Shown: positions 1 through 64,000 of the stretch, piece after piece
How positions within the stretch are numbered: position 1 is the first letter of the stretch
How the letters are laid out: every line of letters starts with the position of its first letter
Source of the DNA: an uncultured virus (IMG/VR IMGVR_UViG_3300034418_006598)
Lineage: Duplodnaviria > Heunggongvirae > Uroviricota > Caudoviricetes
Strand: one strand, 5' to 3'
IMG/VR virus record: IMGVR_UViG_3300034418_006598
DNA length: 64,000 nt
Made by a program: the position numbers and the translations under genes
Notes under the pieces: generated by a model
The model's database searches: none
What the model saw: only the letters and a program-made list of their open reading frames with translations
Told to the model about the DNA's origin: nothing

Positions 1-942
1 AAGAAGTTAAGCGACTTACAAAAGATAAAAAGTAGAGCTAAAAAGCATTTAAAGGAAGTTAAAACAGCGCAGGAGCGTGTTGACCGTTTAACTGAAGAAT
101 TAGCTGCGTTAAACAGTACTACTGCCCCTGAGTGGTTTGAGTCTATGGGAGGAAATTTAACGAGGAATATTTCTGACCAGCCTGACATTGTTTTGGGTAA
201 AATTCTTAAAGCATCAGAGTCATTTGGTTTAAATGGGGATGTTATCAGAGAAGTCGGCATGTCTCCAAATGCTGATGGTTCATTTTCTTTTGTTTTGAAG
301 AAAGCAAAAGGTACTACTGCTCATGCAGCAAATGCTGAAAATGATCCTTGGACTAAAGTAGCCCGTATTCTGCAAGCCGATAAAAATAACCCTGATTTAA
401 GTACAGGTGAATTTGTAGGACAGTTTATCACTGACAACTTGAGTACACAGTCAAAGGTTAGATCTTTCTATAACAATATTATTGATCCTAACGATACGAG
501 ATTTAAGAGCTTGACAGCAGATACTCACCACTTTAATGCTTCTCTATTGATGTTGATTGGGTCCGGAAGCAAGATAATGAAAGACTCGTTTTCCCCTAAG
601 GTAACTTCGGGAGGATTTCAGGGGAACTACTGGGCAGCTAGAGAAGCAGCTATTCGGATAGCTGACAAGTATGGACTGAATCCTCGTGAGGTGCAATCTA
701 TTGTTTGGGAAGCGCAGCGTCGTCTGTGGAATTATCCTTCTGATTACAGTAAGAGGAAAAAGAAAGTGATGGATGCTCTTAAGGAGCTGATAGAGCAGAC
801 TCCTAAATCAGAACAAACTGAAGATTGGTATAGACGTACGTTGTGGAATCTGTATGATGAAGTATATGCTGGTGCAGAAGTCCCAGATGTTGCCGTCTTT
901 GATGGTGACCCCGGTGACTTCTTAGTTGATTTGGACAAGTGA
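1..942 (+). CDS. C-terminal part of a large phage protein (5'-truncated) with a possible HhH-GPD/glycosylase-like domain
   Basis: Frame is open from base 1. Motifs KVRSFYNNI, TADTHH and YWAAREAA..IA.KYGLNPREVQSIVWE resemble the D-x-H and Q-x-x-x-W motifs of HhH-GPD-like folds. Confidence 0.5.
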   Translation, partial: KKLSDLQKIKSRAKKHLKEVKTAQERVDRLTEELAALNSTTAPEWFESMGGNLTRNISDQPDIVLGKILKASESFGLNGDVIREVGMSPNADGSFSFVLKKAKGTTAHAANAENDPWTKVARILQADKNNPDLSTGEFVGQFITDNLSTQSKVRSFYNNIIDPNDTRFKSLTADTHHFNASLLMLIGSGSKIMKDSFSPKVTSGGFQGNYWAAREAAIRIADKYGLNPREVQSIVWEAQRRLWNYPSDYSKRKKKVMDALKELIEQTPKSEQTEDWYRRTLWNLYDEVYAGAEVPDVAVFDGDPGDFLVDLDK

Positions 943-1190
943 TAACAATGAGTAATTTTGAAGATTCGCTTCTTGATGTTGATTTCAGTGATCCGGGTGA
1001 TCCTGATTTTGACGACCCGGGAGAAGAAGATGTTTTATCGGTATCAGAATATGTTGATCTCATCCCATTTTTAAGAGAAGCTGGTTTTAGTTCTCTGGCA
1101 GATGCGTTCGAGAAGACTATTCAGGCACAGACTGAAAACCCGAATGATGCTAATATAACTACAGGTGATTCAAATGGCGAAGCGGCATAA
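939..1190 (+). CDS. small acidic hypothetical protein
   Basis: ORF overlaps the upstream stop (GTGA); D/E-rich; alternative ATG at 948. Confidence 0.55.
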   Translation: MITMSNFEDSLLDVDFSDPGDPDFDDPGEEDVLSVSEYVDLIPFLREAGFSSLADAFEKTIQAQTENPNDANITTGDSNGEAA

Positions 1191-1380
1191 TTTCTACTTC
1201 AACGGCAAGAACTACGGATACGTGGTTTTTGAGAACGAAAAAATGATTGATATGCAGTTTGCTGACCCTCAGCTCCACTTAGACATGGTGCGGTGGGCTG
1301 ACGGTAAAGAGTTTAGGAGCATTAGTGATATGCTTGGTCGTTCTGCGGCCATGTGGCGAATTGAGGAAGTTGACGTATGA
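1177..1380 (+). CDS. hypothetical protein
   Basis: ATG at 1177 (MAKRHNFYF); tight packing with ATGA overlap to next ORF. Confidence 0.55.
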   Translation, partial: AKRHNFYFNGKNYGYVVFENEKMIDMQFADPQLHLDMVRWADGKEFRSISDMLGRSAAMWRIEEVDV

Positions 1381-1952
1381 ACGAGACGTACTACAAGACG
1401 ACAGATGATGCTTTCGTCATTATTCGGGTGCAGGATCCTCGGTCTGCTGAGGCGCATTCAACTATGCACAGTCAAGCCAAGGTTGATCGTGTGTTTGCTG
1501 AGATAGAGAAGCTTCGTGAGATTGATACTCCCATGTTCACCGAGCAGCGCCTCAGGTTCTTCTTTCCTGAGCTGTCCGAGATTGACAGGTCAGAATACTC
1601 TGAGGCGTACACAGCTATTGATGAGTTCAACGCTAAGGCGATGTTAACAAAGCAGCGCATTGAGGCCATGTCTGACGGCGAGTTGGCAGATTACATCTTT
1701 TTCTTTTCATCTAACACTGGCTTGCTTATTCCTGCCGATGTTGATGCCTTTATGGAGGCTGTATTTTTCGGGTGGGGTATTAATATCAACATGCCCGGTG
1801 CAGAAGCGGATATTGACGATGCAACGCAGCGAGAGATACTAGAATATAGTTATGCGATACTTAACAAGGTCGAGAAAGAGAAAGACCCTAAGTATGTTCA
1901 AGATTTTATCAAATTAAGTGGCGGGGTTGTTCCTAGCGAAGAGCAAGGATAG
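1377..1952 (+). CDS. hypothetical protein
   Basis: 191-aa ORF, ATGA coupling, GAGGA RBS-like upstream. Confidence 0.65.
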   Translation: MNETYYKTTDDAFVIIRVQDPRSAEAHSTMHSQAKVDRVFAEIEKLREIDTPMFTEQRLRFFFPELSEIDRSEYSEAYTAIDEFNAKAMLTKQRIEAMSDGELADYIFFFSSNTGLLIPADVDAFMEAVFFGWGININMPGAEADIDDATQREILEYSYAILNKVEKEKDPKYVQDFIKLSGGVVPSEEQG

Positions 1953-1956
1953 TAAC

Positions 1957-3474
1957 ATGGCTAAAGATCCTTTGGAAGGTCAGACAGTTCCTACAGAAGA
2001 GATGGCAAAAGAGCTGTCGAAGATTTTGGGTTGTTCGGGAGCACACAAAGTGGGCGACGATGCTTGGGGTCCGTGTGAGTCACCTAAGGATCTGAAGAAG
2101 CTGATCCGGGTCGGTAACCCTGCTTTTCGTGAGTGGAAGAAGCGGCAACAGAAGAAGAAAAACTTCTACGACTTTTTAGAGTTGAAAGCGAAGGGTAAAG
2201 GGAAGAACAAGTTCCCGACTCGTGAAGCTGCAGAACAGGCCGCAAGCAAGATGGGGTGTGCCGGTGCGCATCAGACCCGGCAAGGGGTTTGGGCGCCGTG
2301 CATGACTCCTGAAGATTACAATGCGGCTCACGGCCATTTGAGTATCGGCGGTTCACCGGTTTTGAGGTTGCAAAGACCAACTCGTCGTGTTGCTACAGAT
2401 TTACGTGCGTGGGAAAAACTTCGTGAGCGTGGGCCACGAGGCATTGAGACGTTGCCGGGTGGTGGCTTGGTTTCGGCTAAATCTGTTACGGCTTCTGATT
2501 CGTTTACCCCCACGAAGGGTATGGTAGAAGAAGCGAAGCGAGCATTGGCGTGGCGTAAAGAGTTTAAACGTGGGGGTACTGCTGTAGGTATCGCTCGTGC
2601 TAGGGACATTGCGAATGGCAAGAATCTTCCGTACAAGACTGTAAAGAGGATGAAGGCGTTTTTCGATAGACATCAGTCTGATGCAAACGCTGACGGGTTT
2701 AGACCGGGTGAAAAAGGTTTCCCTTCTAATGGTAGAATTGCTCATGCTTTGTGGGGTGGCGATACCGGATATACATGGGCCAAGAATATTGTTGCCCGTG
2801 TCGAAGGTACCGAAAAGTCGTTTAACTCAATTGAAGAAAAACGTTACTACACGCGTGCTCGCCGGATGGAGTATGCGAAGCGTGGTTGGGCGTTACCTGA
2901 CGGTTCGTTCCCGATTCGGGATGTCGGGGATTTGCGTAACGCTATCCAGGCTTATGGTTTGGGCAAGAATCGTGAGGCTACCAAAAAGCATATCATGAAG
3001 CGTGCCAGGGCTTTAGGACGCACCGAGTTGATTCCTGAGAATTGGAAGACTCGTCAAAAAGCAGCTAGACGTTATGGGCCAAACGATCCTAAGACGCCAG
3101 CGAAGCCTTCGGAACGTATCCGGGGGTCTAGACGAAACAAGCCGGGAACGGCGGCTAGTACCCGTGGAGGGATTAAGCTTTCGGCTGCGGTTGAGACTTC
3201 CTTGAAAAACAAGGTCAAAGAGCATAATGAGAAGATGGAGAAGCGTAACAAGCCTGAACGCAAGGTGACGTTAGGTATGCTTAAGGCTGTTTGGCGTAGA
3301 GGTGCCGGTGCTTTCTCGGCTACTCACCGCCCAAAGATGGGTCGTCAGCAGTGGGCTATGGGTCGTGTCAACGCATTCTTGAAACTCGTGTCTAGCGGTA
3401 AACCGTCGAATCCTAAGTATACAACCGATAATGACCTTCTCCCTAAGAAGCATCCACGTAGAACTAAATCGTAA
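1957..3474 (+). CDS. multi-module basic head-associated protein (capsid maturation region accessory)
   Basis: Directly upstream of the MCP. Two GC(S/A)GAH...W.PC repeats plus modules GGTAVGIARARDIA..RMKAFFDRH..LWGGD, ALPDGSFPIRD..DLRNAI and LKAVWRRGAGAF..WAMGRVNAF, of the type seen fused to phage prohead protease/portal proteins. Confidence 0.6.
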   Translation: MAKDPLEGQTVPTEEMAKELSKILGCSGAHKVGDDAWGPCESPKDLKKLIRVGNPAFREWKKRQQKKKNFYDFLELKAKGKGKNKFPTREAAEQAASKMGCAGAHQTRQGVWAPCMTPEDYNAAHGHLSIGGSPVLRLQRPTRRVATDLRAWEKLRERGPRGIETLPGGGLVSAKSVTASDSFTPTKGMVEEAKRALAWRKEFKRGGTAVGIARARDIANGKNLPYKTVKRMKAFFDRHQSDANADGFRPGEKGFPSNGRIAHALWGGDTGYTWAKNIVARVEGTEKSFNSIEEKRYYTRARRMEYAKRGWALPDGSFPIRDVGDLRNAIQAYGLGKNREATKKHIMKRARALGRTELIPENWKTRQKAARRYGPNDPKTPAKPSERIRGSRRNKPGTAASTRGGIKLSAAVETSLKNKVKEHNEKMEKRNKPERKVTLGMLKAVWRRGAGAFSATHRPKMGRQQWAMGRVNAFLKLVSSGKPSNPKYTTDNDLLPKKHPRRTKS

Positions 3475-3660
3475 GCTAGTGGATTTCATTTTTGCTATAC
3501 AATAGACTATTGCTTGTAACAGTAGCTGCAGAAACTTAGAAAAGTTCCCGTGGTTTACTTTACGTTGATGATAGCATAATATTTGACCGGTGTTACCACA
3601 TTGTGTTGGGTCGCCTGTCATTAAACAGTAAAACATGTTAAATACCTTAAGGAGATAAAC

Positions 3661-4950
3661 ATGAGTTTTGATGAGAGTCGGCTCAACGAGGTCAAGACTG
3701 CTCTGTCAGCTAAGATGGCTGAGCAGCAGGAGATCGTTGATTCGATGCAGGTGGAAGGCACCACAGTTATCGCTGATGCGGAAAAGAAGGCTGCTTTCCA
3801 GTCAAACATGGCTGAGATTAACGAGATGAAGGGCCTCATTGAGGGCATTACTTCACTTCGTGACGTTTCGGCTTGGTCCTCAGAGGCCGAGTACAAGTCA
3901 GTTGCCGCTGAGGTAGCTGCTGGTGTTGAGCGCGAAGTCGCTACCCACGCCAAGTCAGTTGGTGAGGCTTTCCTTGCTTCTGACGAGTTTAAGTCACTTC
4001 AGGGCGGCAAGGCTGGCGTAAACATGGTTTCGCCTTTCCAGGCCAAGTCACTTTCCCAGAAGGACCTTTACTCAGGGCTGCCCACGGGTGATCCTGCTTC
4101 CTTCGGTGCGGTTGAGCGTGACGGCATTGTCCCGATTGCTCAGCGTCGTAGCCGTGTCCGTGACCTGTTCCCGGCACGTACTACTAACGCCGCCGTGGTT
4201 GAGTACTTCCGCCAGACTGGCTTCACGAACAACGCTTCAGTTGTTCCGGAGTACTCCAGCGGTAACTTTGGTGCGAAGCCTCAGTCAACGATGACCTTCG
4301 TTGGTGAGCAGGCTCCGGTCCGTACCATCGCTCACTGGGAAGCTGCCCACCGTAACGTTCTTGCCGATGAGCCGCAGCTGCGTTCAATCATCGACAACGA
4401 GCTTCTTTACGGTCTCCGTCTTCACGAGGACGAGCAGATCCTGAACGGTGCCGGTACTGGCGAGGACCTTACTGGTATCCTCAACACCACCGACGTTCAG
4501 ACCTACGCATGGTCTGCTGGTGAAACTTCACCTGTCGCTGACACCAAGGCCGATGCTCTCCGTCGTGCGGCTACTCTGGCATACCTTGCCTACTACGAGC
4601 CGACCGGCATCATCGTCCACCCGTCAGATTGGGAAGACATCGAGCTGACCAAGAACTCGCAGGGCACCTACCTGCTTGCGATGTCAGTTGCCGGTGGCGC
4701 TGAGTCACGTGTTTGGCGTATCCCCGTCATCGACACTCCTGCTATTGCTTCAGGCACCGCTCTTGTCGGCGCTTTCGGCACTGGCGCTCAGCTTTACGAC
4801 CGTGAGGCGGCTACGATCCGTATTTCGGAGCAGCACTCAGACTTCTTCGTCCGCAACGCCATCGTGGTGCTTGCTGAAGAGCGTCTGGCCCTCGCTGTCA
4901 AGCGTCCGGAAGCGTTCGTCAAGGTCACCTTCGACGCCGAACCGAGCTGA
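3661..4950 (+). CDS. major capsid protein, HK97 fold, with N-terminal coiled-coil delta domain
   Basis: AAGGAG RBS; motifs VRTIAHW..A.RNVLAD.PQL.S.ID..L.YGL, EDEQILNG.G.G..L.GI, DFFVRNAIVVLAEERLALAV.RPEAFV. Confidence 0.95.
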   Translation: MSFDESRLNEVKTALSAKMAEQQEIVDSMQVEGTTVIADAEKKAAFQSNMAEINEMKGLIEGITSLRDVSAWSSEAEYKSVAAEVAAGVEREVATHAKSVGEAFLASDEFKSLQGGKAGVNMVSPFQAKSLSQKDLYSGLPTGDPASFGAVERDGIVPIAQRRSRVRDLFPARTTNAAVVEYFRQTGFTNNASVVPEYSSGNFGAKPQSTMTFVGEQAPVRTIAHWEAAHRNVLADEPQLRSIIDNELLYGLRLHEDEQILNGAGTGEDLTGILNTTDVQTYAWSAGETSPVADTKADALRRAATLAYLAYYEPTGIIVHPSDWEDIELTKNSQGTYLLAMSVAGGAESRVWRIPVIDTPAIASGTALVGAFGTGAQLYDREAATIRISEQHSDFFVRNAIVVLAEERLALAVKRPEAFVKVTFDAEPS

Positions 4951-4982
4951 TCCTAGTCCCTTCGGGGTAGTTGGATAAGTTG

Positions 4983-5020
4983 AGAACCCCCGGTCCGTTT
5001 GGGCCGGGGGTTTTCTTATT
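4983..5020 (+). terminator. intrinsic terminator after MCP
   Basis: AACCCCCGG-tccgtttggg-CCGGGGGTT hairpin followed by T-run. Confidence 0.85.
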
Positions 5021-5064
5021 TACCTTTCGGCTTTGGTTGAGGGGTCCTTTGTTATAATAAGGGC

Positions 5065-5799
5065 ATGCCTATATTCGATGACGACGACATTCCGTTTCCT
5101 GTGTGGACTCAGCATGATGTTGATTTGTTGGAGGCGATTGATCCGTTTCTTTTGTACGGGTTGACGAATGTTGTGGAATATCTTGTTACCCGCAATGGTC
5201 TGGTTGACAACGAAAAGTTTGATCTGTTGTTGTTGATGCATGCTGTTGCGAATAAAGATTCCAGAGAAGATATGTATTCGTTGGGTGAAACTGAGGCTGT
5301 TATTGGTGTGGCGAGCGAGTTTTGTTTGGTTGACTGTTTGTATGATCGTCAGTCTCTGGAAGCGTTAGAGTTGCAGGACAATGGGGTGTTATTTCTTGCT
5401 GTGAACGAGTCGAATGGTGCTGCGTTGGATGCGGCTGTGTGCTTGTCGGCAAGGTCTTCTTCCATGTTTAGATACGCCGCTGTTCGGCCTTCGTTGGCTT
5501 TGTTTGGTGAGTGGGAAACTATTTCTGGAGAGATATTGAAAGCCTTGTTGACTATGGGGCAGACATCCACTAAGATAGGGTTCCTAGTCGAATACTTGAA
5601 GGCTAGTAAGAATATCCCTCTAGATGATTTGTTACTGATTGGAATTTTGTTAAAGCTTGCAGAAGTTGGTTTGTTTAACATCTATTTAGATAACGAATCA
5701 GATGGAGTTCTTTCCATAAATACTCAAGCGGCGGGCATCTTCTTGTTGTTCTCCAACAGAGAAGATTTAGCTAGGCGGCTAGCTGAACTGACAGAATAA
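5065..5799 (+). CDS. hypothetical protein (probably leaderless)
   Basis: 244-aa ORF; TGT-TATAAT (5050-5058) 6 nt before ATG. Confidence 0.7.
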   Translation: MPIFDDDDIPFPVWTQHDVDLLEAIDPFLLYGLTNVVEYLVTRNGLVDNEKFDLLLLMHAVANKDSREDMYSLGETEAVIGVASEFCLVDCLYDRQSLEALELQDNGVLFLAVNESNGAALDAAVCLSARSSSMFRYAAVRPSLALFGEWETISGEILKALLTMGQTSTKIGFLVEYLKASKNIPLDDLLLIGILLKLAEVGLFNIYLDNESDGVLSINTQAAGIFLLFSNREDLARRLAELTE

Positions 5800-5926
5800 T
5801 CTGTGACAAATAGGTTTGATTTCTTCCAATCTCGTGATAACTTGACGCCGGAAGATACGTCAACCCCCCTAGAATACTAAAACCACCTCTTTTCAGAACA
5901 TCACTACACCACAAGGAGAACGTACT

Positions 5927-7876
5927 GTGGACCCCTTTTTTATTTCCGACGACCATGCCGCCTCATATGCTGATAAGATGCCTCCGTGGGGATTTAACGG
6001 ATTAGGCTATATTGTTTACAAGCGGACCTATGCTCGCCCTATTTTTGAGGGCGACACAATTGTTCGTACTGAGGAATGGCACGAAACGATTCAGCGTGTC
6101 GTTAACGGCGCTCAGGATATTGGGGCGCAGTTGTCGGAAGATGAGGCTGTCCGCCTCTATGACTATCTGTTCAACTTGAAGGCTTCCGTTGCTGGCCGAA
6201 TGCTTTGGCAGATGGGTACCCCGAACAACAAGCGTTTGGGTGGCGATAGTCTGGTCAACTGCTGGTTTGTTGATGTTCAGAAGCCCACGGATTTTTCTTG
6301 GGCCGTAGAGCGGCTGATGCTTGGCGGCGGTGTGGGCTTCTCTTGCGATAAGCCTGAGCGTCTGGGTGTTGTTCGTTCAGCTTGGGTTGAGCATCATGAC
6401 GCTGACGATTCTGATTTCATAGTGCCTGATACCCGTGAGGGTTGGGGCGAAGCAGTCCGGAAGGTCTTTGAGTGCTACTTGGGCGACGACGACAATCCTC
6501 GTAAGATGACGTACGCTACTCACCTGATCCGCAAGGCGGGTGTACCTATTAAGACGTTCGGCGGCACTGCTTCAGGTCCCGATATTCTCGTTTCGGGTAT
6601 TGAGAAGATTTGTGCCGTTCTTGACGGTGCGGTTGGTCGCACGATGACTTCAGTTGAGGTTCTTGACTGCATGAACATCATTGGCTCTATCGTTGTCGCC
6701 GGTAACGTTCGCCGCAGCGCTGAAATTGCTGTTGGCCGTCTAGACGATGAAGATTACCTGATGGCGAAGCGTTGGGACCTTGGCGATATTCCGATTGAGC
6801 GAGCCATGTCAAACAACACTGTTTTCGTTTCTCCGGAACAGATGCAGGACATGCCGGAGCTTATTTGGGAAGGCTACAAGGGTAATGGTGAGCCGTACGG
6901 GTTCTTCAACCTCGAAGCTTCACGCCAGTTTGGGCGTATGGGCGAAGAGCGTCCCGATCCGTCGATTGTGGGCGTCAACCCTTGCGCTGAAATCCCGTTG
7001 GCTAACCGTGAGTCTTGTAACTTGTCTGAGATTTTCTTGCCGATGATTGACTCGTCGGAAGAGCTTCAGGACGTGTCTCAGTTGCTGTACAAGGTCCAGA
7101 AGGCGACAGCGGCGCTGTCTTACCTTGACCCTGCTTCAGACAAGATCACGTCAACAAACATGCGTCTCGGCCTAGGTATCACTGGCGTGACGCAGGCCAT
7201 GGAAAAGATTGATTGGCTGGACGACACCTATGTCGCTCTGCGTGAGTTTGATGCCGAGTGGTCAGAAGAGCGTGGCTGGCCTGAGTCTGTACGTCTTACC
7301 ACGATCAAGCCTTCTGGCACGCTGAGCCTTCTTCCGGGTGTAACCCCTGGCGTTCACCCCGGCTTTAGCCAGTACTTTGTGAAGCGTATGCGTATGGCTT
7401 CCACCGACGTTCTTGTCAACTACTGCAAGTCGAAGGGCTTCTACGTTGAGCCTCTCCGCAACTTTGATGGCTCAGAAGATGACCGGACTGTTGTTGTAGA
7501 GTTCCCGTGTGCGTTCCCTGACGGGACGATCGAAGCTAAGGACATGACTGCGATTGAGCAGATGGACCTTGTTCGTCGTCTCCAGAAGGTGTGGTCAGAC
7601 AACGCCATTTCGGTGACTGTCTACTACAAGAGCGAAGAACTTGATGGTATTCGTGAGTACCTTGCGGAGCATTGGAGCGAGATGAAGTCCGTTTCGTTCT
7701 TGCTGCACAGCGAGCATGGTTTCGATCAGGCCCCGATGGGCGAGTTGACTAAGGAAGAGTACGAGCATGTGCTCAGCACTACGTCACAGCTTGGTGAGAA
7801 GCTGTCAGGTTCCACGATCATGTCGGACGATGAGTTTGACGCCGAATGCTCAACGGGAAGTTGTCCCGTGAGATGA
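5927..7876 (+). CDS. nrdJ: class II (adenosylcobalamin-dependent) ribonucleotide reductase, monomeric RTPR-like
   Basis: YKRTYAR, SLVNC, GNVRRSAEI, NPCAEI catalytic loop, TTIKPSGTLSLL, C-terminal CSTGSCPVR; AAGGAG RBS before GTG. Confidence 0.92.
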   Translation: MDPFFISDDHAASYADKMPPWGFNGLGYIVYKRTYARPIFEGDTIVRTEEWHETIQRVVNGAQDIGAQLSEDEAVRLYDYLFNLKASVAGRMLWQMGTPNNKRLGGDSLVNCWFVDVQKPTDFSWAVERLMLGGGVGFSCDKPERLGVVRSAWVEHHDADDSDFIVPDTREGWGEAVRKVFECYLGDDDNPRKMTYATHLIRKAGVPIKTFGGTASGPDILVSGIEKICAVLDGAVGRTMTSVEVLDCMNIIGSIVVAGNVRRSAEIAVGRLDDEDYLMAKRWDLGDIPIERAMSNNTVFVSPEQMQDMPELIWEGYKGNGEPYGFFNLEASRQFGRMGEERPDPSIVGVNPCAEIPLANRESCNLSEIFLPMIDSSEELQDVSQLLYKVQKATAALSYLDPASDKITSTNMRLGLGITGVTQAMEKIDWLDDTYVALREFDAEWSEERGWPESVRLTTIKPSGTLSLLPGVTPGVHPGFSQYFVKRMRMASTDVLVNYCKSKGFYVEPLRNFDGSEDDRTVVVEFPCAFPDGTIEAKDMTAIEQMDLVRRLQKVWSDNAISVTVYYKSEELDGIREYLAEHWSEMKSVSFLLHSEHGFDQAPMGELTKEEYEHVLSTTSQLGEKLSGSTIMSDDEFDAECSTGSCPVR

Positions 7877-7911
7877 CCTAGTGGCGTAGTAAGCGCCACC
7901 AGTACATTCTG

Positions 7912-8037
7912 ATGCTATACCACGATACTGGCGAGGTGCGTGGACTGCTGTGCCACATTTGTAATATTGTTGTGGGCGGCATTGAGAAGACGCCTGCAAT
8001 GGATATCGACAAACTCCTAACATGGTGCGGTAGATAA
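7912..8037 (+). pseudogene. endonuclease VII-like homing endonuclease remnant (C-terminal half)
   Basis: Translates MLYHDTGEVRGLLCHICNIVVGG..., matching the H-x-TG-x-VRGLLC-x-x-CN motif; in-frame stop at 7879 removes the N-terminal CxxC half. Confidence 0.7.
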
Positions 8038-8054
8038 CGGGATATTATAATATG

Positions 8055-8221
8055 CAAAGTTGCAATCTGGCGTAATTTGGGAAGTTAAAGTATTTGTGTA
8101 CCGGCAAATTTGACTAACCCCGAAGGAGGAGATTGTGATTATCGGCTAACGTGCCGGTAGCCGTAAAAGCAATCGCACGTCTAGGGCGGGGTTTGGTCAG
8201 TTTGACTGAACCCCGCTTTTT
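8055..8221 (+). ncRNA. candidate small structured RNA (promoter-to-terminator unit)
   Basis: TATAAT 8046-8051; CGGCTA/TAGCCG stem whose loop ACGTGC pairs with GCACGT 8175-8180; terminator 8186-8221; no substantial ORF. Confidence 0.4.
8186..8221 (+). terminator. intrinsic terminator
   Basis: GCGGGGTT...AACCCCGC followed by TTTTT. Confidence 0.8.
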
Positions 8222-8237
8222 ACGTTATGATATGCAT

Positions 8238-8612
8238 ATGGCTTTTTCTTTGAGAGATTTAAGGCTTCATGGTGTGCAGCATGAGTTGCTTATGGTTGCA
8301 GCTTGTTGTAAGCATGGCTTAGCGGAGACTGTTCCGATAGATGATGAGAAGCGGCTTTCTTTGCCTGCAGCGATTGCTGTCTTTGTTGGTTTGATGCCCG
8401 AGCGCAACCTGTCTAATAATTTTGACGAACTTTTAGATAATATCCCTGCTAACAAAAGAGCTAACTTTATCAGGTGTTGGGAAGCTATTGAGATGTTTGT
8501 TGGGGAAGACATCGTGGATTGGTCCGAACGGGTTGGCAGTCAAGATGCGTACAAGACTATTAAGTCTTTAGCTGGTGAGGTAGCTAACGCTAGCTTGTAT
8601 AAGCCACGTTAG
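8238..8612 (+). CDS. hypothetical protein (leaderless start likely)
   Basis: TATGAT 8226-8231 lies 6 nt before ATG 8238; the longer 8151 start would run through the terminator. Confidence 0.65.
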   Translation: MAFSLRDLRLHGVQHELLMVAACCKHGLAETVPIDDEKRLSLPAAIAVFVGLMPERNLSNNFDELLDNIPANKRANFIRCWEAIEMFVGEDIVDWSERVGSQDAYKTIKSLAGEVANASLYKPR

Positions 8613-8626
8613 TTTATGGGGTTTAC

Positions 8627-8655
8627 TTGACATGGCGGTGGGGCTTTACTAAGAT
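8627..8655 (+). promoter_or_regulatory. sigma70-type promoter (leaderless)
   Basis: TTGACA-17nt-TAAGAT, 6 nt before ATG 8662. Confidence 0.75.
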
Positions 8656-8661
8656 ACCACT

Positions 8662-9051
8662 ATGAGGCATGAACAGCGATGGCATAAGCATTACGAGGCC
8701 CTATGCGCATATGAGAAACGCTATGGTGACGCTATTGTGCCTACAGATCACGTAGAGTTTTTAGACTCGGGGGAATGTATCAGTTTAGGCAATTGGGTTA
8801 GTTATATGCGGACGAGATATAAGCAGAACGCATTGGCTACTAACCGGATTCAGTTGTTAGAAAGTCTTTCTTCTTGGACTTGGGGTCCTGTCAGACCGGG
8901 ACCGAAGTCGAAGGATTTTATTGCAGAAAGAAATAGTCAGATTTATAGCGAGTACTATAACGGTGAGACGTTAGCTAAGATCGGTGCTCGGTATAGGTTG
9001 TCCCGTCAGCGGGTTCACCAGATAGTAAAGGAATACGAAAATGGTAAATAG
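8662..9051 (+). CDS. helicase-associated (HA) domain plus C-terminal HTH DNA-binding protein
   Basis: W.KHYEAL..Y..RYG...VP..H.E...LGNWV..MR..Y...L...RI.LLE pattern; TLAKIGARYRLSRQRVHQIV HTH. Confidence 0.75.
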   Translation: MRHEQRWHKHYEALCAYEKRYGDAIVPTDHVEFLDSGECISLGNWVSYMRTRYKQNALATNRIQLLESLSSWTWGPVRPGPKSKDFIAERNSQIYSEYYNGETLAKIGARYRLSRQRVHQIVKEYENGK

Positions 9052-9355
9052 GCAAGGCGCTGAAGATTGGGGCCGGTTCACCGGTAAGCTTTCGACAGAG
9101 TTGGAGGAGAATGTTCAGCAGGTAGTCAAGCAGGCAGTGCTTATCACGGTTTTGCAGAGTATTTTCGGTTTTGCTTTTCTTGCAGGCACGGGCGCTTTGG
9201 GTCTGATGTTTTTGAACAGCATTGCTAATTCTGCGTGGCCTAACTTGATGGCGTTCCGCCCCGGCATCGGCTACACGGACGCTTTTCTAGTTTCATCTAT
9301 TCTCTGGATTCTGTTTTCAATTAAGCTCAGCATGTCGAAGGGTGCGAAGTCATGA
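9041..9355 (+). CDS. membrane protein
   Basis: two hydrophobic segments. Confidence 0.6.
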   Translation: MVNRQGAEDWGRFTGKLSTELEENVQQVVKQAVLITVLQSIFGFAFLAGTGALGLMFLNSIANSAWPNLMAFRPGIGYTDAFLVSSILWILFSIKLSMSKGAKS

Positions 9356-9822
9356 CCGTAATTGACGATTTGTTGACGTGGGAAGATCATGCGTTGACAC
9401 ATATTGACAGCGTGTGGGTGGCCGAGTCGTCTCAGGTAACTACGGTTGAAGACATTCGGGAGTATATTGATTCGCTGATTGAGACTTATTTTGTCGGCAA
9501 TAAGGAGTTGGTTGATCCTGAGGTTTGGTTTCAGCTAGCGGCAATGACCAAGCATGCCGATATTTCGCTAGACAAGGATTTTGTGTGGCAAACGCTCTGT
9601 AATAAGCAGCGAGATTATGGTTCTGAAAACATTCTCAGGTTCGGGCACCGTGGTCTGATTGTGCGTCTCCATGACAAGGTTGCACGTTTGGAAAATCTGC
9701 TAGATTCTGGCCGTCTGCCAGAGAATGAGGCGGTGGAGGACACCTATCTGGACATTGTTGGCTATTCCACGATTGGTTTGATGCTGTTGGACGGTAGCTT
9801 TTTGAAGCAAATGGCAGATTAG
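9352..9822 (+). CDS. DUF1599-like nucleotide-modification-associated (all-helical pyrophosphatase-like) protein
   Basis: KQRDYG.ENI..FG..GLIVRLHDKVARLENL...EAVEDTYLDIVGYSTIGLM. Confidence 0.7.
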   Translation: MTVIDDLLTWEDHALTHIDSVWVAESSQVTTVEDIREYIDSLIETYFVGNKELVDPEVWFQLAAMTKHADISLDKDFVWQTLCNKQRDYGSENILRFGHRGLIVRLHDKVARLENLLDSGRLPENEAVEDTYLDIVGYSTIGLMLLDGSFLKQMAD

Positions 9823-9884
9823 GATTAATGCTGTTGTCGGATACGGTATCATAGTATCAGTATTGTTTTCTGATTGGGGCTGTT

Positions 9885-10250
9885 ATGGCTGTAGTTCTTG
9901 AAGGTGTCGGTAAAGTTAAACCTGACGACATGTTGGAAGGTAAAAGCGACCGGCAACTTAATAGCATTCTTAAAGGTCTGAGACAAAAGCGAAAGGACAA
10001 TGGGAAGCTTACAGACACTCAGCAGAGAATTTTTGATAACGCCATCAAGATGAAAAATGCCCGTAAAGCTTTTCGGGAGAAATACAATGTGAAGGGCGCT
10101 AACTTGACTGGCGCTACACTAGCTCAGCTTAGAGCGGCTAGAAGCAATGTTGCCGCCTTTCTTCAGAAGCTCAAAGAAGGTCAGAAAGCCTCACGTCCTC
10201 CTGGGCGTGGTCGTAGAAATCCTTCACCGCCTTCTGGCGAGCCGTTCTAG
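9885..10250 (+). CDS. basic hypothetical protein
   Basis: 121-aa K/R-rich ORF. Confidence 0.6.
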   Translation: MAVVLEGVGKVKPDDMLEGKSDRQLNSILKGLRQKRKDNGKLTDTQQRIFDNAIKMKNARKAFREKYNVKGANLTGATLAQLRAARSNVAAFLQKLKEGQKASRPPGRGRRNPSPPSGEPF

Positions 10251-10265
10251 AGGGAGTAGGTAACA

Positions 10266-10907
10266 ATGGCTCTTATTACAGTCTCTGATATTACTACCTA
10301 TATGGACATTACGCTCACGAACACTCAGGAAGACGCCGCAGCATTTATTATTGAAGGCTTGCAGTCTGAGTTAGAGGCGTATTTGCGTCGCCCTGTTGAA
10401 CAGACAGAGTTTACGGAAACGTATCGTGTGCCCGATGTGGGCAGGGGCGTTGTAAACCAGCAGTACTATTACAATTACACTACTGATCCTGCTTCCACGT
10501 TGACTTCTCCTGGCATTATTTATACGCCTATGTATACGTTGTATTTGGATAATAGTCCGGTTGTTTCGGTGTCTTCTGTTTCGATTACGCCTGCTTCTGC
10601 GTCTGCTACGGCGACGGCTCAGGTTGCGGAGCGTGATTATGTGACTCGGGATTATGGTATTGATTTGTTTAATGCGTTTGCGAATGATCGTATTGAGGTG
10701 ACGTATACGGCGGGGTTGGATGGTCCGAACATTAAGGCGTTTAAGATTTTGATGTTGCGTGCAGCTACTCGTGAGATGCAGAATATGCATGATGATGTGG
10801 TTGGTTTGAAGGATTTGACGACGAGGAATGTTGCGCCTTTGGAGACTGGTTTTTCTGATAGGGAATTGTTTACTCTTAGAAAGTATCGCCGTGTGAGGGT
10901 TGCTTAA
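10266..10907 (+). CDS. head-tail adaptor (gp6/gp15-like)
   Basis: N-terminal ALITVSDI..Y, LEAYLRRPVE..EFTE, IEVTYTAG, C-terminal L.KYRRV; position in gene order. Confidence 0.75.
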   Translation: MALITVSDITTYMDITLTNTQEDAAAFIIEGLQSELEAYLRRPVEQTEFTETYRVPDVGRGVVNQQYYYNYTTDPASTLTSPGIIYTPMYTLYLDNSPVVSVSSVSITPASASATATAQVAERDYVTRDYGIDLFNAFANDRIEVTYTAGLDGPNIKAFKILMLRAATREMQNMHDDVVGLKDLTTRNVAPLETGFSDRELFTLRKYRRVRVA

Positions 10908-10908
10908 G

Positions 10909-11532
10909 ATGGCTCGGAGAAGGCAACCAGCTCTTAGTATTAGTGTCAAAGTTGACAAGCGGGAAATGACTAAGCATTTTAATGCTATGCGTCGCCGTTC
11001 TGCAAAAGGTTTCAAGTCGCAGTTTAAGTGGGCAGCTAAAGAGGTCAAACGTCAGATTCGGGAAGATTTTCGTAATAATGGTCGCGGTAGATGGACCGTA
11101 CTTGCGCCTGAAACTGTTGCATGGAAAATAGAAGAGGGATATGGTAATAAAGGTGTGCTTGTTAGAACTGGCGATTTAAGACGCAGCCTTACTGTTGACA
11201 ATGCACGAGGAGCGGTTAGAGAGTATAAGTCGCATAGTATGAAGTTTGGTACGGATTTAACGAGCGATGGGATTGATGGTCGAGTTGTTCCGTATGCAAG
11301 TTTCATTCAATACGGTACAAGGAAGATGCCTGCTCGACCGTTCTTGTTTAAGTTTGGCGAGCCGAAGGGCCGTCAGTTCTCTTCAAAGCTGGGTTCTGCT
11401 ATTGCCGAGAGAGTTATTTACGGTGGTTCGGTAGGCAAGTACTATGCTTGGTTGAAGAAGACGGGTATGGCTGGTGCTAATGTTCCGTATTGGAGCAAGA
11501 CGTACAGAGGCAACGATTTGTTAGGACAGTAG
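10909..11532 (+). CDS. neck / virion morphogenesis protein
   Basis: W..LAP.T...K, LVRTGDLRRSL, YASFIQYGTRKMPARPFL. Confidence 0.8.
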   Translation: MARRRQPALSISVKVDKREMTKHFNAMRRRSAKGFKSQFKWAAKEVKRQIREDFRNNGRGRWTVLAPETVAWKIEEGYGNKGVLVRTGDLRRSLTVDNARGAVREYKSHSMKFGTDLTSDGIDGRVVPYASFIQYGTRKMPARPFLFKFGEPKGRQFSSKLGSAIAERVIYGGSVGKYYAWLKKTGMAGANVPYWSKTYRGNDLLGQ

Positions 11533-11543
11533 GTGTTTGAATT

Positions 11544-12416
11544 ATGATGAGTGGAAGCCGTTTGGCTAAACAGTTTGTTACCAATTATTTAGCAGCAGAT
11601 CTGCCTTCTAGGCTGGTTGCTTACAGGAACCATTGGAACCTGAGCGCCAGTCAGTTGCCTGATCCTCGTTTGTATGTTAGCCATGAGCCGTTTCAGCTTG
11701 ATAGATGGCCGACGATTATTACTATTGTCATGAGCACTGATTCTATTAATCGAGCTGGTTATACGGCGGGGTTTGATCCGGATTTGCAGGTTGTGTACGA
11801 TATGCGTACCTATGTTTGGGTTCGGGATGCGGGTGCTCAGACTGTCACCGATCAGCGAGATAACTTGACAACTGTTGTTCGTGAAGCATTGATGGATCAT
11901 CCCTCGCTTTCTGCTTACGATACTGACGTATCGTGCTCGCCAAAGATTGATGAGGGGACTATTGTAGAGCAGTTCTCTGATTTAACTTTGATTAAAGGTG
12001 AGCGACTACTGGCAGGGTCATACATAGGTTACTCTTTGACCCTTGAAGAAACTCTGACCCGCACTGCACTAGGCACTATGCAGTCCTCTGAGATTACTGT
12101 AGAAAAGATGGCGGCTACTCCGAATGCCCCCACAAACCTTGTAGCGGTTGCGGGCGATACTGAAGTTACGCTGTCTTGGCTTGAGGCCACGTGGAATGGT
12201 GGTGTTCATGAGATCACTGGTTACAAGATTCAGCAAAGCACTGATGATGGTGACACGTGGTCTACTGCTGTTGCCGATACAAGTTCGGTCGAGGGTTTCT
12301 ATCGGGTGACTGGTTTGACGAACGGGACTGGTTACAAGTTCCGGGTGGCTGCTTTGAATGCTGGCGGTACTGGCGCATATTCTGCAAGTTCGTTAGAGGT
12401 CACGCCGTCTTCGTAG
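11544..12416 (+). CDS. tail terminator/completion-like protein with C-terminal fibronectin type III domain
   Basis: Position after neck gene; PNAPTNL.AVAGD.EVTLSW...ITGYKIQ...VTGLTNGTGYKFRVAALN. Confidence 0.7.
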   Translation: MMSGSRLAKQFVTNYLAADLPSRLVAYRNHWNLSASQLPDPRLYVSHEPFQLDRWPTIITIVMSTDSINRAGYTAGFDPDLQVVYDMRTYVWVRDAGAQTVTDQRDNLTTVVREALMDHPSLSAYDTDVSCSPKIDEGTIVEQFSDLTLIKGERLLAGSYIGYSLTLEETLTRTALGTMQSSEITVEKMAATPNAPTNLVAVAGDTEVTLSWLEATWNGGVHEITGYKIQQSTDDGDTWSTAVADTSSVEGFYRVTGLTNGTGYKFRVAALNAGGTGAYSASSLEVTPSS

Positions 12417-12441
12417 GTCCGGTTGAGCTATAATAGATAGT

Positions 12442-15400
12442 ATGGCTAGGAAACCTCGTGTTGTACCTTTTGTGCCGTTTCCTCGTGACGGTGACCTTGA
12501 TGGTCTTGTTCAGGATGGAACGATTTGGGAGCGCCCTAAAGGGGCGTATTTGCGCTTTATTGATACGGGTGAGATTTGGAGCGAGTACGGTCAGGTTGAT
12601 CGTGGTCGTGTAGAGTTTGTTCGTGCTGACGGGTCTGTTTGGGATTTTACGCCGTCGTTTAGAGATACTGATTCTACTACGTTGGGTGGATCTTTGGGGA
12701 CGTTGGCTGATGATTCGCCTTCGCTTTTGGAGTCTCAGGGCATTTTGCCTCGTGGGGTTTTGGGGCCGTCGTTGGCTGAGTCGGCTCGTTTTGATGATGC
12801 GGTTGATGATGTGGATGTAGTGGATGTGTCAACTGATAAAGGTTCCGCTGCCCTTGCCGCTTTTCGTCCGAAGATTGAGTACCTTTTATCGGATGAAGCT
12901 GTTGAAAGTGGTTTAATAACTCAAGCGTCTCAAGATCGGCTACGGGGTTTAAATAATATTCCTGTTAAGCGGGCAGCTGCAATAGATATTGCGGAGCGTC
13001 GTAACCGCATCACACTGTTTCAGTACATGGAAGAGCGGTTACACGGCAAGCCTACGGGCCGAAGCGGGGAGTCTCCTTCTTACCGCTATGCGAACTTTAC
13101 TTTGGGTGAAAGTATGGCTGCTATGCTTCGTGATGGCGATAGACAATCTATTAGCCGTTTTCGTTCTCGCTTAAAGTTTTTAGAAGATGAAGCACGCAGA
13201 CGGAGGCGATCTGTAGCAGACATGATCGAGACAGTTGACGAGGATGACGTTCGGTTCTTACAAGCGATGGCCGCTGCGTTGCCTGTGACGACTTGGCACG
13301 ATCATCATATAAAAGAATTAATTAATGCTTATGCTGCTGATGATTTTGATAAGGTTCGTTACCATGCTGATTGGTTAGATAGGAATACAGCTTCTACGGG
13401 CAGCACTGAAACCCATTTGGGTCTTGCAAACCAGCTGCAGTACATGGCTGATAATCCCGAATTGATAGATAGGCTATTTTTACAGAATGCCGGATTTAAA
13501 GATTACGAATATTATACAGGCCATGCTTTTAGGCGTCGTAGCGATAGTATTGGTCAGACGGTAGCTAGCGCAAAGTCGGATTTAGCTGCACGGCGTGCTG
13601 ATGAGGCTACTGAGCTTAGTTCTACTTTGGGGATAATTCCTGAGAATCGGTTAGTTGAACGTGCCGGTGAGTTAAGTGGACAGTATCAGAATTTTGATGT
13701 TATTAGTCAGGTTTTGAGAGACATTGAAACAGGTGAGATTGCAATTCAGAGACTTGAGGCTGACGGCGAACATCCATTAGCTTCTCAGCTTCGTGAACGT
13801 TTAGCTGAGTTGAAAACTGAGCTTAAAGAAGTTACTAAGCCACAAGATATCAAAGTCGTGTTTACGGAGGAAACCCTGAAAGATAAAAAAATGCAGGGCA
13901 TTTTACGTTTCATTCCTGGCGGTGCAGAGAATGAAGATTTGTTGCGTAAAATTAGAAAGTCTACAGATGGTCTAAGTCCTGAGTATCGTCCAACAGAACT
14001 TCGTATTGAACTGCTTGATGACAATAAAATTGGTGGTACGTTTAATTCTGCAACTGGCGTGTTAGTCCTCACTCCGCAAATGTTGGGCTTAGATGAGCAT
14101 TTAGTTATTGATCGGAAAGCCGGTACCATTAAGAGGTTTAATCCTGATGATGGGCCTGATGGTGTAGATATTCCTTTGGGGTTAAAGAGTTTAGCTACGC
14201 TTGGAAGGTTGCGTAATGATTTTCAGGAGGTGGGCTTATCTGAAACACCTCTAGACCAAGTTGCTGTGCATGAAGCGGTTCACCGGATTGATTCTTTGTT
14301 GGCTGCAGATGCTTTCTTTAGAGAGAAGATACGTCTTGAGGGCGAGATCGAAAATATTCAGAAACAGATAGACGATCCTGAGAATGCTCGTAGAGTTACT
14401 ATTTTAACAGAGACGTTAAGTCGTAGGCAAGAAGCTCTTCGTGAGCTTGACAGACAAGAAAGAAATGGTGATTACATTTTTAGAAATGATTCACCTATTC
14501 GTCAAGCTCCCCAACAGTGGATAAGTGAAAATAGGCCGTGGCTTGAGACTTACAATAGAGATTTTGAATTACGGACGAGGAGCACTGACCATGCTTACGT
14601 ATCTTCTATTTTGGGTTATACGCCTAATGATTATATTCAAATAAAGTATGGTGTCTCACAAAACACTCCCGGCTTAGATCCGTTACTCAAGAGGCGGATG
14701 GAGCGGACTGAAAGCATGGAAGTTTTAGCGGAAGTAATTTCGGCTCACGTTACAGGAAGGCGAAGAATTCCGGCAGGTACAGACGGAGAAGAAAGCAATC
14801 TTCCTCAGATGTTTGACAAGTATTCGAAGCAGATTATTCCTGAGGAGCTTAAGTTTATTTTGACGGACCGTGACTGGTCTGAAGACGACCTTCCTCCTTT
14901 GACTGCTTTGGCAGGTAGACAAGAAGCAGATACTGCCTACTCCACTTACGAAGCCCGTCGAGTGGTGAGGGATGTAGATCAGGGGAAGCAGCGTGGCAGC
15001 TTGCTTCCTAGGGTTGCGAGTGATCCTTCAGCCACGTCTCAAATGCTTTCTGATGCCGAGTCGGAAGATCGGAAGAATAGAATTCTTGGCGAGTTAGCTC
15101 AGGCACAGGTAGACGAACCTGAGTTGTTTAGAGATGGTGTTCTTGTAGATAAGGTGTGGGCACCGTTCTCTCCTCCTCCGCATCTTGCTGGTTCTGGTTT
15201 GCGTGATGAGTTGGCTGAGGCGACTTCGTGGAGAGAGGTGTCGCAGCTTCTTAAGGGTAAGCGTGTGGTGGTTTTTGATACGGAGACTGCTGGGCGTATG
15301 GATCCGGATGAGGTTGATGAGGACCGTATTGTTCAGTTGGGTGGCGTGGTTTATGTTGATGGTGTGATTGTTGATCGTTTCTCCATGTATGTGAATGTGG

Positions 15401-18294
15401 AGTATGATGAGTTGTCTGATTGGTCTCAAGCGAATTTGATTGATGCTGATGGTAAGCCTATGTCTCCGGAGTTTTTGGCGAAGCAGCCTGATATGCCTAC
15501 GGTGTTGCAGGAGTTTATGCGTTTTGCTAATGGCGATTCTGATGGTTCTGATGTGGTGTTTATGGCGCATAATGCTGCGTTTGATTTGAAGCGTATGGAG
15601 TTGGAGCGTCAGCGTCATGATCCTGATGGTGTGCCGTCGTTTGATTTGGATGAGGTGACGTATTTTGACACGATGGGTTTGGGCAATATTGCTAAGCGTG
15701 CTGGGGTTGAGGATGGTCCGGGTAGTGCTTCGTTGAAGAAGTTGCAGGAGTTTTTCGGGTTGGAGGATTTCTCGTGGCATACGGCTGATGCTGATTCGGA
15801 GATGACGGGTCAGGTGTTGTGGCGTTTGTTGGATTATATGGATGAGAATGATGTGCCGTTGGATGGTCTTGATCCTGTTGCGGGGTTGGAGCGTCAGCGT
15901 GAAGAGTTTGCCGAGTATGAGGGTAAGATTCCTGAGTTTTTGCGGCAGAAGGAGCGTTTGGCTGAGTTGCGTGGTTTGTCTGATCAGTTGCGTTCTGATC
16001 GGGATGATGCTGTTTCTGAAATGATTGATGATTTGGATGATGCTGAGGATGAAGTGGCTTCGGTTATGGCCCGGTCGGTTGATGATATCGTTCCAGAGTC
16101 TACGGAGATTCCTGGGGGAGGTGTTGTCGAAACTGATGATGGCGGTTTTTGGGTGCCTGGGCCTCCTCCTGTCGGCTATACTGAAGAGGGGAAGGTAACA
16201 TGGGAGCGTGGTGTTGAATTATTGAGAGAGCGTCCTGAGTTGTTTAAGACGCAAGTTATTGCTGATGATGGTTTACCCGTGCCTAGAGATGAGCGACCCG
16301 GCCTTGCTGATATTGGATCAGTTTACGATGCCCTGCCATCGGATGACGCTGATGCGGCTATGACAGTTAGGCGTGAAATCGAAAAGGCTTGGCAAGCTGA
16401 AATCACTCGGGCTATCGTACTAAATAAGATTGACATAGGTAACCCTAGAGAGGTTTGGGGTACTGAAAATGATGAGAGGTCGGAGGCGTGGCAGCGGTAT
16501 GGTTATTCCGCTAGGGCTGAGAGAGGCATGTGGGAAAACCTTCCACAAGGATTGTTACATGTAACTACAGGTTTGAGTGGTTTGCAAGATGGAGGGTTTA
16601 AAACTCGTGCCCAGTTAAGAGACGAATCAGGTGAAGTTCCTGCAGGGTTGGGCGGCGGCGTATCCGACGCTATTAGCTTTACGACTGACCCGTTGGTTGC
16701 GGATTCGATCGTTCGTGGTATTCATGAAATGCGTGAAGCTGTCCGTGACGATACGGGGCCAGCTGCCGTGGAGCGAATGAAGTCGGAGATCGCTGCCTGG
16801 ACTAAGAGCATGCCAGAAAATGAGAGAAAGAGACTTTTATCAGCTACGCCGTCTACGATGGAAGAGCGTGGAGATTTCTATAGAGAATATTCGTATTGGC
16901 GGCAGTACAATGTTCCGAACCGTCCCGACCCTCTGTTTTGGACTCCTAATTATCAGGCGTACGCTGATCTTGACCCTAATGAAGTTGGTGTCGTTACGGT
17001 GAATCCGTCAGTTGACGGGGCACGCGGTTGGCAGGTTTCGGGAATGGGCGAGTGGCGTACTATTCCTGAAGCTGTAGAAATTGTTCAAAGCGAAGCTCGT
17101 CCCACGATTGTGGATGATATGACTGCCACGCTTGATGAGTTGGATACGGTTCGTTCGTCTGCGCCAGATTTTGGGCTTCCTCCAGGGCCTGAAAAACTGA
17201 CGGGTTGGGATAAAGATCGTTTGACTGGCTCTTCTGTTCCAGATATTCATGAAGGAAAGCCTCGTCCTGTGGCTGATGTTGTGGATGGTGTGCATTTAAG
17301 GGAAGATCAGAAAGCATTAAAAACGGTGGTGGCGGAATTGTCTACTGAGGATGATTTGTTGCCGTTGCAGAAAAAGCTAGAGGAAGCGTTTGAGCTTGGT
17401 GGTTCTCTTTCTGGTAAACAACGTACTGATGCAACGTATGAAATTTTTGCTGCAATAAATGATTTAATTACTTCACGTCAACGAGATACTACTGGTTTTA
17501 CTCCTTCACAAATGAGAGAGTATGAAAAAGAAGTGACTGAGAATGAAGCATGGGTGGGGAGTCGGATTGCTAAAGCTATTCAAATCCATTGGGGTGAAGC
17601 GCGAAGTGAAGTGTTCCATTGGGACTTCTTATCTGAACGTGTTAAAACAGTTTTGGGAGAAGAGTTTGATATTGATGTTTCTCATGAACCCTCAGAGATT
17701 GATGCCGGTATAGAAGAAATTTTTGAAATTCAAGAACTTCTGACACCGTTTATTGATGCTTGGGTTAGAGGTCAGTATTCCACAACACAGAAATACTTGG
17801 AAGATGCGGGTATTACTGAACTTAGTGTGTTTAGAGGTACTTACATCCCGAATGTTGTTGGGGATGACGACGGGCTTCCTAGTGGACGTGAACCATCTGT
17901 GACTCGCGGTTTGGAGTCGTGGAGTACCGACATAGGGATTGCTTTGGGGTTTGCTGGCAATAAGTATGGTACTGCTGACGATAGGATAGAACAGATGGCA
18001 GAGGTTGGTGAACTGGGTGAGCCTACCCACGTTCTTCAGCATGATGTGGTTCCTGCTCAACTTATTATGGGTATCGGATATCTTGATAATCCTCGTATTA
18101 CTACTGGTTCTTTAGGTCAGGGTGAAGAATCTGAGATTGTTGTGTTAGGTAGCTCTAGACCTGTTAACTGGTTATCAAATGATCTTTTGAAGCCGTGGAG
18201 ATCGGAGCGTCCTGAAGGCGGCTATAATTTCAACATTAAGGAAGCAGCAGTGTTTGCTTATTTAAGTACGGGCTTGTGGCCTAGATTTTCTTGA
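12442..18294 (+). CDS. 1950-aa polyvalent protein: DGDxDG repeat, zincin-like HExxH, DEDDh 3'-5' exonuclease, two ADP-ribosyltransferase-like domains
   Basis: RDGDLDGLVQDGTIWERP; VAVHEAVH; VVFDTETAG/MAHNAAFD/WHTADAD; LLHVTT..AISFTTD..GEWR; VFRG..LESWSTD..EESEIVV. Confidence 0.7.
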   Translation: MARKPRVVPFVPFPRDGDLDGLVQDGTIWERPKGAYLRFIDTGEIWSEYGQVDRGRVEFVRADGSVWDFTPSFRDTDSTTLGGSLGTLADDSPSLLESQGILPRGVLGPSLAESARFDDAVDDVDVVDVSTDKGSAALAAFRPKIEYLLSDEAVESGLITQASQDRLRGLNNIPVKRAAAIDIAERRNRITLFQYMEERLHGKPTGRSGESPSYRYANFTLGESMAAMLRDGDRQSISRFRSRLKFLEDEARRRRRSVADMIETVDEDDVRFLQAMAAALPVTTWHDHHIKELINAYAADDFDKVRYHADWLDRNTASTGSTETHLGLANQLQYMADNPELIDRLFLQNAGFKDYEYYTGHAFRRRSDSIGQTVASAKSDLAARRADEATELSSTLGIIPENRLVERAGELSGQYQNFDVISQVLRDIETGEIAIQRLEADGEHPLASQLRERLAELKTELKEVTKPQDIKVVFTEETLKDKKMQGILRFIPGGAENEDLLRKIRKSTDGLSPEYRPTELRIELLDDNKIGGTFNSATGVLVLTPQMLGLDEHLVIDRKAGTIKRFNPDDGPDGVDIPLGLKSLATLGRLRNDFQEVGLSETPLDQVAVHEAVHRIDSLLAADAFFREKIRLEGEIENIQKQIDDPENARRVTILTETLSRRQEALRELDRQERNGDYIFRNDSPIRQAPQQWISENRPWLETYNRDFELRTRSTDHAYVSSILGYTPNDYIQIKYGVSQNTPGLDPLLKRRMERTESMEVLAEVISAHVTGRRRIPAGTDGEESNLPQMFDKYSKQIIPEELKFILTDRDWSEDDLPPLTALAGRQEADTAYSTYEARRVVRDVDQGKQRGSLLPRVASDPSATSQMLSDAESEDRKNRILGELAQAQVDEPELFRDGVLVDKVWAPFSPPPHLAGSGLRDELAEATSWREVSQLLKGKRVVVFDTETAGRMDPDEVDEDRIVQLGGVVYVDGVIVDRFSMYVNVEYDELSDWSQANLIDADGKPMSPEFLAKQPDMPTVLQEFMRFANGDSDGSDVVFMAHNAAFDLKRMELERQRHDPDGVPSFDLDEVTYFDTMGLGNIAKRAGVEDGPGSASLKKLQEFFGLEDFSWHTADADSEMTGQVLWRLLDYMDENDVPLDGLDPVAGLERQREEFAEYEGKIPEFLRQKERLAELRGLSDQLRSDRDDAVSEMIDDLDDAEDEVASVMARSVDDIVPESTEIPGGGVVETDDGGFWVPGPPPVGYTEEGKVTWERGVELLRERPELFKTQVIADDGLPVPRDERPGLADIGSVYDALPSDDADAAMTVRREIEKAWQAEITRAIVLNKIDIGNPREVWGTENDERSEAWQRYGYSARAERGMWENLPQGLLHVTTGLSGLQDGGFKTRAQLRDESGEVPAGLGGGVSDAISFTTDPLVADSIVRGIHEMREAVRDDTGPAAVERMKSEIAAWTKSMPENERKRLLSATPSTMEERGDFYREYSYWRQYNVPNRPDPLFWTPNYQAYADLDPNEVGVVTVNPSVDGARGWQVSGMGEWRTIPEAVEIVQSEARPTIVDDMTATLDELDTVRSSAPDFGLPPGPEKLTGWDKDRLTGSSVPDIHEGKPRPVADVVDGVHLREDQKALKTVVAELSTEDDLLPLQKKLEEAFELGGSLSGKQRTDATYEIFAAINDLITSRQRDTTGFTPSQMREYEKEVTENEAWVGSRIAKAIQIHWGEARSEVFHWDFLSERVKTVLGEEFDIDVSHEPSEIDAGIEEIFEIQELLTPFIDAWVRGQYSTTQKYLEDAGITELSVFRGTYIPNVVGDDDGLPSGREPSVTRGLESWSTDIGIALGFAGNKYGTADDRIEQMAEVGELGEPTHVLQHDVVPAQLIMGIGYLDNPRITTGSLGQGEESEIVVLGSSRPVNWLSNDLLKPWRSERPEGGYNFNIKEAAVFAYLSTGLWPRFS

Positions 18295-18306
18295 AAGGAA
18301 TAAAAG

Positions 18307-18492
18307 ATGAGATCATCAGCTAAAACGTGGCGAGAGCTGTTAAGAGACCCTAAGATAAGGGAACAAAGTGATTATTGGTTGCGGCACACCCGTAAAGCAC
18401 GCACTGGTCAAGATTTTTGGGACGACGGTAAGTCTCGCAAAAAGAATTCTTTACTCAGCGACCCCGCTGCGACCTTAGATGAGTTAGACTAA
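18307..18492 (+). CDS. small hypothetical protein
   Basis: GAAAGGA RBS, 61 aa. Confidence 0.55.
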   Translation: MRSSAKTWRELLRDPKIREQSDYWLRHTRKARTGQDFWDDGKSRKKNSLLSDPAATLDELD

Positions 18493-18496
18493 CGAT

Positions 18497-18712
18497 ATGA
18501 GTACAGAAGAAGAACTTGAAGAACTAAGAGACTATTCTCTCACAGTAGCCCCTACTCGTGAAGATGTGCTTGAGTACCGGAAACAGGTTTTGAGCCGTTA
18601 TGCGGAGGTTGTGAAACGCACAAGTCTTCCCTTAAACGACAAGGGAACTGTTGATTGGGATGCTGTTATCGAAGAAGAACGTGAAAAGTTAAACAAACAA
18701 TCTGATTCTTGA
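18497..18712 (+). CDS. small hypothetical protein
   Basis: 71-aa ORF tightly packed after previous. Confidence 0.6.
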   Translation: MSTEEELEELRDYSLTVAPTREDVLEYRKQVLSRYAEVVKRTSLPLNDKGTVDWDAVIEEEREKLNKQSDS

Positions 18713-18845
18713 CCGTAGTCACGTTAGTTACACTCGACTTTACTTCTCGCATGGTAAAATAAAATTTGATAGAGCGTACGCTTTGCGTATCCCCGCAGGG
18801 CATGTTCAATACTAGTATTGTAACTACAATAATATGGAGGCAATT

Positions 18846-20393
18846 ATGCCGGGAGTTAATGTCACCACTGCAGTGCGTACTGGTCCTGTGGGCACTACTA
18901 ACAATGTGGCTGGACAGGTGTTTATGGTTGGCACTGCTGAGCGTGGATCAACGACTGAGCCTACGCTCCTTCGCAGCTTCAGCGACTACACGACCTACTA
19001 TGGTAACTACCAGTCAGGGAATATGTATTCCCACGTGAAGACCTTCTTTGATGAGGGCGGTTCTCGTTGCTATGTGTTCCGTGCGATCAACTATGATGCG
19101 GACGATGCGGCGACTTCTTCGATTACGTTGAACGATTCAAGCGGTTCTGCTACTATGACGCTTACGTCAAAGAACAAGGGCGCTTGGGGCAACAACCTTT
19201 CTGTCGCTGTTGAGAACAACAGCGATGACAGCAACATTCTTTCCGGTTATTTCCGGCTTAAGATTTCGCTAGATAGCACACTTCTTCTGTCTAGTCGTGA
19301 TCTTGTGGATGTTGATGATGCTGTTTCGTTCGTCAACTCTTCAACGGTCAGTCATCTGATCGTTGCTGCTGACGACGCAACTTCATCGAATGACCCAGAT
19401 TCGCTTGCTGACACGAACCTTTCTGGAGGGTCAGATGGTACGGCAGTCACAGCGGATCACATCGTGGATGCGCTTGATGGTACATTCGATTCCGATCCGG
19501 ATGTGTCAACGTGCTTCAGCGTGAACCTTAAGAGTGGCGCTGTTGCAGCTCCGGGTTACACTGGTACTGCGGTTTGGGACGCTTTGCGTACCCACGCTGC
19601 TAACAACAACCGTATTGCCCTTTGTGCTTTCACCCTGGGTGATTCGTCAGCTACGGCTAAGACCAGCGTTTCATCGTACTACTCTGACGCAAACGCTAAG
19701 TGCATGGCTTTCTACTGGCCACACATTAAGGTTACTTCACCTAACTCTGCTGAGCTTGCGACGGGTGAGTCAACTGTTACGACTTCCACGATCAACATTT
19801 CTCCGGAAAGTTACGCTGCGGCTGCTAGAGCTAAAGCGGTTGATGCGGCGGGCGGTCCGTGGCGTGCCGGTGCCGGTGTGATTTCTTCAGCGGTAGGCAT
19901 TTCTGATCTTTATCAGGACGTTACTCCTACCACTGCTGAAACTCTCGATAAGGCCAGAATCAACGCTATCCGCAAGGTAAATAACTCAATCCGTGTGTAT
20001 GGTGCCCGGTCGGCTTCTAACGATGAGACCAACTGGCGTTACATCACTCAGCAGGACACAATGAACTACATTGTGATCGGTATTGAGGATCGTATGGAAC
20101 GGTTTGTTTTCTCCACGATTGATGCACGAGGCAACCTCTTTGCAAACATTCGTTCTTCAATCAAGAACTTCCTTCAGCCGATCGCTCTTCAGGATGGTCT
20201 GTATGCTGCGTTTGATATTGAAGGTGCACAAATTGATCCGGGTTACACGGTTTCGGTTAATGCCACCAACAACCCCAACTCGCAGCTTGCGACTGGTCTA
20301 GTTAAAGCTACTGTTGGTGTGCGTGTTTCTGGCGTGGCTGATTTGATTGACATTGTGGTCACGAAGAGCAATCTGAGTGATCCTCTAGTTTAA
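18846..20393 (+). CDS. contractile tail sheath protein
   Basis: MPGVNVTT, FMVG.AERG, FFDEGGSRCYVFR, GAWGNNL.V, INAIR..IRVYGARS, WRYI; GGAGG RBS. Confidence 0.92.
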   Translation: MPGVNVTTAVRTGPVGTTNNVAGQVFMVGTAERGSTTEPTLLRSFSDYTTYYGNYQSGNMYSHVKTFFDEGGSRCYVFRAINYDADDAATSSITLNDSSGSATMTLTSKNKGAWGNNLSVAVENNSDDSNILSGYFRLKISLDSTLLLSSRDLVDVDDAVSFVNSSTVSHLIVAADDATSSNDPDSLADTNLSGGSDGTAVTADHIVDALDGTFDSDPDVSTCFSVNLKSGAVAAPGYTGTAVWDALRTHAANNNRIALCAFTLGDSSATAKTSVSSYYSDANAKCMAFYWPHIKVTSPNSAELATGESTVTTSTINISPESYAAAARAKAVDAAGGPWRAGAGVISSAVGISDLYQDVTPTTAETLDKARINAIRKVNNSIRVYGARSASNDETNWRYITQQDTMNYIVIGIEDRMERFVFSTIDARGNLFANIRSSIKNFLQPIALQDGLYAAFDIEGAQIDPGYTVSVNATNNPNSQLATGLVKATVGVRVSGVADLIDIVVTKSNLSDPLV

Positions 20394-20406
20394 GGAGATA
20401 TGATTA

Positions 20407-20856
20407 ATGGCTAAAGCAACACAACGGCAAATTGTCGCTACGATTGAGCCTAGTGACGGCAGTACTGCTCCCAACTTTAACAACGGGCAGTATTTCACTA
20501 CCGTAAGCGGTGGTGAGATTAGCGCTGCTGTTGAAAAGGTTTATGACGGCGGTAAGATTCATCCAGAGGTCCTTTGTGCCCCATCTGAAATCGGTGACAT
20601 TACTGTTAGCCGGTTTGCTACAGATGATATCGAAGACTACTCTGACCTTCAGGCATTAAGACAGCTTGTTGGTCGTGCGTACTACGACATTAGCGTTTTC
20701 ACACTGGATTGTGACCTTCAGGTTCCGGGTTCTGAGCGTAGCTATGCGAAGTGTCTGCTGGTGGGTCTGACTGAGCCTGACGGTGACGCTTCTTCTGGCG
20801 CTCCCGCTACTCTTTCTATGACTTTCTCAGTTTCATCTGTGGGTCAGGGCACCTGA
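20407..20856 (+). CDS. tail tube protein
   Basis: Follows sheath; 149 aa; F..VSGGEI, GDITVSR, DGDASSGAPATLSMTF. Confidence 0.8.
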   Translation: MAKATQRQIVATIEPSDGSTAPNFNNGQYFTTVSGGEISAAVEKVYDGGKIHPEVLCAPSEIGDITVSRFATDDIEDYSDLQALRQLVGRAYYDISVFTLDCDLQVPGSERSYAKCLLVGLTEPDGDASSGAPATLSMTFSVSSVGQGT

Positions 20857-20895
20857 TAAATACGTTATCTAGTTCAACTTAAACTAGACACTTGA

Positions 20896-20932
20896 GAAAG
20901 AGCGTCACCTTCGGGTGGCGCTTTTTCTTTTT
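20896..20932 (+). terminator. intrinsic terminator after tail tube
   Basis: AAAGAGCGTCACC-TTCG-GGTGGCGCTTTT then T-run. Confidence 0.9.
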
Positions 20933-20940
20933 TATTTTGC

Positions 20941-20969
20941 TTGACTGAGTGTGTAGGTTTTGGTAGTGT
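20941..20969 (+). promoter_or_regulatory. sigma70-type promoter upstream of endolysin
   Basis: TTGACT-17nt-TAGTGT with TG extension. Confidence 0.5.
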
Positions 20970-21005
20970 AGGTAGGCAAGTTATTCTCTAGCAAAGGATT
21001 ATCGA

Positions 21006-21743
21006 ATGACTATTCCTGTTACAAGTAGCAGGGTGAACGTGAAGGATCTTCACCCGAAGTTTAAGGCCCGTCTGGAAGCGTTCTTCGCTGATCAGCGTAT
21101 TGCGGGCAAGGTTGCTGTTGTGTCTGGTGTCCGCACCTATCAGCAGCAGAAGTACCTGTATGATGGCTATAAGCGCCGTAGGCCCGGTTTCAATCTGGCA
21201 GCTAACCCTGACCGCATCAACCGTGCAGGCTTCCAGGGTTCATATCATATGAGCCAGCCAAAGTTTGATGGTTACGGTTATGCGGTTGACTTCCGTATTA
21301 TCAAGAAGGGCGCTATCTCTACCTCACAGGTAAACAAGATTGCTGAAGAGTACGGTATTCGTAAGACCGTGGCTTCGGAGTGGTGGCATCATCAGCCGTG
21401 CCGTGTTAGCGGTTCTAAGATGGAGTGGTTCCCTGTTAAGGGTGAAATCAAGGTTCCTAAGGAGGCTTCTGTTAAGTCTGAGCTGGCTAAGGCTTTTGAG
21501 TTTATCGTTGCTTGTTTGCAGACTGTGGTGCGTAAGGGCGACAAGGGTCCAGTTGTTGAGTTCCTTCAGAAGCTGCTTGACAAGAATGGTTACAAGTTGA
21601 CTTCTCGTCCTCGTAAGAACTCTGGCGTTGACGGTGACTTTGGTCCGAAGACTGTGCGTGCTGTGAAGCAGTTCCAGCGTGATGAGGGTCTTGCTGCTGA
21701 TGGCGTTGTTGGTCCGAAGACTTGGGCAGCGCTGGCTGACTGA
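21006..21743 (+). CDS. endolysin: M15-family Zn peptidase plus peptidoglycan-binding domain
   Basis: SGVRTYQQQKYLY, SYH..GYAVD, SEWWH; PG_binding_1 motifs DGDFGPKT..AVKQFQ..DGVVGPKTW. Confidence 0.85.
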   Translation: MTIPVTSSRVNVKDLHPKFKARLEAFFADQRIAGKVAVVSGVRTYQQQKYLYDGYKRRRPGFNLAANPDRINRAGFQGSYHMSQPKFDGYGYAVDFRIIKKGAISTSQVNKIAEEYGIRKTVASEWWHHQPCRVSGSKMEWFPVKGEIKVPKEASVKSELAKAFEFIVACLQTVVRKGDKGPVVEFLQKLLDKNGYKLTSRPRKNSGVDGDFGPKTVRAVKQFQRDEGLAADGVVGPKTWAALAD

Positions 21744-21769
21744 GTAGATTAAATAAAGAAAGGCTAATA

Positions 21770-22288
21770 ATGGCTGATGAAGTGATTGAGGTAGCTGGCG
21801 CTACTCCTGCTAAGGCGGAGCCAACGTCAGGCAAGTCAAGCAAGCGAGTGTCTGTTCTTGACATGCTTAAGGACGAGATTTCTCGTGAAGTGACTCGTCC
21901 TGAGGTTGAGATGGACGTTCCGGAGCGTAAGGGCGTGTCGGTACGTTTCTCTCCTAACATTACGAATGAGCAGTTGAAGGCGTGGCGTCGTAACTCCACG
22001 AACCGCAAGACTGACGAGCTGGATTCAATCAAGTTTTCTTGCTACGTGATTGGTAACACTGTGTCAGGAATCTATTTTGATGATGAGCTTGTTTTGGATG
22101 ATGAGGGTAACGCTATCACGTTTGCTTCTCCAGTAGTGATGGAGATGACTGGTACTGATCGTCCGTTGCCTGACGCTATCCGTGCGTTCTATGGTGTTGA
22201 TCCACATCTTGAGAATGTTGCTTTGAAGATTCTGGATTTTGCTGGGTATGGGGATGACGTTGATGCGGAGGACCCTACGCAGGGCTAG
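21770..22288 (+). CDS. tail assembly chaperone (G-like)
   Basis: Between tail tube/lysin and tape measure; acidic; ends EDPTQG. Confidence 0.7.
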   Translation: MADEVIEVAGATPAKAEPTSGKSSKRVSVLDMLKDEISREVTRPEVEMDVPERKGVSVRFSPNITNEQLKAWRRNSTNRKTDELDSIKFSCYVIGNTVSGIYFDDELVLDDEGNAITFASPVVMEMTGTDRPLPDAIRAFYGVDPHLENVALKILDFAGYGDDVDAEDPTQG

Positions 22289-22479
22289 TTGATAGACTAG
22301 CCGACGATCCACGTATTAAATCTTCGGCTAGGTTAGCTGAGGCTTTTCATTGTGATCCGATTCAGATTTTGGATTCGGATTTGGATGAGTGGTTGATTAG
22401 GATGGCTGCTGCGCAGGCGTTGTCAGCAGATCATGAAGCTAGAGAAAAAAAGAGAAGAGGTAGCACTGGTGGCTACTGA
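22264..22479 (+). CDS. tail assembly chaperone extension (T-like), likely reached by -1 frameshift
   Basis: The -1 frame is open 22264-22479 (LVDRLADDPRIKSSARLAEAFHCDPIQIL...) and overlaps the chaperone end; no RBS/start near its 5' end. Confidence 0.6.
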   Translation, partial: CGGPYAGLVDRLADDPRIKSSARLAEAFHCDPIQILDSDLDEWLIRMAAAQALSADHEAREKKRRGSTGGY

Positions 22480-22480
22480 C

Positions 22481-22528
22481 AGCCGGGAATTTCTATAGAA
22501 TAATAGAAGTTCCTGGCTTTCTCTTTTT
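22481..22528 (+). terminator. hairpin/terminator upstream of tape measure gene
   Basis: AGCCGGGAATTTCTAT/ATAGAAGTTCCTGGCT 16-bp stem then TTCTCTTTTT. Confidence 0.65.
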
Positions 22529-22542
22529 GGGGGAGGTGCTTT

Positions 22543-25500
22543 ATGCCTGTTCAAGATAGTGTAGTTATTAAGGTCGATGTTGATGTTGATGGGATGGGCG
22601 AACTTACCGTCCTAGAAGAACGCTTTGATCGCTTAGAGAAAAAAAGTAAGAAATTTTCTAAGCGGATATCTGAGTCTACTAAGAAAATTAACGAGACTAG
22701 TGACTCTCTTGATAGAACCAATAAGAATTTAGATGCTCACGATAAGCGAATGAATCGTGTTAATCATTCGCATCGCCGTTTTGCAAGGACGTTGAATAGA
22801 GTAACTGCTCCTCTTAAAAAGTTTATGATGACTTTATCTAAGCTGTCTTTCGTTGCTTTAATTGGTCAGATCGGTTTGTTCACGGTAGGTTTGTTGGCTG
22901 CTAAACTGGCCTTGATAACTGGTAGAGCTGCTGTTCAAGTTTATCAGGTAGCTTTGAAAGGTTTGTCGGTTGCGGCAGCCGGTGTAGCAACAGCAGTGTC
23001 TGTTGCTGCGGCAGCTTTACGTCAGTTTAATGAAGCGATGCTTATCCCGTCTGTTGGGGGCGGCATGACTCGTCGTGGTGCTCAAAACTCAGCTTTGCTT
23101 AGCCGTAGCCTTGGTTCTAGAACAACAGGTCTTCTTGGTGGTGAAGCCACAACCGCCCTGTTGGCAGGTCTCGCAAAAGCAGGAGTTTCACCGACAGCCT
23201 CGGGTGGTATCGCACGTCAGCTCGTTAACCTGACCGGCGGAGACGCTGCAGCCGTTCAAGCAATTGCAAAAGCAATCGGTTCTAAAGACTCTGCAGAATT
23301 ACGTTCAGCACTCAGTGGTGCTGCCGGGTTCCGGTCAGGGTCTTTACAAGAGGGTCTTTCAACAAATCAGCTACTGGCTGCACTTTCCAGCGGATCTATC
23401 GTATCTGAAAATTATCGGGGCGTAGGCGCTGGACTTGCCGGTACGTTTATCGGTACGGCTAAAACAGAATTTTCAGGCATGAAGAACATGTTTGCGGATA
23501 TGGGTCAGCCGCTTCTGAACCCGTTCCGTGACGCAATGATGGACATGGCCAGGATTATTCGTGAAAACTTCGTGGGCATGTCGCTACTTATTCAACGTTT
23601 TGGTGCGGATTCGTTCGCCCCCACGTTGGTCACTCTTGTTGAGAAAACGATTGACTTCATTCGGAGTAACATCTTTGATCATCTTGAAAACATTGAGCAG
23701 ATGGGTGAAAGCTTCGTAGGATTCTTCCGGAGTGTGCGTGATTTCTTCCGTGGTATTGGAGCGTTCTTGGTTCAGTTTGAGCCTGCTGCTGATGTGGTTA
23801 TTGAGATGTTTAGGGCCATGGGCGCTACGGGTGGCGGTCGTGGTTTGTTTAGGTCGTTTAGTGATTTGGTTGTTAAGAACGCTGAGGCTTTCCAGACGTT
23901 TGGTGCGTCTATTGGTAACGTGTTTGGCGCTATTTTTGATTTGTTGAAAGCGGGTCAGTCAGGGTTCTTTGGTAAGTTAGATTTGTTTTCAGATATTATG
24001 AATCGGGTTGCTTCTGATTTTATTCCGGCGATTGGTAAGTTTTTAGAGGCGTTGATGCCTATTTTAGAGCAGCTTCCTAATGCGGTGTCTGGTTTAGCTG
24101 CTGTTTTGAACGATATTGTTGCTCCTGTTGTTGGTCATCTTGCTAGGGTTATTGGTGCTCTTATGGGTATTGGTAAGATTGGTGGTGCTGCTGGCGGTTT
24201 GGGCCTGTTGGGGTTGTTCCTGGGCTTGAAGAACCCTATGGCTGTTGGCAAGTTGATTAAGAACCGTGTTGAGATTGCTGAGGGTGCCCGGAGTGGGGTT
24301 AACTTTTTGACTGGTACGAGAAACGGCACGATGCTTATGGGTGGGTCGATTGGTCTGATGGGAGGGTTAAACACTCTTCAGTCGGGACCAAGTGGCGGTA
24401 ACACAGCAGCCATGATTGGTGGCGGCGTTATGATGGGTTCTTCGTTTGGACTGCCGGGTATGGCTGTTGGTGCTGCGGCTGGTTTGCTGGCTGCTTCCAT
24501 AACTGGCATTTTGGGTGAGAACGCTCGGGCAGCTCGTGCTGAAGATGCTGTTTCTGGTGCGGTACTTTCTTTACGAGATATGTCTTTGGGTGGCGGGTCT
24601 TTCGCAGATTTTAGGGCTAGGCGGGAAGAGGGTCGTGCCCTTCGGCAAAGTTACAGAGATTTGATAGATACGACGGAGAGGGACATTGTTTATAATGATA
24701 TCTTGTTTGGTGAGACTAGAGGTAACGGAGGCGGCGGCTTTTTTGAAAAGCTCAATTACTTTGTGAACGATACTGTAAGCTTTGGTAATTCATTTTACGG
24801 TGAAGAGCGTTTCTTCTTTGATAGAGAGTCTCAAGCAGCGAAAGACCTGACCGCATTTTTCCAATCACAAGGCAAAGATTTATCAGTACTTAACGATCAA
24901 GAATTTTATGATGCCTTGACCGGAGTGGGTCCTCTGGGCCAAGAACTTAAACGTACGTTTGAGATGTGGGAAGAAGAAAGCCTTAACTTTGAGTCGAACC
25001 TGCAGATGCTGAAACGTACGACACAGATGACAAGTGAGGAAATTGAGTCTGTTGCGGACTCGTTGGGGATTGATTTAGCTGATGGTTTGATGAACGCTGC
25101 AGGCGCTACTGCCGTTTTTGCAGCGCAGATGCTTCCTTTGATTGACAGAAACCGTGCGTTTTTCCCTAGTTTTTCTACTTCACCGTTGGGGCAGGCGGAA
25201 GCTAGAGCCACGGCGAACGCAGCGTTTACTACGTTAGCTAATGCTGATAAGTTAACTGTTGACTTGGTTCGTGACGCATTTGAAGCGTTTGCGGCGTATG
25301 AAGTAGTCATGGGTGTGTCTCCTGACGTTGCAGGCTTTTCTTCAAACTTTGAGCTTATGGAACAAGTTATGGGTCACTTGTCTACAGATAATCAGGAGAC
25401 GCTTATGGCGATGCTGGCGTCTGGTACGCTTGAATCAGCTACCGCTATGAGTCAGGCTTACGCTATTCCGTTAGAGCGAATTATGCAGTTTGCTGGAGAT

Positions 25501-25986
25501 GACCGAATTATTGGGACACCGGGCACTGGCGAGCTTCGTGGTATTGAGACGTTTCTTGCTGAACGGTCTGCGATTCGTGGGGCACTTAATCTTAGTAGTG
25601 GTTTGACTGGTTCTGAAAGATTTGCGAGTCTTGAAGATGCAGGGGTTGCTCCGACTGGTAAGTCTAATTACGCTATCAGGAAAGCTTTGCTCGCTGAATT
25701 GGGGATGAGCGGCTACGACGCCGTGCGGTTCAGTACAGCAGACTTGTTTACCCAAGTAGAGACCGCCAACGCAGGTGCCGACACTAGTGCTATTCTTCTT
25801 AGGTCTCTAGCAGAGTCAGGTTTCTTCGATATGGATGAGACGTTGGATAATGAGAGAAATATTTCGCTTGCAGCGATCGCTGCAGATATTAATTATCTTA
25901 GAACAGAGGGAATTACTGTTACTGATGGCACGTTTACCCTTGAGCGTGGTGGAGTTGCGCTTTCGGCTATAACTGGCGCTACATAA
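22543..25986 (+). CDS. tape measure protein
   Basis: 1147 aa, A/G/L-rich helical, N-terminal VIKVDVD plus coiled coil, follows chaperones; GGAGG RBS. Confidence 0.85.
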   Translation: MPVQDSVVIKVDVDVDGMGELTVLEERFDRLEKKSKKFSKRISESTKKINETSDSLDRTNKNLDAHDKRMNRVNHSHRRFARTLNRVTAPLKKFMMTLSKLSFVALIGQIGLFTVGLLAAKLALITGRAAVQVYQVALKGLSVAAAGVATAVSVAAAALRQFNEAMLIPSVGGGMTRRGAQNSALLSRSLGSRTTGLLGGEATTALLAGLAKAGVSPTASGGIARQLVNLTGGDAAAVQAIAKAIGSKDSAELRSALSGAAGFRSGSLQEGLSTNQLLAALSSGSIVSENYRGVGAGLAGTFIGTAKTEFSGMKNMFADMGQPLLNPFRDAMMDMARIIRENFVGMSLLIQRFGADSFAPTLVTLVEKTIDFIRSNIFDHLENIEQMGESFVGFFRSVRDFFRGIGAFLVQFEPAADVVIEMFRAMGATGGGRGLFRSFSDLVVKNAEAFQTFGASIGNVFGAIFDLLKAGQSGFFGKLDLFSDIMNRVASDFIPAIGKFLEALMPILEQLPNAVSGLAAVLNDIVAPVVGHLARVIGALMGIGKIGGAAGGLGLLGLFLGLKNPMAVGKLIKNRVEIAEGARSGVNFLTGTRNGTMLMGGSIGLMGGLNTLQSGPSGGNTAAMIGGGVMMGSSFGLPGMAVGAAAGLLAASITGILGENARAARAEDAVSGAVLSLRDMSLGGGSFADFRARREEGRALRQSYRDLIDTTERDIVYNDILFGETRGNGGGGFFEKLNYFVNDTVSFGNSFYGEERFFFDRESQAAKDLTAFFQSQGKDLSVLNDQEFYDALTGVGPLGQELKRTFEMWEEESLNFESNLQMLKRTTQMTSEEIESVADSLGIDLADGLMNAAGATAVFAAQMLPLIDRNRAFFPSFSTSPLGQAEARATANAAFTTLANADKLTVDLVRDAFEAFAAYEVVMGVSPDVAGFSSNFELMEQVMGHLSTDNQETLMAMLASGTLESATAMSQAYAIPLERIMQFAGDDRIIGTPGTGELRGIETFLAERSAIRGALNLSSGLTGSERFASLEDAGVAPTGKSNYAIRKALLAELGMSGYDAVRFSTADLFTQVETANAGADTSAILLRSLAESGFFDMDETLDNERNISLAAIAADINYLRTEGITVTDGTFTLERGGVALSAITGAT

Positions 25987-25997
25987 AGAGGTGACTT

Positions 25998-26762
25998 ATG
26001 TCTATTTTGCAACAAAAAGTAGTTGACATAACAAATCAAATAGATATTTTTGACACGATGGATTACCACTCGGTGAATCCTGGCCGTGCCGTACTCAAAC
26101 CGTTTCAGCCTACTAAAACGCAAACAGACGATGAAGGTGCGACTACTACGGTAAATGTTGGTCCTTTTAATTATAGTCTTCCGGACGGCACAACGTGGGA
26201 AGACTTTCAGGTAGAGTTTCCGTATGGTCCTCAGAATATACAGTTTGATGAGTACGCTGGTGTTACGAAAAAGGTTCCGAGGCCCGGAAAAGCTCCTTTG
26301 CTTGTTTTTGAGAACCCGTCGTTGAAGACGGTTACGTTTTCGGCCCTCATTGCAGATAAAGTAACCGGTGGTTGTGATCCGTTTCCTGTTATTGAGATCT
26401 TAGATAAGATTGAGCTTATTGCCGCCAACTCGATCCCATGCAAGTTTGTGTATGGAGTTTCGGCGGTTCCATATAGTGTAACAATCACCAAGTTTTCGTT
26501 CACCACGAATCGTAGAGACCTTGATGGTAATCCTACGCAGGTTTCTGTAGATTTGCAGTTGACAGAAACGCCGCTGTATGACCAGAGGATTGTCGAGTTA
26601 GCGGCAATCACGTTTACTCCTAACGCCCCTACCCCTATTGGTTCTGCTCTTCCTCCTCCGGGAGAAGGTGGCGAAGGAATTACGATTATTGTGGACAGCC
26701 AAGCGTCGGTGATTCTTGACCGTCTTGTTCCAGATGCCGATATTATCGAACCCGACGAATAA
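25998..26762 (+). CDS. tail tube initiator / baseplate-tube junction protein
   Basis: Follows TMP; FPYGPQNI, PRPGKAPLL, V.ITKFSF..RRD.DGNPTQVSVDLQLTE. Confidence 0.65.
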   Translation: MSILQQKVVDITNQIDIFDTMDYHSVNPGRAVLKPFQPTKTQTDDEGATTTVNVGPFNYSLPDGTTWEDFQVEFPYGPQNIQFDEYAGVTKKVPRPGKAPLLVFENPSLKTVTFSALIADKVTGGCDPFPVIEILDKIELIAANSIPCKFVYGVSAVPYSVTITKFSFTTNRRDLDGNPTQVSVDLQLTETPLYDQRIVELAAITFTPNAPTPIGSALPPPGEGGEGITIIVDSQASVILDRLVPDADIIEPDE

Positions 26763-26800
26763 TACTGGATTGCTTGTTTTTAAGTAGGTAGAATACTATC

Positions 26801-28024
26801 ATGACTATTTCTGCAGCTTTCACAGACAATGAGTATCTGTATATTGGTGAAATTGGTGATGAAACCGTTCTTGTTCGGGAATCGGTATTGTCTGCTCAGT
26901 TTGATATGTCTGCTCGAATGGTTAGCGAGCTAAAGCTTCATGTTTATGATCCCGGCTTTAAAATGCTTAATAGTAATTACTTCATGATTGGTAGACGTGT
27001 TGCGTTTGTTTTGCCTGCTACTTTAGAGATCGAAGACAGGGATGGCGATGATGTTACTATTTCAGTCAAGACGGTTGATTTTGAAATTGCTGCTGTATCG
27101 GCGGAGCACGGAGCTAATGACACGGTAAGAATTACTGCTCGTACTCGCAGGCTGCAGCAAATGCGTAGAGAAAAGGGGCAAGAGTCGTTTGGGCGAATTT
27201 CTCCTACAGCCTTTGCAGCGGCAACGGCTGCTAAGTTTGGTTTAGAGTTTTTTGGCGAAGATACACCGGTTGATGGTAATATCGTTCGAGAACAAAATGA
27301 GCAGAAAGAAGAGTCAACATACGACGTTCTTACTCGTTTAGCCCGAGATGCAGAGTTCATGTTTTTTGAAGCTAATGGTGTACTGTTTTTTGCTTCTGAA
27401 GAATTCATTCTAGACCGGCAGCCTTCTATCGAAATCAATGTTCCATCTAACGAAGATGACCCGTTTTTTGCAGCAAATCTGACTGTTCGTAGATCTGCTG
27501 ACAGTACCAATTCGGCAGCGACCTGCAATGTCAATTTGTTAAAGTCTACGTCATCAATCACTGTGTTTCCGGGTTTGGGTGTGACAATTAAAGGTTTAAA
27601 TAACTTTGATAAAAAGTTTATGGTTGATCGAGTAAGTTACGATACAACAAAATCAGGGTTTGTTAGTATTTCTGGTACGTGTCCTGAAGATTCTGACGAT
27701 ATGCAGTGTGAGATTCAGACGTTTGCTGAGGGTTCTCGTGGTGAGTGTGTTAAGCGTATTCAGCAGGCAGTAGCTGCTTCGTATAATGGTCGGAAGCAGG
27801 TAACAGTCCAGCTGACTGCTCAAGAAATCGAAGGGTTAACAAGCATCGGCGTTAACTTGATCAACACATCTTATGTTAAGACAGTGAACTATCGTTTAGC
27901 GATTGACGGCGTTTTTGGACCACAGACAGCAAGAGCTGTACGAAAATATCAAGAACTAAACGGATTGCCGGTTACCGGTGTGATTGACGCTGACGACTGG
28001 GCAATGATTAAGGCGGCATTGTGA
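26801..28024 (+). CDS. baseplate hub (gp27/gpD-like) with C-terminal peptidoglycan-binding domain
   Basis: ESTYDVLTRLA..EFMFFEANGVLFFAS; C-terminal IDGVFGPQT.RAVRKYQ..NGLPVTGVID. Confidence 0.75.
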   Translation: MTISAAFTDNEYLYIGEIGDETVLVRESVLSAQFDMSARMVSELKLHVYDPGFKMLNSNYFMIGRRVAFVLPATLEIEDRDGDDVTISVKTVDFEIAAVSAEHGANDTVRITARTRRLQQMRREKGQESFGRISPTAFAAATAAKFGLEFFGEDTPVDGNIVREQNEQKEESTYDVLTRLARDAEFMFFEANGVLFFASEEFILDRQPSIEINVPSNEDDPFFAANLTVRRSADSTNSAATCNVNLLKSTSSITVFPGLGVTIKGLNNFDKKFMVDRVSYDTTKSGFVSISGTCPEDSDDMQCEIQTFAEGSRGECVKRIQQAVAASYNGRKQVTVQLTAQEIEGLTSIGVNLINTSYVKTVNYRLAIDGVFGPQTARAVRKYQELNGLPVTGVIDADDWAMIKAAL

Positions 28025-30780
28025 GAAGAACAAGTTTTAACACATCTGCAAGTTCAAGTGTCCCCCGTAACGGTATTTTTCGTGCCACGGTTGTTTCGGT
28101 TGGTGATGATGACTTGCTAAGGGTGAAGATCCCTAAGCTTGGTTTGAATAACGTGTACGAGGGTGTTCCGTATGCGGGTCCTACGCCTGCTGCCGGGGAT
28201 CTTGTGTTTGTTGGGTTTTTGGAGGGCAAGTCTGGTTCGTTTGTTGCGTTTACGGGCGTGGCCGATTCAGGAAATACTGGTGACCCTGCAGGAGACATTA
28301 CTTCGGTTACTGCCGGTATAGGTATTAGCGGCGGTGGGACTTCTGGGGACGTTACCGTAGATTTTGAACCAAGCGAACTCACAACCGTAACATTAGCGTA
28401 CGACGACAAAGTAGTCATCAGTGATGATAGCGACAGCGGCGAACCCAAACTTGTCCCTATCTCTGAAGTGATCACAACTGCGAATGGTGACGGCGGCGAA
28501 CCTATCGGCCATGAAGATAAATCTGAGAGCGTTATCTCTTTTGATTATTCCACGAGAACTTTCACTATTGCTCCCGTAGGTGATAGTTATGTGGTTTGGT
28601 GTGCCGGTCAGAAGTTTGTTAAGACTGCTCCTGAGAGCGTAGTTATTGGCAGTTCTTCAGATTTGTACTACATTTCGTTTGACGCTGACGGCGTGTTGCA
28701 GGCTACTACGACATTTTACCAGTGGGATTCAGAAACCCCCACTGCCTACATTCACTACAACTCTGGTGAGCCTGCTAAGTACATGCTGTTTGATGAGCGG
28801 CACGGTATTGTTTTGGATTGGCAGACGCACGAATATCTGCATCGAACCCGTGGAGCGGCGATTGCTAATGGCTTCGACGCGTCCAATTTTGATGTTTCTA
28901 CGAAAGATGGAAGCACTGACGATCAGGCGTACATTGATATTGCTAATGGCACGTTCTTTGATGAGGACTTGCAGGTAGATATTGTTCATTCTGATACGCC
29001 CACGGCGAATACGTGGGAGCAAGATTTGCAGGGGCCTGCTCAGATTCCTGTGTTTTATCAGAGTGGTACTACTGGGTGGACTTATGACGCTCCGACTAAC
29101 TTTCCTTTGAAGTATGGCGGCACTCCAAGGCCGACTTATAATTTGAACTCTGGCGGTACATGGAGCACTCCTGAGATCACTTCAAATAATTATGGTATTA
29201 GTTGGATCGTGGCAACTAATCAGTTGAATTATCCTGTGATTGCGATTATGGGTCAGGATTATTACACAAATGTGGGTGATGCTGAGGCGGTGACTTGGGA
29301 TTCTATGGACTTGACTGATTTGCCGGTGGTTGAGTTGCGGGTGTTGTATAAGGTTATTTATCGACAGTTTGGTTCGAACACTCCGGGCGCTTATTTTGTT
29401 GAGGTTGATGATTATCGTAGGGCGTTGTCGTCTGCTACGAGCACGGCTGCGGCTGTGGTGGATCATGGTAATTTGACTGGTTTGGGTGATGATGATCATA
29501 CGCAGTATTTGTTGGTTGATGGTTCTCGGGCTGCTGATGAGTTGACGGTTACTGGTGATCTTGTGGTTGATACGGACACGTTGTTTGTGGATGCTTCAAC
29601 TGATCGTGTCGGTATCGGCACCACGACGCCTGCTACAGCTCTGCATCTTTTTGCAGGTGGCGATACAGTCGATCAGCTTAGGATTTCGTCTACAGGCGGC
29701 ACGCTTTCAGAGTATGGATTCATTGCCCCTGATGCGTCTACGAACTCAGTAAGGTGGGGCTATTGGACGGGGAGCGGGTTCGGAAACAATCACTTTGAGG
29801 GCAATGTTGGCATCGGCACAGGTTCGCCGTCTTACACGCTGGACGTAAATGGCACAGGCAGGTTTACGGGGAACTTGACGTTGGACGGCGACCTGACTGG
29901 CACGTCAAACACGAACTTCTTTGTTGGCAACGACTCAAACGAACGCATCTTGTTCCAAGAGTCCAGCAACCAGATTTTCTTCTACGTCAACGGTGCGTAC
30001 CGTGCGTACTTTACGAGCGGCGGCGACTTCATTCCGTATGCCGACTCAACGTATGACTTGGGAACGTCGTCAGTTCGGTGGGCGCAAACGTATTCTGATT
30101 ACTTCAGGGGAAGTAACGGTAGTGCAAGTGTGCCAGTGTTTTCGTTTGCTAACGACACGAACAGCGGCGTGTATCGTGTTGGCGCTGACCGTCTTGGGTT
30201 TACCACGGGTGGCGCAGCCCGCATGTATATCCAGAACAGTTCGACGGGTTTGAGCGGCAACAGCACCCGTGCCTTCTCGGTGAAGGCCAGCGGAGCGCAC
30301 GAAATGTACCGCACGTCTACTAGCGCTACAGACGGCATCCTTGCTCTCTACTCTGACAACGGTTCAACTGCCGACCTGCAATGGCTTGTGTACGGCGACG
30401 GTGACACCGCCTCCGACACGGGCGTGTACGGCAGCATCTCCGACAACCGTCTGAAGACGAACATCGTTGCGTACAAAGACCCGACCGACGATCTCATGGC
30501 GATCAACGTCATCAAGTACGACCTGTCCAAAACCTCAACTGGCATTGACGACAACGGCGACCCGATCATCGTGGATCGGGACGAAGCAACAACGATGACG
30601 GGTTGGGATGCCCAGCAGGTCCAGACCGTCAAGCCTGGGTTTGTGAAGCTAGATGCTGAGCGAGGCATTCTGTCGGTGAAGTCGTCGGTGTTTGTTCCGT
30701 TGCTGCACCGTGGCTTCCAGGCCCATGAGGAAAAGATTGCGGCGCTTGAGGCTCGTATTGCTGCGCTAGAGGCACAGTAA
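28021..30780 (+). CDS. baseplate spike (gpV/gp5 OB-fold N-terminus) fused to a fibre with C-terminal S74 intramolecular chaperone
   Basis: GIFRATVVSV..LRVKIPKL..P.AGDLVFVGFLEG; RVGIGTTTP repeats; SDNRLKTNI and terminal coiled coil. Confidence 0.7.
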   Translation: MRRTSFNTSASSSVPRNGIFRATVVSVGDDDLLRVKIPKLGLNNVYEGVPYAGPTPAAGDLVFVGFLEGKSGSFVAFTGVADSGNTGDPAGDITSVTAGIGISGGGTSGDVTVDFEPSELTTVTLAYDDKVVISDDSDSGEPKLVPISEVITTANGDGGEPIGHEDKSESVISFDYSTRTFTIAPVGDSYVVWCAGQKFVKTAPESVVIGSSSDLYYISFDADGVLQATTTFYQWDSETPTAYIHYNSGEPAKYMLFDERHGIVLDWQTHEYLHRTRGAAIANGFDASNFDVSTKDGSTDDQAYIDIANGTFFDEDLQVDIVHSDTPTANTWEQDLQGPAQIPVFYQSGTTGWTYDAPTNFPLKYGGTPRPTYNLNSGGTWSTPEITSNNYGISWIVATNQLNYPVIAIMGQDYYTNVGDAEAVTWDSMDLTDLPVVELRVLYKVIYRQFGSNTPGAYFVEVDDYRRALSSATSTAAAVVDHGNLTGLGDDDHTQYLLVDGSRAADELTVTGDLVVDTDTLFVDASTDRVGIGTTTPATALHLFAGGDTVDQLRISSTGGTLSEYGFIAPDASTNSVRWGYWTGSGFGNNHFEGNVGIGTGSPSYTLDVNGTGRFTGNLTLDGDLTGTSNTNFFVGNDSNERILFQESSNQIFFYVNGAYRAYFTSGGDFIPYADSTYDLGTSSVRWAQTYSDYFRGSNGSASVPVFSFANDTNSGVYRVGADRLGFTTGGAARMYIQNSSTGLSGNSTRAFSVKASGAHEMYRTSTSATDGILALYSDNGSTADLQWLVYGDGDTASDTGVYGSISDNRLKTNIVAYKDPTDDLMAINVIKYDLSKTSTGIDDNGDPIIVDRDEATTMTGWDAQQVQTVKPGFVKLDAERGILSVKSSVFVPLLHRGFQAHEEKIAALEARIAALEAQ

Positions 30781-30857
30781 CGCCACGTTTATGGAAACAG
30801 GGTTGCTTCCGTAACCAATATGCAATACAATATTGGAAGCAATCAAAGGAGCTACAT

Positions 30858-31586
30858 ATGTTTCCCAAAACACTTACCCTTGTCGCAGCGCTACTGCTTT
30901 CAGGGTGTGCTGCCGATGACCCGTTAGATATTAATGATCCTGAGCCGCAGGCACTGTCTGTTGTCATGGTTGAAGAAGCTGAAGAGCCTTCACCTACACC
31001 ACGCCGAGTTGAAGACTATTCGTCTGTAGCGCCCGTCGATTTGACCGCTTTACAGCCAGTTATTGAAGTTGTGCTAGATGAATATGCGTGGGGAAGCGGA
31101 GATAACGTAGAAGCCCTACAGGACATCTTGGGGGTCACGGCAGACGGTCAGTACGGTCCTCAAACTCAATCCGTCCATATTGAACTGTTAGAGGGTATGG
31201 GTTGGAGTACCGATAACGTTCCTGACGCTCCGGCTGTAAGTTCAGGAGCATCTTCAAACGCAAACCCTACTCCGCAGTGCACTGAATGGTGGGATGTGGC
31301 CCGTTCTGCAGGTTGGGCTGAAGAAGACCTGCCGAAACTCGGGCGGATCATGTACAAGGAGTCTACTTGTCGGCCAGGGGCTATTAGCCCTACGAGAGAT
31401 TATGGTTTGACTCAGATCAACTGGGCCGCACACGGAAGCCGGTTGACTGGTCTTGGTATCACTCGTGAAGATTTGCTTGACCCATACACTAATCTGGTGC
31501 AAGCCAAGTACATTGCTGATTCGGCTGCTAGTTGGGCTGGCTGCAAGTGGCAACCTTGGCATATGAGTGGCAGCTGGTGCGGGTAA
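30858..31586 (+). CDS. putative lipoprotein with PG-binding and lytic transglycosylase (SLT-like) domains
   Basis: Lipobox LLLSG|C; ADGQYGPQT; IMYKES.C.P.A, DYGLTQIN, LLDPYTNL..A, WQPW. Confidence 0.75.
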   Translation: MFPKTLTLVAALLLSGCAADDPLDINDPEPQALSVVMVEEAEEPSPTPRRVEDYSSVAPVDLTALQPVIEVVLDEYAWGSGDNVEALQDILGVTADGQYGPQTQSVHIELLEGMGWSTDNVPDAPAVSSGASSNANPTPQCTEWWDVARSAGWAEEDLPKLGRIMYKESTCRPGAISPTRDYGLTQINWAAHGSRLTGLGITREDLLDPYTNLVQAKYIADSAASWAGCKWQPWHMSGSWCG

Positions 31587-31625
31587 TGTGTTATAATACT
31601 TGTGTAGTCTATTTTGGAGTGTGTC

Positions 31626-31874
31626 ATGGCTAGAAAGAAAGCTGTTAAAAAAACTGCGCCTGCTAAACCGGCGCCCCCGGCTTTTCCAGGCCGTGCTTTG
31701 CATGAGAACCTGAGATCGGATGTTGTGCGTCCTGTTCAGAACGTTTTGGGTATTAAGGCGGACGGCTGGTATGGTCGAAGGACTCTGGAGGCTGTCGCTG
31801 CTTTTCAGTCAAAGAGCGGCCTTCAGTGTACGGGTATTGTAGACAAGATTACTTGGGACACCTTGTTCCGCTGA
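31626..31874 (+). CDS. stand-alone peptidoglycan-binding domain protein
   Basis: ADGWYGRRT..AVAAFQSKSGL..TGIVDKITW. Confidence 0.75.
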   Translation: MARKKAVKKTAPAKPAPPAFPGRALHENLRSDVVRPVQNVLGIKADGWYGRRTLEAVAAFQSKSGLQCTGIVDKITWDTLFR

Positions 31875-31899
31875 ACAGCTACTAGGGAATAAACGAATA

Positions 31900-32259
31900 G
31901 TGCGATTCTTTTACAAAGCCGAGCTTGACAGAGTAGTTGACGGTGATACCGTTGATCTAATTATTGACTTGGGTTTTGACGTTTTCCACAAAGTAAGAGT
32001 TCGGCTGCACGGGGTCAACGCTCCCGAATCTAGAACCAGAGATCTAGAAGAAAAAGCGCTAGGACTAGCAGCTAAAGACTATGTGTCGAACTGGCTGAGC
32101 GAAAGCGACGAAATCTATATCCGCACGATGAAAGACGGTAGCGGAAAGTATGGTCGCATTTTAGGGTATATTTACAACGACGAAGATATGACTAGTTGTC
32201 TGAATGCTGACATCATTTCAAATGGCCACGGCGTCGAATATTTTGGCGGCAAACGGTAG
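31900..32259 (+). CDS. thermonuclease (SNase-like)
   Basis: RVVDGDTVD, RVRLHGVNAPESRT, GKYGRILG. Confidence 0.9.
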   Translation: MRFFYKAELDRVVDGDTVDLIIDLGFDVFHKVRVRLHGVNAPESRTRDLEEKALGLAAKDYVSNWLSESDEIYIRTMKDGSGKYGRILGYIYNDEDMTSCLNADIISNGHGVEYFGGKR

Positions 32260-32261
32260 CC

Positions 32262-32290
32262 TTGACAGTCGATTATAACCACTATAGAAT
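32262..32290 (+). promoter_or_regulatory. sigma70-type promoter (leaderless)
   Basis: TTGACA-17nt-TAGAAT, 6 nt before ATG 32297. Confidence 0.8.
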
Positions 32291-32296
32291 AGCGAC

Positions 32297-32812
32297 ATGG
32301 ATAAGAAGACAGTAACTGAAGCGGTTAGCAACCAGATCCGTAAGCAAGGATCTGATGATGTTACCCGTGCTTTAGATTTGCTGATTAATAAGAACGGCGT
32401 GTTCAGGACCGATGAGAAATGGGTCCATACTGCTTTGCGTCCGCTTATTGATCGTGGCTACGTTAATCGTGATGGCGCAACACTTACGATCGGTAGAGAC
32501 TTTGAGAGTCTCCTGATTAGCCTTGCTGACGCAGATCTGGGAACCTCTAAGCTACTCAGCGGGTACCGCAGGTTTGTTGCTTCAAAGGTTGAAGAATATG
32601 ATGTGACCGAGTTTACGGTGCTTGAGAAGATGAGTGCTATCCCGACCACTGATGAGAAGATTATCTACCTGACTAGTGTTCTTGCTGACACGTTTGCTAA
32701 GCTTGATGTTGCTTTGGAGAAGACAGCGTTTCTTGAGGGTAAGTTGGCCGAGATGGACATTTCTTTGTCCGTTATGGAGTCTGTGACTTTCGATGAGGAT
32801 TCTGACAGTTAA
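32297..32812 (+). CDS. hypothetical protein
   Basis: 171-aa ORF behind a promoter. Confidence 0.7.
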   Translation: MDKKTVTEAVSNQIRKQGSDDVTRALDLLINKNGVFRTDEKWVHTALRPLIDRGYVNRDGATLTIGRDFESLLISLADADLGTSKLLSGYRRFVASKVEEYDVTEFTVLEKMSAIPTTDEKIIYLTSVLADTFAKLDVALEKTAFLEGKLAEMDISLSVMESVTFDEDSDS

Positions 32813-33053
32813 TGCGAGAGTGCTTGTTACCGTGCTAGAGAACCCTAATCTTACACAGCAACAGATTGCTGACAAAGTAGGAATTAGATATCAGCATGTT
32901 TGGCGGGCACTAGATCGACTTGTTCAAGAAGGCATATTGGAAAAAGAAAGAAAGAACCGGAGAACGTTTTTTTCTGCGGGAAGCAAATTTTACGAACTAG
33001 ACGACATTAAACGACTGAGAGCTTGCCTTTCACAAGTAGATGCGTTAAACTGA
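32793..33053 (+). CDS. winged HTH (MarR/AsnC-like) DNA-binding protein
   Basis: NPNLTQQQIADKVGI....V.RALDRLVQEGILEKER. Confidence 0.75.
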   Translation: MRILTVNARVLVTVLENPNLTQQQIADKVGIRYQHVWRALDRLVQEGILEKERKNRRTFFSAGSKFYELDDIKRLRACLSQVDALN

Positions 33054-33067
33054 AAGCAGTGATTCAA

Positions 33068-33826
33068 ATGGCAAAAATCTTATACTACGATATCGAGACC
33101 GCACCGAACCTCAGTATGGTGTGGGGACAGTACGAGCAGAACGTGATTGCGCACGAGCGGGAATGGTATATGCTTTGTGTTTCGTACCGTTGGGAGCATG
33201 AGAACAAGACACATGTGACTTCTCTTGTTGACTTCCCTTCCTTCTACAAGAAGGATCCAGAAAACGATTTCCCTGTCGTTAAGAAGCTGTGGGAACTGTT
33301 TGACGAAGCTGATATTGTGATCGCACACAACGGCGATAGGTTCGATATGCGTAAGGCTAACGCTCGTTTTGTTGCCCACGGCTTAGGTCCGGCTTCTCCT
33401 GTTAAGTCTGTAGATACTTTGAAGGCCGCTCGTAGGTACTTTATGTTCAACAGTAACAAGCTGGATCATCTGGGCGATCATCTAGGTGTTGGTCGTAAGG
33501 TTTCTACGGGAGGGTTTGAAACTTGGGCAGGCTGTATGCGTGGCGACATGAAGTATTGGAAGTTGATGATTAAGTACGCTAAGCAGGATGTTGATTTGCT
33601 CCGCAAAGTTTACATGAAGTTGCGTCCTTGGATGACGAACCACCCGAACCTTAACGTGTATGATGGTGGACATAACTGCCCGACTTGTGGCTCTAGCAAG
33701 CTACAAAAGCGAGGTGTACGTTACACCCAGGTCGCTACGTATCAGCAGTGGCAGTGCAACGACTGCAAGTCGTACAGTAGAACCCGAGTTTCTGAACAGG
33801 TCGAACGTCCCTCAATCGTCCCGTAA
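33068..33826 (+). CDS. RNase H-like (DnaQ/YprB-type) exonuclease with C-terminal Zn ribbon
   Basis: ILYYDIET, IAHNGDRFD, SVDTL, NKLDHL, YAKQDV; CPTC...CNDC. Confidence 0.85.
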   Translation: MAKILYYDIETAPNLSMVWGQYEQNVIAHEREWYMLCVSYRWEHENKTHVTSLVDFPSFYKKDPENDFPVVKKLWELFDEADIVIAHNGDRFDMRKANARFVAHGLGPASPVKSVDTLKAARRYFMFNSNKLDHLGDHLGVGRKVSTGGFETWAGCMRGDMKYWKLMIKYAKQDVDLLRKVYMKLRPWMTNHPNLNVYDGGHNCPTCGSSKLQKRGVRYTQVATYQQWQCNDCKSYSRTRVSEQVERPSIVP

Positions 33827-33830
33827 TAAT

Positions 33831-34064
33831 ATGACACTTGAAGAAGATCTTTACGAGTCCGTGCCCGATAGGCTGTATTATGATCGTAGCTACACGACAT
33901 GGTACGCCTGCTACGACAGTGACCTGTGTGTACTGACAAACAGTACGGGTACTTTAGAATCGTTCTGCTATTCGTCTAAGAGCGAGTACAGAGACGTGCG
34001 GAGGACAATTGTAGAAGAATACGACCTTAAGCAGGTGAAGCAAACATATGTTGAAGATGACTGA
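33831..34064 (+). CDS. hypothetical protein
   Basis: ATG directly after upstream stop; fills the gap to guaB. Confidence 0.55.
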   Translation: MTLEEDLYESVPDRLYYDRSYTTWYACYDSDLCVLTNSTGTLESFCYSSKSEYRDVRRTIVEEYDLKQVKQTYVEDD

Positions 34065-35070
34065 AACTGAAGGACTTTCTTTCGAAGATGTCCTTATTGT
34101 TCCTCGGTATTCGGAAGTTCGTAGCCGGTCAGACGTAGATTTGTCTACTCGTTTAGGCCATGTTGATATGCGGATTCCTATAATCGCTGCCAACATGGAT
34201 ACTGTTTGCGGGCATGAAATGGCTGGAGCTTTGGATCGTTTGGGAGGTTTCGGTGTAATTCACCGCAACATCCCTCTGAAGACTATGGATCCGCTAGCGT
34301 CCCGATTTGGTTGTGTGGCAGGTAGAACTAACCGCACTGCTGTAGCGTTTGGCGTCAACGACGACCTTGATACGGTAATTAGAGAGGTCAACAATTGGCG
34401 AACTAAGATCGTTGTCCTAGATATTGCCCACGGCCACAGCGCTCACGCATTGGACGCTATCCACTACATTAAGGATCAGTTTGATCACGAAGTGACGATT
34501 GTCGGTGGTAATGTTGCTACCGGTCAGGGTGTTGCTGACTTTGCTGAAGCTGGTGCTAATGTCGTTAAGGTCGGTATCGGTCCGGGCGGTGCTTGCTCGA
34601 CCAGGGTTGTAACAGGTGTTGGCGTTCCGCAGCTAACTGCTATTGCTGATTGTGCTGAAGCCGCCGACGCCTATGATGTGCAGATTATTGCTGATGGCGG
34701 TATTAAGACTCCAGGCGACGCTGCTAAGGCGCTCGGTGCTGGAGCGGATGCCGTCATGATTGGCAACATGTTTGCAGGCACCGACGAGGCCCCAGGCGAG
34801 ATCATGGAAGTTGACGGCAAGAAGGTAAAGGCTTACCGTGGTATGGCTTCAACAGCCGCAGGCTCTGACTACCCCGAGGGCGTGTCAGGCTACGTTGACT
34901 ACAAGGGCAGCGTTGAATCCATCGTTGAAGGGTTGGAGCGAGGCATTAAGTCTACTTGCAGCTATGTGGGAGCGAAGAACATTCTTGAGCTTCATAACAA
35001 CGCTACGTTTATGAAAGTTTCCAACGCCTCCTTGCGTGAGTCCGCTCCGCACGATATGATTGTGGCATGA
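34057..35070 (+). CDS. guaB: IMP dehydrogenase / GMP reductase family protein (no CBS domains)
   Basis: [65 protein letters not shown]. Confidence 0.85.
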
Positions 35071-37001
35071 GTGAAGACACCTCCCTTACTTTGTTTGATG
35101 ACTGGCTGCATGAGACGTATGTAGCTGATACATCTATCGGTAACGTCACGCTGGTAAGGTCTGACGACGATTTCGCTAATTTCAGAGACTGGCTGTTCAG
35201 TAAGCAGCGTCCTCTTGCATACGACATTGAGGCCACGGGCCTTGATATTTTCTCCACAACTTGGGAGATTAAGAGTATTCAGTGGGGAGATCAGGATGAA
35301 GCGTTTGTGTTTATTTGGAAAGAGCCGTGGTTTCAGCGATCTATTGATATCGTGATGAACGAGACCGATTGTAGGCTTCTGGCCCATAACGCCGTTTTCG
35401 ATGCGTTGGGACTGGATCGCCACGATCACGTTGACGCTATCGAACTTTTAGATAGAACTTACGATACAAAGATTTTGTCGCATTTGGCTGATCCTCGTAG
35501 CCGAGTTGAGGGCGGGGTAGGTCACGGTTTGAAGAACCTTGCAGCGCATCATGTTGACAAGAGTGCTCCTGATTCGGATCAGGCTCTTAAGGATTTGTTT
35601 AAGCAGCAGAAGTGGTCTGTTAAGGAAGGTTGGCGAAACATTCCTGCAGCACATCCGACGCTGGTTCACTATGCGGGCACGGACGTTATTTTGACGGCTC
35701 GTTTGTTTCCTCATTTGCGTAAGGAGATCAAACGTCAAACTATGGACCATTTGGTCAGGTATGAGCATCAGATTCTGAAGCTTGTGGCCGACATGGAGCG
35801 TCGGGGCCTGCGTATTGACGTCGGCTATGCCGAGCAGCTTGTTGAGCAAATGAATGCTGAAGAGCAGGCCCATATTGATGTCGTTCGTTCGTTTGGGGTC
35901 GAAAACCATAACGCTACGAAAGATGTAGCTGAGGCTTTGACTAAGCTGGGGGTGCGGCTTACCGAAACTACTGCTTCGGGCGGGCTGAAGGTCGATAAGA
36001 TGGTTTTGCAGTCTGTTATTGACGATGAGGACTCTGGTATGGCTGGAGAGCTTGCCCGTGCAGTTATGGCTGCTAAGAACAGTGCTAAATGGCGAGATAG
36101 TTACGTAATCGCTTCTCTTGCCAGTATGGACAGCAATTTGAGAGTCCATCCAAAAATGAACAGCTTGCAGGCACGGACAGGCAGAATGTCTTTGACTGAC
36201 CCTCCGTTGCAGCAGCTACCGTCTAGCGGTGATGTTATACGTCGAATGTTCCTCGCAGAAGAAGGATGCCGGATGGCTTCTATCGACTTCTCTGGAGTTG
36301 AGCTAAGAGTTTTAGCTGCGCTTTCCCAAGACCCTGTTATGTTGCAGGTGTTCAAAGAAGGTGGCGATCTGCACCAAACCACCGCTGACAACACGGGAGT
36401 TACCAGAAAGATCGCTAAAACAGTTAACTTCGGTAAGGTTTACGGGGCAGGTCCCCAGACACTTTCTAGACAATCAGGGCTTTCAGTTGAAGAAGCCCAG
36501 AAAGTGTGCGACTTGTTCGACAGTACCTATCAGGGCGTGACCCGCTATGCACACCAGCTAGCTCATCCTGTTAAAACCGGCAAACGCAACTATGTTATTA
36601 CACACACGGGCAGGAAGCTTCCTGTAGACGCTGAGAGGCCCTACGCTGCCCTCAACTACTGCATTCAGTCCACGGCCCGAGATGTTCTTGGTAGAGCCAT
36701 GGTGAAGCTGTACGAGGCCGGTTATTGGGACTATGCTTTGCTTCCTATCCACGATGAGATCTTGTTTAGTTTCCCTGAGGAAACAGCTGTGGAGATGTGC
36801 AGGGAAGCTGGTGTAATTATGGAGATGATCCTCAAAGATGTACACATTTCTACTGAGCCTGATCTTGGAGGAGAGTCATGGGGCACACTATATACAGAAG
36901 GCGAACATGAAGTGATTGAGTTGACTGACGACGACCGCAAGAAGTATGGTGACGAGACTTTACGGAAGGCACTTTTTGAGTCACCGACTTACGAGTTTTA
37001 G
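35067..37001 (+). CDS. polA: family A DNA polymerase (3'-5' exonuclease plus polymerase, no 5'-3' exonuclease)
   Basis: YDIEATG, AHNAVFD, RTGRMS, DFSGVELRVLA (motif A), RKIAKTVNFGKVYG (motif B), IHDEI (motif C). Confidence 0.95.
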   Translation: MSEDTSLTLFDDWLHETYVADTSIGNVTLVRSDDDFANFRDWLFSKQRPLAYDIEATGLDIFSTTWEIKSIQWGDQDEAFVFIWKEPWFQRSIDIVMNETDCRLLAHNAVFDALGLDRHDHVDAIELLDRTYDTKILSHLADPRSRVEGGVGHGLKNLAAHHVDKSAPDSDQALKDLFKQQKWSVKEGWRNIPAAHPTLVHYAGTDVILTARLFPHLRKEIKRQTMDHLVRYEHQILKLVADMERRGLRIDVGYAEQLVEQMNAEEQAHIDVVRSFGVENHNATKDVAEALTKLGVRLTETTASGGLKVDKMVLQSVIDDEDSGMAGELARAVMAAKNSAKWRDSYVIASLASMDSNLRVHPKMNSLQARTGRMSLTDPPLQQLPSSGDVIRRMFLAEEGCRMASIDFSGVELRVLAALSQDPVMLQVFKEGGDLHQTTADNTGVTRKIAKTVNFGKVYGAGPQTLSRQSGLSVEEAQKVCDLFDSTYQGVTRYAHQLAHPVKTGKRNYVITHTGRKLPVDAERPYAALNYCIQSTARDVLGRAMVKLYEAGYWDYALLPIHDEILFSFPEETAVEMCREAGVIMEMILKDVHISTEPDLGGESWGTLYTEGEHEVIELTDDDRKKYGDETLRKALFESPTYEF

Positions 37002-37163
37002 GCTCGTATTACTTACAAAACCGGCGACTTACTAGCATTTCTTCAAAATTATTCGCAAAACTTGGCGATGTGGGGTTGTGTCCCCGTTTGATCGGTGCTA
37101 AAGTCTCCGACATCTTCCGCAAAGCGCAGAAGATACCGTATATCCCAGATGAAAGGCAGCTAT

Positions 37164-38087
37164 ATGGCTGGATACACTCTCAGTTCAAAGCACAAGATTC
37201 TTACCCGTGAAGAAGAAATTGTGTTGGGGCGGGCAATTCAAGAAGGACTAGAAGCCGACCGGATTCTCAACGAATCCCACATCGAAGGCATCAGCATTGA
37301 TCCCATGGAGAGGCGACGACTCAACGCAGCCGTTCGGGAAGGTAAGCGCTCCAAGGACACGTTCGTTTCACACAACTTGCGGCTAGCGATGGACACTGCA
37401 GCCAAGTACGCACGTTCACAGTCCCGCATGGAGTACGAAGATCTCATTCAGGAGGCCACGATTGGCCTTATGCGTGCGGCAGATAAGTTCGATCCTGAGC
37501 GTGGGTTCAAGTTCTCTACATATGCTACGTGGTGGTGCCGACAGGCTTGCCAGCGTGCCATAGCGAACCAGGGCCGTGCTATACGTCTGCCTATGCATGT
37601 GGAGGCTGATGTGCGTAAGCTTGCTGCTGTGGTTGAGGAGTTTGAGTCGAGCCGTAGCAGTTTCTCGATGTATGAGATTGCCGATTATCTGGATTGGGAA
37701 GACGATTATTTGGATGAGATTTGGGGTCATATGGAGAACACGAAGTTGGAGTCTTTGGATGTTCCGTTGAGCGAGGAGAGCATGGTTTCGCATGCTGACA
37801 CGTTGGTGAATTCGGATCAGATTGCGGTAGAGGACGCAGGTATTGAGGGCAGTTTCGCTGACGATATCATGCAGGCTTTGTCGATTCTGCCTGACCGGGA
37901 GTATGATGTGTTGATTAAGCATCATGGTCTTGCGGGTCAGGGTGCTCCGAAGACGTTGCAGGAGATTGGCGAGTCGATGGGTTTGACTCGTGAGCGTGTC
38001 CGGCAGCTAGAGGCTAAGGCTATTGCCCGGTTGCGGCATCCTTCTTCTGGGATTGCTTGGGCGTTTAGTCAAGAAAACGACGACTGA
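37164..38087 (+). CDS. RpoD/sigma70 family sigma factor (regions 1.2-4)
   Basis: LTREEE..L, NLRLA, DLIQEA.IGLMRAADKFDPERGFKFSTYATWW.RQA, IRLP.H, TLQEIG..MGLTRERVRQLE. Confidence 0.93.
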   Translation: MAGYTLSSKHKILTREEEIVLGRAIQEGLEADRILNESHIEGISIDPMERRRLNAAVREGKRSKDTFVSHNLRLAMDTAAKYARSQSRMEYEDLIQEATIGLMRAADKFDPERGFKFSTYATWWCRQACQRAIANQGRAIRLPMHVEADVRKLAAVVEEFESSRSSFSMYEIADYLDWEDDYLDEIWGHMENTKLESLDVPLSEESMVSHADTLVNSDQIAVEDAGIEGSFADDIMQALSILPDREYDVLIKHHGLAGQGAPKTLQEIGESMGLTRERVRQLEAKAIARLRHPSSGIAWAFSQENDD

Positions 38088-38102
38088 GGTTCCTGAAGAT
38101 AA

Positions 38103-38579
38103 CTAACACTTACCTTTGTTCTTGCCCCGGTAGGTATCAGTTTGAGCGTGGCAGTTTGGGCACAGGATAGTTAGGTTTTCTAGCCGGTTGTCCGTGTTGA
38201 CACCGTTGATGTGTTCTAATTCGGTAGGGATTGGTTGCCCGTTCCATTCTGCCCGCTCACACTGATAGCACTTCTGCTGGAAAACTTCTTCAGCGAAAAG
38301 GCGATTCTTGAGATGATTAGTGTTGGTGTAACTGGAGTGTTTGACTAGAATTTCTTCCAGTGGTCTTTTTGGTGCCCATGTGTGGGTTTTACCTTTAAGG
38401 TGCCCTTGCCCTGTGAAATGCTCAATATCAATACCAAACGACTTGATATGGCTCTTGATGCTTTTGTAGTTGCCGCCAGTAGGTTGCAGGTTGAGTTCTT
38501 TAAGCACATTACGGATAGACATGCTACATTCGCAAGCATCCCGTAATTGTTGTTCTGTCCAAGTTCTAATTTTTGGCAC
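38103..38579 (-). CDS. HNH homing endonuclease
   Basis: CYQC, ELEHINGVNTDNRLENLTILCPNCHAQT; AAGGAG RBS on minus strand. Confidence 0.9.
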   Translation of the reverse strand: MPKIRTWTEQQLRDACECSMSIRNVLKELNLQPTGGNYKSIKSHIKSFGIDIEHFTGQGHLKGKTHTWAPKRPLEEILVKHSSYTNTNHLKNRLFAEEVFQQKCYQCERAEWNGQPIPTELEHINGVNTDNRLENLTILCPNCHAQTDTYRGKNKGKC

Positions 38580-38588
38580 CGTTTCTCC

Positions 38589-38618
38589 TTGACTTTGTTT
38601 GGGGACCTATGTTATACT
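38589..38618 (+). promoter_or_regulatory. promoter for tRNA-Leu / denV-like gene
   Basis: TTGACT-18nt-TATACT with TG extension. Confidence 0.65.
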
Positions 38619-38652
38619 CTAGCAAACGGCAAACACATTAGCCGCAACTCTC

Positions 38653-38726
38653 GCCCCCGTATTCCAATTGGCAGAGAAAGGGCGCTTAAAACGCCTACAG
38701 TGTGGGTTCGAGTCCCACCGGGGGTA
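38653..38726 (+). tRNA. tRNA-Leu(UAA), short variable loop, CCA not encoded
   Basis: Acceptor GCCCCCG/CGGGGGT; anticodon arm GGGCG-CTTAAAA-CGCCT; T arm GTGGG-TTCGAGT-CCCAC. Confidence 0.9.
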
Positions 38727-38728
38727 CT

Positions 38729-39247
38729 ATGAACATATTTGTTGTTGAAACTGATCCGGTAGAAGCAGCGCAGGCTCTGTGTGATAAGCATGTGCCGAAG
38801 ATGACTGTTGAGAGCGTTCAGATGTTGGTGTCTGCTCTTCGTAGACATGGTGCTACGGACGACGATGTGCCTTTGACTGCTAAGGGTACGCCGCATCGTG
38901 GCGGGTATGCGAATCATCCGAGTACCCGTTGGGTGGGCGAGTCGATCAGTAACTTTAACTGGCTTTTTGAGCACGCCTATGCGTTGTGTGAAGAGTTCAG
39001 TTTCCGGTTCAACAAGGAGCATGCTTGTTTGAAGCAGTTGGACAAGATTGTTGATTCGTCCCATCTTCTCCCTGACGGCGAGTTGACTGATATTGCGTTG
39101 GCTGTTGGTGGTGCATTCCACGAACGTCTTGGTTTTAAGCACGCTCCGATTGAGGAAGCCGTTGACATTTATCGTGAGTTTTATATAATAGACAAAGAAT
39201 CTTTTGCCGTATGGTCAAAAGGACGCCCAGCACCGGCTTGGTGGTAA
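38729..39247 (+). CDS. pyrimidine dimer DNA glycosylase / endonuclease V-like protein
   Basis: MNIF..ETDP..AAQ.LCDKHV.KM.VESVQML, NHPSTRW, YR.FY..DK, W.K.R.AP.WW. Confidence 0.8.
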   Translation: MNIFVVETDPVEAAQALCDKHVPKMTVESVQMLVSALRRHGATDDDVPLTAKGTPHRGGYANHPSTRWVGESISNFNWLFEHAYALCEEFSFRFNKEHACLKQLDKIVDSSHLLPDGELTDIALAVGGAFHERLGFKHAPIEEAVDIYREFYIIDKESFAVWSKGRPAPAWW

Positions 39248-39266
39248 ACTTCCTGAAAGGTTGGAA

Positions 39267-39458
39267 ATGGAAACAAATATTGATCCTAATGCAATTGTAG
39301 AAGACCTGCTTGAGCAGATTAAGCAGCTAACGGCTGCTAACACGGTGTTGCGTGTGAACCTGAACACCGCTCAGCGTGCTATTGCTGAACTTCAGGCGCA
39401 GGCTGCTTCAGTTGAAGAAGAAACTCCGAAGGAGTCAGGTAAGACTGCCAAGTCGTGA
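39267..39458 (+). CDS. small coiled-coil protein
   Basis: GAAAGG RBS; heptad pattern. Confidence 0.6.
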   Translation: METNIDPNAIVEDLLEQIKQLTAANTVLRVNLNTAQRAIAELQAQAASVEEETPKESGKTAKS

Positions 39459-39514
39459 GATAAGTACCCTGCAGCTTCGGTATACTAGAGATAAGTCTTG
39501 TAAAGGAGATTTCT

Positions 39515-39859
39515 ATGGCTGCTGGAGCTTATGACATGGTGTGTGAGCAGGGTTCTACGTTTTCTCGCACTCTAACTGTAAAAGATAGTAACGGGGACGC
39601 ACGTGACCTTAGTTCGTATACTGGCCGAATGCATGTTCGCCGCACTACAGGTTCTTCTACCACGATTATCGAGTTAACTACCGCTAACGGTAGAATTTCA
39701 ACGAATAGTTCTGGTGAGATCGTGTTGTCTATCTCAGCTACTGACACCGCCGCTTTAACTGACGGGGGTGTTTACGACTTGGAGATTGAGGATAGCGAAG
39801 GCAACGTGGAGCGGGTTGTTGAAGGCATCTTTACGCTTGACTTAGAGGTTACACGGTAA
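39515..39859 (+). CDS. virion structural beta-sandwich protein (BppU/LtfC-like), paralog of 47699-48043
   Basis: EQGSTFSRTL..DLSSYTGRMHVRR..IIELTT.NGRI..YDLEI. Confidence 0.7.
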   Translation: MAAGAYDMVCEQGSTFSRTLTVKDSNGDARDLSSYTGRMHVRRTTGSSTTIIELTTANGRISTNSSGEIVLSISATDTAALTDGGVYDLEIEDSEGNVERVVEGIFTLDLEVTR

Positions 39860-39869
39860 GGTAAATTTT

Positions 39870-40205
39870 ATGATTAACGAAGTAGAATGGCATGTTGATG
39901 GTCACCGCATTCTACTAAACATTAACAAGACAAATATTGATATTGCTCCCAGTATTTGCCCTCATGGTAACAGCGAAGATGCTCCTTGTTACCACGAGGG
40001 CATTTCTGGTTGTATGGTCAACTATTTTATTAACGTGTTTGGTTTAGAGTGCAATATTGGTACGGTTCCTGCTGAGTCAAGTCTTGAGATAGCGTGGGCG
40101 ACGGTTGAGGATAACAAGTGGGAGATTGACTTGGTTGATTTGTGTGTCATTCCTGTGACTGATCCGTATTTTGTTGATTGGTTTAGTGAAGTTTCTTCAG
40201 ACTAG
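39870..40205 (+). CDS. hypothetical Cys-containing protein
   Basis: 111-aa ORF in operon. Confidence 0.6.
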   Translation: MINEVEWHVDGHRILLNINKTNIDIAPSICPHGNSEDAPCYHEGISGCMVNYFINVFGLECNIGTVPAESSLEIAWATVEDNKWEIDLVDLCVIPVTDPYFVDWFSEVSSD

Positions 40206-40262
40206 TAGTTGTTAGCCTGTTTATTTTTTCGGTAGAATGTATATGAGGGCTTTTTGGAGGTA

Positions 40263-40565
40263 ATGATGGCTTTTGTTATGTCTTACCCATTTAGTATGGA
40301 TGCGGTTAACGGTCGCTTCAGTACGGTAAGTACGGATACTGACACGTACAAGGGTCAACAGATTTCTGCTTTTCTGAAGTCAAGAAAAAACGAACGAACG
40401 CTTATGCCTGAGTTTGGGATTACTGATCCGGCTTTTCATAAATTTGATGCCGCTGCGTTTACTTCAGATTTTTACGATTTCTACCCAAAGTCTATAACCT
40501 TGAAAGAAGTTAGTTTGTTGAAAAAGGGTGGAGTTGTTACTGATGCCCGAATTGAGTTTGGTTAG
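40263..40565 (+). CDS. baseplate wedge gp25-like protein
   Basis: SYPFS..GRF, ER.LMPEFGI.DP; directly upstream of baseplate J. Confidence 0.75.
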   Translation: MMAFVMSYPFSMDAVNGRFSTVSTDTDTYKGQQISAFLKSRKNERTLMPEFGITDPAFHKFDAAAFTSDFYDFYPKSITLKEVSLLKKGGVVTDARIEFG

Positions 40566-40577
40566 TGAGGTTCAGCC

Positions 40578-42152
40578 ATGTCTTCTTCACCTGATGTAAG
40601 TAGCTACGTTGATTTAACTATTAACGATGAAGATCCTGTAGCCATTCTGAATGACATTCTTTCAAGTGCCCGTGGGCTACTGCCGGGTTGGTATCCCGAG
40701 GCGGGTCAGATTGAGGTTGTGCTTTCGGAGGCGTTCGCTAATCGTACGGCTCAGCTTGCTGCGACGATCAACCGGCTCCCTTCAGCGACCACTGAAGTTT
40801 TGCTTCAACTATTTGGCCTAACCCGAAGTGACGGTACAAAAGCTACTGCTACTATTGACGTAACCATGTTTGCTAGCGATACGTTGTATGCCGGTACGCT
40901 ATTCATGTACTACGACCGGAACACAGCACGGTCTTACATTTTCAGACTTGATGCTGACTTTACTGGCACCTCGGGATCAGGTTTGGCTGTAACTGCAGAA
41001 GCTATCGGTGCTGCGTATAACTCTTCCACCTTAGTAGGTGAGTCTTTAGTATTGTTGACAGCTAACGACAATTTTTCTTCAGCAACATTTGCTACTAACC
41101 CGTCTGACGGTGCTGATGCTGAGACAGACAGCGAGTATTTTACGAGAGGTGCCACGTTACTGGCAAGCTACACTTCCGCTTCTACTACAGCTTCGCAGAT
41201 CAAATATTATGTGTCGGCAAATAAGACGTACGCTAATCGGGTAGAAGTTTTCAATCGGAGACGTTACCGTGACCGTGATACTACTGCTACGGGCTACGGT
41301 ACCCATGATGGTTATGCTCTTGTGGCTGTTGGCGGTAATGTGAGTACGGCAGCTTCTGCGACGGCGCAGGTCCCTGTTTCGGCTAGCAACTTGTTAGATT
41401 TGTATGACTCTCTTACGGCCCGAGTTGCTTCTGGTGTGACGATTGATGTGATGAGCGCTGAGCTTGCTTCGGTTAGTGTTACGGCTACTGTAGTTAAGAC
41501 TTCAGGTGCGGTTGCTTCGACTGTGAAGACTGCTGTAGAGAATGCGATTAAAGCGCATTTTGATCCGAACCAGTGGGATTGGTCTGCGAACACGGTTCGT
41601 CAGAACGAGTTAATTTCGTTGATTGATGGCATTTCTGGCGTGGATTATGTTTCTGCTTTGACGCTTGATGGTCAGACGCTTATTGGTACGGATAACATTG
41701 GTTACTACACTGCTTCTGGCGGTACAGCAGCGTCTGCGACTTTGGTGACTTCAGGTGTAACCGACGCAACTTATGCGGTTGGTGAACTTGGCTTCTATTA
41801 TGTAGACGCTGACGTTGCTACTCCAGTTGTGTATGAATTTGAAAATGCTGAGTCAATCGTGGTTTCAGGCGGGGCTGGTACCGGTGTCTTTGTAGCCAAA
41901 GCAAACGGGCTAGGGTACAACGACACTTCAAATAGCGGTAACGTAGATGCCGGTGCAACCTACCAAGGTACAGGAACAGTTGCTGCGGCTCTTGGAACCG
42001 CCACGGTATCTTCTGGGGCCATAACCGGTGGCAGTAACGACAGTAACACGTTTACGGTACTAAACGGTACAGGAGCAGTTGATAGTGACCTGACAGTTCG
42101 CAACCTTGGTACTTTGCTAACTTACGGCACGTTGAATATTACAGTTTCATAG
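40578..42152 (+). CDS. baseplate J-like wedge protein
   Basis: LPGW.PEAG.IEVVL.EA, AEAIGAAYN, DGADAETDSEY..R, VR.NELISLID.I.GVDYV. Confidence 0.85.
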   Translation: MSSSPDVSSYVDLTINDEDPVAILNDILSSARGLLPGWYPEAGQIEVVLSEAFANRTAQLAATINRLPSATTEVLLQLFGLTRSDGTKATATIDVTMFASDTLYAGTLFMYYDRNTARSYIFRLDADFTGTSGSGLAVTAEAIGAAYNSSTLVGESLVLLTANDNFSSATFATNPSDGADAETDSEYFTRGATLLASYTSASTTASQIKYYVSANKTYANRVEVFNRRRYRDRDTTATGYGTHDGYALVAVGGNVSTAASATAQVPVSASNLLDLYDSLTARVASGVTIDVMSAELASVSVTATVVKTSGAVASTVKTAVENAIKAHFDPNQWDWSANTVRQNELISLIDGISGVDYVSALTLDGQTLIGTDNIGYYTASGGTAASATLVTSGVTDATYAVGELGFYYVDADVATPVVYEFENAESIVVSGGAGTGVFVAKANGLGYNDTSNSGNVDAGATYQGTGTVAAALGTATVSSGAITGGSNDSNTFTVLNGTGAVDSDLTVRNLGTLLTYGTLNITVS

Positions 42153-42165
42153 TTGGAGTTCAGGT

Positions 42166-45100
42166 ATGTCTCATAGGATTATTAACAGCCTATCATCGAC
42201 TGAAGCTAACTTTGGTACTAGGCAATCAAACGATTACGGTGGGTGGGCGCTCAATTCGGGCACGGCTACGTTAAAATTTATTGCTAACCGTGGCTACTAC
42301 AACAAATATGTTCCTGGCGATGAGTATGAGTCCACGTATATGGGCAACTCGTTGCAAGTTAAATCGACAACTTCGCAGTCTTCTGTGGTTATCGAATCGC
42401 CGTTTGTAGATTCAGTAGGCTCTCGAATTTATTTGATTAGTGTAGCGGTTGCTTCTAATGTCAACTCTGAAGCAACCTTGTCTGTAGATTATTACAGCTC
42501 CGAGTCGGATTCTTCCCCGACTGCAAGTTCAGAGTCAAAAACAATTTCTATAGAAGCGTATAGATACGCTAGACTTTACTTAGGTTTTGCGGCTGACCCC
42601 GACGCTACTCTGATGAAAGTAAAAATTACTTTTACTGGGCCAAGCGCTGGGAGCTTAGCTTCAGACGATATTATTACCTTGTATGATCCCGTTGTTTGTG
42701 AAGATCACTACACCGGTTATGGTAGAATTTCGTACTTGTTTTACACAGACCTGCCTGAGTTTATGCGTCTGGATGACGAGAACATTGCAAGCCTCGTAAA
42801 ATCTCCACAGGTACCGGTTCCCTTAAAACGGTTTGTTGAATCATTGGCATACCCCGCAGACAATATTGCAGACACAGCCATTAGCTTCCAGTACACCCGT
42901 GCTACGGAGGGCACAGAAAGTAAATCTAAGCTGACCGACCCGGACACCGCTGATGCAGCGTATCTATTCTGGCTAGCATCAATTACCGCCACGACATTGC
43001 TTTCTGCTTCTTCGGGTTTCACTCCTTGGACAGCTTTAGAAGAATATGATGGTGATGCGGACACTAATCCTGGCGAATGGGAAGATATTGAAACGTTAGC
43101 GGACTGGCTTGCACTTCAAAGTTTAGACCCAGAATTTTTCGACACAATTCAAGGTTTCCGTGACCAGATTCGTACAGGGTTTTCGGGCATCAACGCAGGC
43201 CGTGCAGATACTATCGTAAGCTACATCCGTACCCTGCTCGACACAACAACACCAGACAATGCTGCTGTTGTTGTAAACAAAAACGCTATGGAAAATCCTT
43301 TCCAACTGAGTGTCCTTGTTGACCCCACAGTCGATCCTGACTCAGCAGGTAATTTTATTACTGACGCTCTAAACAGTAGCTTGTCTGCCGGGGCGTTTGC
43401 AACCAAAGTTTCTGAAGCAACCAACTCAGGTGATGTGTCTTACGACATGACAAGCCTGCTTTACCCTGCCACGCATTCTAATTCTGCTGCTGGCGGTGTA
43501 GACATTTACGGCAAATCTTTTGTTTCGGACGAACGTAACTTTGCTAGACACATTCGACTTAACGAAACGTCTTCAAATACTGTTGTTGAGATTGGTGGCG
43601 GCGTGGGCGACTCGCATTACAGCGCCGATTCACAATACTTCTACGGCGATATGTCCGGTTCAACTTACGGGTCGATTACGAGCAGCGATACAGCTACGTT
43701 AGATTTAGGTGGCTCGTCTGCAGGATACGATCTCGTTTTTGTTTTAACAGATATTACGTTGCCTTCTGCGGCGGTTGATACTGCTGGCGATGGCGGCAAC
43801 ACTCCTGCTGACTGGTTGTACCGTGAAAAATATCTTTTAGCGTGTGGTACTGACTCAAGCAGTTCGGACAATGACTGGGCTGTGTACTTAGTTTCAGGTC
43901 ACACTTCTGGTCCTGACACGGACGTTCGGCTTTTGCTTGTTGACGGTTACGAGGCTGTCGGGGCATCGAACTATGCCGTGTCTGACCCGATTGATTTCAA
44001 CAGCATCGGCGCTACAGGCCAGTACGTGTTGCGTGTTTCCAGATCAGCACTGTCGGCTAGTGACGCTACTGTGTCGTTCTATGCTCAAGGTTCGCTGTAT
44101 GACGATTGGGAGTCTAACGCTGTTGGTAGTTCTACGTTCACGCCGGGTTCTGCTTCGGCAGGAGCAGGCGCTGGAATCCAAATTTTAGGCCAGCTTAACG
44201 CTACAGATGATTGGGCTGACGCTACACCAGTTTCTTGCGGCGTGAAACGTGTGCTTGTGTTTGACGCACCGATTTCGTTTACGGGTTCGTCTGATACTTC
44301 GTCTTCTGCTCACGCATATGTGGGCGGTGACGATGTTGATGATTTCGGCATGTATGTTTATTCGCCTACGCTTGATATTGATTTGTCTTCTGTCGATGTT
44401 TATGCTGATTCGTTTACGGTAGATGCCAGCGGGGGTGCTTCGGTTACGTTGACGGTTAATCAGGCGTCGTCTAATGATTTGGATGTTTTGGCTATGCGCC
44501 AGTTGTCGGGTGCGGACGTTTGGTATTTTGGGGCTGCTGCTTCTGGAGGCGATTCGCTTGCCATTGATGGACTTTCGGCATCTACAGCGTACAGAGTTAT
44601 TCCGACAGTTGTTGATCCTTCAGATGGTTCTACTTCGACTGCTGCTTTTACTGATTTTACGACAGACGGTTCAGGCGTTCTCACTATTGCGGCGCAGGAC
44701 GACTATGACGGTGCTTCAGCGCTCTACCAGGGAATAACTGTAACACAAATTGACGTTCAGCCAAGTGGTGGCGGGTCAAGCGTAGCGACATTCCTTCCCG
44801 ATACGATCGCATCAACAGCGACCACAGGTGCCGACTCTGTTACGCCCGCTAACACGTGGACATTAACCAGAAGCTACCCTGGGTCTTCCAGCACAGCATA
44901 CGCACCTAGCCAAGTAGTCGATCGTGACATTCTGCATGTCTACGAAGGCTCACCAAGCATGCACAACCCTCCGTCTCTCGAAAGCTACCACCCGTTCTCG
45001 GTACTGTTACAGGTGCGGCGTTTCTGGACCAGCGGAACATACGACATTTTCCGTCTCGAAAACGCCACCAACCAAGGTTTGCGTGTCTTCTACGACGACG

Positions 45101-45420
45101 GAGATATCAAAGCAACGTTTACGGACAACACCAACACCGAAACCGTCACGTGGACCGAAACCCCATCGTTTGGGGACTGGCATTGGTTAGTCGTTCGTAG
45201 AGACCCCGCTAACGGCCTAGAACTAATCGTAGATGGTACTTCGGAGTCAACAGCAACAGCAGCGGTTGCCACTACGTTTACAACAGCTACTAACTCTGCC
45301 ACGTTTGGGCAGGGAGCGGCTAGCGAGTTTAACGCTCGGTTTGGTTTGGCTGAATTCGCATTTTTCGACAGACGTTTGTCTGATATTGAGATTACACTAT
45401 TGGGAACCGAAATTTCCTAG
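42166..45420 (+). CDS. baseplate wedge/tail protein with C-terminal LamG/concanavalin-like domain
   Basis: Follows J; LPEFMRLDD, DPDTADAAYLFWLA (gpI-like); WHWLVVRR..LIVDG..FAFFDRRLS..EI. Confidence 0.65.
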   Translation: MSHRIINSLSSTEANFGTRQSNDYGGWALNSGTATLKFIANRGYYNKYVPGDEYESTYMGNSLQVKSTTSQSSVVIESPFVDSVGSRIYLISVAVASNVNSEATLSVDYYSSESDSSPTASSESKTISIEAYRYARLYLGFAADPDATLMKVKITFTGPSAGSLASDDIITLYDPVVCEDHYTGYGRISYLFYTDLPEFMRLDDENIASLVKSPQVPVPLKRFVESLAYPADNIADTAISFQYTRATEGTESKSKLTDPDTADAAYLFWLASITATTLLSASSGFTPWTALEEYDGDADTNPGEWEDIETLADWLALQSLDPEFFDTIQGFRDQIRTGFSGINAGRADTIVSYIRTLLDTTTPDNAAVVVNKNAMENPFQLSVLVDPTVDPDSAGNFITDALNSSLSAGAFATKVSEATNSGDVSYDMTSLLYPATHSNSAAGGVDIYGKSFVSDERNFARHIRLNETSSNTVVEIGGGVGDSHYSADSQYFYGDMSGSTYGSITSSDTATLDLGGSSAGYDLVFVLTDITLPSAAVDTAGDGGNTPADWLYREKYLLACGTDSSSSDNDWAVYLVSGHTSGPDTDVRLLLVDGYEAVGASNYAVSDPIDFNSIGATGQYVLRVSRSALSASDATVSFYAQGSLYDDWESNAVGSSTFTPGSASAGAGAGIQILGQLNATDDWADATPVSCGVKRVLVFDAPISFTGSSDTSSSAHAYVGGDDVDDFGMYVYSPTLDIDLSSVDVYADSFTVDASGGASVTLTVNQASSNDLDVLAMRQLSGADVWYFGAAASGGDSLAIDGLSASTAYRVIPTVVDPSDGSTSTAAFTDFTTDGSGVLTIAAQDDYDGASALYQGITVTQIDVQPSGGGSSVATFLPDTIASTATTGADSVTPANTWTLTRSYPGSSSTAYAPSQVVDRDILHVYEGSPSMHNPPSLESYHPFSVLLQVRRFWTSGTYDIFRLENATNQGLRVFYDDGDIKATFTDNTNTETVTWTETPSFGDWHWLVVRRDPANGLELIVDGTSESTATAAVATTFTTATNSATFGQGAASEFNARFGLAEFAFFDRRLSDIEITLLGTEIS

Positions 45421-45447
45421 TAAAATATTGTTACAGGAGGCTGTATT

Positions 45448-47037
45448 ATGGCTGTTTCACAGACAACTCGTTTAGAAATTTATCGCTGGAGTGCGGGTAC
45501 GGATGCGTTTACTCGTGCGCAAATGGATGCTTCTCATGAGGAGCTGGAGGATCGTGTGGCTGGTTATAGTCAGGCGGCTGCTCGTCCTGCTGCGGCTGCA
45601 GCGTATAAGGGCTTTTTCCATTATTCGACTACGGGTCAGCTGTCGTATTGTAATGGTGTGGCGTGGGATGATATTGCGGTAGAGAATGCTACGGATGGTA
45701 ATATTGGTGAGATTGATGGTACGGCGTCTGCTGGTACGTCTGCGTCTGGTTTGGCTTATGCGGAGCATAAGCATAGTATTGCTGCTAATGCTATTACTAA
45801 TGGCAATATTGTTTCTTTGGATGCTGGTAAGCTGACTGGTACTTTGAGTGTTGATCGTATTGCTGCGGGAACTATTACGGATGAGAAAATTGTTTCTTTA
45901 GATGCTTCTAAGATTGTTGGTTCTGTGTCTGTGAGCACGAGCGGTAATGCTGCTACTGCGACTCGGTTGGAGACTGCCCGGACAATCGGCGGTGTGTCGT
46001 TTAATGGTACAGCAAACATTGATCTGCCGGGTGTGAACACGGCTGGTAATCAGGACACGTCGGGCAACGCTGCCACCGCTACAAGTGCTACAAGTGCTAC
46101 AAGCGCTACGAACGCTACGAACGCTACGAACGTTGATGTCTACGCAGACAATACTAGCACTACGACATACCCTCTGTTTGCTACTGGTACTGGCAACACA
46201 CGAGCACGAAGAGACACTGGCCTTTCTTACAACGCTAGCTCGAACACTCTGACTACTACCACGTTTGCTGGGGCTTTGAGCGGAAACGCTTCTAGCGCTA
46301 CTGAGGTTTCGGTACTTTCAGTTAGCACTAATGCTAATCATTACGTCACATTTGCGGATAGTACTTCTGGTACTGACCGTGCCCGCATAGATACTACCTT
46401 AACATATAATCCTTCGACTAATGTGTTAGGCGGTGGATCTACTCTGTTTACGGGAGCTTCTCTTTCTGTTTCCAACTTCGTTCAGGCTGGTCTTAGCGTA
46501 AGCGCTGGTAACGGTTCAGAGAGCACTCCAGCTTTTCACTTTAGCGGCGATACTGACACAGGCATCTACCGCAGTGCTGCAGACACAATGGAGCTTGTGG
46601 CGGGCGGTAACGGTTCGGCTGTAATTACTTCAGGCGGGTTTGCTCTGGACGTTGGCGTCGCTTTCGCTGCTTTTCCTGACACTGGTACAGGTAACGACGC
46701 CGAGTGGGTAGCTACCGGCTTCGGTAACTACATCCTGAAGCGGAACTCGTCGCTGCGGGCCGAAAAGGAAAACATCCAAGACCCTGGTGATGAACTTACG
46801 GCAGATATGATCGACCAAGTAGAGCCGAAGCTGTGGAACCGTATCCACAGCCCTGGTATTCCTGAGATCGGTCCGATCGCTGAAGACATGGACGCCATTT
46901 CGCCGCACCTTGCTGCTCATGGCTTCAACGAGGACGGTACGACCTTCCTGACCGGCATCAACAAGACTTCGTACTTGTCGCTGCTTGTTCTTGTTGTAAA
47001 AGACCTTCGTACTCGAATTGCAGCACTCGAAGCTTAA
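45448..47037 (+). CDS. tail fibre protein with C-terminal chaperone-like domain
   Basis: ATRLETARTIGGVSFNG repeat, ATS/ATN repeats, F..DTDTGIYR, SSLRAEKENI..GPIAED..LRTRIAALEA. Confidence 0.8.
   Translation: MAVSQTTRLEIYRWSAGTDAFTRAQMDASHEELEDRVAGYSQAAARPAAAAAYKGFFHYSTTGQLSYCNGVAWDDIAVENATDGNIGEIDGTASAGTSASGLAYAEHKHSIAANAITNGNIVSLDAGKLTGTLSVDRIAAGTITDEKIVSLDASKIVGSVSVSTSGNAATATRLETARTIGGVSFNGTANIDLPGVNTAGNQDTSGNAATATSATSATSATNATNATNVDVYADNTSTTTYPLFATGTGNTRARRDTGLSYNASSNTLTTTTFAGALSGNASSATEVSVLSVSTNANHYVTFADSTSGTDRARIDTTLTYNPSTNVLGGGSTLFTGASLSVSNFVQAGLSVSAGNGSESTPAFHFSGDTDTGIYRSAADTMELVAGGNGSAVITSGGFALDVGVAFAAFPDTGTGNDAEWVATGFGNYILKRNSSLRAEKENIQDPGDELTADMIDQVEPKLWNRIHSPGIPEIGPIAEDMDAISPHLAAHGFNEDGTTFLTGINKTSYLSLLVLVVKDLRTRIAALEA
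45937..46080 (+). repeat. fibre repeat unit shared with gene 48532-50322
   Basis: SGNAATATRLETARTIGGVSFNGTANIDLPGVNTAGNQDTSGNAATA, with clear nucleotide-level similarity to 48841-49050 and 49726-49926. Confidence 0.85.
46078..46131 (+). repeat. 9-bp tandem repeat x6 (GCTACAAGY x3, GCTACGAAC x3)
   Basis: Encodes ATS-ATS-ATS-ATN-ATN-ATN. Confidence 0.9.
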
Positions 47038-47063
47038 TTTAACCTAACCAAAGGGGGGCAGGC

Positions 47064-47348
47064 GTGTGGTCTGAATTCATGAGCATGACTATCCCTGCCC
47101 TTGTCGGTTCAGGGGTAACGTTTACCGGTATCGTTCTTTCAAGCAGAGTCAAAAACAAAAAACTCAACATGGAAGTAGACGCTGCACAGGACTTTGTATG
47201 GCTAGATTTAGTTAAGCAAAGTCGTATAGAATATGCTTTACAGCGGAAAGAAAATAATAGACTTCGGTACATTATTCATCATCTGCAGGAAGAAATTGTT
47301 AATTTGGAACGGAAAAACAACGAGCTTACTTCTGGAGATCCAGAGTGA
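47064..47348 (+). CDS. membrane-anchored coiled-coil protein (possibly lysis accessory)
   Basis: N-terminal hydrophobic segment then coiled coil. Confidence 0.5.
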   Translation: MWSEFMSMTIPALVGSGVTFTGIVLSSRVKNKKLNMEVDAAQDFVWLDLVKQSRIEYALQRKENNRLRYIIHHLQEEIVNLERKNNELTSGDPE

Positions 47349-47372
47349 GTTCCTGAGAGATACGAGGGCATA

Positions 47373-47702
47373 ATGGCAGAAGACGTACCGTTTAGAGATC
47401 GTGACGACGAGGATTCGATTGATGATATTCTCGACATGGTGGCTTCTGCGATGCAGGACACGGAGGAGTGTTCGTCTCAAGAAATTGTCCACAATCTTGT
47501 ATCTAAAGTTTTTGAGGAGCGTGGCGACGGCGGCGGTGTCCTAGGACACTTCGTGTTTATCGGTGAGATTATTAACGCTGACGGTGAAGCACAGCTTATG
47601 GTCGTAACGTCCGACAATCTGCCCGAGTGGGTTAGCCGTGGCATGATTATGACAGCCGACGACTACTTGGCTATTGGCGACATGGGGTTTATGGGAGAAT
47701 GA
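47373..47702 (+). CDS. acidic hypothetical protein
   Basis: GAGGG RBS; coupled to next gene. Confidence 0.65.
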   Translation: MAEDVPFRDRDDEDSIDDILDMVASAMQDTEECSSQEIVHNLVSKVFEERGDGGGVLGHFVFIGEIINADGEAQLMVVTSDNLPEWVSRGMIMTADDYLAIGDMGFMGE

Positions 47703-48043
47703 CAGCAGGAAACTTGACGATCAATTGTACTAGGGGGGCGGCGTTAAGTGTAGACCTGTTAGTGAAAAACCCCGATGAAACGATGTCGGATTTAGCCTAC
47801 TGGGACTCCCGAATGCATGTCCGTAGGACTGTTGCATCTGACGACACCGTAATTGAGCTAACTACTTCCAATGGTAGGCTTAGCCACGACTCTAGTACTG
47901 GTACAATAACATTAAGTCTTTCCAGTGAAGAAACCGGGTCAATTGCTGCCGACACCTACGTCTACGATTTGGAGTTGGTTAGTACTGGTGCCAAAGCTGG
48001 GGTCTTGCGATTAGTTAAAGGTAACTTTATAGTAGGGTCCTAA
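47699..48043 (+). CDS. virion structural beta-sandwich protein, paralog of 39515-39859
   Basis: RMHVRR...VIELTTSNGRL..YVYDLEL. Confidence 0.7.
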   Translation: MTAGNLTINCTRGAALSVDLLVKNPDETMSDLAYWDSRMHVRRTVASDDTVIELTTSNGRLSHDSSTGTITLSLSSEETGSIAADTYVYDLELVSTGAKAGVLRLVKGNFIVGS

Positions 48044-48044
48044 A

Positions 48045-48521
48045 ATGTCTGATTATACGGTATCAATTGAAGAGGCAACAAATACCGTTTCTGTAACAGA
48101 CGTTATTAATTCGGTTAGTGTTTCTGAGACGGACGGTAATTCGGTTACTGTTGTTGCGGCCACGTTTGTTAACGATGCTGGTGCTGCTTCTAGTCTGTTT
48201 TATTCCAACGGGTCGCCTTCTGATTCAACTGGAGCGGAGGGCGATTTTTACGTTGATGTTTCTAACGGTAAGTTGTATGGTCCCAAGGGGGCTAGTTCGT
48301 GGGAATCTGATGCTTTACCGTTGATTCCGAAGAGGTATACGCATACTCAATCGGTTGCTTCTAGTAGTTGGACTATTTCTCATACGTTGGATGGTTATCC
48401 GTCGGTAACTGTTGTTGATTCTGCAGGGACAGTTGTGATCGGTAAGGTAACATATAATAGTACCAGTAGTGTTACGGTTGACTTTCAAGGTGCGTTTACT
48501 GGTTTGGCTTATTTAACTTGA
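48045..48521 (+). CDS. virion structural/fibre accessory protein
   Basis: G.EGDFYVD..LYGPK, YTHTQ..SSSWTI.H.L..YPSVTVVDS. Confidence 0.7.
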   Translation: MSDYTVSIEEATNTVSVTDVINSVSVSETDGNSVTVVAATFVNDAGAASSLFYSNGSPSDSTGAEGDFYVDVSNGKLYGPKGASSWESDALPLIPKRYTHTQSVASSSWTISHTLDGYPSVTVVDSAGTVVIGKVTYNSTSSVTVDFQGAFTGLAYLT

Positions 48522-48531
48522 TGGAGGAAAA

Positions 48532-50322
48532 GTGGCCCAAAAATTCTTAACTAATCTGGATTTGAATAAAAATGAGTTGCAGAATGCTAAGGTTCAGAAC
48601 CTAGCTACTGCTCCTTCGTCCCCTGTTGCGGGTCAGATCTATTTTGATACGGTAGATAGTGAGCTTTACGTTTATGACGGTTCTGCGTGGGTTGGTTTGC
48701 AGGAGCAGGGTGACATTACTGCTGTTACTGCCGGTACGAACCTTAACGGTGGCGGGACGACAGGTGCCGTAACTGTCAACCTAGATACGACTATTACCGG
48801 TCTTACTTCTGTAACGTCAACTGGCTTTACTGGTGCTCTTACTGGTAATGCGGATACGGCTACTGCTCTTGAGACTGCCCGCACGATTGGTGGCGTTTCG
48901 TTTGATGGTTCTGCAAACATTGACCTTCCGGGCGTAAACACTTCAGGCACTCAGGACACGAGCGGCAACGCTGCTACGGCTACCGCTCTGGCAACCGCTC
49001 GGACTATTGCTGGCACCTCTTTTGACGGAACCGCAAATATCGACATTGACGCAAATAACCTGACAGGAAATACTCTTAACTCTGGCGTTACCGCTTCTTC
49101 TTTGACAAGTGTTGGCACCCTTACGGGTTTGACTGTTTCAGGTCTTATTACCGCTAACGGTGGCCTAACGATTCAAGCCACGGACACGTTTACGTTTGAT
49201 AGCGTGGCGTTGACCACGGTTCAGACAAGCGGCGAGTCTTTTGCTGACAACGATACGTCGTTGATGACTGCAGCAGCGATCAACGATTTGATTGGTGCTA
49301 TCGGTGTTACTAGCCTTACTGGTACCGCTGGCGAGGTTGAGGTAAGTGCAGGTACTGGCGATGTCACAATTGGGCTGCCGGACAACGTTACTATCTCGGG
49401 CAACCTTACGGTAAACGGCGATACTACCACGGTAAACACTGCTACGCTTTCTGTTGAAGACCCGCTGATTGTTCTTGCTAACGGAAACAACGCTACCGAC
49501 TCGGTAGACATCGGTTTCTACGGCCTGTACGACACTTCTGGTTCGCAGGACCTTTACGCTGGCCTGTTCCGTGACGCTAACGACAGCGGCAAGTTCAAGC
49601 TGTTCGCTGATCTTCAGGCTGAGCCTACCACTACCGTTGATACAGGCGGTGCGGGTTACACGGCGGCTACGCTGGTCGTGGGCACCCTGGAAGGTGCCGT
49701 CACTGGTAACGTTACTGGTGATGTTACCGGTAACGCCGATACTGCTACGGCTCTTGAAACGGCTCGCACGATCGGCGGCGTCTCGTTCGACGGTACCGCA
49801 AACATTGATCTGCCGGGTGTTAACACCGCCGGTACGCAGGACACGAGCGGTAACGCTGCGACAGCTACCGCCCTTGAGACTGCACGGACGATCAACGGCA
49901 CGTCGTTCGACGGTACAGCTAACATCACGGTAACGGCTGCTGCTGGCACCCTGACTGGTACTGAGCTGAACTCTTCGGTTGTCACCTCGTCGCTTACCGC
50001 TCTTGGTACGATTGCTACGGGCGTGTGGGCTGCGACGGATGTTGCTGTTGCCCACGGTGGTACAGGCGCTTCGACCGCTGCCGGTGCCAAGACCAACCTT
50101 GGGTTCATGACTCGTCATGCTGAGACGATTGGCGATAACGCCGCTACGTCTATCGCTGTCACACATAACTTCGGGACCGATGATGTTGTCGTAGAAGTCT
50201 ACGATGCTACCACAAAAGAAACCGTCATCTGTGACGTTGATCGAACAAGCACGAATGCGGTCACGTTGACGTTCTCTACAGCCCCAGCTACCGACTCTCT
50301 CCGAGTTGTTGTCATTGGCTGA
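48532..50322 (+). CDS. tail fibre protein
   Basis: FLTNLDLNKNELQNA, four ATAL(E/A)TARTI repeats, VAHGGTGASTA..AKTNLG, C-terminal THNFGT.DVVV. Confidence 0.85.
   Translation: MAQKFLTNLDLNKNELQNAKVQNLATAPSSPVAGQIYFDTVDSELYVYDGSAWVGLQEQGDITAVTAGTNLNGGGTTGAVTVNLDTTITGLTSVTSTGFTGALTGNADTATALETARTIGGVSFDGSANIDLPGVNTSGTQDTSGNAATATALATARTIAGTSFDGTANIDIDANNLTGNTLNSGVTASSLTSVGTLTGLTVSGLITANGGLTIQATDTFTFDSVALTTVQTSGESFADNDTSLMTAAAINDLIGAIGVTSLTGTAGEVEVSAGTGDVTIGLPDNVTISGNLTVNGDTTTVNTATLSVEDPLIVLANGNNATDSVDIGFYGLYDTSGSQDLYAGLFRDANDSGKFKLFADLQAEPTTTVDTGGAGYTAATLVVGTLEGAVTGNVTGDVTGNADTATALETARTIGGVSFDGTANIDLPGVNTAGTQDTSGNAATATALETARTINGTSFDGTANITVTAAAGTLTGTELNSSVVTSSLTALGTIATGVWAATDVAVAHGGTGASTAAGAKTNLGFMTRHAETIGDNAATSIAVTHNFGTDDVVVEVYDATTKETVICDVDRTSTNAVTLTFSTAPATDSLRVVVIG
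48841..49050 (+). repeat. fibre direct repeat copy
   Basis: TGNADTATALETARTIGGVSFDG.ANIDLPGVNT.GTQDTSGNAATATAL.TARTI.GTSFDGTANI. Confidence 0.85.
49726..49926 (+). repeat. fibre direct repeat copy
   Basis: Near-identical protein repeat to 48841-49050. Confidence 0.85.
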
Positions 50323-50328
50323 TAAGAT

Positions 50329-50416
50329 GTCACGGGGAAATACTCGTGGCGCTACTGCGGGTCCAGACGACAGTTGGGATCAGTAGTTACTCCGCCGTGC
50401 AGGCGGGAAATACCCG
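50329..50416 (+). ncRNA. candidate structured RNA downstream of fibre gene
   Basis: Three consecutive hairpins; GGGAAATAC loop motif occurs twice. Confidence 0.3.
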
Positions 50417-50419
50417 ACA

Positions 50420-50458
50420 GGGGGTGGAACTGGTTGTAGAACTGGTTCCGCCTCTTGT
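50420..50458 (+). terminator. terminator-like hairpin
   Basis: GGGGGTGGAACTGGTT-GTAG-AACTGGTTCCGCCTCT, about 16 bp with GU pairs. Confidence 0.6.
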
Positions 50459-50512
50459 GTTATAATAGAGTTGTGAGCTTTATGGCTGTGCTGTGGAAGG
50501 GCGGTTGGTGCC

Positions 50513-51469
50513 GTGGCTAAAAGTTTTAAGACTGGTCTTACTGCTGACGGTACCGTTTCAGCAACTTCTTTAGAAGTTACCGGTGAGTTTACGCTTCCTA
50601 CTGCTGACGGTTCTTTAGATCAGGTTTTGGTAACGAATGGTTCTGGTACGGTTACGTGGCAGGATCAGTCTGGCGGCACAACTATTCCTGCGGGTACTGT
50701 AGTCATGTATGGTGGCGGTACGGCACCTTCGGGTTGGCTGGTGTGTGACGGGTCGGCGGTTTCTCGCACAACCTATTCTAGCTTGTTTACGGCGATCAGT
50801 ACCCGTTATGGTACGGGTGATGGTTCTACCACGTTTAATCTGCCTGGAACTTCGGCGCTTGTTCCTGTTGGTATTGCTGCGAGCGGTAACGCTGATGGTA
50901 CTACGGTTAGTGGTTCTTCTGCGTTGAATGCGTTGGCTTTGGGGGATCAGTCTGCGGATCATGCGCATACGATTACGTCTAACGCAGGTAATCAGTCTGC
51001 TGATCATAGCCATACGATTACGTCTAACGCTGGCAACCAGTCTGCGGATCATTCGCATACGATTACGGTTGCTAACGCTAACGCTAACCACCGCCATTCG
51101 TGGTCTAAGACCTTTAACACAACGAACCAGAACGCTTCTCACACGCACGGTTATGCGAAGTCGAACGGCAGCAACACAAACGCTAACACGAATAACCAGA
51201 ATGCGTCGCACTCTCATAACTTCAACTCTGGCACTGTGAACACGAACTATGCGAACGCTGGTCACGCCCATAATGCTAACGCAGGTGATCAGTCTGCTGA
51301 TCATAGCCATACGATTACGTCGAATGCAGGTAACCAGTCTGCTAATCACAATCATACGATTACGTCAAATGCCGGTAACCAGTCTGCTAACCACAATCAC
51401 GCATTGACATCTGCAACAGTTTCGACTACGATAAACGTAGAACCGTTCCTGTTTATTATCAAGACCTAA
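50513..51469 (+). CDS. tail-collar fibre with His-x-His metal-binding needle repeats
   Basis: PAGTVVMYGG.TAPSGWL.CDGSAVSRTTYSSLF.AI..YG.GDGSTTFNLP (tail collar); ten HxH motifs; C-terminal FIIKT. Confidence 0.85.
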   Translation: MAKSFKTGLTADGTVSATSLEVTGEFTLPTADGSLDQVLVTNGSGTVTWQDQSGGTTIPAGTVVMYGGGTAPSGWLVCDGSAVSRTTYSSLFTAISTRYGTGDGSTTFNLPGTSALVPVGIAASGNADGTTVSGSSALNALALGDQSADHAHTITSNAGNQSADHSHTITSNAGNQSADHSHTITVANANANHRHSWSKTFNTTNQNASHTHGYAKSNGSNTNANTNNQNASHSHNFNSGTVNTNYANAGHAHNANAGDQSADHSHTITSNAGNQSANHNHTITSNAGNQSANHNHALTSATVSTTINVEPFLFIIKT

Positions 51470-51481
51470 AAGGGATTTATC

Positions 51482-52237
51482 GTGTCATTTTCAGAACATT
51501 CCGAGCACCTTGGTGGAGTAGGTTACTACAACAAGTTGCCTGCTAGAACCATTACACAAGATGGGTCAACGTGGACCATTGACAACACCAAGGGATTGTT
51601 TTCTTTCACATCTTTGATTGCTGATGTGGAGCTAGAAGAAGTTGTTGATGCTGATGGTAATACTCATCAGCGTTGTGATGCTGGCACCAATCAGTATGGC
51701 CCGAAGGGGTTGCATGTTTGGAACGAAATTACTGAACAATGTAACTGCGGAGCATCCACTGCGGCTGATCCCTTAACAGGCAGTCACCATCTTCTGTTTT
51801 ATGAACTTACGCATATTAGTTCAGTGTTTGGTTCCCCTGTAGCCGGTGGACAGGTTGTGTATCTTGAGTCGTCAAACGCTACTGCCGAAAGCAATACTGT
51901 AGCCGACCGTCATTCTGTATCAGCACGGACGCTACAAGAAATTCTTCGCTTGATGCTAGAATGGGAGATCGTGCGCCAACATTTCGGCTCAACCGAACCC
52001 ATGGCTAGTACTGCTACTAGAATGCTTGCAGAGCTAGAGATGCCAGATGACGTGCGAGATTGGATTTGGACGAACGTGCCTCCGAACAAAGTCCAGAAGT
52101 ATTTGCAAGGCGATGCGAATGCCCAGGTAGCAGACGCCCCGCCGGACATTACAGGAACGATTGTAGAAGATTGGCTTGTTCCACTAATTATTGAATCACC
52201 CAACATTGGCTTCATGCCAACGGGAAACGGATCGTGA
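51482..52237 (+). CDS. hypothetical protein
   Basis: 251-aa ORF after fibre gene. Confidence 0.65.
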   Translation: MSFSEHSEHLGGVGYYNKLPARTITQDGSTWTIDNTKGLFSFTSLIADVELEEVVDADGNTHQRCDAGTNQYGPKGLHVWNEITEQCNCGASTAADPLTGSHHLLFYELTHISSVFGSPVAGGQVVYLESSNATAESNTVADRHSVSARTLQEILRLMLEWEIVRQHFGSTEPMASTATRMLAELEMPDDVRDWIWTNVPPNKVQKYLQGDANAQVADAPPDITGTIVEDWLVPLIIESPNIGFMPTGNGS

Positions 52238-52977
52238 ATATAGAGTTTCCGCTAGGGCGGTGGTCAGGCATCGGAATTTACGACGATGTTGTAGACAAGG
52301 CCGCATGTCAGAACATTATTGATCTAGTCGAACGTCATTGGAACCGACTAGAAGAAATGCAAGTTCTGAACCCCGGTAAAATGGTCGGTGGGGTGGATCA
52401 ATCTATCAAAAACTCAACTGACATGAACATCTCTGCCGCAATGGGAGACGAACTGTACTCCATGGGAGGAGGCTGGTCTGAACAAGACATTCACGCCGGA
52501 CTGGTAAAGTGCGTTAACCATTACGTCAACCAGTACCCAGGGCTAAGCCAGCAGTGCTTCCCATTACAAGACATGGGTTACCAGTTTCAAAAATACGATG
52601 TTGGCCACGGCAAGTACGACGAACATATCGACGGTGGGCCGTTCGGCAGTTCATTTGACAGAATGCTGGCTGTCATTGTTTACCTTAACGACGTTGACGA
52701 AGGTGGAGAAACTACCTTCACCCGTCAGGAGCTTTCCGTTAAGCCCGTAGCAGGGAGGGTGCTTATTTTTCCGTGTCACTGGCTGTACCCCCACCGTGGT
52801 GAGATTTCGTTTGATAAAGACAAGTACATAGTCACCACGTTTATCATGCAGGAAGACATGAATCATTTGGTTCATCGTCCTGATGAGATGCAAGAGCATT
52901 TCCACGATCACTTCAATGAAGAGGACCTTCCTAACTACCACGGCCCCGGCCACCATCACGATCACGAGCATGAGTGA
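52234..52977 (+). CDS. 2OG-Fe(II) oxygenase (prolyl 4-hydroxylase-like) with His-rich tail
   Basis: YDEHID, RMLAVIVYLNDVDEGGET.F, VKP.AGRVLIFP, YPHRG, KYIVT. Confidence 0.88.
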   Translation: MNIEFPLGRWSGIGIYDDVVDKAACQNIIDLVERHWNRLEEMQVLNPGKMVGGVDQSIKNSTDMNISAAMGDELYSMGGGWSEQDIHAGLVKCVNHYVNQYPGLSQQCFPLQDMGYQFQKYDVGHGKYDEHIDGGPFGSSFDRMLAVIVYLNDVDEGGETTFTRQELSVKPVAGRVLIFPCHWLYPHRGEISFDKDKYIVTTFIMQEDMNHLVHRPDEMQEHFHDHFNEEDLPNYHGPGHHHDHEHE

Positions 52978-53521
52978 AAAAGATTTTAAGTTTCTACAAT
53001 GGGCAGATCAGGGAGCCAAGCTTTTCTCTACCTGTTCTAAAAGCCAGTACATGGCTATCATTGTTGACTCTGAAGGTTTTGTTCTTGGCGTAGGCTACAA
53101 CGGTTCTCCTCGGGGCGCTGCTCATTGCAATCAAGGCGCATGTCCTCGTGCTCTTGCAGGAAGCGATCATAAGTCATCTGACTACAGTGACTGCATCGCT
53201 GTTCACGCTGAAGCTAATGCGTTGCTCCACAGCGACTTTAACGCCCGTGCCCGCATGGGCGGTGTTGCGATGTATGTGAATGGAGAGCCTTGCCTTGAGT
53301 GCGCTAAGCTTATTGCGAACAGCGGCGTCAGGATTGTGTATGGTATTCGGGAAAACCGTCCGGCGCTTTCTAAGGTCGAGGAAGTGTTTGTTGCGTCTAG
53401 CATTGATTTGATTCTGTATGATAGGGATGAAGTTATGCCGGTACATGATACAACTAAGAAGTATTTTGATTCGCATTCATTAAGCCGTTGGAAAGAGTGG
53501 CCCAAAGTAGGTAAGTCTTGA
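52970..53521 (+). CDS. dCMP deaminase family protein
   Basis: STCSK, GYNGSPRG, VHAEANA, PCLECAKLI. Confidence 0.88.
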   Translation: MSEKDFKFLQWADQGAKLFSTCSKSQYMAIIVDSEGFVLGVGYNGSPRGAAHCNQGACPRALAGSDHKSSDYSDCIAVHAEANALLHSDFNARARMGGVAMYVNGEPCLECAKLIANSGVRIVYGIRENRPALSKVEEVFVASSIDLILYDRDEVMPVHDTTKKYFDSHSLSRWKEWPKVGKS

Positions 53522-53557
53522 CTTGCTGAGTAAGTATATAAATGGTAGGATATAAAC

Positions 53558-53944
53558 ATGCGAAGAAATGAAGAACCATCAAAAAGAGTAGTACTGGCTG
53601 AAGGGTACGCTGTACCTGTAGACGAGAAACAGTTTGAAAACATTATTTCAACATCTGCTAAGCCGGTGCTCGTTGACTTTTGGGCAGACTGGTGCGGCCC
53701 GTGTGCTATGCAGTCTCCGGTGCTTGACGAATTCGCAGCCAAGTACGCTGACGAAATGCAGGTCGTAAAAGTAGAAGTAGACTACGCTCCTCTCTTGATG
53801 GAAAGATTTGATATTACCAGCATTCCTACACTAGCTGTATTTGTTGATGGTAAAATAGTAGAGAAGCTCGAAGGCGCTAGGCCGTTAGAGCAGCTTCAGA
53901 AAGATTTGGGTTCGTTCTTGAACACGGAAACGAAAGAGATGTAA
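53558..53944 (+). CDS. trxA: thioredoxin
   Basis: PVLVDFWADWCGPC, SIPTL; TAGGAT 6 nt upstream (leaderless). Confidence 0.9.
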   Translation: MRRNEEPSKRVVLAEGYAVPVDEKQFENIISTSAKPVLVDFWADWCGPCAMQSPVLDEFAAKYADEMQVVKVEVDYAPLLMERFDITSIPTLAVFVDGKIVEKLEGARPLEQLQKDLGSFLNTETKEM

Positions 53945-53945
53945 C

Positions 53946-54113
53946 ATGCCTGACTGGTGGGATAGTTTACCTGAAGAAATGCTGGGTGAACGTCCCGCTA
54001 TTAAGCTGGTTTCTAAACAAGTCGAAACCCCAAAAGAAGTTGAGGTAAAAGAATCAGGACGCAAAGATGAAGGCTTTTTCTCAAAAGTTTACGGATCACC
54101 CGAAGTCAAATAA
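53946..54113 (+). CDS. small hypothetical protein
   Basis: MPDWWDSLPEEMLGERPAIKLV..., 55 aa, starts right after trxA stop. Confidence 0.45.
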   Translation: MPDWWDSLPEEMLGERPAIKLVSKQVETPKEVEVKESGRKDEGFFSKVYGSPEVK

Positions 54114-54273
54114 AATGACATACGGCGATCATTTCTTGTTCGCCGCAGGTTTTGCTGTAGAGTTTATTGTGATTGGCTTTATGCTGCTTATCCACGCCGT
54201 GTTCCCGTTCTGGTTTAAGAATGATGCGTCAGAGTTTGCCGAGTACGCTAACGAGGTGTTGAACAAGCACTAG
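54067..54273 (+). CDS. small membrane protein (DUF6356-like)
   Basis: FTDHP...MTY.DHF.FA...LIHAVFPFWF...AS. Confidence 0.7.
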   Translation: MKAFSQKFTDHPKSNKMTYGDHFLFAAGFAVEFIVIGFMLLIHAVFPFWFKNDASEFAEYANEVLNKH

Positions 54274-54275
54274 TC

Positions 54276-54304
54276 TTGACGTGCCTATGTGCGTGTGCTA
54301 AAAT
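54276..54304 (+). promoter_or_regulatory. sigma70-type promoter (leaderless)
   Basis: TTGACG-17nt-TAAAAT, 6 nt before ATG 54311. Confidence 0.75.
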
Positions 54305-54310
54305 GACGGT

Positions 54311-54403
54311 ATGAATCACTGGCACGCTTTTGGAATCGGTTGCGCTATCGGAATCATTATTCTGATGACGTGGCTGCTCAACACTGACGGGGACTGGGAA
54401 TGA
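54311..54403 (+). CDS. 30-aa single-TM microprotein
   Basis: MNHWHAFGIGCAIGIIILMTWLLNTDGDWE directly behind the promoter. Confidence 0.55.
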   Translation: MNHWHAFGIGCAIGIIILMTWLLNTDGDWE

Positions 54404-54412
54404 AGGAGCATC

Positions 54413-54664
54413 ATGGACGATAACACTGTAGTTAAACTTTTAAATGAGATTCGTTATGCTCAGGTAGTGTCTGGAGTTCACGCTGATGCAATATGTGAAG
54501 CAATCAAGATCATTTCTGATGCTAACGCTATCTGCATTACAGACGGTTCAGGTAAAGAAATTGCTGTAATTGACGGCGATCTTGCTGATGCAATTATTAA
54601 GCAAAGTGTTACCCGTTTCATTACGGATGCTTTAGAGAATCTTATTGAGCATTACAGTGAGTAA
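54413..54664 (+). CDS. hypothetical protein
   Basis: AAGGAG RBS. Confidence 0.65.
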   Translation: MDDNTVVKLLNEIRYAQVVSGVHADAICEAIKIISDANAICITDGSGKEIAVIDGDLADAIIKQSVTRFITDALENLIEHYSE

Positions 54665-55031
54665 TACGGCGAGGACAATTGCTGTCGCCACTGCCGAAAA
54701 GTCTGATCATGATAAGTGGCGTCTAGGCTCTGTTGTATGGAGAGGCGGTTCTGTGCTTTCCACGGGTTTTAATCGTGTGAAGAACGATCCTTCCGTTGTG
54801 GAGGACTCTAAGCATTTCCATTGTTCTATTCATGCTGAAGCGGATGCTTTGCGGAATGCTGGTGATACTCGGGGTGCTAGGTTGTTTGTTGCTCGTGTTA
54901 CTCGGAGCGGCAATTTGGCGCTTGCTAAGCCTTGTTCTCGTTGCATGGAAGCGATTAGGGAGCATGGAATCAAGAGGGTTTACTACACTGATGAGAATGG
55001 TGAGTGGACGTTCTTTAGAGTCTGGCCTTGA
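54657..55031 (+). CDS. second Zn-dependent cytidine/deoxycytidylate deaminase-fold protein
   Basis: LSTGFN, SIHAEADAL, AKPCSRC, GIKRVYYT. Confidence 0.85.
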   Translation: MSNTARTIAVATAEKSDHDKWRLGSVVWRGGSVLSTGFNRVKNDPSVVEDSKHFHCSIHAEADALRNAGDTRGARLFVARVTRSGNLALAKPCSRCMEAIREHGIKRVYYTDENGEWTFFRVWP

Positions 55032-55056
55032 CACACTGCGCCGAGGCTGGTATAAT
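55028..55056 (+). promoter_or_regulatory. consensus sigma70-type promoter driving the ORF-ribozyme-ncRNA unit
   Basis: TTGACA-17nt-TATAAT with TG extension. Confidence 0.85.
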
Positions 55057-55086
55057 ACCCACAGTCAACGATAAACAAAGGAGATT

Positions 55087-55374
55087 ATGTTGATTACGAA
55101 GAAGGCAATTATTCAGGCGGCTACTGAGGTTGCGGAGCGTGCCCCGACGGCCCGTAACCGTTCCTCGAAGATGGTGACGTATCGTCATCCTCGTGGCCTT
55201 ATCGGTAATGCGCTGCACGCTGCCGGTATGTCGCCCCGTGAGATTCGTTCTCTGCAGGGCAACCGTAAGTACGATCGTTTCCTGAACCCGGCAGCTACCG
55301 CTTGGGTCCGTGAGGCGAACAGCCGTGCCAACAAGGGCATGGCGTGGGGCGAGGTTGTCGGTACCACCCGATGA
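55087..55374 (+). CDS. basic hypothetical protein upstream of pistol ribozyme
   Basis: AAGGAG RBS; 95 aa, R/K/A-rich. Confidence 0.75.
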   Translation: MLITKKAIIQAATEVAERAPTARNRSSKMVTYRHPRGLIGNALHAAGMSPREIRSLQGNRKYDRFLNPAATAWVREANSRANKGMAWGEVVGTTR

Positions 55375-55380
55375 TCGTAC

Positions 55381-55446
55381 CGTCGTCTGAGCGACGTTAA
55401 ATAGGCTTTAGGCTCAGAGCGTTCCCCACTTCGGTGGGGAGGTGGC
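55381..55446 (+). ncRNA. pistol self-cleaving ribozyme
   Basis: P1 CGTCG/CGACG; loop TCTGAG pseudoknots with CTCAGA; conserved TTAAATAG, TTAGG and GCG; P3 TTCCCCAC-TTCG-GTGGGGAG; G|T cleavage dinucleotide 55442/55443; P2 GCT/GGC. Confidence 0.9.
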
Positions 55447-55615
55447 GTTGAGGCGGGTGGATGGCAGTTCACACCGTAAGACTTTGCCAGTCTTTTCTCT
55501 GGAGGCTGTACGGCTTAGCATTATGACCACTACATGCGTACAAGTGTAGTGGACGTGGAGCAGCTAGTCCCACGGCAAGTGTGAAGGGGTCGCCCCCCAA
55601 CTAGCACCTATCTCC
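55444..55615 (+). ncRNA. multi-stem structured RNA with two potential pseudoknots, raiA-motif-like
   Basis: Closing helix 55450-59/55605-14; TTCACAC/GTGTGAA; CGTA/TACG; AAGAC/GTCTT; CCACTACA/TGTAGTGG; CGTGG/CCACG; GGGG/CCCC; pseudoknots TGGCAG-TTGCCA and GCTAGT-ACTAGC. Confidence 0.6.
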
Positions 55616-55630
55616 GTTACACTTCGTAAC

Positions 55631-55723
55631 ATGTCTGCGTCGATGGCTGACGGCTTGCTGAGTATCAATGTAGAGAAGGTTATTCCGGAAGAGCAGCAGC
55701 CGATTGAGATCGAGATCTCGTAA
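55631..55723 (+). pseudogene. Hsp20 (small heat-shock protein) C-terminal remnant
   Basis: MSASMADGLLSINVEKVIPEEQQPIEIEIS matches the A-x-x-x-DGLL-x-I...PE...I-x-I C-terminus of IbpA/Hsp20. Confidence 0.65.
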
Positions 55724-55740
55724 GTAGAATCAGTATATAC

Positions 55741-55887
55741 ATGAAGAAGTTTAAGAAGTGGCTACGTAAGCTACGTTACGGCGAAGACCCGTTTGAGGGA
55801 TATACATTCTCGCAACCGTTCATCGGTTTGATTACTCAGCCTCCCGGCGAGTACGTCAAGCCACTACCAAAGGATAGAAATGACTGA
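55741..55887 (+). CDS. small hypothetical protein
   Basis: MKKFKKWLRKLRYGEDPF..., 48 aa. Confidence 0.45.
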   Translation: MKKFKKWLRKLRYGEDPFEGYTFSQPFIGLITQPPGEYVKPLPKDRND

Positions 55888-56047
55888 TTCAACTATGGAT
55901 GTCACCGACTTTATCTCTCAAATTGAGGATATGTTGAAGCAGGTTGCGGGCCACACTGTGGTTTCAGCCGCCGATATGCAGAACGGGCTGCTCGATTTGA
56001 TGCAGTCGGCCCGTTCGCTGACCCTATCGTCGGATGAGGAACTGTAA
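55880..56047 (+). CDS. small hypothetical protein
   Basis: AAGGA RBS; MTDSTMDVTDFISQIEDML..., 55 aa. Confidence 0.55.
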   Translation: MTDSTMDVTDFISQIEDMLKQVAGHTVVSAADMQNGLLDLMQSARSLTLSSDEEL

Positions 56048-56050
56048 TTT

Positions 56051-56347
56051 ATGAGGCAATTCTTACGTTACTTCTTACGATGGCAGCTATCCACACCTGT
56101 GCTGCTGTTGTTTATTGCTGTTTACCCTGGCAACATACTGATGAAGGTAGCGTTAGCTAACCTTTTGGTGTCGTTATTGGACTATTTTTCCCGTAAAAGT
56201 ATGAGGCAGCAGAGCAATTCAGGGTTCATGAAAGCCCGCCGAGGCGACGATTTCATCCCCTATACGCTCAGAACTTCCATGCGGAACAAGGCTAAGCGGT
56301 TTAAATTTACCCGTAAATTCCCTATCGAAAGACGAAAAAAGACATGA
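56051..56347 (+). CDS. small membrane protein
   Basis: RYFLRWQLSTPVLLLF hydrophobic N-terminus. Confidence 0.45.
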   Translation: MRQFLRYFLRWQLSTPVLLLFIAVYPGNILMKVALANLLVSLLDYFSRKSMRQQSNSGFMKARRGDDFIPYTLRTSMRNKAKRFKFTRKFPIERRKKT

Positions 56348-56526
56348 TTCTAGTCACCGTCATGCTATCGTTGATCGCATCCGCCATCATTGCTAACGTT
56401 TGGCTGGTTCGGCAGCTAGAAAAAGACCTCTCAGAATGGAATAGAACCTTCCAAGAGAGGCTTGCTCGGCTGGATGAAACATGGGAACAGATCGAAGAAA
56501 AGACCTACTCAATGGACCAAATTTGA
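56344..56526 (+). CDS. TM-anchored small protein
   Basis: ATGA coupling; N-terminal TM plus coiled coil. Confidence 0.55.
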   Translation: MILVTVMLSLIASAIIANVWLVRQLEKDLSEWNRTFQERLARLDETWEQIEEKTYSMDQI

Positions 56527-56874
56527 GGATTTAACTAGTGGCTAAACGTCGTAAAAATACTAACCATGTTTGTAAAGTTCCGCCCGGAACAGAGTGTGTG
56601 GGAGGTAAACTTTACGACAAAGAGAAGAGAAAAGCGAGGCCCCTATGTCCGTGCGGATGCCATCTTCCCCCGGGTACCAAAAAACCAACATGAAGACAAT
56701 TAAGTTAGAAACAAGACCGTCTCGTCCGGTGTGGAAAGAGCGTACCCTGTGGGGTACGGCGGCGGCAGTATTCATGATTTTAAGCATCAAACCCACGTAT
56801 AAAGCTCTACGGAGCGGCTACTACCATATGACCGAAACCAGAAATTTCATCAGAACAGTAGGTAACACCCCCCG

Positions 56875-57144
56875 ATGATTTACGAATTCACTGCCGGAGA
56901 CAACTACTGGTACATAGATACCGACCGCAAATACGTCAAAATTACAGACAAAACCGACGGAACGATCATCAAAGAAACCGACCAGTTAGGGTTGCTAGCC
57001 CAAATTGAGGGCGCTAGAATAGCTGCATATGAGGGCACATACGGCCTGATCGGTATCTCGGCCCCCATCGTAGATAACCATTTCTTCATAGAAGACTGCC
57101 ATACTCGTATCATTTGGCAAGAACCCGAGAAAGCAAACACATGA
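56875..57144 (+). CDS. hypothetical protein
   Basis: 89-aa ORF coupled to neighbours. Confidence 0.55.
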   Translation: MIYEFTAGDNYWYIDTDRKYVKITDKTDGTIIKETDQLGLLAQIEGARIAAYEGTYGLIGISAPIVDNHFFIEDCHTRIIWQEPEKANT

Positions 57145-57527
57145 GTAGTTACTCGCACGAACAGCACCAGCTTACCCTAGACTACGACGCTCACAAACTA
57201 GCCCGCTCCACCGACCCAGAAACGTCAAAGGCTGCGGCTCAGTCCATTTCGCTAGAACTAAAAGACAGCCACCGTTGGATTCTCAACTGGCTTACGGATC
57301 ACGGCCCAGCCACCGACGACGAGATCGCACTCGCAGCAGTAGACGCAGGTCTCATGCCCCGCACCGAGACAGCACGAAGGCAAGTCCGAACCCTACGTGA
57401 AAAACACGAACTTATCGTCCCTGCAGTCGATGAAACCACAGGAACCCAGCTCACATTCGTCAACGCCTCCGGCAGACAAGCTCTCGCCTGGACAGCAAAG
57501 GAGCATAACCATGCTAAGCATTCATGA
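57141..57527 (+). CDS. putative winged-helix DNA-binding protein
   Basis: ARSTDPETSKAAA, ILNWL.DHGPATDDEI, TARRQVRTL, NASGRQA..W. Confidence 0.7.
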   Translation: MSSYSHEQHQLTLDYDAHKLARSTDPETSKAAAQSISLELKDSHRWILNWLTDHGPATDDEIALAAVDAGLMPRTETARRQVRTLREKHELIVPAVDETTGTQLTFVNASGRQALAWTAKEHNHAKHS

Positions 57528-57819
57528 ACCACACGAACTACCCCTCGAATACGAACCCGACAACGCCATCGTAACCATCAGCCTTAGCCGGGAACAGATG
57601 GAAAAGTTTGCTAAAACCGAACTCAAAAGGAACAGTCCAGACTCCGCCACCTACCGCTGGCTACTCACCGAAGCCACCCCCGAAGACCGAGAAAAGATCG
57701 AAAAACTCGTACAAGAAGAGATATGGACCCTCCTCACACAAGGACTAAGCGACTTAGACGACCTCCTCTGCGGACTCTACGAAGCCTACGTCCAAGCCCA
57801 CCTATCCTCAAGAAAGTAA
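57511..57819 (+). CDS. hypothetical protein
   Basis: AAGGAG RBS before ATG 57511. Confidence 0.6.
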   Translation: MLSIHEPHELPLEYEPDNAIVTISLSREQMEKFAKTELKRNSPDSATYRWLLTEATPEDREKIEKLVQEEIWTLLTQGLSDLDDLLCGLYEAYVQAHLSSRK

Positions 57820-57909
57820 ACAACCCACCCCGAATAAACGACCGCTAAACACCTCCACGATACAAAAACCCACCAAAGCACCCATTTACACTATACAGAA
57901 ACACTCGAT

Positions 57910-57996
57910 ATGGACCCTGTAGTAAAAGCATACACACTCGTATTCGGTGCAATCGTCCTCATGATGCTGATAGACCTAACCCTACGAGACCGGTAA
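57910..57996 (+). CDS. 28-aa single-TM microprotein
   Basis: MDPVVKAYTLVFGAIVLMMLIDLTLRDR. Confidence 0.4.
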   Translation: MDPVVKAYTLVFGAIVLMMLIDLTLRDR

Positions 57997-58084
57997 CCAC
58001 TTGACACACCCCCCAAACCCAAACTAAACTAACAACCAAAGAGCCTACTAATACTACCCCACCAACAGTATAAGAAAGGCCAAA

Positions 58085-58468
58085 ATGCGAAACCCCCTCC
58101 ACCACCTAACCAAAACCCACACAACCGATACACAACCACACCACCCCCAACCAGACACACAAACACCCCCCAAAAACACCCCAAAACCCCACTGGACCAA
58201 CCAAGCAAACTGCCGAAACAAAACACATCTCATGTTCCCCAAAGAACACAAAGACCTCTCCTACATTAGTGAGGCACGACGTTTATGCAGGGCGTGTCCG
58301 GTCCGTAGGGAGTGTTTGGAGTATGCGTTGGAGTTTCCGGTTTCGGATCAGCATGGTGTGTGGGCTGGGTTGACTCCTAGGCAGTTGGCTGCGGAGGGTC
58401 AGAGGCGTGGGGTTCGTGCGGAGCGGTTTACGTTGGCTCAGGTTTGGTCTCGTTTGTATCGGCAATAG
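58085..58468 (+). CDS. whiB: WhiB family Fe-S transcription factor
   Basis: W..QANC...MFP...ARRLCRACPVRRECLEYAL...HGVWAGLTPRQ; GAAAGG RBS. Confidence 0.92.
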   Translation: MRNPLHHLTKTHTTDTQPHHPQPDTQTPPKNTPKPHWTNQANCRNKTHLMFPKEHKDLSYISEARRLCRACPVRRECLEYALEFPVSDQHGVWAGLTPRQLAAEGQRRGVRAERFTLAQVWSRLYRQ

Positions 58469-58507
58469 TTGCTGTGGTTGTATAGCTGGGGGATATACAG
58501 TATTGTT

Positions 58508-59173
58508 ATGGTTGATTCTAATAGGTTGTCGAGAGAGTTTTTGGCTGAGCGGGATGCCCGGATTTTTGGTTTGAAGAAGTCGGGTTTGTCGAATCAGGAG
58601 ATTGCTCGTCGTTTTGATATGACGGCGGCTTCTGTTGCTGCTGCTACTCGGCGGCAGTTGGGTCGGCTTAATAGTGAGGCTTTTCTTTCGTATCCTGAGG
58701 TGCTTAGGTTGGAGCTGGAGAGGTTAGATGAGCTTCAGAAGGGCCTGTGGCCGTTGACTCAGTTCCGTCGGGAAGTGTTAGATGATGGTTCTGAGGTGAT
58801 GTTGGAGCCGGATCAGAACGCTGTTCGTACGGTGTTGGGTATTATGGATCGTCGTGCGAAGCTTTTGGGTATGAATGTGGAGCGTGCTGTGGTTGAGTTG
58901 CAGATGGATGGGGGTGGTGGGGATACCATTGATGTTCGGAGTAGTTTGGCTGGTGCTGCTGGTGGTGAGGTGTTGGAGACGGGGGAGGCTGCGAAGGCGG
59001 AGTCGTTGCAGTTGTTGGAGTTGATGGCTTCGTCTGGGGTTTTGGATGAGGGTGTTGTTGGGGATATTTTGTCTAGTGTTGAGGAGCGTGGTGGTTTGGA
59101 GGAGGATAGGGTTGAGTTGGATGATTTGGATGTTGTTGATGCTGAGATTGTTGATGAAAGTGAGGATTTGTGA
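58508..59173 (+). CDS. HTH protein resembling actinophage terminase small subunit
   Basis: ERDARIF.LKKSGLSNQEIARRF HTH; LELERLDELQ..LWP; AVRTVL.IMDRRAKLLG; TACAGT 6 nt before ATG. Confidence 0.6.
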   Translation: MVDSNRLSREFLAERDARIFGLKKSGLSNQEIARRFDMTAASVAAATRRQLGRLNSEAFLSYPEVLRLELERLDELQKGLWPLTQFRREVLDDGSEVMLEPDQNAVRTVLGIMDRRAKLLGMNVERAVVELQMDGGGGDTIDVRSSLAGAAGGEVLETGEAAKAESLQLLELMASSGVLDEGVVGDILSSVEERGGLEEDRVELDDLDVVDAEIVDESEDL

Positions 59174-59502
59174 TGTCTAGTGATTATTTGAAGAAGACGT
59201 TGTTGGCTGATGAGGTTGCTCGGGCTGAGGCGGTTGGTGCTGTTGAGGCTGCTTTGGTTGAGTCTGTGGCGGGGTCTGTGGATGAGGTGCGTGATAAGCA
59301 GGTGCTTATTCGTGTTTCTGAGTCGCAGCGGGATCAGTGGCAGGAGTGTGCGGAGGCTGATGGTTTGTCGGTTTCTGAGTGGTTGCGTCAGATGGCGGAT
59401 GCTCGGTGGCGTGAGGTGTTTACGTGTATGCATCCGTTGGAGAAGCGGAAGTCGTATCCGTGGTCTGAGTTTTGTTTGGATTGTGGGTCTCGTTTGCGAT
59501 AG
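59173..59502 (+). CDS. ribbon-helix-helix DNA-binding protein with C-terminal Cys motif
   Basis: QVLIRVSESQRDQW..CAEADGLSVSEWLR; CMH..CLDCG. Confidence 0.7.
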   Translation: MSSDYLKKTLLADEVARAEAVGAVEAALVESVAGSVDEVRDKQVLIRVSESQRDQWQECAEADGLSVSEWLRQMADARWREVFTCMHPLEKRKSYPWSEFCLDCGSRLR

Positions 59503-59513
59503 TTTGGGTACGT

Positions 59514-59550
59514 AAAAGGGGGGACCCTCGTGTGGGGGTCCCCCTTTTTG
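59514..59550. terminator. bidirectional terminator
   Basis: AAAAGGGGGGACC...GGTCCCCCTTTTT between convergent units. Confidence 0.8.
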
Positions 59551-59735
59551 CGTTGTTGTTTGTTACATCCAGCGGCTGCGTGTTTTGGTGAGTTCTCGTT
59601 CGAGGTCGTCGGTTCAGAGTCTGCTCCTTTAGGGGTTATCTAACTTTTGGTATACCGTGGTGGGGTTTGCTGGTTTTGGTGTGTGGGGGTGGTTGTGGTC
59701 ACAGTGGGGATACCATTGGGTGTTGTAGTGGCTTG

Positions 59736-59812
59736 TGGTGGGGCAGGTGAGGCTTGAACTCACTTTCTCCGCCGTATAAGGACGGTGCATTTACCCGTTA
59801 TGCTTCTGCCCC
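59736..59812 (-). tRNA. tRNA-Ile(UAU), CCA encoded
   Basis: Minus strand reads GGGGCAG-AA-GCAT...ATGC-A-CCGTC-CTTATAC-GGCGG-AGAAA-GTGAG-TTCAAGC-CTCAC-CTGCCCC-A-CCA. Confidence 0.85.
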
Positions 59813-59861
59813 GGGTTTGTGGTAGACTATTTATATATTTTGGAGGTTTGTTGTGTCTGAT

Positions 59862-60074
59862 ATGAGTTTTCCGAGGGGGCCGGGTCGTCCGGCGAAGCGT
59901 GCGGTTGATGGGTTTGCGGGTTTGTCGTTTCGTGTGGATGCCCGGTTGAAGAATTTGTTGTTGGATATTGCTGATGGGTATGACATGTCGATGACTGAGC
60001 TTCTTCGTTTGATGGCGTTGAAGGAGGCTGGGTTGGAGTCTCTTGATCAGTTTGAGGAAAATTTGGATGAATGA
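59862..60074 (+). CDS. RHH DNA-binding protein with AT-hook-like PGRP
   Basis: RGPGRPAKR; LSFRVDARLKNLL..IA..YDMSMTELLR. Confidence 0.7.
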   Translation: MSFPRGPGRPAKRAVDGFAGLSFRVDARLKNLLLDIADGYDMSMTELLRLMALKEAGLESLDQFEENLDE

Positions 60075-60415
60075 TGGATGATAGTAATGCTTTGACGAAG
60101 CTCCACATTTCTGTTCCTGTTTGGTTGAAAAATGTTTTGCAGGAGGCGGCGGATGAGAAGGGCATGAGTGTGTCTCAGTTGTGTTGCTTCGTTTTAGATG
60201 CGGGCGCTAGGGACACCATTGAGCTTCCGAAGAGGCCGGATCCGGCTGCTCCGGTCCCTACCGTAGTTGACGTGTTGAGAGGGTACGTTGCTGGCGAGGG
60301 CGATAGGTTGATTGGGCCTTGCGGTGATCCGTGGCCTTGTAGTTATGATCCTGAGCAGGAGTTTGTGTTGGGTGAGTTTCGGTTCTGTCATTTTTGTGAT
60401 GTGTGCGTAGGTTGA
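60071..60415 (+). CDS. RHH DNA-binding protein with C-terminal Cys cluster
   Basis: LHISVPVWLKNVL.EAADEKGMSVSQL; PC..WPC..FCHFC. Confidence 0.7.
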   Translation: MMDDSNALTKLHISVPVWLKNVLQEAADEKGMSVSQLCCFVLDAGARDTIELPKRPDPAAPVPTVVDVLRGYVAGEGDRLIGPCGDPWPCSYDPEQEFVLGEFRFCHFCDVCVG

Positions 60416-60683
60416 TTCGGGGCGGTTTCCATCTGGGGCTGGTGCGTCTGAGGTAGGCGGCTAGCCGGGGGTGTCGTTCTTCGGTGGCTGCGGGTAGCCA
60501 GACGTGTACTACGGCGTCGAGGGTGCGTAGGTACCGGCAGGGGCTGCCGAACCAGTAGCGGCTGGTGGCTGGCTTCTCGTGGATGCGCAGGTATCGGCTG
60601 ACTTGTTGGGCGTTTACGTCCCAGGGGTCGAGGCCGATGCGGTCTGCGAGGATCCGGATGCCGATGTAGTAGTGGTGGAGCAT
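60258..60683 (-). CDS. hypothetical protein
   Basis: Coupled (TGATG) to the upstream minus-strand gene; 3' part overlaps a convergent gene, so the end is uncertain. Confidence 0.45.
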   Translation of the reverse strand: MLHHYYIGIRILADRIGLDPWDVNAQQVSRYLRIHEKPATSRYWFGSPCRYLRTLDAVVHVWLPAATEERHPRLAAYLRRTSPRWKPPRINLRTHHKNDRTETHPTQTPAQDHNYKATDHRKAQSTYRPRQQRTLSTRQLR

Positions 60684-61120
60684 CAGGCTGGGAGGGGGTG
60701 TTCTCGGACGGTGGTCGCCTCTTCGCTCCAGTCACGGGTGTCGAGCCAGTCTGCAAGGTCTTGTAGGTCCTTGTAGGTCGCTCCTAGTACTTGCATGGTG
60801 CATACGAAGTCGTTGGTTTCGGGTTCGTACATGAATTTCATGTTGGGGTAACGGTAGCTGATTTTTATGCCTTCTGTCTTTTGGATTTTACTTAGACGGT
60901 CGAGCGGGTTGCTTGGTGACTGGGGGTGGCCACCCAGCCCGAATGGGTCGTGTTCCCGGATACCGGCTGCCTGATCGAGCCAGTTATGGTCTTCGAGCCA
61001 GTCGGCAAACTCATAGATCTCAGTCATGGGCGCTCTTTTTAGTTCCATGCTGATGCGGTAGCCTTCGGGGGCTTCACTGCTGGGCCAATCTTGAGTGATG
61101 GTGATGGTGGATCCTGCCAT
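60683..61120 (-). CDS. hypothetical protein with internal duplication
   Basis: AAGGA RBS; repeats FADWLEDHNW..AAGIREH / LADWLDTRDW..ATTVREH. Confidence 0.65.
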   Translation of the reverse strand: MAGSTITITQDWPSSEAPEGYRISMELKRAPMTEIYEFADWLEDHNWLDQAAGIREHDPFGLGGHPQSPSNPLDRLSKIQKTEGIKISYRYPNMKFMYEPETNDFVCTMQVLGATYKDLQDLADWLDTRDWSEEATTVREHPLPA

Positions 61121-61131
61121 GTTGGGTTTCC

Positions 61132-61485
61132 TTAGCTGTTGAGCCATTGGTCGAGGTCGTGGGCGGAGGTGGTCTGCTGTTCGTAAAGCTCTACGAACGC
61201 TTCGACTTTTTCGGCGTTGCGGAAGATCAATGTGAGGTCGTTGTAAATCTTGTTTCGATTATTGTTGCCCATGTGGAAGTCTGACATCGAGCAGCCGAGG
61301 ATGGCGTGCTTGCAGGTGTCCATGCCGTAGTGGCGGAGGGCTGTAGCCAGCTTGTCCTTGCGCTTGTCGTCTAGGACGGTGGAGGTTCGCTTGTTGAAGG
61401 TGGTCTTCCAGAAGTCGAACAGGGCTTGTACGTCTTCGAGGGGTGCGCCGTTCCATTCTTGCTGGGGGAAAAGTTCATCTGTCAT
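61132..61485 (-). CDS. phage replication initiator / replisome organiser-like C-terminal domain protein
   Basis: FDFWK..F...LDDKRK.KL..AL..YG...C..AI.GC..SDFHMG.N...YNDL.LIFRNAEKVE.F. Confidence 0.6.
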   Translation of the reverse strand: MTDELFPQQEWNGAPLEDVQALFDFWKTTFNKRTSTVLDDKRKDKLATALRHYGMDTCKHAILGCSMSDFHMGNNNRNKIYNDLTLIFRNAEKVEAFVELYEQQTTSAHDLDQWLNS

Positions 61486-61606
61486 TTTTGAAAAGCTCCC
61501 GTGTGTCATTTCTTTTTAGTGTAGTGTAGTTAGTGAATGGTTGCTAGGGGTTAGTCACTGTTCGTTGCATATCTACAGCTACTGCGGGTCGGGCGTACGG
61601 GCTGTA

Positions 61607-61655
61607 AGAGAACGGGAAAGACCCCCGCAGCGAGAGAGGTGCGCTGCGGGGGTCT
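61607..61655 (-). terminator. terminator after VWA gene
   Basis: AGACCCCCGCAGCG/CGCTGCGGGGGTCT 14-bp stem followed by a pyrimidine tail on the minus strand. Confidence 0.75.
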
Positions 61656-61661
61656 CCTGTT

Positions 61662-63233
61662 TTAGCTGGCGATGTGTTCTCGCCAACGCTCTAGGATGCG
61701 GGGCTGTGGCTTCTCGCCTGCCTGCAATCCTCGAAGGTAGGTGATGGCATCGTCCACGCTGTATTCCATGTGGACGCTGTTGCGGTGTGCAACCTTGGCA
61801 CATTCCATCTCGTCCATGATGCCGCCTCCGTAGCCTCTGTAGACCATGCCGTCGGTGACCCAGAGGACTGGGGCCTTGATGGTCTGCTTGAGGCTCAGGG
61901 CGTACTCCAGGGCGGGCAGGTCGTTGCCGTTGCCGCCGGGGAAGCGGGGAAGCTCAGCGCAGATTTTGCCCTTGTCGGCCAGGAGCCAGAGGTTGTGCTT
62001 GGAGTCGGCGGCGAACGATGCCGAGTGGGCAAGAACGGTGCAGCCGGGAGCGGCGAGCATGATGTTCTTTACCTGATCTTTGCTGAGGCTCATCGAGCCG
62101 GACACGTCGATCAGAACGACGCCACCCTGCGACTTGACCTTGCGGTCGAAGATGCGCTTCTCGGGGTCGGTGAGGTAGCGGACCATCCGGCGAGGGTTGC
62201 GTCCGACCTGGGACGGTCCTCGCTTGTAACCGATGGCTCCCTGCACCGTGGTGGTGAGAGGCATCTTGCGGAGGCTGACGGGGATCCATGAGCCTGAGCC
62301 GTAGAGTCCGACGTTGCCTTCGAGGAGCCGCTTGGCTTTCTCCTGAATCTCCTTGCGGTCGATCGGCTGGTCTTGGTCTGCAAGCTCGGCTGCTTCGGCG
62401 TCGCCAGTTGTTCGCTTAAGGTTTTCGGGATCAAGTTCGCTTTCACCTTCGGTGGGTTCAGCGTCCTCGGTCTCGTCCTGCTGCGGCGGCTTGGGGGGCA
62501 TCGAGGCGATGGACTCGATCATGAGTGCCATCTCGATGCTGTAGTTCATCCCTTCGATCCGGTCGGTTTGGACGTTGCGTCCGGTGACATGATCGTAGCT
62601 GAAGAACGGAGTGGTGCTGCCGTAGTACCCGAGGGTGCCTGCTTCGTCAGCGTACTTGAAGCTGCCGTACTTGCCCTTCTTGATCTTCTTGATCTGGTTT
62701 TTCTGGTACTTGACAAGCTCCGATGCGATGGTGCGTGCCGAGTCGGCCCATGCCGGGTTCTCCTTGCGGATGCCGGAGATGAGCGGGGTGAGGCTGCCGG
62801 TGTTGATCGAAGCTGCGACTGCGCAGACGAGTGCGTTCCAGTCGCCCTGCTTTGCGATCATCTCACCTTCGTGCCGTTCGGAGCCGGTGATGAGGGCTTT
62901 CATCGGGAACCCAAGTTCCTGGGCGATAAAGTTTACCCTGGCTTCTTCGGCTGCACGGATGGCGTCTTCACCGACGGCCTCGTTGACATAGGGGGTAATG
63001 TCGGCGGGTGAGACCTTGACATGAACCTGCTCGTGACCACGGATGGCACGGGCAAGCTCGGAGTCGTCCAACGGGACTCGCATGATGCGTCCGGAGACCG
63101 TGATGAACGGTTCGCCTCGGACGGCTTTGGCGTTGCCAACGTCCCAACCACCGCTGTTGCGGAGATCCTGGCGTCGGAACACTTCAGGCATTGGCCTGTT
63201 CTTGTTCTGAATCTGTTCTTCGATGTTAGCCAT
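61662..63233 (-). CDS. metallopeptidase-like plus VWA domain protein (CobT/MoxR partner)
   Basis: GHEQVH..EEARVN; acidic linker; MIDAS LIDVSGSM, GGN..D..AL, VTDG; GAGG RBS before ATG. Confidence 0.8.
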   Translation of the reverse strand: MANIEEQIQNKNRPMPEVFRRQDLRNSGGWDVGNAKAVRGEPFITVSGRIMRVPLDDSELARAIRGHEQVHVKVSPADITPYVNEAVGEDAIRAAEEARVNFIAQELGFPMKALITGSERHEGEMIAKQGDWNALVCAVAASINTGSLTPLISGIRKENPAWADSARTIASELVKYQKNQIKKIKKGKYGSFKYADEAGTLGYYGSTTPFFSYDHVTGRNVQTDRIEGMNYSIEMALMIESIASMPPKPPQQDETEDAEPTEGESELDPENLKRTTGDAEAAELADQDQPIDRKEIQEKAKRLLEGNVGLYGSGSWIPVSLRKMPLTTTVQGAIGYKRGPSQVGRNPRRMVRYLTDPEKRIFDRKVKSQGGVVLIDVSGSMSLSKDQVKNIMLAAPGCTVLAHSASFAADSKHNLWLLADKGKICAELPRFPGGNGNDLPALEYALSLKQTIKAPVLWVTDGMVYRGYGGGIMDEMECAKVAHRNSVHMEYSVDDAITYLRGLQAGEKPQPRILERWREHIAS

Positions 63234-63273
63234 GGTATGTCCTCTCTGATGGCTAGGTGGTGTAATAAAGAGT

Positions 63274-63389
63274 GTAGCGGCCCGGAGTGGTATTCCAACC
63301 TCCGGGCCGCTACTTTTTTGGAAAGGCGCCAACCACAACACCTTTCCATTGATGTGCCGGTCAGAACCCTAACTGACCTTTGGAGGCAC
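63274..63389. other. cluster of three hairpins between AAA and VWA genes
   Basis: GTAGCGGCCCGGAG/CTCCGGGCCGCTAC; GGAAAGG/CCTTTCC; GTGCC-GGTCAG/CTGACC-GGCAC. Confidence 0.6.
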
Positions 63390-63392
63390 GAT

Positions 63393-64000
63393 CTAGATGG
63401 TTGGTGTGCTGTCGATGGGCCGCATGGTGTCGATGGCGACTGCCTGCAAGAAGGCGTCGGCACGGTCACCGAGGATAACCTTGGCTGCCTTTTCAGTGCC
63501 GAGGCGCTGGGACAGCTTGTTGAGCGACTGGAACAGTCGAAGCGACATGCGCTCCGATCCGGCGTCGGCCATCCGGTCGGCGTAGTCTCGCCATGCCATC
63601 GGCAGGGTTTCGAGAGCCAGCGGGTGCGGACGGTCGATGCGGATGCGGACCGGGAAGCGGTCGATGAGTGCCTGAGGCAGTTCTTCGATCTGCTCGACGT
63701 TGGTCGTCATGATGACTTGGTAGCCGTGGGCTGCGGTGTGCTTCTCACCGGTCACGGGATGTTCCCAGATGGACGAGCCGTCGGAGTCGGTGATGTTGAG
63801 CAGGGTAGCGAACACATCGCCACCGGCCTTGTCGATCTCGTCTACGACGAGTCGGCCACCACTGGTCATGGCCTTGACGGCGGCACCTTCGATCCATTCG
63901 AAGCCTCCGTCTGCGGACGGCAGGAAGCCGCCGGTAACGTCCATGTTGGTCATGTCGTCGGTGCAGGTGATGCGGTGCGACTCTTGGGCGTGCATCTTGT
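63393..64000 (-). CDS. MoxR/CbbQ/CobS-type AAA+ ATPase (5'-truncated)
   Basis: FEWIEG..VKAM..GG.LVVDEIDKA (Walker B), VIMTTN, LPQALIDRF, SLR. Confidence 0.88.
   Translation of the reverse strand, partial: KMHAQESHRITCTDDMTNMDVTGGFLPSADGGFEWIEGAAVKAMTSGGRLVVDEIDKAGGDVFATLLNITDSDGSSIWEHPVTGEKHTAAHGYQVIMTTNVEQIEELPQALIDRFPVRIRIDRPHPLALETLPMAWRDYADRMADAGSERMSLRLFQSLNKLSQRLGTEKAAKVILGDRADAFLQAVAIDTMRPIDSTPTI

Follow-up and report, generated by a model that had tools for sequence, protein, structure and literature searches.

The chemistry of pistol ribozymes has received close study since 2015; the class is defined by a hairpin loop that pairs with an internal strand to form a pseudoknot, and cleavage falls between the G and the U of a conserved GU. 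Phage T4 carries two small stable RNAs, species 1 and 2 (rnaC and rnaD), which are cotranscribed with tRNAs, have an unknown function and are released by host enzymes. For bacterial and phage ribozymes of this sort, a 2019 review calls the role undefined, with processing of polycistronic transcripts only suggested (PMC6765202), and another account describes theta ribozymes as HDV-like elements located 3' of tRNAs, for which removal of the trailer is proposed (PMC10879173). Our literature search returned no paper in which pistols are connected with GOLLD or with an RNA lying downstream, and any flanking motifs given in the first pistol description could overlap the RNA reported here.

Here, we analyzed a stretch of 64,000 nt from an uncultured aquatic Caudoviricetes virus (IMG/VR record IMGVR_UViG_3300034418_006598; the whole stretch is hereafter called the window), in which a promoter, a small basic ORF, a pistol ribozyme and a structured RNA follow one another on the same strand (Table 1). 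The phage also has a WhiB-like gene, and its host is likely actinobacterial. An earlier note on this DNA had described a complete pistol 7 nt after the stop codon of the ORF; this was borne out by a match over the whole RF02679 model (1-68 of 68, E 2e-11 in the 64-kb window) starting at exactly that distance from the ORF95 stop. By the covariance model, 55381-55447 belongs fully to the pistol class, ordinary as a ribozyme and new in its setting. The consensus GGU of the Rfam RF02679 alignment falls on 55441-55443, so that the GU at which the note had placed cleavage is present by model alignment at 55442/55443, and we take the cut to lie between G55442 and U55443. The hairpin-loop pseudoknot reads UGAGC/GCUCA in the window and covaries by double changes to AUGGC/GCCAU in L011 and to AGGGC/GCCCU in L120-122. 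HDV-like, hammerhead, twister, hatchet and hairpin ribozymes gave no Rfam match in 55000-56100.

Table 1 Features of the promoter, ORF95, pistol and RNA region, in window coordinates.
Feature	Position	Strand	Details
Sigma-70-type promoter, TTGACA-17-TATAAT	55028..55056	+	12/12 consensus positions, extended -10 TG
ORF95, basic phage protein	55087..55374	+	95 aa, pI 11.56
Pistol self-cleaving ribozyme, RF02679	55381..55447	+	73.1 bits vs gathering score 34.5
Conserved structured RNA, 163 nt	55443..55605	+	5' end = predicted pistol cut
5' three-way junction	55450..55499	+	P1' (55450-52/55497-99) + HP1 + HP2
HP1	55453-55477	+	loop UGGCAG; 5 distinct strand pairs
HP2	55478-55494	+	loop UUUGCCA
HP1-HP2 loop-loop pairing	55462-66 with 55485-89	+	UGGCA/UGCCA in window
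Hairpin P4	55503..55516	+	AGGC/GCUU, loop UGUACG; 5 distinct strand pairs, 8 variants
Hairpin HP3	55527..55552	+	CCACUACA/UGUAGUGG, loop with CGUACA; 6 distinct strand pairs
3' pseudoknot domain	55554..55605	+	helices A, B + hairpin C
Helix A	55554-58/55570-74	+	5 distinct strand pairs, 6 variants
Helix B	55563-68/55600-05	+	5 distinct strand pairs, 7 variants
Hairpin C	55586-89/55595-98	+	4 distinct strand pairs, 7 variants
3' flank with hairpin GTTAC-ACTTC-GTAAC	55606..55630	+	hairpin 55616-55630
Hsp20 gene remnant, 30 aa	55631..55723	+	last 29 codons behind chance ATG

Promoter-like sites number 4 in the region, compared with 1.9 +/- 1.3 in shuffles, and the sole perfect one is the site that the note had read as a consensus promoter, which overlaps the final codons of a dCMP-deaminase-like ORF (54645-55031). 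The 95-aa basic ORF is likewise present as described, with an AAGGAG located 5 nt upstream of its ATG. Its product matches phrog_572 (E 6.7e-7), annotated as of unknown function; no Pfam family scored above the cut-off, and its Atlas neighbours are viral hypothetical proteins with scores all below 0.9. Homologs with 76-100% identity were found at 16 IMG/VR loci and at 25 of 28 metagenome loci. Two further expectations, that ORF95 is the partner protein of the RNA and that the ORF stays linked to the RNA in relatives, did not hold up. The 25 metagenome loci contain a pistol in 17 cases and the 163-nt RNA in 8, with nine loci carrying ORF and pistol without the RNA and eight carrying ORF95 without any pistol, and across the loci of ORF95 four different things stand 3' of ORF95 plus pistol. 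L130, L133, L134 and L086 have upstream ORFs that bear no relation to ORF95, and in L130, L133 and L086 the RNA lies behind them. Since the RNA occurs behind unrelated genes in three to four lineages, and ORF and pistol occur without it, we do not regard ORF95 as its partner.

Judged by comparison of sequences, 55443-55605 is a real conserved structured RNA that represents a new family. It was found as eight sequence variants in six phage lineages (the window type, L112, L013/L016, L011, L130, L133 and L086), a small family with three lineages closely related to the window phage; G001 is the same virus as the window (100% identity) and brings nothing further. The RNAs of L130, L133, L011 and L086 have little sequence in common with that of the window and reach model scores of only 14-31 bits. 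The 3' domain, helix B around hairpin C with AAGG..CCAAC, stands 3' of the pistol in the window, L112, L013, L016, L011, L133 and L086, and the L130 copy ends at the contig end. Shorter folded stretches 3' of the pistol in L134 (=L065) and L120-122 were left out of the member count because the R1 model reached only 5.9 and 5.8 bits, respectively, at the expected place. In GenBank phages, only the 40-50-nt pistol core was matched, in 10 records (Gordonia, Microbacterium and Curtobacterium phages), and no cultured GenBank phage carries the 163-nt RNA; a pistol-plus-GCGTTG pattern run over representative bacterial and archaeal genomes returned 5 stretches, all of them chance matches on reading.

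The note had described a multi-stem RNA of about 170 nt closed by a helix at 55450-59/55605-14 and had called it raiA-like. That a structured RNA exists at this place was correct, with different limits: conservation spans 55443-55605, and sequence identity stops abruptly at 55605. The closing helix fails, since a G to U change in L112 at the position of 55456 breaks a pair and unrelated sequence stands 3' of the RNA in L013/L016, L011 and L133. Nor is the RNA raiA-like, as none of the Rfam 15 families matches it: a search of 55000-56100 on both strands at E up to 10 gave no raiA match, and the pistol was the only family found save a chance match to TYMV_upPK (16 bits, opposite strand). In L133, L086 and L134 the raiA model likewise gave nothing at E up to 0.1, and the GOLLD model RF02032 had no match in the 64-kb window. 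ARAGORN and Rfam call no tRNA or tmRNA at the RNA, the only tRNAs of the window being at 38653-38727 and 59736-59812. A tRNA-like reading of helix B, hairpin C and an ACC tail was rejected because the tail is not conserved, being ACCU in the window, UACCA in L013, CUAUU in L133 and a tRNA in L011.

The single-sequence fold of the window RNA is no better than that of shuffles (z -1.29), and support for the structure is therefore comparative. In an alignment that had been fitted to the model's own structure, compensatory changes occur in 22 of 41 pairs, compared with 9.5 +/- 2.1 in 500 shuffles, none of which reached that number, and 94.9% of cells are paired, a share that falls to 36-50% once the partners are shifted by 1-3 columns. 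In a hand table of nine helices, each helix is represented by 2-6 distinct strand pairs; the score of 315 of 315 pairs holds by construction because the helices were hand-picked. The hand alignment contributes two loop-loop pairings and one H-type pseudoknot, and the loop-loop complements were equalled by 13-94 of 5000 shuffles. In the 5' domain, P1' changes from GAG/CUC in the window to GGU/ACC in L011, L130 and L133, and the HP1-HP2 loop pairing becomes CGGCAA/UUGCCG in three other lineages. The P4 loop is complementary to the HP3 loop over 6 bases (55507-12 with 55537-42), reading UGUACG/CGUACA in the window, L013 and L130 and ACCGACC/GGUCGGU in L133. The pseudoknot arises where the loop of helix A contains the 5' strand of helix B, and in L112 the linker of this domain accommodates an insertion of 10 nt. 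Some members depart from the scheme: HP3-loop pairing as defined is missing in L011 and L086, L133 has neither helix A nor HP3 as defined, and L086 lacks P1', HP1 and both loop-loop pairings. Manual inspection of several lineages also shows a candidate alternative long-range pairing, between bases 5-10 and 72-77, in competition with P1' and P4. An HDV fold was rejected by eye, there being no space for P3 between the 5' strand of helix B and the 3' strand of helix A.

All copies of the RNA that were found stand 3' of a pistol, although the searches started from the pistol, from ORF95 or from the 3' motif of the RNA itself and could have missed copies that lack a pistol. When the 3' domain alone served as the query, 18 stretches came up, of which 5 were real, each with a pistol; a looser scan returned 80 loci, of which 3 proved real, each again behind a pistol, and the other 77 gave no match to the model. 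The RNA is joined directly to the pistol cut site in five of the six lineages, where the UGGCG at its start doubles as the 3' strand of the pistol, whereas in L086 it begins about 50 nt later. The proposal that the ribozyme is positioned to set the 5' end of the RNA thus gained support, and the pair moves together behind four unrelated upstream genes. The fusion suggests a natural job for the ribozyme class.

What follows the RNA is variable. In L011 its last base directly precedes a tRNA gene, so that both RNA ends would come from RNA processing; in L013 a TGnTATAAT promoter-like box, shared with L016, and a secreted-protein gene lie 3' of the RNA. Relatives keep tRNA genes in the variable slot that the RNA occupies in the window phage. 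The flanking hairpin named in the note is in the sequence, in a flank common to the window and L112 only, up to CGTAA. Here the hairpin has no T run behind it, no terminator was called and no processing site was seen, and the RNA may therefore stay as the leader of a downstream message. The Hsp20 fragment claimed behind it was confirmed by matches to the ends of Pfam HSP20 (PF00011, positions 73-102 of 102 only, E 3.9e-4) and phrog_432 (positions 120-147 of 148 only); a whole alpha-crystallin domain is not there. The relative L010 has an intact 140-aa Hsp20 gene (5162-5584) with the same end residues, followed by the same small ORFs, and a contig from an RNA run joins ...FTLADNVEVV to 55634. 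The piece at 55631-55723 is thus what is left of the 140-aa Hsp20 gene. Parts of 55000-56000 occur as small pieces in 23 runs, and four metatranscriptome runs yielded contigs over ORF95 and downstream ORFs, none of them over 55408-55611, a gap that speaks neither for nor against the RNA; contigs cannot show ends.

We consider it reasonably likely that cleavage by the pistol creates the 5' end of a phage ncRNA that stands alone. The promoter at 55028 would give one transcript with ORF95, the pistol and the 163-nt RNA, and the pistol would fold during synthesis and cut between the two predicted bases. The ORF95 message would be left ending in a folded ribozyme with a 2',3'-cyclic phosphate, and the freed RNA would start with a 5'-OH at U55443. 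G55445 and C55446, predicted to be paired within the ribozyme before the cut, may then refold to pair with G55518/C55519 and close the 5' domain. The product would be a compact, independently selected fold, made up of a three-way junction with kissing loops, a further contact between loops and an H-type pseudoknot, that presumably acts independently of the downstream message and would occupy a variable tRNA-gene slot, the same kind of place as that of GOLLD and ROOL.

Alternatively, the pistol may serve the upstream message: the cut would let the ORF95 mRNA end in a defined structure, uncoupled from its sequel, and the RNA would be unrelated cargo. A stop codon is the usual start point of pistols in phage contigs, 36 of 63 beginning between -12 and +6 nt relative to the upstream frame's stop as against 31 of 166 random places; in actinophages GTE7, Count and Pippin15 an annotated CDS likewise has its stop codon where the pistol starts, and ORF95 loci keep the pistol more often than the RNA. 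However, this leaves unexplained why every RNA copy follows a pistol, and also why the ribozyme strand forms the RNA's first bases in five lineages behind four unrelated upstream genes; we therefore regard it as unlikely in itself. Service to the upstream message and formation of the RNA 5' end can both hold. The fold might also be a cis-acting leader that remains on the downstream mRNA, either shielding it or regulating its translation, in keeping with the lack of a terminator or promoter between the RNA and the ORFs at 55631-56347 and with close relatives in which the same predicted cut site lies 4 nt upstream of a start codon. This appears improbable, given that the sequel is not conserved (a gene remnant here, the promoter-like box in L013/L016, a tRNA in L011) and that the first ORF behind the RNA is the 30-codon Hsp20 remnant, which lacks a Shine-Dalgarno sequence.

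More improbable still is that the RNA senses or switches the pistol as part of an allosteric ribozyme, its 5' strand pairing either in the ribozyme or in its own closing helix. G55445/C55446 are indeed used both by the last helix of the pistol and by the proposed P0 with 55518/55519, and the fusion is free of a spacer in five lineages; yet in the fitted alignment P0 consists of no more than 2 pairs, both invariant, the L086 spacer separates pistol and RNA, the pistols of close relatives have the same core without such an RNA, and no ligand or gene association suggests a signal. Mere shared ancestry of recent relatives, with an RNA that is not functional, was already disfavoured and has a very small chance of being right. 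It would draw on three of the six lineages being 84-100% identical in ORF95 with the 5' 80 nt of the RNA almost invariant, and on the ordinary fold energy, but the four divergent members keep their helices by two-sided changes, identity ends sharply at the 3' limit, and the L112 insertion sits in a linker.

Pistols elsewhere speak for a separate RNA whose 5' end is made by the ribozyme. For 43 of 72 distinct IMG/VR pistols, no long ORF begins in the 66 nt 3' of the core, and in 3 of 5 records tested GOLLD lies about 310 nt 3' of the pistol above the Rfam cut-off; model RF02032 scores 193-212 bits behind such other pistols. The gap of about 310 nt fits the variable 5' region of GOLLD as described (PMC5737381; bioRxiv 10.1101/2024.12.08.627333). 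The predicted cut 4 nt before a start codon in relatives suggests that making mRNA 5' ends is among the uses of the pistol and, taken with the pistols before GOLLD, makes the class look like a general phage tool for RNA 5' ends. Tentatively, then, phage pistols may generally make the 5' ends of 'ornate' ncRNAs, with this triply knotted RNA as a new small class and GOLLD as another client; the kissing loops might build RNA-only assemblies, or the RNA might act on tRNA or the translation machinery, as suspected for GOLLD and ROOL. If true, the pistol class would gain its first natural function and orphan phage RNAs a small, tractable model. The pistol already gains a concrete candidate client, a conserved RNA that begins at the predicted cut, has a clean promoter in front and, at 163 nt, is small enough for structure probing, cryo-EM and crystallography.

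Compared with known systems, the RNA resembles GOLLD and ROOL, as described, in being phage-borne, protein-free as far as known, pseudoknot-rich and located beside tRNA genes (PMC5737381; bioRxiv 10.1101/2024.12.08.627333), but it has 163 nt compared with about 600-800, and where the first domain of GOLLD has a GNRA-type hairpin loop in a four-way junction, this RNA has kissing loops. Homology of its 5' domain to that first domain was rejected, as R1 misses the GOLLD loci at the right place; MAFFT aligns GGC(G)TTGG, GTAC.GCAAT and CCAAGCA between the 5' domain and pistol-linked GOLLD, a weak lead, and an nhmmer profile of the 5' domain found neither the GOLLD loci nor the true member L011. With the raiA motif it shares multiple stems, a similar size and pseudoknots (PMC5737381), whereas raiA motifs reside in Firmicutes and Actinobacteria chromosomes and are not fused to a ribozyme, and this RNA is phage-borne and pistol-linked. 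Like T4 rnaC and rnaD in their tRNA cluster, the L011 RNA adjoins a tRNA, with the difference that a ribozyme, not a host enzyme, would release it. The theta ribozymes offer a parallel in arrangement, a small self-cleaving ribozyme fused in cis to a phage ncRNA, with formation of one RNA end independent of a host nuclease being proposed (PMC10879173); unlike theta, the pistol here lies 5' of a non-tRNA RNA and would form its 5' end.

The window is a portion of a large tailed-phage genome, with genes for tail sheath, tail tube, major head protein, ribonucleotide reductase, DNA polymerase, a sigma factor and a WhiB-like regulator, together with two tRNA genes. Metagenome contigs of 100-122 kb are nearly identical to it. 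The anatomy laid out in the earlier note was borne out, as the promoter, the ORF, the pistol ribozyme, the small hairpin (55616-55630) and the Hsp20 piece are all present in the sequence. The ribozyme is a member of the pistol family that starts 7 bases past the stop codon of ORF95 (phrog_572, a family with no function assigned there), and its predicted cut, located by the conserved GGU, falls at 55442/55443. Two dCMP-deaminase-like genes, 52883-53521 and 54645-55031, are separated by 1.1 kb and match phrog_174 (E 1.9e-32 and 3.4e-24). A homolog of the former stands directly 3' of the pistol in the relative locus L010, indicating that the window region has been rearranged. An ORF 3 kb 3' of the ribozyme (58469-59170) weakly matches phrog_645 (E 5.7e-14), a phage family with the annotation 'Rnase E'.

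Folded from the window alone, the sequence behind the cut was no better than shuffles (z -1.29), and a search around the locus matched no Rfam family besides pistol at E up to 10. Relative loci (L handles) were collected using ORF95 (16 from IMG/VR, 28 from metagenomes) and a pattern for the pistol core (78 IMG/VR stretches, 72 distinct). Among these relatives, a conserved block runs from the cut site to 55605, beyond which identity drops abruptly. The RNA was found in eight sequence variants from six lineages (the window type, L112, L013, L016, L011, L130, L133 and L086); L112 has a 10-nt insertion within a linker, and the L130 copy is truncated by its contig end. A covariance model built from four close variants scored L133 at 31 bits, L130 at 27 bits and L086 at 15 bits, and recovered L011 at 14 bits with filters off. 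In a seven-sequence alignment, fitted to the model and biased toward structure, 94.9% of cells were paired and 22 of 41 pairs had changed on both sides; neither value was reached by any of 500 shuffles, and sliding the partners by 1-3 columns lowered pairing to 36-50%. Because of this model fitting, the strands were also tabulated by hand. As decided by the relatives, the structured RNA behind the pistol cut is real, and it is a new family; the ribozyme itself was already known.

Features of the locus (window coordinates for the first four rows; RNA bases, with base 1 = U55443, for the others) and distinct strand pairs in the hand table
Feature	Position	Strand	Distinct strand pairs	Description
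Sigma-70-type promoter	55028-55056	+		perfect TTGACA-17 nt-TATAAT, TG ahead of the -10 box
ORF95	55087-55374	+		95 codons, pI 11.56, AAGGAG in front
Pistol ribozyme	55381-55447	+		Rfam RF02679, 73.1 bits against gathering score 34.5, whole model
Structured RNA	55443-55605	+		163 nt
P0	3-4 with 76-77			closing helix, short
P1'	8-10 with 55-57		2	three-way junction
HP1	11-35		5	three-way junction
HP2	36-52			three-way junction
P4	61-74		5	hairpin
HP3	85-110		6	hairpin
Helix A	112-116 with 128-132		5	3' domain
Helix B	121-126 with 158-163		5	3' domain, encloses hairpin C
Hairpin C	144-156		4	inside helix B

In the predicted fold, the 5' strand of helix B sits within the helix A loop, forming an H-type pseudoknot. 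The HP1 and HP2 loops are complementary (UGGCA/UGCCA in the window; CGGCAA/UUGCCG in L011, L130 and L133). The P4 loop UGUACG and the CGUACA within the HP3 loop form a six-base complement in the window, L013 and L130, their equivalents in L133 are ACCGACC and GGUCGGU, and no such pairing was seen in L011 or L086. As defined in the hand table, helix A and HP3 are absent from L133, and the 5' junction is absent from L086.

A pistol stands upstream of the RNA in every copy found. In five lineages the 5' bases of the RNA, UGGCG, are the pistol's own 3' strand, and in L086 the two are separated by ~50 nt. A first scan keyed solely on the RNA 3' domain gave 18 stretches with five real copies, and a second gave 80 fetched loci with three; the pistol was present in 5/5 and 3/3 of these copies, and the other 77 loci of the second scan had no model match. 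Neither scan yielded an RNA without a pistol, but both were narrow and could have missed such copies. The frames upstream in L130, L133, L134 and L086 show no relationship to ORF95. At 25 metagenome loci showing the ORF95 end, this was followed by pistol and RNA (8), by a pistol and immediately a dCMP deaminase gene (4), by a pistol plus a short folded stretch of another kind (3), by a pistol and other sequence (2), or by a terminator or tRNA in place of the pistol (8). Given these unrelated frames and mixed contexts, with ORF95 also occurring without the RNA, the proposal that the ORF encodes the RNA's partner protein found no support, and ORF95 lies outside the pistol-RNA unit. The earlier reading of the cassette holds for a pistol placed ahead of a conserved RNA; it fails for the partner protein and for the closing helix 55450-59/55605-14, which is not kept among relatives.

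We propose, as the most likely reading, that the promoter transcript would contain ORF95, the pistol and the RNA in one molecule. Upon self-cleavage in vivo, the folded ribozyme would form the 3' end of the ORF95 message, and the RNA would begin with a 5'-OH at U55443. G55445 and C55446 would leave the last helix of the ribozyme and could then close the RNA 5' domain; the RNA would be independent of the downstream message. The pistol may also serve the upstream message, which is compatible with its making the RNA 5' end, and allosteric coupling between the RNA and the pistol is possible.

Alternatively, the RNA may act as a cis leader of the downstream message, a possibility favored by the window phage, in which terminator and promoter calls at the locus found no element marking the RNA 3' end. 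Against this, the sequence 3' of the RNA varies among relatives. In the window, 25 nt common only to L112 are followed by a 30-codon ORF, the tail of an Hsp20 gene. L010 has an intact 140-aa Hsp20 gene with identical last 29 residues, then matching small ORFs, and an RNA-run contig connects ...FTLADNVEVV to 55634. In the window, the RNA occupies the place of a dCMP deaminase gene, of tRNA genes and of the 110 initial Hsp20 codons, all lost relative to L010. L013 and L016 have a TGnTATAAT box 3' of the RNA, along with a gene for a secreted protein. In L011 a tRNA gene begins at the base right after the RNA, so that RNase P would make the RNA 3' end there. Because the downstream neighbours vary, a cis-regulatory leader is less likely than an independent RNA.

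An upstream open frame of at least 40 codons ends near 63 of the 72 distinct IMG/VR pistols. In 36 of these 63, the stop codon falls between -12 and +6 nt relative to the first ribozyme base, compared with 31 of 166 random places; an extra stop cluster at +10 reflects the TGA in the ribozyme's own loop. Past the core, a long ORF starts within 66 nt at 29 of the 72 pistols, solely at 99-343 nt at 25, and nowhere within roughly 420 nt at 18. In the close relatives L010 (3295-3365), L012, L101, L110, L111 and L114, a dCMP deaminase gene follows the pistol immediately; in loci of this type the predicted G|U cut lies 4 nt ahead of its AUG, and the resulting message would be almost leaderless and start with a 5'-OH. 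Nine other IMG/VR loci (L031, L032, L042, L054, L069, L074, L083, L090 and L093) have a common ~90-nt insertion in the long hairpin of the pistol and the conserved downstream blocks CTTACTGTCTG, GTCAGGCCGCC and AAACAAAAAACCGC; Rfam gives only a partial pistol there, and these may be another pistol-linked RNA family. Pistols of 46-51 bits were also observed in the cultured actinophages Gordonia phage GTE7 (L018), Microbacterium phage Count (L019) and Curtobacterium phage Pippin15 (L020), starting at an annotated CDS stop codon and followed by 140-400 nt unannotated; that of Count has a ~110-nt insertion in its long hairpin. In L120-L122 (~1848-1960) and L134 (542-697), the pistol precedes a shorter folded stretch with complementary hairpin loops (e.g. 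UUGUGG/CCACAA in L120), and a terminator follows; the covariance model scores these stretches at only ~6 bits.

Some long pistol-to-ORF gaps are a known RNA, the large phage-borne GOLLD (RF02032), which lies ~310 nt 3' of the pistol in three of five IMG/VR phage records tested (L162, G002:C1:1867-2241, 211.7 bits; L163, G003, 197.9; L164, G004, 192.7; cut-off 150) and is weak in a fourth (L165, G006, 71.6 bits, below cut-off). This gap agrees with the less conserved, variable 5' region of GOLLD described in a cryo-EM preprint (bioRxiv 10.1101/2024.12.08.627333), suggesting that the pistol probably makes the GOLLD 5' end in those records. That preprint contains no 'cleav-' word, and in the literature searched we found no pistol-GOLLD link; one paper mentions both without connecting them. 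The genomic context groups the RNA with the orphan structured RNAs found in phage tRNA regions, and its pairing with the pistol is a new variation on phage RNA ends made by ribozymes.

Follow-up and report, generated by a model that had tools for sequence, protein, structure and literature searches.

A pistol ribozyme behind a conserved small gene in an uncultured freshwater phage of probable actinobacterial host

A pistol ribozyme was found, with near certainty, at positions 55381–55447 of a 64,000-nucleotide stretch of an uncultured virus (IMG/VR record IMGVR_UViG_3300034418_006598), the whole of which is referred to below as the window. It follows a conserved gene for a 95-residue protein (ORF95) and precedes a structured RNA, while in sister phages the site behind this gene carries either a pistol or a terminator-like hairpin. 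There is, on our estimate from these comparisons, an even chance that the ribozyme acts as a read-through cut boundary that sets a conserved cassette of promoter and gene apart from exchangeable cargo. The class and this kind of setting were already known, and what is added here is a comparative picture at one orthologous site. The coordinates of the features are given in Table 1.

Table 1. Features of the ribozyme locus, with positions counted along the window.
Feature	Position	Strand	Sequence or remark
Sigma-70-type promoter-like site	55028–55056	+	TTGACA-17-TATAAT with upstream TG; 12/12 hexamer matches; consensus match only
ORF95	55087–55374	+	Conserved 95-aa basic protein; stop TGA 55372–74
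Pistol P1	55381–85 / 55392–96	+	CGUCG / CGACG; from sequence and model alignment
Pistol pseudoknot	55386–91 / 55413–18	+	UCUGAG / CUCAGA; 6/6 pairs; P1 loop with P2–P3 junction
Pistol linker	55397–55403, then G55404	+	UUAAAUA
Pistol P2	55405–07 / 55444–46	+	GCU / GGC; G55405–C55446, C55406–G55445, U55407–G55444 (U-G pair)
Pistol conserved motif	55408–12	+	UUAGG
Pistol core G-C-G	G55419, C55420, G55421	+	
Pistol P3	55422–55441	+	UUCCCCAC-UUCG-GUGGGGAG; UUCG-capped
Pistol GU junction	G55442, U55443	+	2 nt between P3 end (55441) and P2 3′ strand (55444)
Predicted scissile bond	G55442/U55443	+	Model positions 63–64; corresponds to G53–U54 of the env25 pistol
Conserved structured non-coding RNA	55443–55630	+	~188 nt; begins at the predicted pistol cut
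Possible 30-aa ORF	55631–55723	+	Directly after the RNA, ATG 55631; putative, read from sequence

When the 64-kb window was searched on both strands with cmscan against 4227 Rfam families, the Pistol model (RF02679) matched over its full length (model positions 1–68 of 68) with 73.1 bits against a gathering threshold of 34.5 (E 2e-11), and the E-value was 6.3e-13 when the 2-kb neighbourhood (54500–56500) was searched. This was the single ribozyme match in the window, the other two gathering-level matches being tRNAs. The significant score bore out the original prediction of a pistol, and every element named there (P1, pseudoknot, linker, UUAGG, GCG, P3 and GU) was recovered in its place; the predicted start at 55381 was kept, while the predicted end at 55446 proved to be one base short of the model end at 55447. 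The fourth P2 pair of the model, G55404/G55447, is a mismatch here and was marked as such by cmscan. All well-conserved (upper-case) consensus positions were matched with the exception of model position 17, where U replaces A.

The length of the junction between P3 and P2 has been described as strictly conserved in pistols (Harris 2015, PMC4604425), and the scissile bond given in Table 1 follows the cleavage-site position reported for the class (Harris 2015, PMC4604425; Lee and Lee 2017, PMC6154101). For the env25 pistol, G40 is described as the general base and purine 32 (A or G) as lying at the active site, which is supported by a G33–C41 pair and by G42, with the cut between G53 and U54 (PMC6154101). 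Transfer of the Rfam alignment onto the env25 numbering of PMC6154101 suggests G55419, C55420 and G55421 as the equivalents of G40, C41 and G42, with G55412 in place of G33 and G55411 in place of purine 32. The folding z of the 67-nt ribozyme was −1.82, a value that is not significant alone and that comes from nested folding, which cannot show P1 and the pseudoknot together. The nearest record (G001) carries a pistol identical to that of the window. Taken as a whole, the pistol is canonical and probably active, and it is quite likely to cleave in vivo.

The conservation of the fold was followed in 28 distinct copies, drawn from 22 IMG/VR loci found with an exact pattern of the window pistol 5′ half, GenBank copies and ORF95 loci; having been chosen by likeness to the window, they describe a subclass and not all pistols. 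The helices were parsed by anchored rules in which the P3 end that best fits P2 is taken, and a permutation control was included for this reason. Four copies with a long P3 (L010, L023, L025 and L041; loci are given here as L numbers) were probably parsed wrongly. Ten compact pistols were also aligned with MAFFT, but the 3′ strands of P3 came out misaligned and no pair counts were taken from that alignment. The pseudoknot forms 6/6 pairs in 28/28 copies, and P1 forms four or five of its five pairs in all 28. P2 forms 3/3 pairs in 18/28, whereas 200 permutations of the P2 5′ strands, run through the same parser, gave 8.7 such copies on average and 15 at most, which indicates that P2 covaries in the subclass; its fourth pair forms in 14/28. 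It had been predicted from the sequence that P2 is only 3 bp long and includes a G-U pair. Such a helix (GCU/GGC) is indeed present, but to judge from these counts a 3-bp P2 is the norm of the subclass and no peculiarity of the window copy, whose three pairs stand at the weak end of the subclass range. Altered helices that still pair, a sign of selection on the fold, were also seen in single loci. In L036 three pseudoknot pairs are altered on both strands (UCUGAG/CUCAGA to UCAUGG/CCAUGA), in L035 the P3 differs in sequence and yet pairs (CUCCGAC/GUCGGAG) and P2 is GCU/AGU, and the P2 of L017 is GCU/AGC.

A different P2 was found in copies of the L038 and L041 types and in L069, all of which are followed by the same downstream RNA as the window pistol. 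Here AAC lies opposite GGC with 1/3 pairs in register, the linker has one extra U, and the Rfam score is 53.8 bits. Either P2 is dispensable or shifted in these copies, or the copies are impaired. The AAC could pair instead with GUU three bases further on, which would lengthen the junction that PMC4604425 describes as strictly conserved; if the copies are impaired, processing of the downstream RNA would be independent of the ribozyme in those phages. The unpaired P2 of these relatives, along with the short and mismatched P2 of the window, could be read as signs of an inactive relic that still resembles a pistol. It is extremely improbable that the window copy is such a relic, given that its score is among the highest of the copies scored, that a single upper-case consensus position is unmatched, and that compensatory changes maintain the helices in the sister phages.

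Further structure was observed in several members of the subclass. In nine of the 28 pistols (L007, L009, L011, L012, L014, L015, L016, L020 and L024) a small conserved hairpin lies directly after P2, examples being CUGUG-AAGGAUAA-CACAG and CGGAG-AAGGUA-CUCCG; AACUU comes next in several and an ATG follows 10–15 nt later in some. As judged by eye, the loop AAGG of this hairpin could pair with the CUU tail as a pseudoknot. Many members of the subclass have long P3 insertions, with lengths between 38 and about 190 nt, and the P3 of L012 contains an 82-nt insertion with GGGGUUCGAUUCCCAC, resembling a tRNA T-arm. At L017 (1563–1713) the pistol is followed by a spacer of ~150 nt ending in a terminator-like hairpin and T-run directly before a tRNA gene, and this spacer may represent a discrete small RNA between ribozyme and terminator.

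The window derives from a large, uncultured, tailed freshwater phage with a probable actinobacterial host. Nearly all of its ORFs lie on the plus strand, and PHROGs matches were obtained for a major head protein, tail sheath, tail fibres, ribonucleotide reductase, DNA polymerase, a sigma factor and a WhiB-like regulator. The WhiB gene lies at 58085–58468 (Pfam PF02467, 60.1 bits), and near the ribozyme Pfam further matched two dCMP-deaminase-like genes and thioredoxin. In tblastn the capsid protein came closest to Brevibacterium and Gordonia phages (46–48% identity), and the DNA polymerase to Thermobifida, Streptomyces and Mycobacterium phages. The WhiB gene, the proximity of capsid and polymerase to those of actinophages, and a pistol 5′ half that is nearest to actinophage copies all agree with the earlier proposal of a probable actinobacterial phage. 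Two contigs of 100.5 and 121.9 kb encode an identical ORF95 protein and carry an identical stretch behind ORF95, and the phage genome is therefore longer than 100 kb. The stretch was found in many freshwater metagenome runs, and megablast of 54000–58000 against GenBank phages returned zero matches.

The window contains only two tRNA genes, tRNA-Leu(UAA) at 38653–38727 (+) and tRNA-Ile(UAU) at 59736–59812 (−), and is without the tRNA clusters (Lys, Ser, Trp or Tyr, Arg, Thr) that occur around ORF95 in sister phages. The dCMP-deaminase-like genes lie at 52970–53521 and 54645–55031, 1.1 kb apart. Comparison with L035 indicates that the first of them most likely starts at ATG 52970, overlapping the end of a 2OG-Fe(II) oxygenase gene, and in sister phages this deaminase is found relocated directly behind the pistol. 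It should also be noted that a 1950-aa ORF at 12442–18294 (+) has a DNA polymerase exonuclease subunit as its sole PHROG match, covering residues 938–1137.

Upstream of the ribozyme, ORF95 was assigned to phrog_572 (unknown function, E 6.7e-7) and gave zero matches against Pfam. Among its relatives (n=7) the protein is 85–96% identical and the surrounding DNA 81–92%. The Shine-Dalgarno sequence and the promoter-like site are kept in relatives, the latter as TATAAT, TATACT or TAAGAT, with L031 scoring 12/12. In the window 6 nt separate the ORF95 stop codon from the pistol, in all nine pistol-bearing variants the pistol starts 7 nt past that codon, and the pistol is on the same strand as every flanking gene. 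No terminator-like site was called by the scan between the promoter-like site and the pistol, or up to the next genes. In four RNA-library contig sets, low-depth contigs were found on 55089–55390 and 55634–55999 and none on 55391–55633; being assembled, they are uninformative on RNA ends, and DNA carry-over is possible. Minus-strand ORFs at 55185–55472 and 55469–55600, which overlap ORF95 and the structured RNA, were considered as genes and are disfavoured by the G-U pairs of the plus strand and by the conservation of the ORF95 protein.

To compare the site behind ORF95, 16 IMG/VR loci and 20 metagenome-contig loci were collected, several of which represent the same contigs twice. After exclusion of L075, which is cut off inside ORF95, the 35 usable loci gave 18 distinct 200-nt downstream sequences; since the relatives were found through ORF95 or the window pistol sequence, this sample is biased to the present lineage. 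A pistol follows ORF95 in 9/18 of the distinct sequences, and in the other 9/18 its place is taken by a terminator-like hairpin (GGGCUAYCCG). Three kinds of cargo lie behind the pistol, namely the structured RNA (four distinct sequences, with L038–L042 and L069 retaining it), a dCMP-deaminase gene (four) and, in L036, a 172-nt spacer followed by tRNA-Ser and tRNA-Trp (one). A gathering-level Rfam pistol was obtained in eight of the 13 loci scanned and in none of L030–L034. The terminator scan scored the hairpin of L031 as an intrinsic terminator (19 pairs, T-run); a clear T-run was seen by eye in about five of the nine hairpin sequences, and in the rest a tRNA-Ser lies within about 15 nt. In sister phages tRNA genes also occur 0.2 to 1 kb behind the pistol, whereas the window lacks any tRNA gene for 2.5 kb around ORF95, as judged from L027, whose sequence is the same in this region.

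Homology to the window ends at 55443 in L006, L013 and L035 and at 55449 in L036, that is, at the ribozyme 3′ edge. Together with the observation that, within 2.2 kb around the locus, the pistol 5′ half is the sole stretch matching any GenBank phage, this could indicate that the pistol serves chiefly as a landmark for recombination or hitch-hikes, the invariant 5′ half of ~40 nt, common to phages that are otherwise unrelated, promoting module exchange and the border position being a consequence. Such a role is rated as very improbable: the catalytic core explains the invariance, the breaks fall at the 3′ edge and not within the conserved half, and the compensatory changes point to selection on the fold itself.

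Past 55443, a dCMP-deaminase gene follows in L006 and L013, with its ATG 4 nt beyond the cut. L035, L037, L058, L067 and L068 carry the sequence GGAGG-U-AGU-AUG, which is the true deaminase start, the N-terminus in those loci matching the window copy at 52970. Leaderless translation is frequent in Actinobacteria. A ribozyme that mainly shapes the 5′ end of downstream messages would suit these loci, since it would leave a nearly leaderless transcript with a 5′-hydroxyl and would also remove the upstream RNA, including the GGAGG of the P3 3′ strand; in the window it would have been inherited before a different cargo. This reading is considered rather unlikely. The first plausible start codon of the window (55631) lies 188 nt past the cut with a conserved structured RNA in between, so that the leaderless layout is absent here, and a 4-nt leader with a 5′-OH is an unproven substrate for leaderless initiation.

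The structured RNA itself recurs in part (55444–55605) in L038–L042 at 78.5–82.8% identity, and homology to it extends to 55629 in L069, while an unrelated module in L035 matches the window only from 55632. From these homology limits the RNA is taken to extend from the cut as its left border to 55630 as its right border. Beyond the module boundary at 55631, positions 55632–55924 are 99% identical in L035, where they lie behind the tRNA cluster, and small plus-strand ORFs follow the possible ORF listed in Table 1. RNAalifold analysis of four variants gave 49 pairs, and compensatory changes were seen at six. A 9-bp hairpin at 55527–55552, whose loop ends in an invariant CGUACAA, holds four of the six, and a hairpin at 55555–55574 holds the other two; a terminal hairpin closes the RNA at 55616–55630. 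The compensatory changes indicate that the downstream RNA is under structural selection. Many G-U pairs occur on the plus strand, as fits a plus-strand RNA, the indels among the variants break any reading frame, and 55443–55630 is without a plausible ORF. Folding z was −1.08 for 55375–55745 and −1.66 for 55443–55631, neither being significant alone.

In the scan of 54500–56500, no Rfam family was detected within 55448–55740 at E up to 5. A tRNA remnant was considered, and none was shown by ARAGORN or the E-value Rfam scan. No further copies of the RNA were recovered by nhmmer among the collected loci or with a custom covariance model (R1) in 26 sources; the sequences covered included the spacers that follow the pistol in L017, L036, GTE7, Count and Pippin15. 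When IMG/VR was scanned for exact 18-nt words, 13 loci came up, five of them new contigs, and all five were chance matches within coding sequence. The terminator scan called nothing at the putative 3′ end of the RNA. Within it, a hairpin (AAGACU-UUGCC-AGUCUU) followed by UUCUCU at 55478–55500 is invariant in 4/4 RNA variants and falls below a call by the terminator scan. In L038, L041 and L069 a TGnTATAAT-like sequence was seen by eye after the structured RNA, which suggests that the unit following it there has its own promoter.

The original prediction also held that the downstream RNA could tune activity by way of the short P2. In such a switch, the weak 3-bp P2 would compete with a downstream-RNA helix that uses 55443–55445, and the outcome would set the fraction cut. 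RNAalifold does pair U55443 with A55610, G55444 with U55609 and G55445 with C55608, and L070 and L072 have a longer complementarity (GGUGGC/GCUACC) spanning the scissile bond. Pistols cleave with rate constants near 10 per minute (Harris 2015, PMC4604425), and by estimate cutting would thus be slow enough for the downstream RNA to be synthesised first. The competing helix of the window has, however, three pairs and zero compensatory change, a 3-bp P2 is the rule in the subclass whatever lies downstream, and the competitor strand would be made about 165 nt later than P2. The proposed tuning was not upheld by these results, and a switch of this kind is given a small chance.

For the preferred reading, that of a read-through cut boundary, the following course of events can be proposed. 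A transcript started at the promoter-like site would read ORF95 first and run on through the pistol, which would fold P1, pseudoknot, P2 and P3 and cut by internal transesterification, with G55419 as general base in keeping with other pistols. The ORF95 message would then end in a compact, pseudoknotted ribozyme body with a 2′,3′-cyclic phosphate, a 3′ end comparable to the terminator hairpin found at the same spot in sister phages and one that may have consequences for RNA stability. The RNA behind the cut would be released with a 5′-hydroxyl, and in the window this would be the 188-nt structured RNA. A ribosome terminating at the ORF95 stop codon would presumably cover the first bases of P1, so translation could delay folding.

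It can be suggested, more tentatively and with the balance somewhat against it, that pistols serve in general as portable substitutes for terminators at phage module borders which allow read-through, any cargo recombined behind the promoter-plus-gene cassette being transcribed from its promoter and yet released as a separate 5′-hydroxyl RNA. In the present lineage the cargo consists of a structured RNA, of a deaminase message with almost no leader, or of a spacer with tRNA genes, and the ribozyme body would stay on the upstream message as a protective 3′ cap. If true, this would also provide a general natural function for the pistol class, to which no biological role is assigned in the available text of PMC4604425 or PMC6154101. 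Pistol chemistry has been well studied, and the locus offers nothing new in that respect. It offers a natural comparison, in which either a pistol or a terminator-like hairpin closes the same cassette, and this turns the question of pistol function into concrete predictions on RNA ends and stability. Similar unannotated pistols are present in cultured Gordonia and Microbacterium phages, where these predictions can be tested.

Pistols have been described as often lying near phage genes and as prevalent in Firmicutes and environmental DNA (PMC4604425, PMC6154101). The window pistol shares with the class (RF02679) its P1, 6-bp pseudoknot, P2, P3, 2-nt GU junction, G-C-G core, purine 32 and association with phage genes; it differs in its probable actinobacterial host, as opposed to the Firmicutes named in those descriptions, and in a P2 of three pairs and a mismatch. 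No paper linking pistols to actinobacteriophages or Actinobacteria was found in a full-text search, subscription papers and supplements being outside its scope, and the documented hosts of pistol-bearing phages are here extended to Actinobacteria. By blastn, the pistol 5′ half was detected in 36 GenBank phage records (26 Bacillus, five Gordonia, four Curtobacterium and one Microbacterium), with 92–95% identity in the Gordonia, Microbacterium and Curtobacterium phages and 85–88% in the Bacillus phages, and none of the 36 has a ribozyme annotated under the match. Like that of the window, the GenBank phage pistols begin at, next to or inside an upstream stop codon on the same strand and are followed by a gene-free stretch. 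Those of Gordonia phage GTE7, Microbacterium phage Count and Curtobacterium phage Pippin15 differ in having P3 arms of 38 to 139 nt and unrelated neighbours; their Rfam scores (48.1, 45.9 and 51.0 bits, respectively) are lower because the model misaligns P3. In Count (L003, 2500–2509) the stop codon TGA of an NrdH-like glutaredoxin gene lies within the pistol P1 loop, in the pseudoknot strand, and in Pippin15 (L004, 2500) P1 begins with the final A of the stop codon, an arrangement in which translation termination and ribozyme folding would overlap.

Theta (HDV-like) ribozymes adjoin phage tRNAs and have been proposed to stand in for protein RNases when RNA is matured (Kienbeck et al. 2024, PMC10879173). 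They resemble the window pistol in being small self-cleaving phage ribozymes that border a structured RNA, but they belong to another ribozyme class and cut tRNA 3′ ends, whereas the window pistol would generate the 5′ terminus of an RNA other than a tRNA. Intrinsic (Rho-independent) terminators, for their part, share with the window pistol the position behind ORF95, as seen in nine sister sequences, and the provision of a structured 3′ end to the upstream message. They differ in that transcription would continue past the ribozyme, so that the downstream RNA is made, and in that the 3′ end left by the ribozyme would bear a cyclic phosphate.

Follow-up and report, generated by a model that had tools for sequence, protein, structure and literature searches.

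In the tRNA cluster of phage T4, the small stable species 1 and 2 RNAs are co-transcribed and co-processed with the tRNAs, and their ends are made by host RNases and not by a ribozyme. The phage and prophage RNAs GOLLD (RF02032) and ROOL are often located beside tRNA genes (PMC5737381). At the theta (HDV-like) ribozymes next to phage tRNAs, a small self-cleaving ribozyme defines one end of the adjacent phage non-coding RNA (PMC10879173). Pistol ribozymes (RF02679) have been known since 2015 and their association with phages is already published (Harris 2015, PMC4604425), while the available text of PMC4604425, PMC6154101 and PMC6765202 assigns no biological role to them. In the literature, we found no published link between a pistol and a downstream structured RNA. 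Finally, raiA (RF03072; Weinberg 2017, PMC5737381; He 2026, PMC12968392) is described as a compact multi-helix RNA with two pseudoknot-type tertiary pairings and without an assigned function.

Here, we analyzed a 64,000-nt stretch of DNA from an uncultured Caudoviricetes virus (IMG/VR IMGVR_UViG_3300034418_006598; the whole stretch is referred to as the window). The comparative evidence reported below indicates that ~163 nt immediately 3' of a predicted pistol cleavage site are a genuine structured non-coding RNA. Our data also support that this RNA represents a phage-borne and compact class with tertiary pairings that is not in Rfam 15: the RNA core has no match to any Rfam 15 family, only the neighboring pistol is matched, and no other ribozyme family in Rfam matches at the locus. 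In its general outline, i.e. as a small structured phage RNA, it can be likened to the T4 species 1 and 2 RNAs, and in one relative (L039) it is followed by tRNAs. Like GOLLD and ROOL, the RNA is phage-encoded, elaborately folded and, in L039, near tRNA genes; however, GOLLD and ROOL as described are 3-5 times larger (RF02032; PMC5737381; bioRxiv 10.1101/2024.12.08.627333), and the GOLLD model matches neither anywhere in the window at its gathering score nor around the locus at E<=10. The arrangement also resembles the theta system, which differs in having another ribozyme class, a tRNA cargo and gut phages as carriers (PMC10879173). Compared to the pistols described in PMC4604425, the pistol in the window is a standard member of its class, and what is new is the fusion to one particular structured RNA in all eight distinct versions. 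The hosts are probably Actinobacteria, as judged from a WhiB gene and a capsid that is nearest to those of actinophages at 47-48%.

The pistol ribozyme and its neighborhood

The pistol matches RF02679 over its full length (73.1 bits with a cut-off of 34.5; E 2e-11; model positions 1-68 of 68). Its pseudoknot, which joins the P1 loop to the internal strand, covaries by eye, with UCUGAGC/GCUCAGA in the window and UCAUGGC/GCCAUGA in L039. The cleavage site is predicted from the Rfam alignment, where the P3-P2 linker has a conserved GU; in the env25 pistol, the cleavage site is G53-U54 (PMC6154101). The first-pass annotation, which was made from the letters of the window, had missed the pistol, and the RNA start given there (55444) is still within the ribozyme, in its final 4 nt.

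The RNA was found in eight distinct versions from phage and metagenome contigs (the window, L066, L041, L044, L057, L070, L109 and L039). Thus, the family is small, with eight distinct sequences in four lineages; four versions are of the window type, and record G001 contains an identical copy of the locus. A pistol is located immediately 5' of the RNA in 8/8 versions. Seven of these pistols match the Rfam model, i.e. those of the window, L057, L070, L066 and L109 as well as those on the contigs of L039 (locus L053) and L041 (locus L046), and the pistol of L044 is called from the same reading as the pistol stretch of L041. In the pistol of the L041 type, P2 is poor when read in the standard register, and the score is lower (53.8 bits).

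By contrast to the constant pistol, the neighbors on both sides vary. Upstream in the window is the small gene P0001, the stop codon of which is 6 nt before the pistol. P0001 has no Pfam family match and has relatives in 16 IMG/VR loci. A gene of this type is upstream in the window, L066, L041, L044 and L039, while L057 has an unrelated 71-aa ORF and L070 does likewise, as judged from the last codons of its ORF. The promoter-like site in front of P0001 precedes the small gene, the pistol and the RNA, and its counterpart in L041, with 11/12 consensus matches, is at the same relative place. Downstream, the RNA is followed by an hsp20 remnant in the window, by tRNAs in L039 (two tRNAs directly follow, the first starting 3 nt after the RNA) and by an AU-rich spacer among the other versions. 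In L041, L044 and L066, a sequence that by eye resembles TGnTATAAT comes next and then a gene for a secreted-like protein; at this sequence, no + strand site was reported when L041 was scanned for promoters.

The ORF at 55631-55723 corresponds to the C-terminus of a small heat-shock protein of the Hsp20 type (PHROG 432, E 3.4e-5, profile positions 120-147 of 148; PF00011, 20.9 bits with a cut-off of 20.8, profile positions 73-102 of 102), and no N-terminal part of Hsp20 is present in any frame upstream of 55631. A contig from an RNA run matches 55634-55689 exactly and then continues upstream with 194 unlike letters. As read from the sequence, the ORF is what remains of a gene and indicates where an inserted module has its 3' junction. 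We rejected a coding reading of the stretch in the frame from 55442 because this frame contains two in-frame TAG codons, is Hsp20-like only in its last 35 residues if TAG is read as Q, and the two tRNAs of the window, Leu(taa) and Ile(tat), are not suppressors. A split or intron-bearing hsp20 was also rejected because the upstream ORF P0001 is not Hsp20-like.

On the 5' side, the relatives L006 and L013 have the pistol and lack the RNA; their upstream DNA is 84% identical to that in the window, the homology ends exactly at 55443, and this position appears to be the module boundary. In the related phages L038 and L040, the same pistol is directly before a start codon. At other pistol loci in the same collections, the ribozyme is followed by a tRNA, a GOLLD RNA (in L005) or other undescribed folds; GOLLD (RF02032) was matched in 0/5 of the other pistol-bearing whole records. 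The gaps downstream of the pistols in the cultured actinophages GTE7, Austin, Count, Pippin15, JoyLin and Eevee have no match to our models R1 (the new RNA) or R2 (its 3' domain), and an apparent MAFFT similarity to Pippin15 was traced to the long pistol P3 of this phage, namely its 3' strand.

For 55087-55900, 18 sequencing runs were listed, including 15 RNA libraries, all with small shares of the sampled words. Contigs of four metatranscriptome runs cover 55089-55390 and 55634-55900 only and none extends over 55395-55618; this flank-only coverage neither supports nor contradicts expression of the RNA.

Conserved fold of the RNA

The longest + strand ORF inside the stretch is at most 35 aa, all three + frames contain stops, and indels among the versions are not in codon steps, in agreement with the first-pass annotation, which had noted no credible ORF here. 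The minimum free energy of the + strand is -63.6 kcal/mol (z = -1.61) and 16/200 shuffles are equally stable, i.e. the window sequence folds no better than shuffles, while the minus strand has z = +0.46. Among nested minimum free energy folds, all H4 pairs were recovered in only 5/7 sequences and the remaining helices in fewer. The single sequence alone is not above chance. The support for the structure comes from the homologs.

L039 and the H2 hairpins of L057 and L070 were misaligned by MAFFT and Infernal, and alignments of all versions together were not usable for these parts; therefore, we used sub-alignments made by MAFFT only together with a table of all eight sequences. In alignment A5 (whole RNA, 4 sequences), 98.0% of cells are paired compared to 37-43% when partners were slid, and 7 pairs are changed on both sides compared to 0-2. 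In A10 (3' domain, 6 sequences), 97.2% are paired compared to 30-56%, with 5 double-change pairs compared to 0-1, and in A12 (5' domain, 4 sequences) 93.4% compared to 31-46%, with 8 compared to 0-4. In the eight-sequence table, which was aligned by hand to the structure and thus favors that structure, 389/398 cells are canonical and 34/54 positions in the nine named helices and pairings have double changes. Thus, the proposal of a compact structured RNA is borne out by 93-98% paired cells compared to 30-56% in slid alignments, and the suggested check for homologs and covariation yielded eight distinct versions with compensatory changes.

Model R2 was built without L109 and matches L109 at E 3.4e-9. 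Model R1, searched over 40 sources (156,794 bases), matched family members only, plus one noise match at E 5; L039 was reached at E 0.15 only and with filters off. There was no match to R1 in 151 genomes of one actinobacterial class and none to R2 in 3 prokaryote genomes, both searches having no positive control within the genomes. Among prokaryote genomes, 8 chance matches to a degenerate pattern of 22 nt were obtained, and 0/8 match R1.

The fold kept across the versions comprises six hairpins, two loop-loop (kissing) pairings and one pseudoknot between a hairpin loop and the 3' tail (Table 1). With the tentative closing helix P1, the six hairpin helices are compatible with the seven helices that had been counted from the letters of the window, and the two loop pairings read at that time, i.e. 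K1 and PK, are both present at the coordinates given for them and both covary. In H1, 7/8 positions have double changes in the hand table (8 sequences) and 5/8 in A12; in H2, the numbers are 5/6 and 3/6. K1 is UGGCAG/UUGCCA in the window and CGGCAA/UUGCCG in L057, L070, L109 and L039. At one outer pair, the window type has U-A and these four versions have C-G; at the other, the window type has G.U (U.U in L041 and L044) and these four have A-U; the four central pairs are invariant, i.e. conserved and not covarying. H4, which is predicted by RNAfold and RNAalifold as well, has double changes at 8/9 positions in the hand table and at 4/9 among 4 close sequences alone. The support for K2 is moderate because it is mostly conserved rather than covarying: it is invariant in 7/8 sequences, while the loops of L039 differ and are partly complementary (4/5 pairs). 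PK has double changes in 4/6 pairs with 97% of cells paired in A10, and in L109, which was outside model R2, it is GAUAGC/GCUAUC. In H6, the loop-proximal pair changes from G-C to U-A in L039 and the other pairs are invariant. An alternative pairing of CCGUA with UACGG (55474-78 with 55509-13) was rejected; it clashes with H1 and K2 and is lost in L041.

For P1, the first three pairs (G-C, C-G and U-A) are invariant in 8/8 versions in the hand table; at the fourth, the four window-type versions have a U.U mismatch and the other four have U-A. As read from its sequence outside the table, L039 has an additional A and a corresponding additional U, which would allow one more A-U pair. RNAalifold favors another register (55447-52 with 55514-19). 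P1 would reuse the GGC that forms pistol P2 before cleavage. Beyond the core, the small hairpin at 55616-55630 is common only to the window and L066 and is absent in L041, L044, L057, L109 and L039, suggesting a lineage-specific 3' appendage.

Table 1. Features of the locus with positions in the window
Feature	Position	Strand	Evidence and remarks
Sigma-70-type promoter-like site, TTGACA-17-TATAAT, TG before -10	55028-55056	+	12/12 consensus matches; pattern only
P0001, 95-aa ORF	55087-55374	+	PHROG 572, E 6.7e-7, family of unknown function
Pistol self-cleaving ribozyme, full length	55381-55447	+	Rfam RF02679
Predicted cleavage site, between G55442 and U55443	55442-55443	+	Conserved GU of P3-P2 linker (Rfam alignment)
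Structured RNA core, ~163 nt	55443-55605	+	Model R1, 205.6 bits over 55443-55611; 8 distinct homologs
Closing helix P1, tentative	55445, 55446, 55448 with 55519, 55518, 55517	+	Hand table; weak
Hairpin H1, A55473 bulged, loop UGGCAG	55454-61 with 55468-76; span 55454-55476	+	Covariation
Loop-loop pairing K1, UGGCAG with UUGCCA	55462-67 with 55484-89	+	Part covarying, part invariant
Hairpin H2, loop UUGCC	55478-83 with 55489-94; span 55478-55494	+	Covariation
Hairpin H3, loop UGUACG	55503-06 with 55513-16; span 55503-55516	+	Double changes at 3/4 positions (hand table)
Loop-loop pairing K2, UGUACG with CGUACA	55507-12 with 55537-42	+	6 perfect pairs; moderate support; absent from first-pass annotation
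Hairpin H4, loop contains CGUACA	55527-35 with 55544-52; span 55527-55552	+	Covariation
Hairpin H5, conserved GGAG on 5' side	55554-58 with 55570-74; span 55554-55574	+	Double changes 3/5; RNAalifold
Pseudoknot PK, H5 loop GCTAGT with 3' tail ACTAGC	55563-68 with 55600-05	+	Covariation
Hairpin H6, conserved (G/U)AA before, one A after	55586-89 with 55595-98; span 55586-55598	+	Mostly invariant
Small hairpin GUUAC..GUAAC	55616-55630	+	Window and L066 only; lineage-specific 3' appendage (sequence reading)
30-aa ORF, C-terminal end of Hsp20-type small heat-shock protein	55631-55723	+	PHROG 432; Pfam PF00011

A model for the pistol-RNA module

The constant linkage to the pistol despite varied upstream and downstream neighbors argues for a discrete module. 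On balance, we favor the explanation that the window contains one copy of a class of phage non-coding RNA that has not been catalogued before, and that this RNA and the pistol together make up one module. In this model, transcription of the module would start at the consensus promoter-like site and include the upstream small gene. The pistol, which is identified by its family match, is predicted to cut between G55442 and U55443, leaving the mRNA of the gene with a 2',3'-cyclic phosphate and creating the 5' end of the RNA, the 3' product starting at U55443 with a 5'-OH. The freed GGC, formerly in pistol P2, may then close the 5' domain by pairing with 55517-19. As shown by covariation, the ~163-nt RNA folds into the complementary-loop hairpin pairs H1/H2 and H3/H4 and, on the 3' side, H5, PK and H6. 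Its 3' end would be set by whatever follows, which in L039 is the tRNA gene. Because both neighbors vary, we suggest, purely by inference, that the product acts in trans as a discrete stable RNA and not in the regulation of a neighboring gene; it would serve as a protein-binding scaffold or decoy or associate with itself.

In this model, the pistol class would gain a concrete natural job, i.e. making the 5' end of an RNA that is supported by covariation and fused to the ribozyme in every version. The predicted pistol-made 5' end of a defined RNA makes the question of the purpose of pistols directly testable, and the varied folds behind other pistols suggest that phage pistols in general are makers of RNA 5' ends. 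Its small size and its many tertiary pairings make the RNA amenable to structure determination, and it provides a route to what phage non-coding RNAs do to actinobacterial hosts.

Alternatively, the RNA could be a cis-acting 5' leader that stays on the downstream mRNA, where it would be a structured cap with a 5'-OH against 5'-end-dependent decay or set translation. No promoter- or terminator-like site is present in the window between the RNA and the small + strand ORFs at 55631-59173, so that the RNA could stay attached to a downstream mRNA, and the pistol of L038 and L040 has its place directly before a start codon. However, the downstream element differs in every lineage, RNase P would detach the RNA from the tRNA that starts 3 nt after it in L039, and ~160 nt with three tertiary pairings far exceed what a protective hairpin needs; we consider a leader function fairly unlikely.

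It is also conceivable, although we think it improbable, that the loop pairs UGGCAG/UUGCCA and UGUACG/CGUACA join different molecules and not parts of one molecule. After the pistol cut, the RNA would then form a head-to-head RNA-only dimer or a larger complex via reciprocal kissing loops. The linker between H1 and H2 is 1-3 nt in the window type, L057 and L039 and ~11 nt in L070 and L109, where it is mostly an extended H2 stem, and H1 and H2 differ in stem length from each other and among the versions (8/6, 8/5 and 9/3 bp). Such stems are awkward for an intramolecular kiss; in a reciprocal dimer, each column would sum H1, K1 and H2 so that differences in stem length are irrelevant. The short linker and the palindromic GUAC core of K2 could be further hints. 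If so, the RNA would be a small-scale analog of OLE, ROOL and GOLLD, which self-assemble, and ribozyme cleavage would be its maturation switch.

Relation to raiA and remaining alternatives

The stretch had been proposed in the first-pass annotation to be either a phage-borne minimal raiA variant or a new related class. The RNA and raiA are both compact multi-helix RNAs of ~110-250 nt from the actinobacterial sphere, and both have pseudoknot-type tertiary pairings (PMC5737381; PMC12968392). Membership in raiA was defined as a score of RF03072 at or above 101.3 bits. RF03072 has no match at E<=10 in 55300-55800 or in the identical copy in G001, and at E<=5 it also matches none of five further loci of the family (L057, L066, L070, L053 and L046), while as a positive control it scored above the cut-off, with 108-165 bits, in 19/41 genomes of an actinobacterial class (three of the 19, G044, G032 and G040, are unpublished, and without the four unpublished genomes the count is 16/37). 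Conversely, the model of the new RNA has no match in 5 raiA loci. Structurally, raiA has a conserved closing stem P1 that pairs its 5' and 3' ends (PMC12968392), while none of the eight sequences has a conserved 5'-3' terminal helix and the 3' tail pairs with the H5 loop instead. Unlike raiA as described, the new RNA lacks a conserved P3a/P3b with an asymmetric loop, its tertiary pairings are loop-loop and hairpin-loop/3'-tail pairings instead of PK1 between the P3b loop and a linker and a PK2 of 2-4 bp, and it is phage-borne and fused to a ribozyme while raiA is a chromosomal gene. We conclude that membership in raiA is not supported; of the two options proposed, the phage-borne class absent from Rfam 15 stands.

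The RNA might still be a reduced, phage-captured derivative of raiA that mimics part of the host raiA, e.g. by engaging its protein partners. The hosts are probably Actinobacteria, among which raiA is common, and real actinobacterial raiA RNAs do carry short blocks similar to those in the window and in the same order, as the first-pass annotation had recognized. Using nhmmer with an HMM of 5 raiA sequences, the window RNA scores 8.4 bits and L066 5.7 bits, in ungapped matches in which structure is not preserved. A score of 8.4 bits was reached by 0/5000 dinucleotide shuffles (shuffle maximum 6.5); 55525-55590 is the best match in the whole window (8.2 bits, E 0.04 in 130 kb), and against the new RNA family alone the E-value is 2.9e-4. 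However, the similarity is limited to the window and L066, conservation of the blocks does not extend to the other versions, and L041, L044, L057 and L039 give no alignment to the HMM even at E up to 1e9. Moreover, the blocks are in non-equivalent helices: GUAGUGG is the 3' strand of H4 in the new RNA and is inside P6 in raiA. Threading of the raiA Rfam structure on the window gave at most 4 P3a-like pairs, which are broken in L041 and L057; this stretch is occupied by the covarying H1 and H2, with another hairpin loop as the loop partner. Together with the absence of a terminal P1 and of reciprocal model matches, this makes descent from raiA quite improbable.

An even smaller chance is that the RNA itself is catalytic and represents a new self-cleaving or ligating ribozyme class beside the pistol. 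New self-cleaving classes, pistol included, have been found as conserved structures near ribozymes (PMC6765202, PMC4604425), and the RNA has a compact pseudoknotted fold with conserved loop and junction nucleotides; however, other conserved structures near ribozymes did not cleave when assayed, as described in PMC6765202, the pistol is the only ribozyme-family match, and no sequence feature points to a cleavage site. Finally, a functionless stretch between the pistol and the truncated hsp20, i.e. filler left by recombination or a fragment of a decayed gene, would fit with the mosaic junction beside a gene remnant and with the unremarkable single-sequence folding energy but is hardly credible, given that the non-codon indels and the stops in every frame disfavor a decayed gene and that compensatory changes are present in 8 versions, behind different genes and before different sequences.

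A pistol ribozyme directly upstream of a structured RNA

At the Rfam gathering thresholds, the 64-kb window contains three matches, i.e. two tRNAs and one pistol self-cleaving ribozyme, which starts 6 nt past the stop codon of the 95-aa ORF P0001. The first-pass annotation had placed a compact RNA at 55444-55615; an RNA does lie there, but the pistol ribozyme upstream, the 3' end of which lies inside this interval, had been missed. Pistol ribozymes cut themselves at a G-U of the P3-P2 linker, G53-U54 in the env25 pistol (PMC6154101). Alignment to the family consensus predicts the cut in the window at G55442|U55443, and the 3' product would thus start one base before the annotated RNA. Judged by the family match, the pistol abuts the RNA, and it is directly 5' of it in 8/8 distinct versions (Rfam matches for seven; for L044 by sequence, as the stretch reads the same as in L041).

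These eight versions (the window, L066, L041, L044, L057, L070, L109 and L039) are spread over 11 IMG/VR contigs and metagenome contigs and represent only four lineages. An exact pistol-core pattern returned 22 IMG/VR loci, three with the RNA and all identical to the window. Searching IMG/VR with the P0001 protein gave 16 loci; nine have the RNA (three identical, five diverged, L041-L045, and the more distant L039), two have a pistol and then directly a dCMP-deaminase-like gene, and five lack a pistol. Nine of the 12 metagenome loci found with a pistol-plus-junction pattern have the RNA, including the new versions L057 and L066. A pattern from the H3 region returned 15 IMG/VR loci, i.e. nine with the RNA, among them the new L070, which is cut by the contig end, and six chance coding matches. 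The junction pattern also returned 15 IMG/VR loci, two with the RNA (L097, the L070 contig by its name, and the new L109); the other 13 had neither a pistol nor a match to R2, the covariance model of the 3' domain. Built without L109, the 3'-domain model recovers L109 at E 3.4e-9.

No Rfam 15 family covers this RNA (window and five other loci scanned), and in the full-text literature we found no paper connecting a pistol with a structured RNA downstream of it, or a pistol ribozyme with GOLLD. One review describes further conserved structures near ribozyme-associated genes that did not cleave and had unknown functions (PMC6765202).

Features of the window and elements of the RNA (window coordinates for the former; for H1-H6, K1, K2 and PK, U55443 = 1, with elements from comparison of eight sequences)
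Feature	Position	Changes on both sides (hand alignment)	Remark
dCMP-deaminase-like ORF	52883-53521		PHROG 174, E 1.9e-32
dCMP-deaminase-like ORF	54645-55031		PHROG 174, E 3.4e-24
Promoter-like site	55028-55056		Ahead of P0001; 12/12 consensus match
P0001	55087-55374		95-aa ORF
Pistol self-cleaving ribozyme	55381-55447 (+)		Rfam 73.1 bits, cut-off 34.5; model 1-68 of 68 (full length)
Structured RNA, core	55443-55605 (+)		
H1	12-19 with 26-34	7/8	
H2	36-41 with 47-52	5/6	
K1	20-25 with 42-47	1/6	Loop-loop
H3	61-64 with 71-74	3/4	Loop UGUACG
H4	85-93 with 102-110	8/9	Loop containing CGUACA
K2	65-70 with 95-100	2/6	Loop-loop
H5	112-116 with 128-132	3/5	
PK	121-126 with 158-163	4/6	H5 loop with 3' tail
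H6	144-147 with 153-156	1/4	
30-aa ORF	55631-55723		C-terminal end of Hsp20-type small heat-shock protein; downstream

Covariation of the RNA structure

As the first-pass annotation had proposed, 55444-55615 holds no credible ORF on the plus strand (none >35 aa, with stops in all three frames), and both of its loop pairings (UGGCAG 55462-67 with UUGCCA 55484-89 and GCUAGU 55563-68 with ACUAGC 55600-05) read from the sequence exactly at those positions. In the hand alignment of the eight sequences, 389/398 cells are canonical. Because this table was fitted to the structure, the counts were repeated on MAFFT-only alignments. For the whole RNA in four close sequences, 98.0% of cells are paired versus 37-43% when the pairing is slid, with 7 double-change pairs versus 0-2; for the 3' domain in six sequences, 97.2% versus 30-56%, with 5 versus 0-1; and for the 5' domain in four sequences, 93.4% versus 31-46%, with 8 versus 0-4. 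At the level of sequence comparison, the helices and two of the three tertiary pairings covary; in K2 and the K1 core, the sequence itself is conserved instead of covarying. MAFFT and Infernal failed to align L039 and also H2 of L057 and L070. In L057, L070, L109 and L039, a further, variable hairpin separates H2 from H3.

From the four close sequences, RNAalifold independently recovered the upper part of H1 together with H4, H5 and H6, and also paired the 5' leader with the stretch past H3. This closing helix, P1, is tentative, with its first three pairs invariant and its register uncertain; P1 and pistol P2 would be mutually exclusive because both use the same GGC, in P2 before cleavage. The single-sequence fold (-63.6 kcal/mol, z = -1.61) is not better than chance, 16/200 shuffles being as good, and the minus strand gives z = +0.46. 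Nested MFE folds contain all H4 pairs in only 5/7 sequences, and every other helix is complete less often; such poor recovery is expected of a pseudoknotted RNA and lends no support.

Relation to the raiA motif

The first-pass annotation had also likened the RNA to the raiA motif on the basis of short sequence blocks. Similar short blocks are present in real actinobacterial raiA RNAs, but the structure is not preserved. A permissive Rfam scan of 55300-55800 at E<=10 listed the pistol and four noise matches and no raiA; RF03072 searched directly in G001, a record with an identical copy of the locus, gave no match at E<=10, and the raiA model had none at E<=5 in five further loci with the new RNA. 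This model does work as a positive control: among 41 genomes from one actinobacterial class, 19 have a raiA match above cut-off, with scores of 108-165 bits (3/19 positives are from genomes flagged unpublished). In the reverse direction, R1, the covariance model of the new RNA, was searched against five raiA loci and had no match where raiA lies. Taken together, the empty searches in both directions and the working control lead us to reject raiA membership.

Some similarity is nevertheless present. Across the entire window, an HMM of five raiA sequences matches best at 55525-55590 (8.2 bits, E 0.04 in 130 kb; E 2.9e-4 against the new family alone), a score reached by 0/5000 dinucleotide shuffles of the RNA (maximum 6.5). 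However, the HMM scores only the window and L066 versions, with no alignment reported for L041, L044, L057 and L039; compared with the Rfam structure, its ungapped alignment pairs non-equivalent elements; and the raiA-like blocks are free to vary within the new family, e.g. the H4 3' strand covaries. The resemblance is confined to one lineage, and we consider a distant derivation of the new RNA from raiA very improbable.

Neighbours, possible function and other pistol-headed loci

By sequence comparison, the pistol and the RNA travel as a pair while their neighbours change. The upstream gene is of the P0001 type in five versions, an unrelated 71-aa ORF in L057 and, judged by its last codons, this same ORF in L070. 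Downstream, the window has the Hsp20-type fragment, the N-terminal two thirds of which are missing and were not found upstream in the window; a contig from one metatranscriptome is identical to 55634-55689 and then has unlike sequence upstream, as would be expected for a relative with an intact hsp20-type gene. L041, L044 and L066 have TGnTATAAT-like sequences (by eye) and then a secreted-protein-like gene, although a promoter scan of L041 listed no plus-strand site at this sequence, and in L039 a tRNA begins 3 nt past the RNA. L006 and L013, which share the pistol and are 84% identical upstream, lose all similarity to the window exactly at 55443; in these close relatives (also retrieved as L040 and L038), the upstream gene and pistol are kept, and a dCMP-deaminase-like gene has its AUG only a few nt past the ribozyme. 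Thus, the same pistol can stand in front of an RNA or of an mRNA.

We suggest that the RNA would be co-transcribed with P0001 from the upstream promoter, L041 having a promoter-like site (11/12) at the same relative place. Pistol cleavage at 55442/55443 would leave an RNA with a 5'-OH end, the pistol P2 strand would refold into P1, and a discrete RNA acting in trans would be released. 5'-end-dependent RNases prefer a 5'-monophosphate, and a 5'-OH end could therefore raise stability. Among candidate roles, we favour a stable RNA that serves as scaffold or decoy, followed by a cis-acting 5' leader. In a bolder and improbable reading, drawn from geometry, the loops of K1 and K2 would pair across molecules and hold two RNAs head to head in a reciprocal dimer: the H1-H2 linker is 1-3 nt in most versions and H1 and H2 are of unequal, variable lengths, an arrangement that would be awkward within one molecule and irrelevant in a reciprocal dimer. 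K2 is centred on the palindrome GUAC.

Among the genes of the window is one for a WhiB-like regulator, and the closest matches to the major capsid protein of the window are from Brevibacterium and Gordonia phages (47-48% identity). The RNA model had no match among the 151 genomes searched from one actinobacterial class, and a pattern scanned against prokaryote genomes, one for each species, had eight matches, all chance. Small shares of the 814-nt stretch 55087-55900 are present in 15 RNA libraries; contigs from four of these match flanking genes only.

Several side observations concern related loci. The two dCMP-deaminase-like ORFs of the window lie within 2 kb, beside a 2OG-Fe(II) oxygenase-like and a thioredoxin-like ORF. 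In L109 (~505-560, minus strand), the upstream ORF apparently enters the pistol and stops at the UAA of the conserved AUAAA (by eye). Some relatives lack a pistol; their corresponding site past the P0001-type gene has hairpins and a tRNA-like stretch (by eye) in L033 and L035 (2786-2960), and hairpins with a T run after them in L034, L036 and L037.

A second uncatalogued conserved RNA follows a pistol with a long P3 insert in nine loci (L007, L010, L012, L014, L015, L016, L020, L023 and L024); ~0-330 nt past the pistol core, it has a hairpin CUGUGAAGGA..ACACAG and then AAACAAAAAACCGC, with no Rfam match at gathering score. The five whole records behind L007, L012, L014, L015 and L024 gave no GOLLD match; in L005 (700-1440), a GOLLD RNA (167.7 bits, truncated where the locus ends) lies ~300 nt past a pistol (74.7 bits). 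A third pistol-headed RNA (L017 from IMG/VR, L061 and L063 from metagenomes) has the same GCGUUG leader and then AUCAUCGACGGAUG.., is ~150-190 nt long, ends at a tRNA gene and is matched by neither R1 nor R2. Finally, six cultured Gordonia, Microbacterium and Curtobacterium phages have pistol-core matches, i.e. GTE7 (L001), Count (L002) and Pippin15 (L003) at Rfam 46-51 bits and Austin (L027), JoyLin (L028) and Eevee (L029) by BLAST match alone. The ribozyme is annotated in 0/6 records; each core starts at or just past a stop codon and is followed by an unannotated gap of ~140-420 nt.
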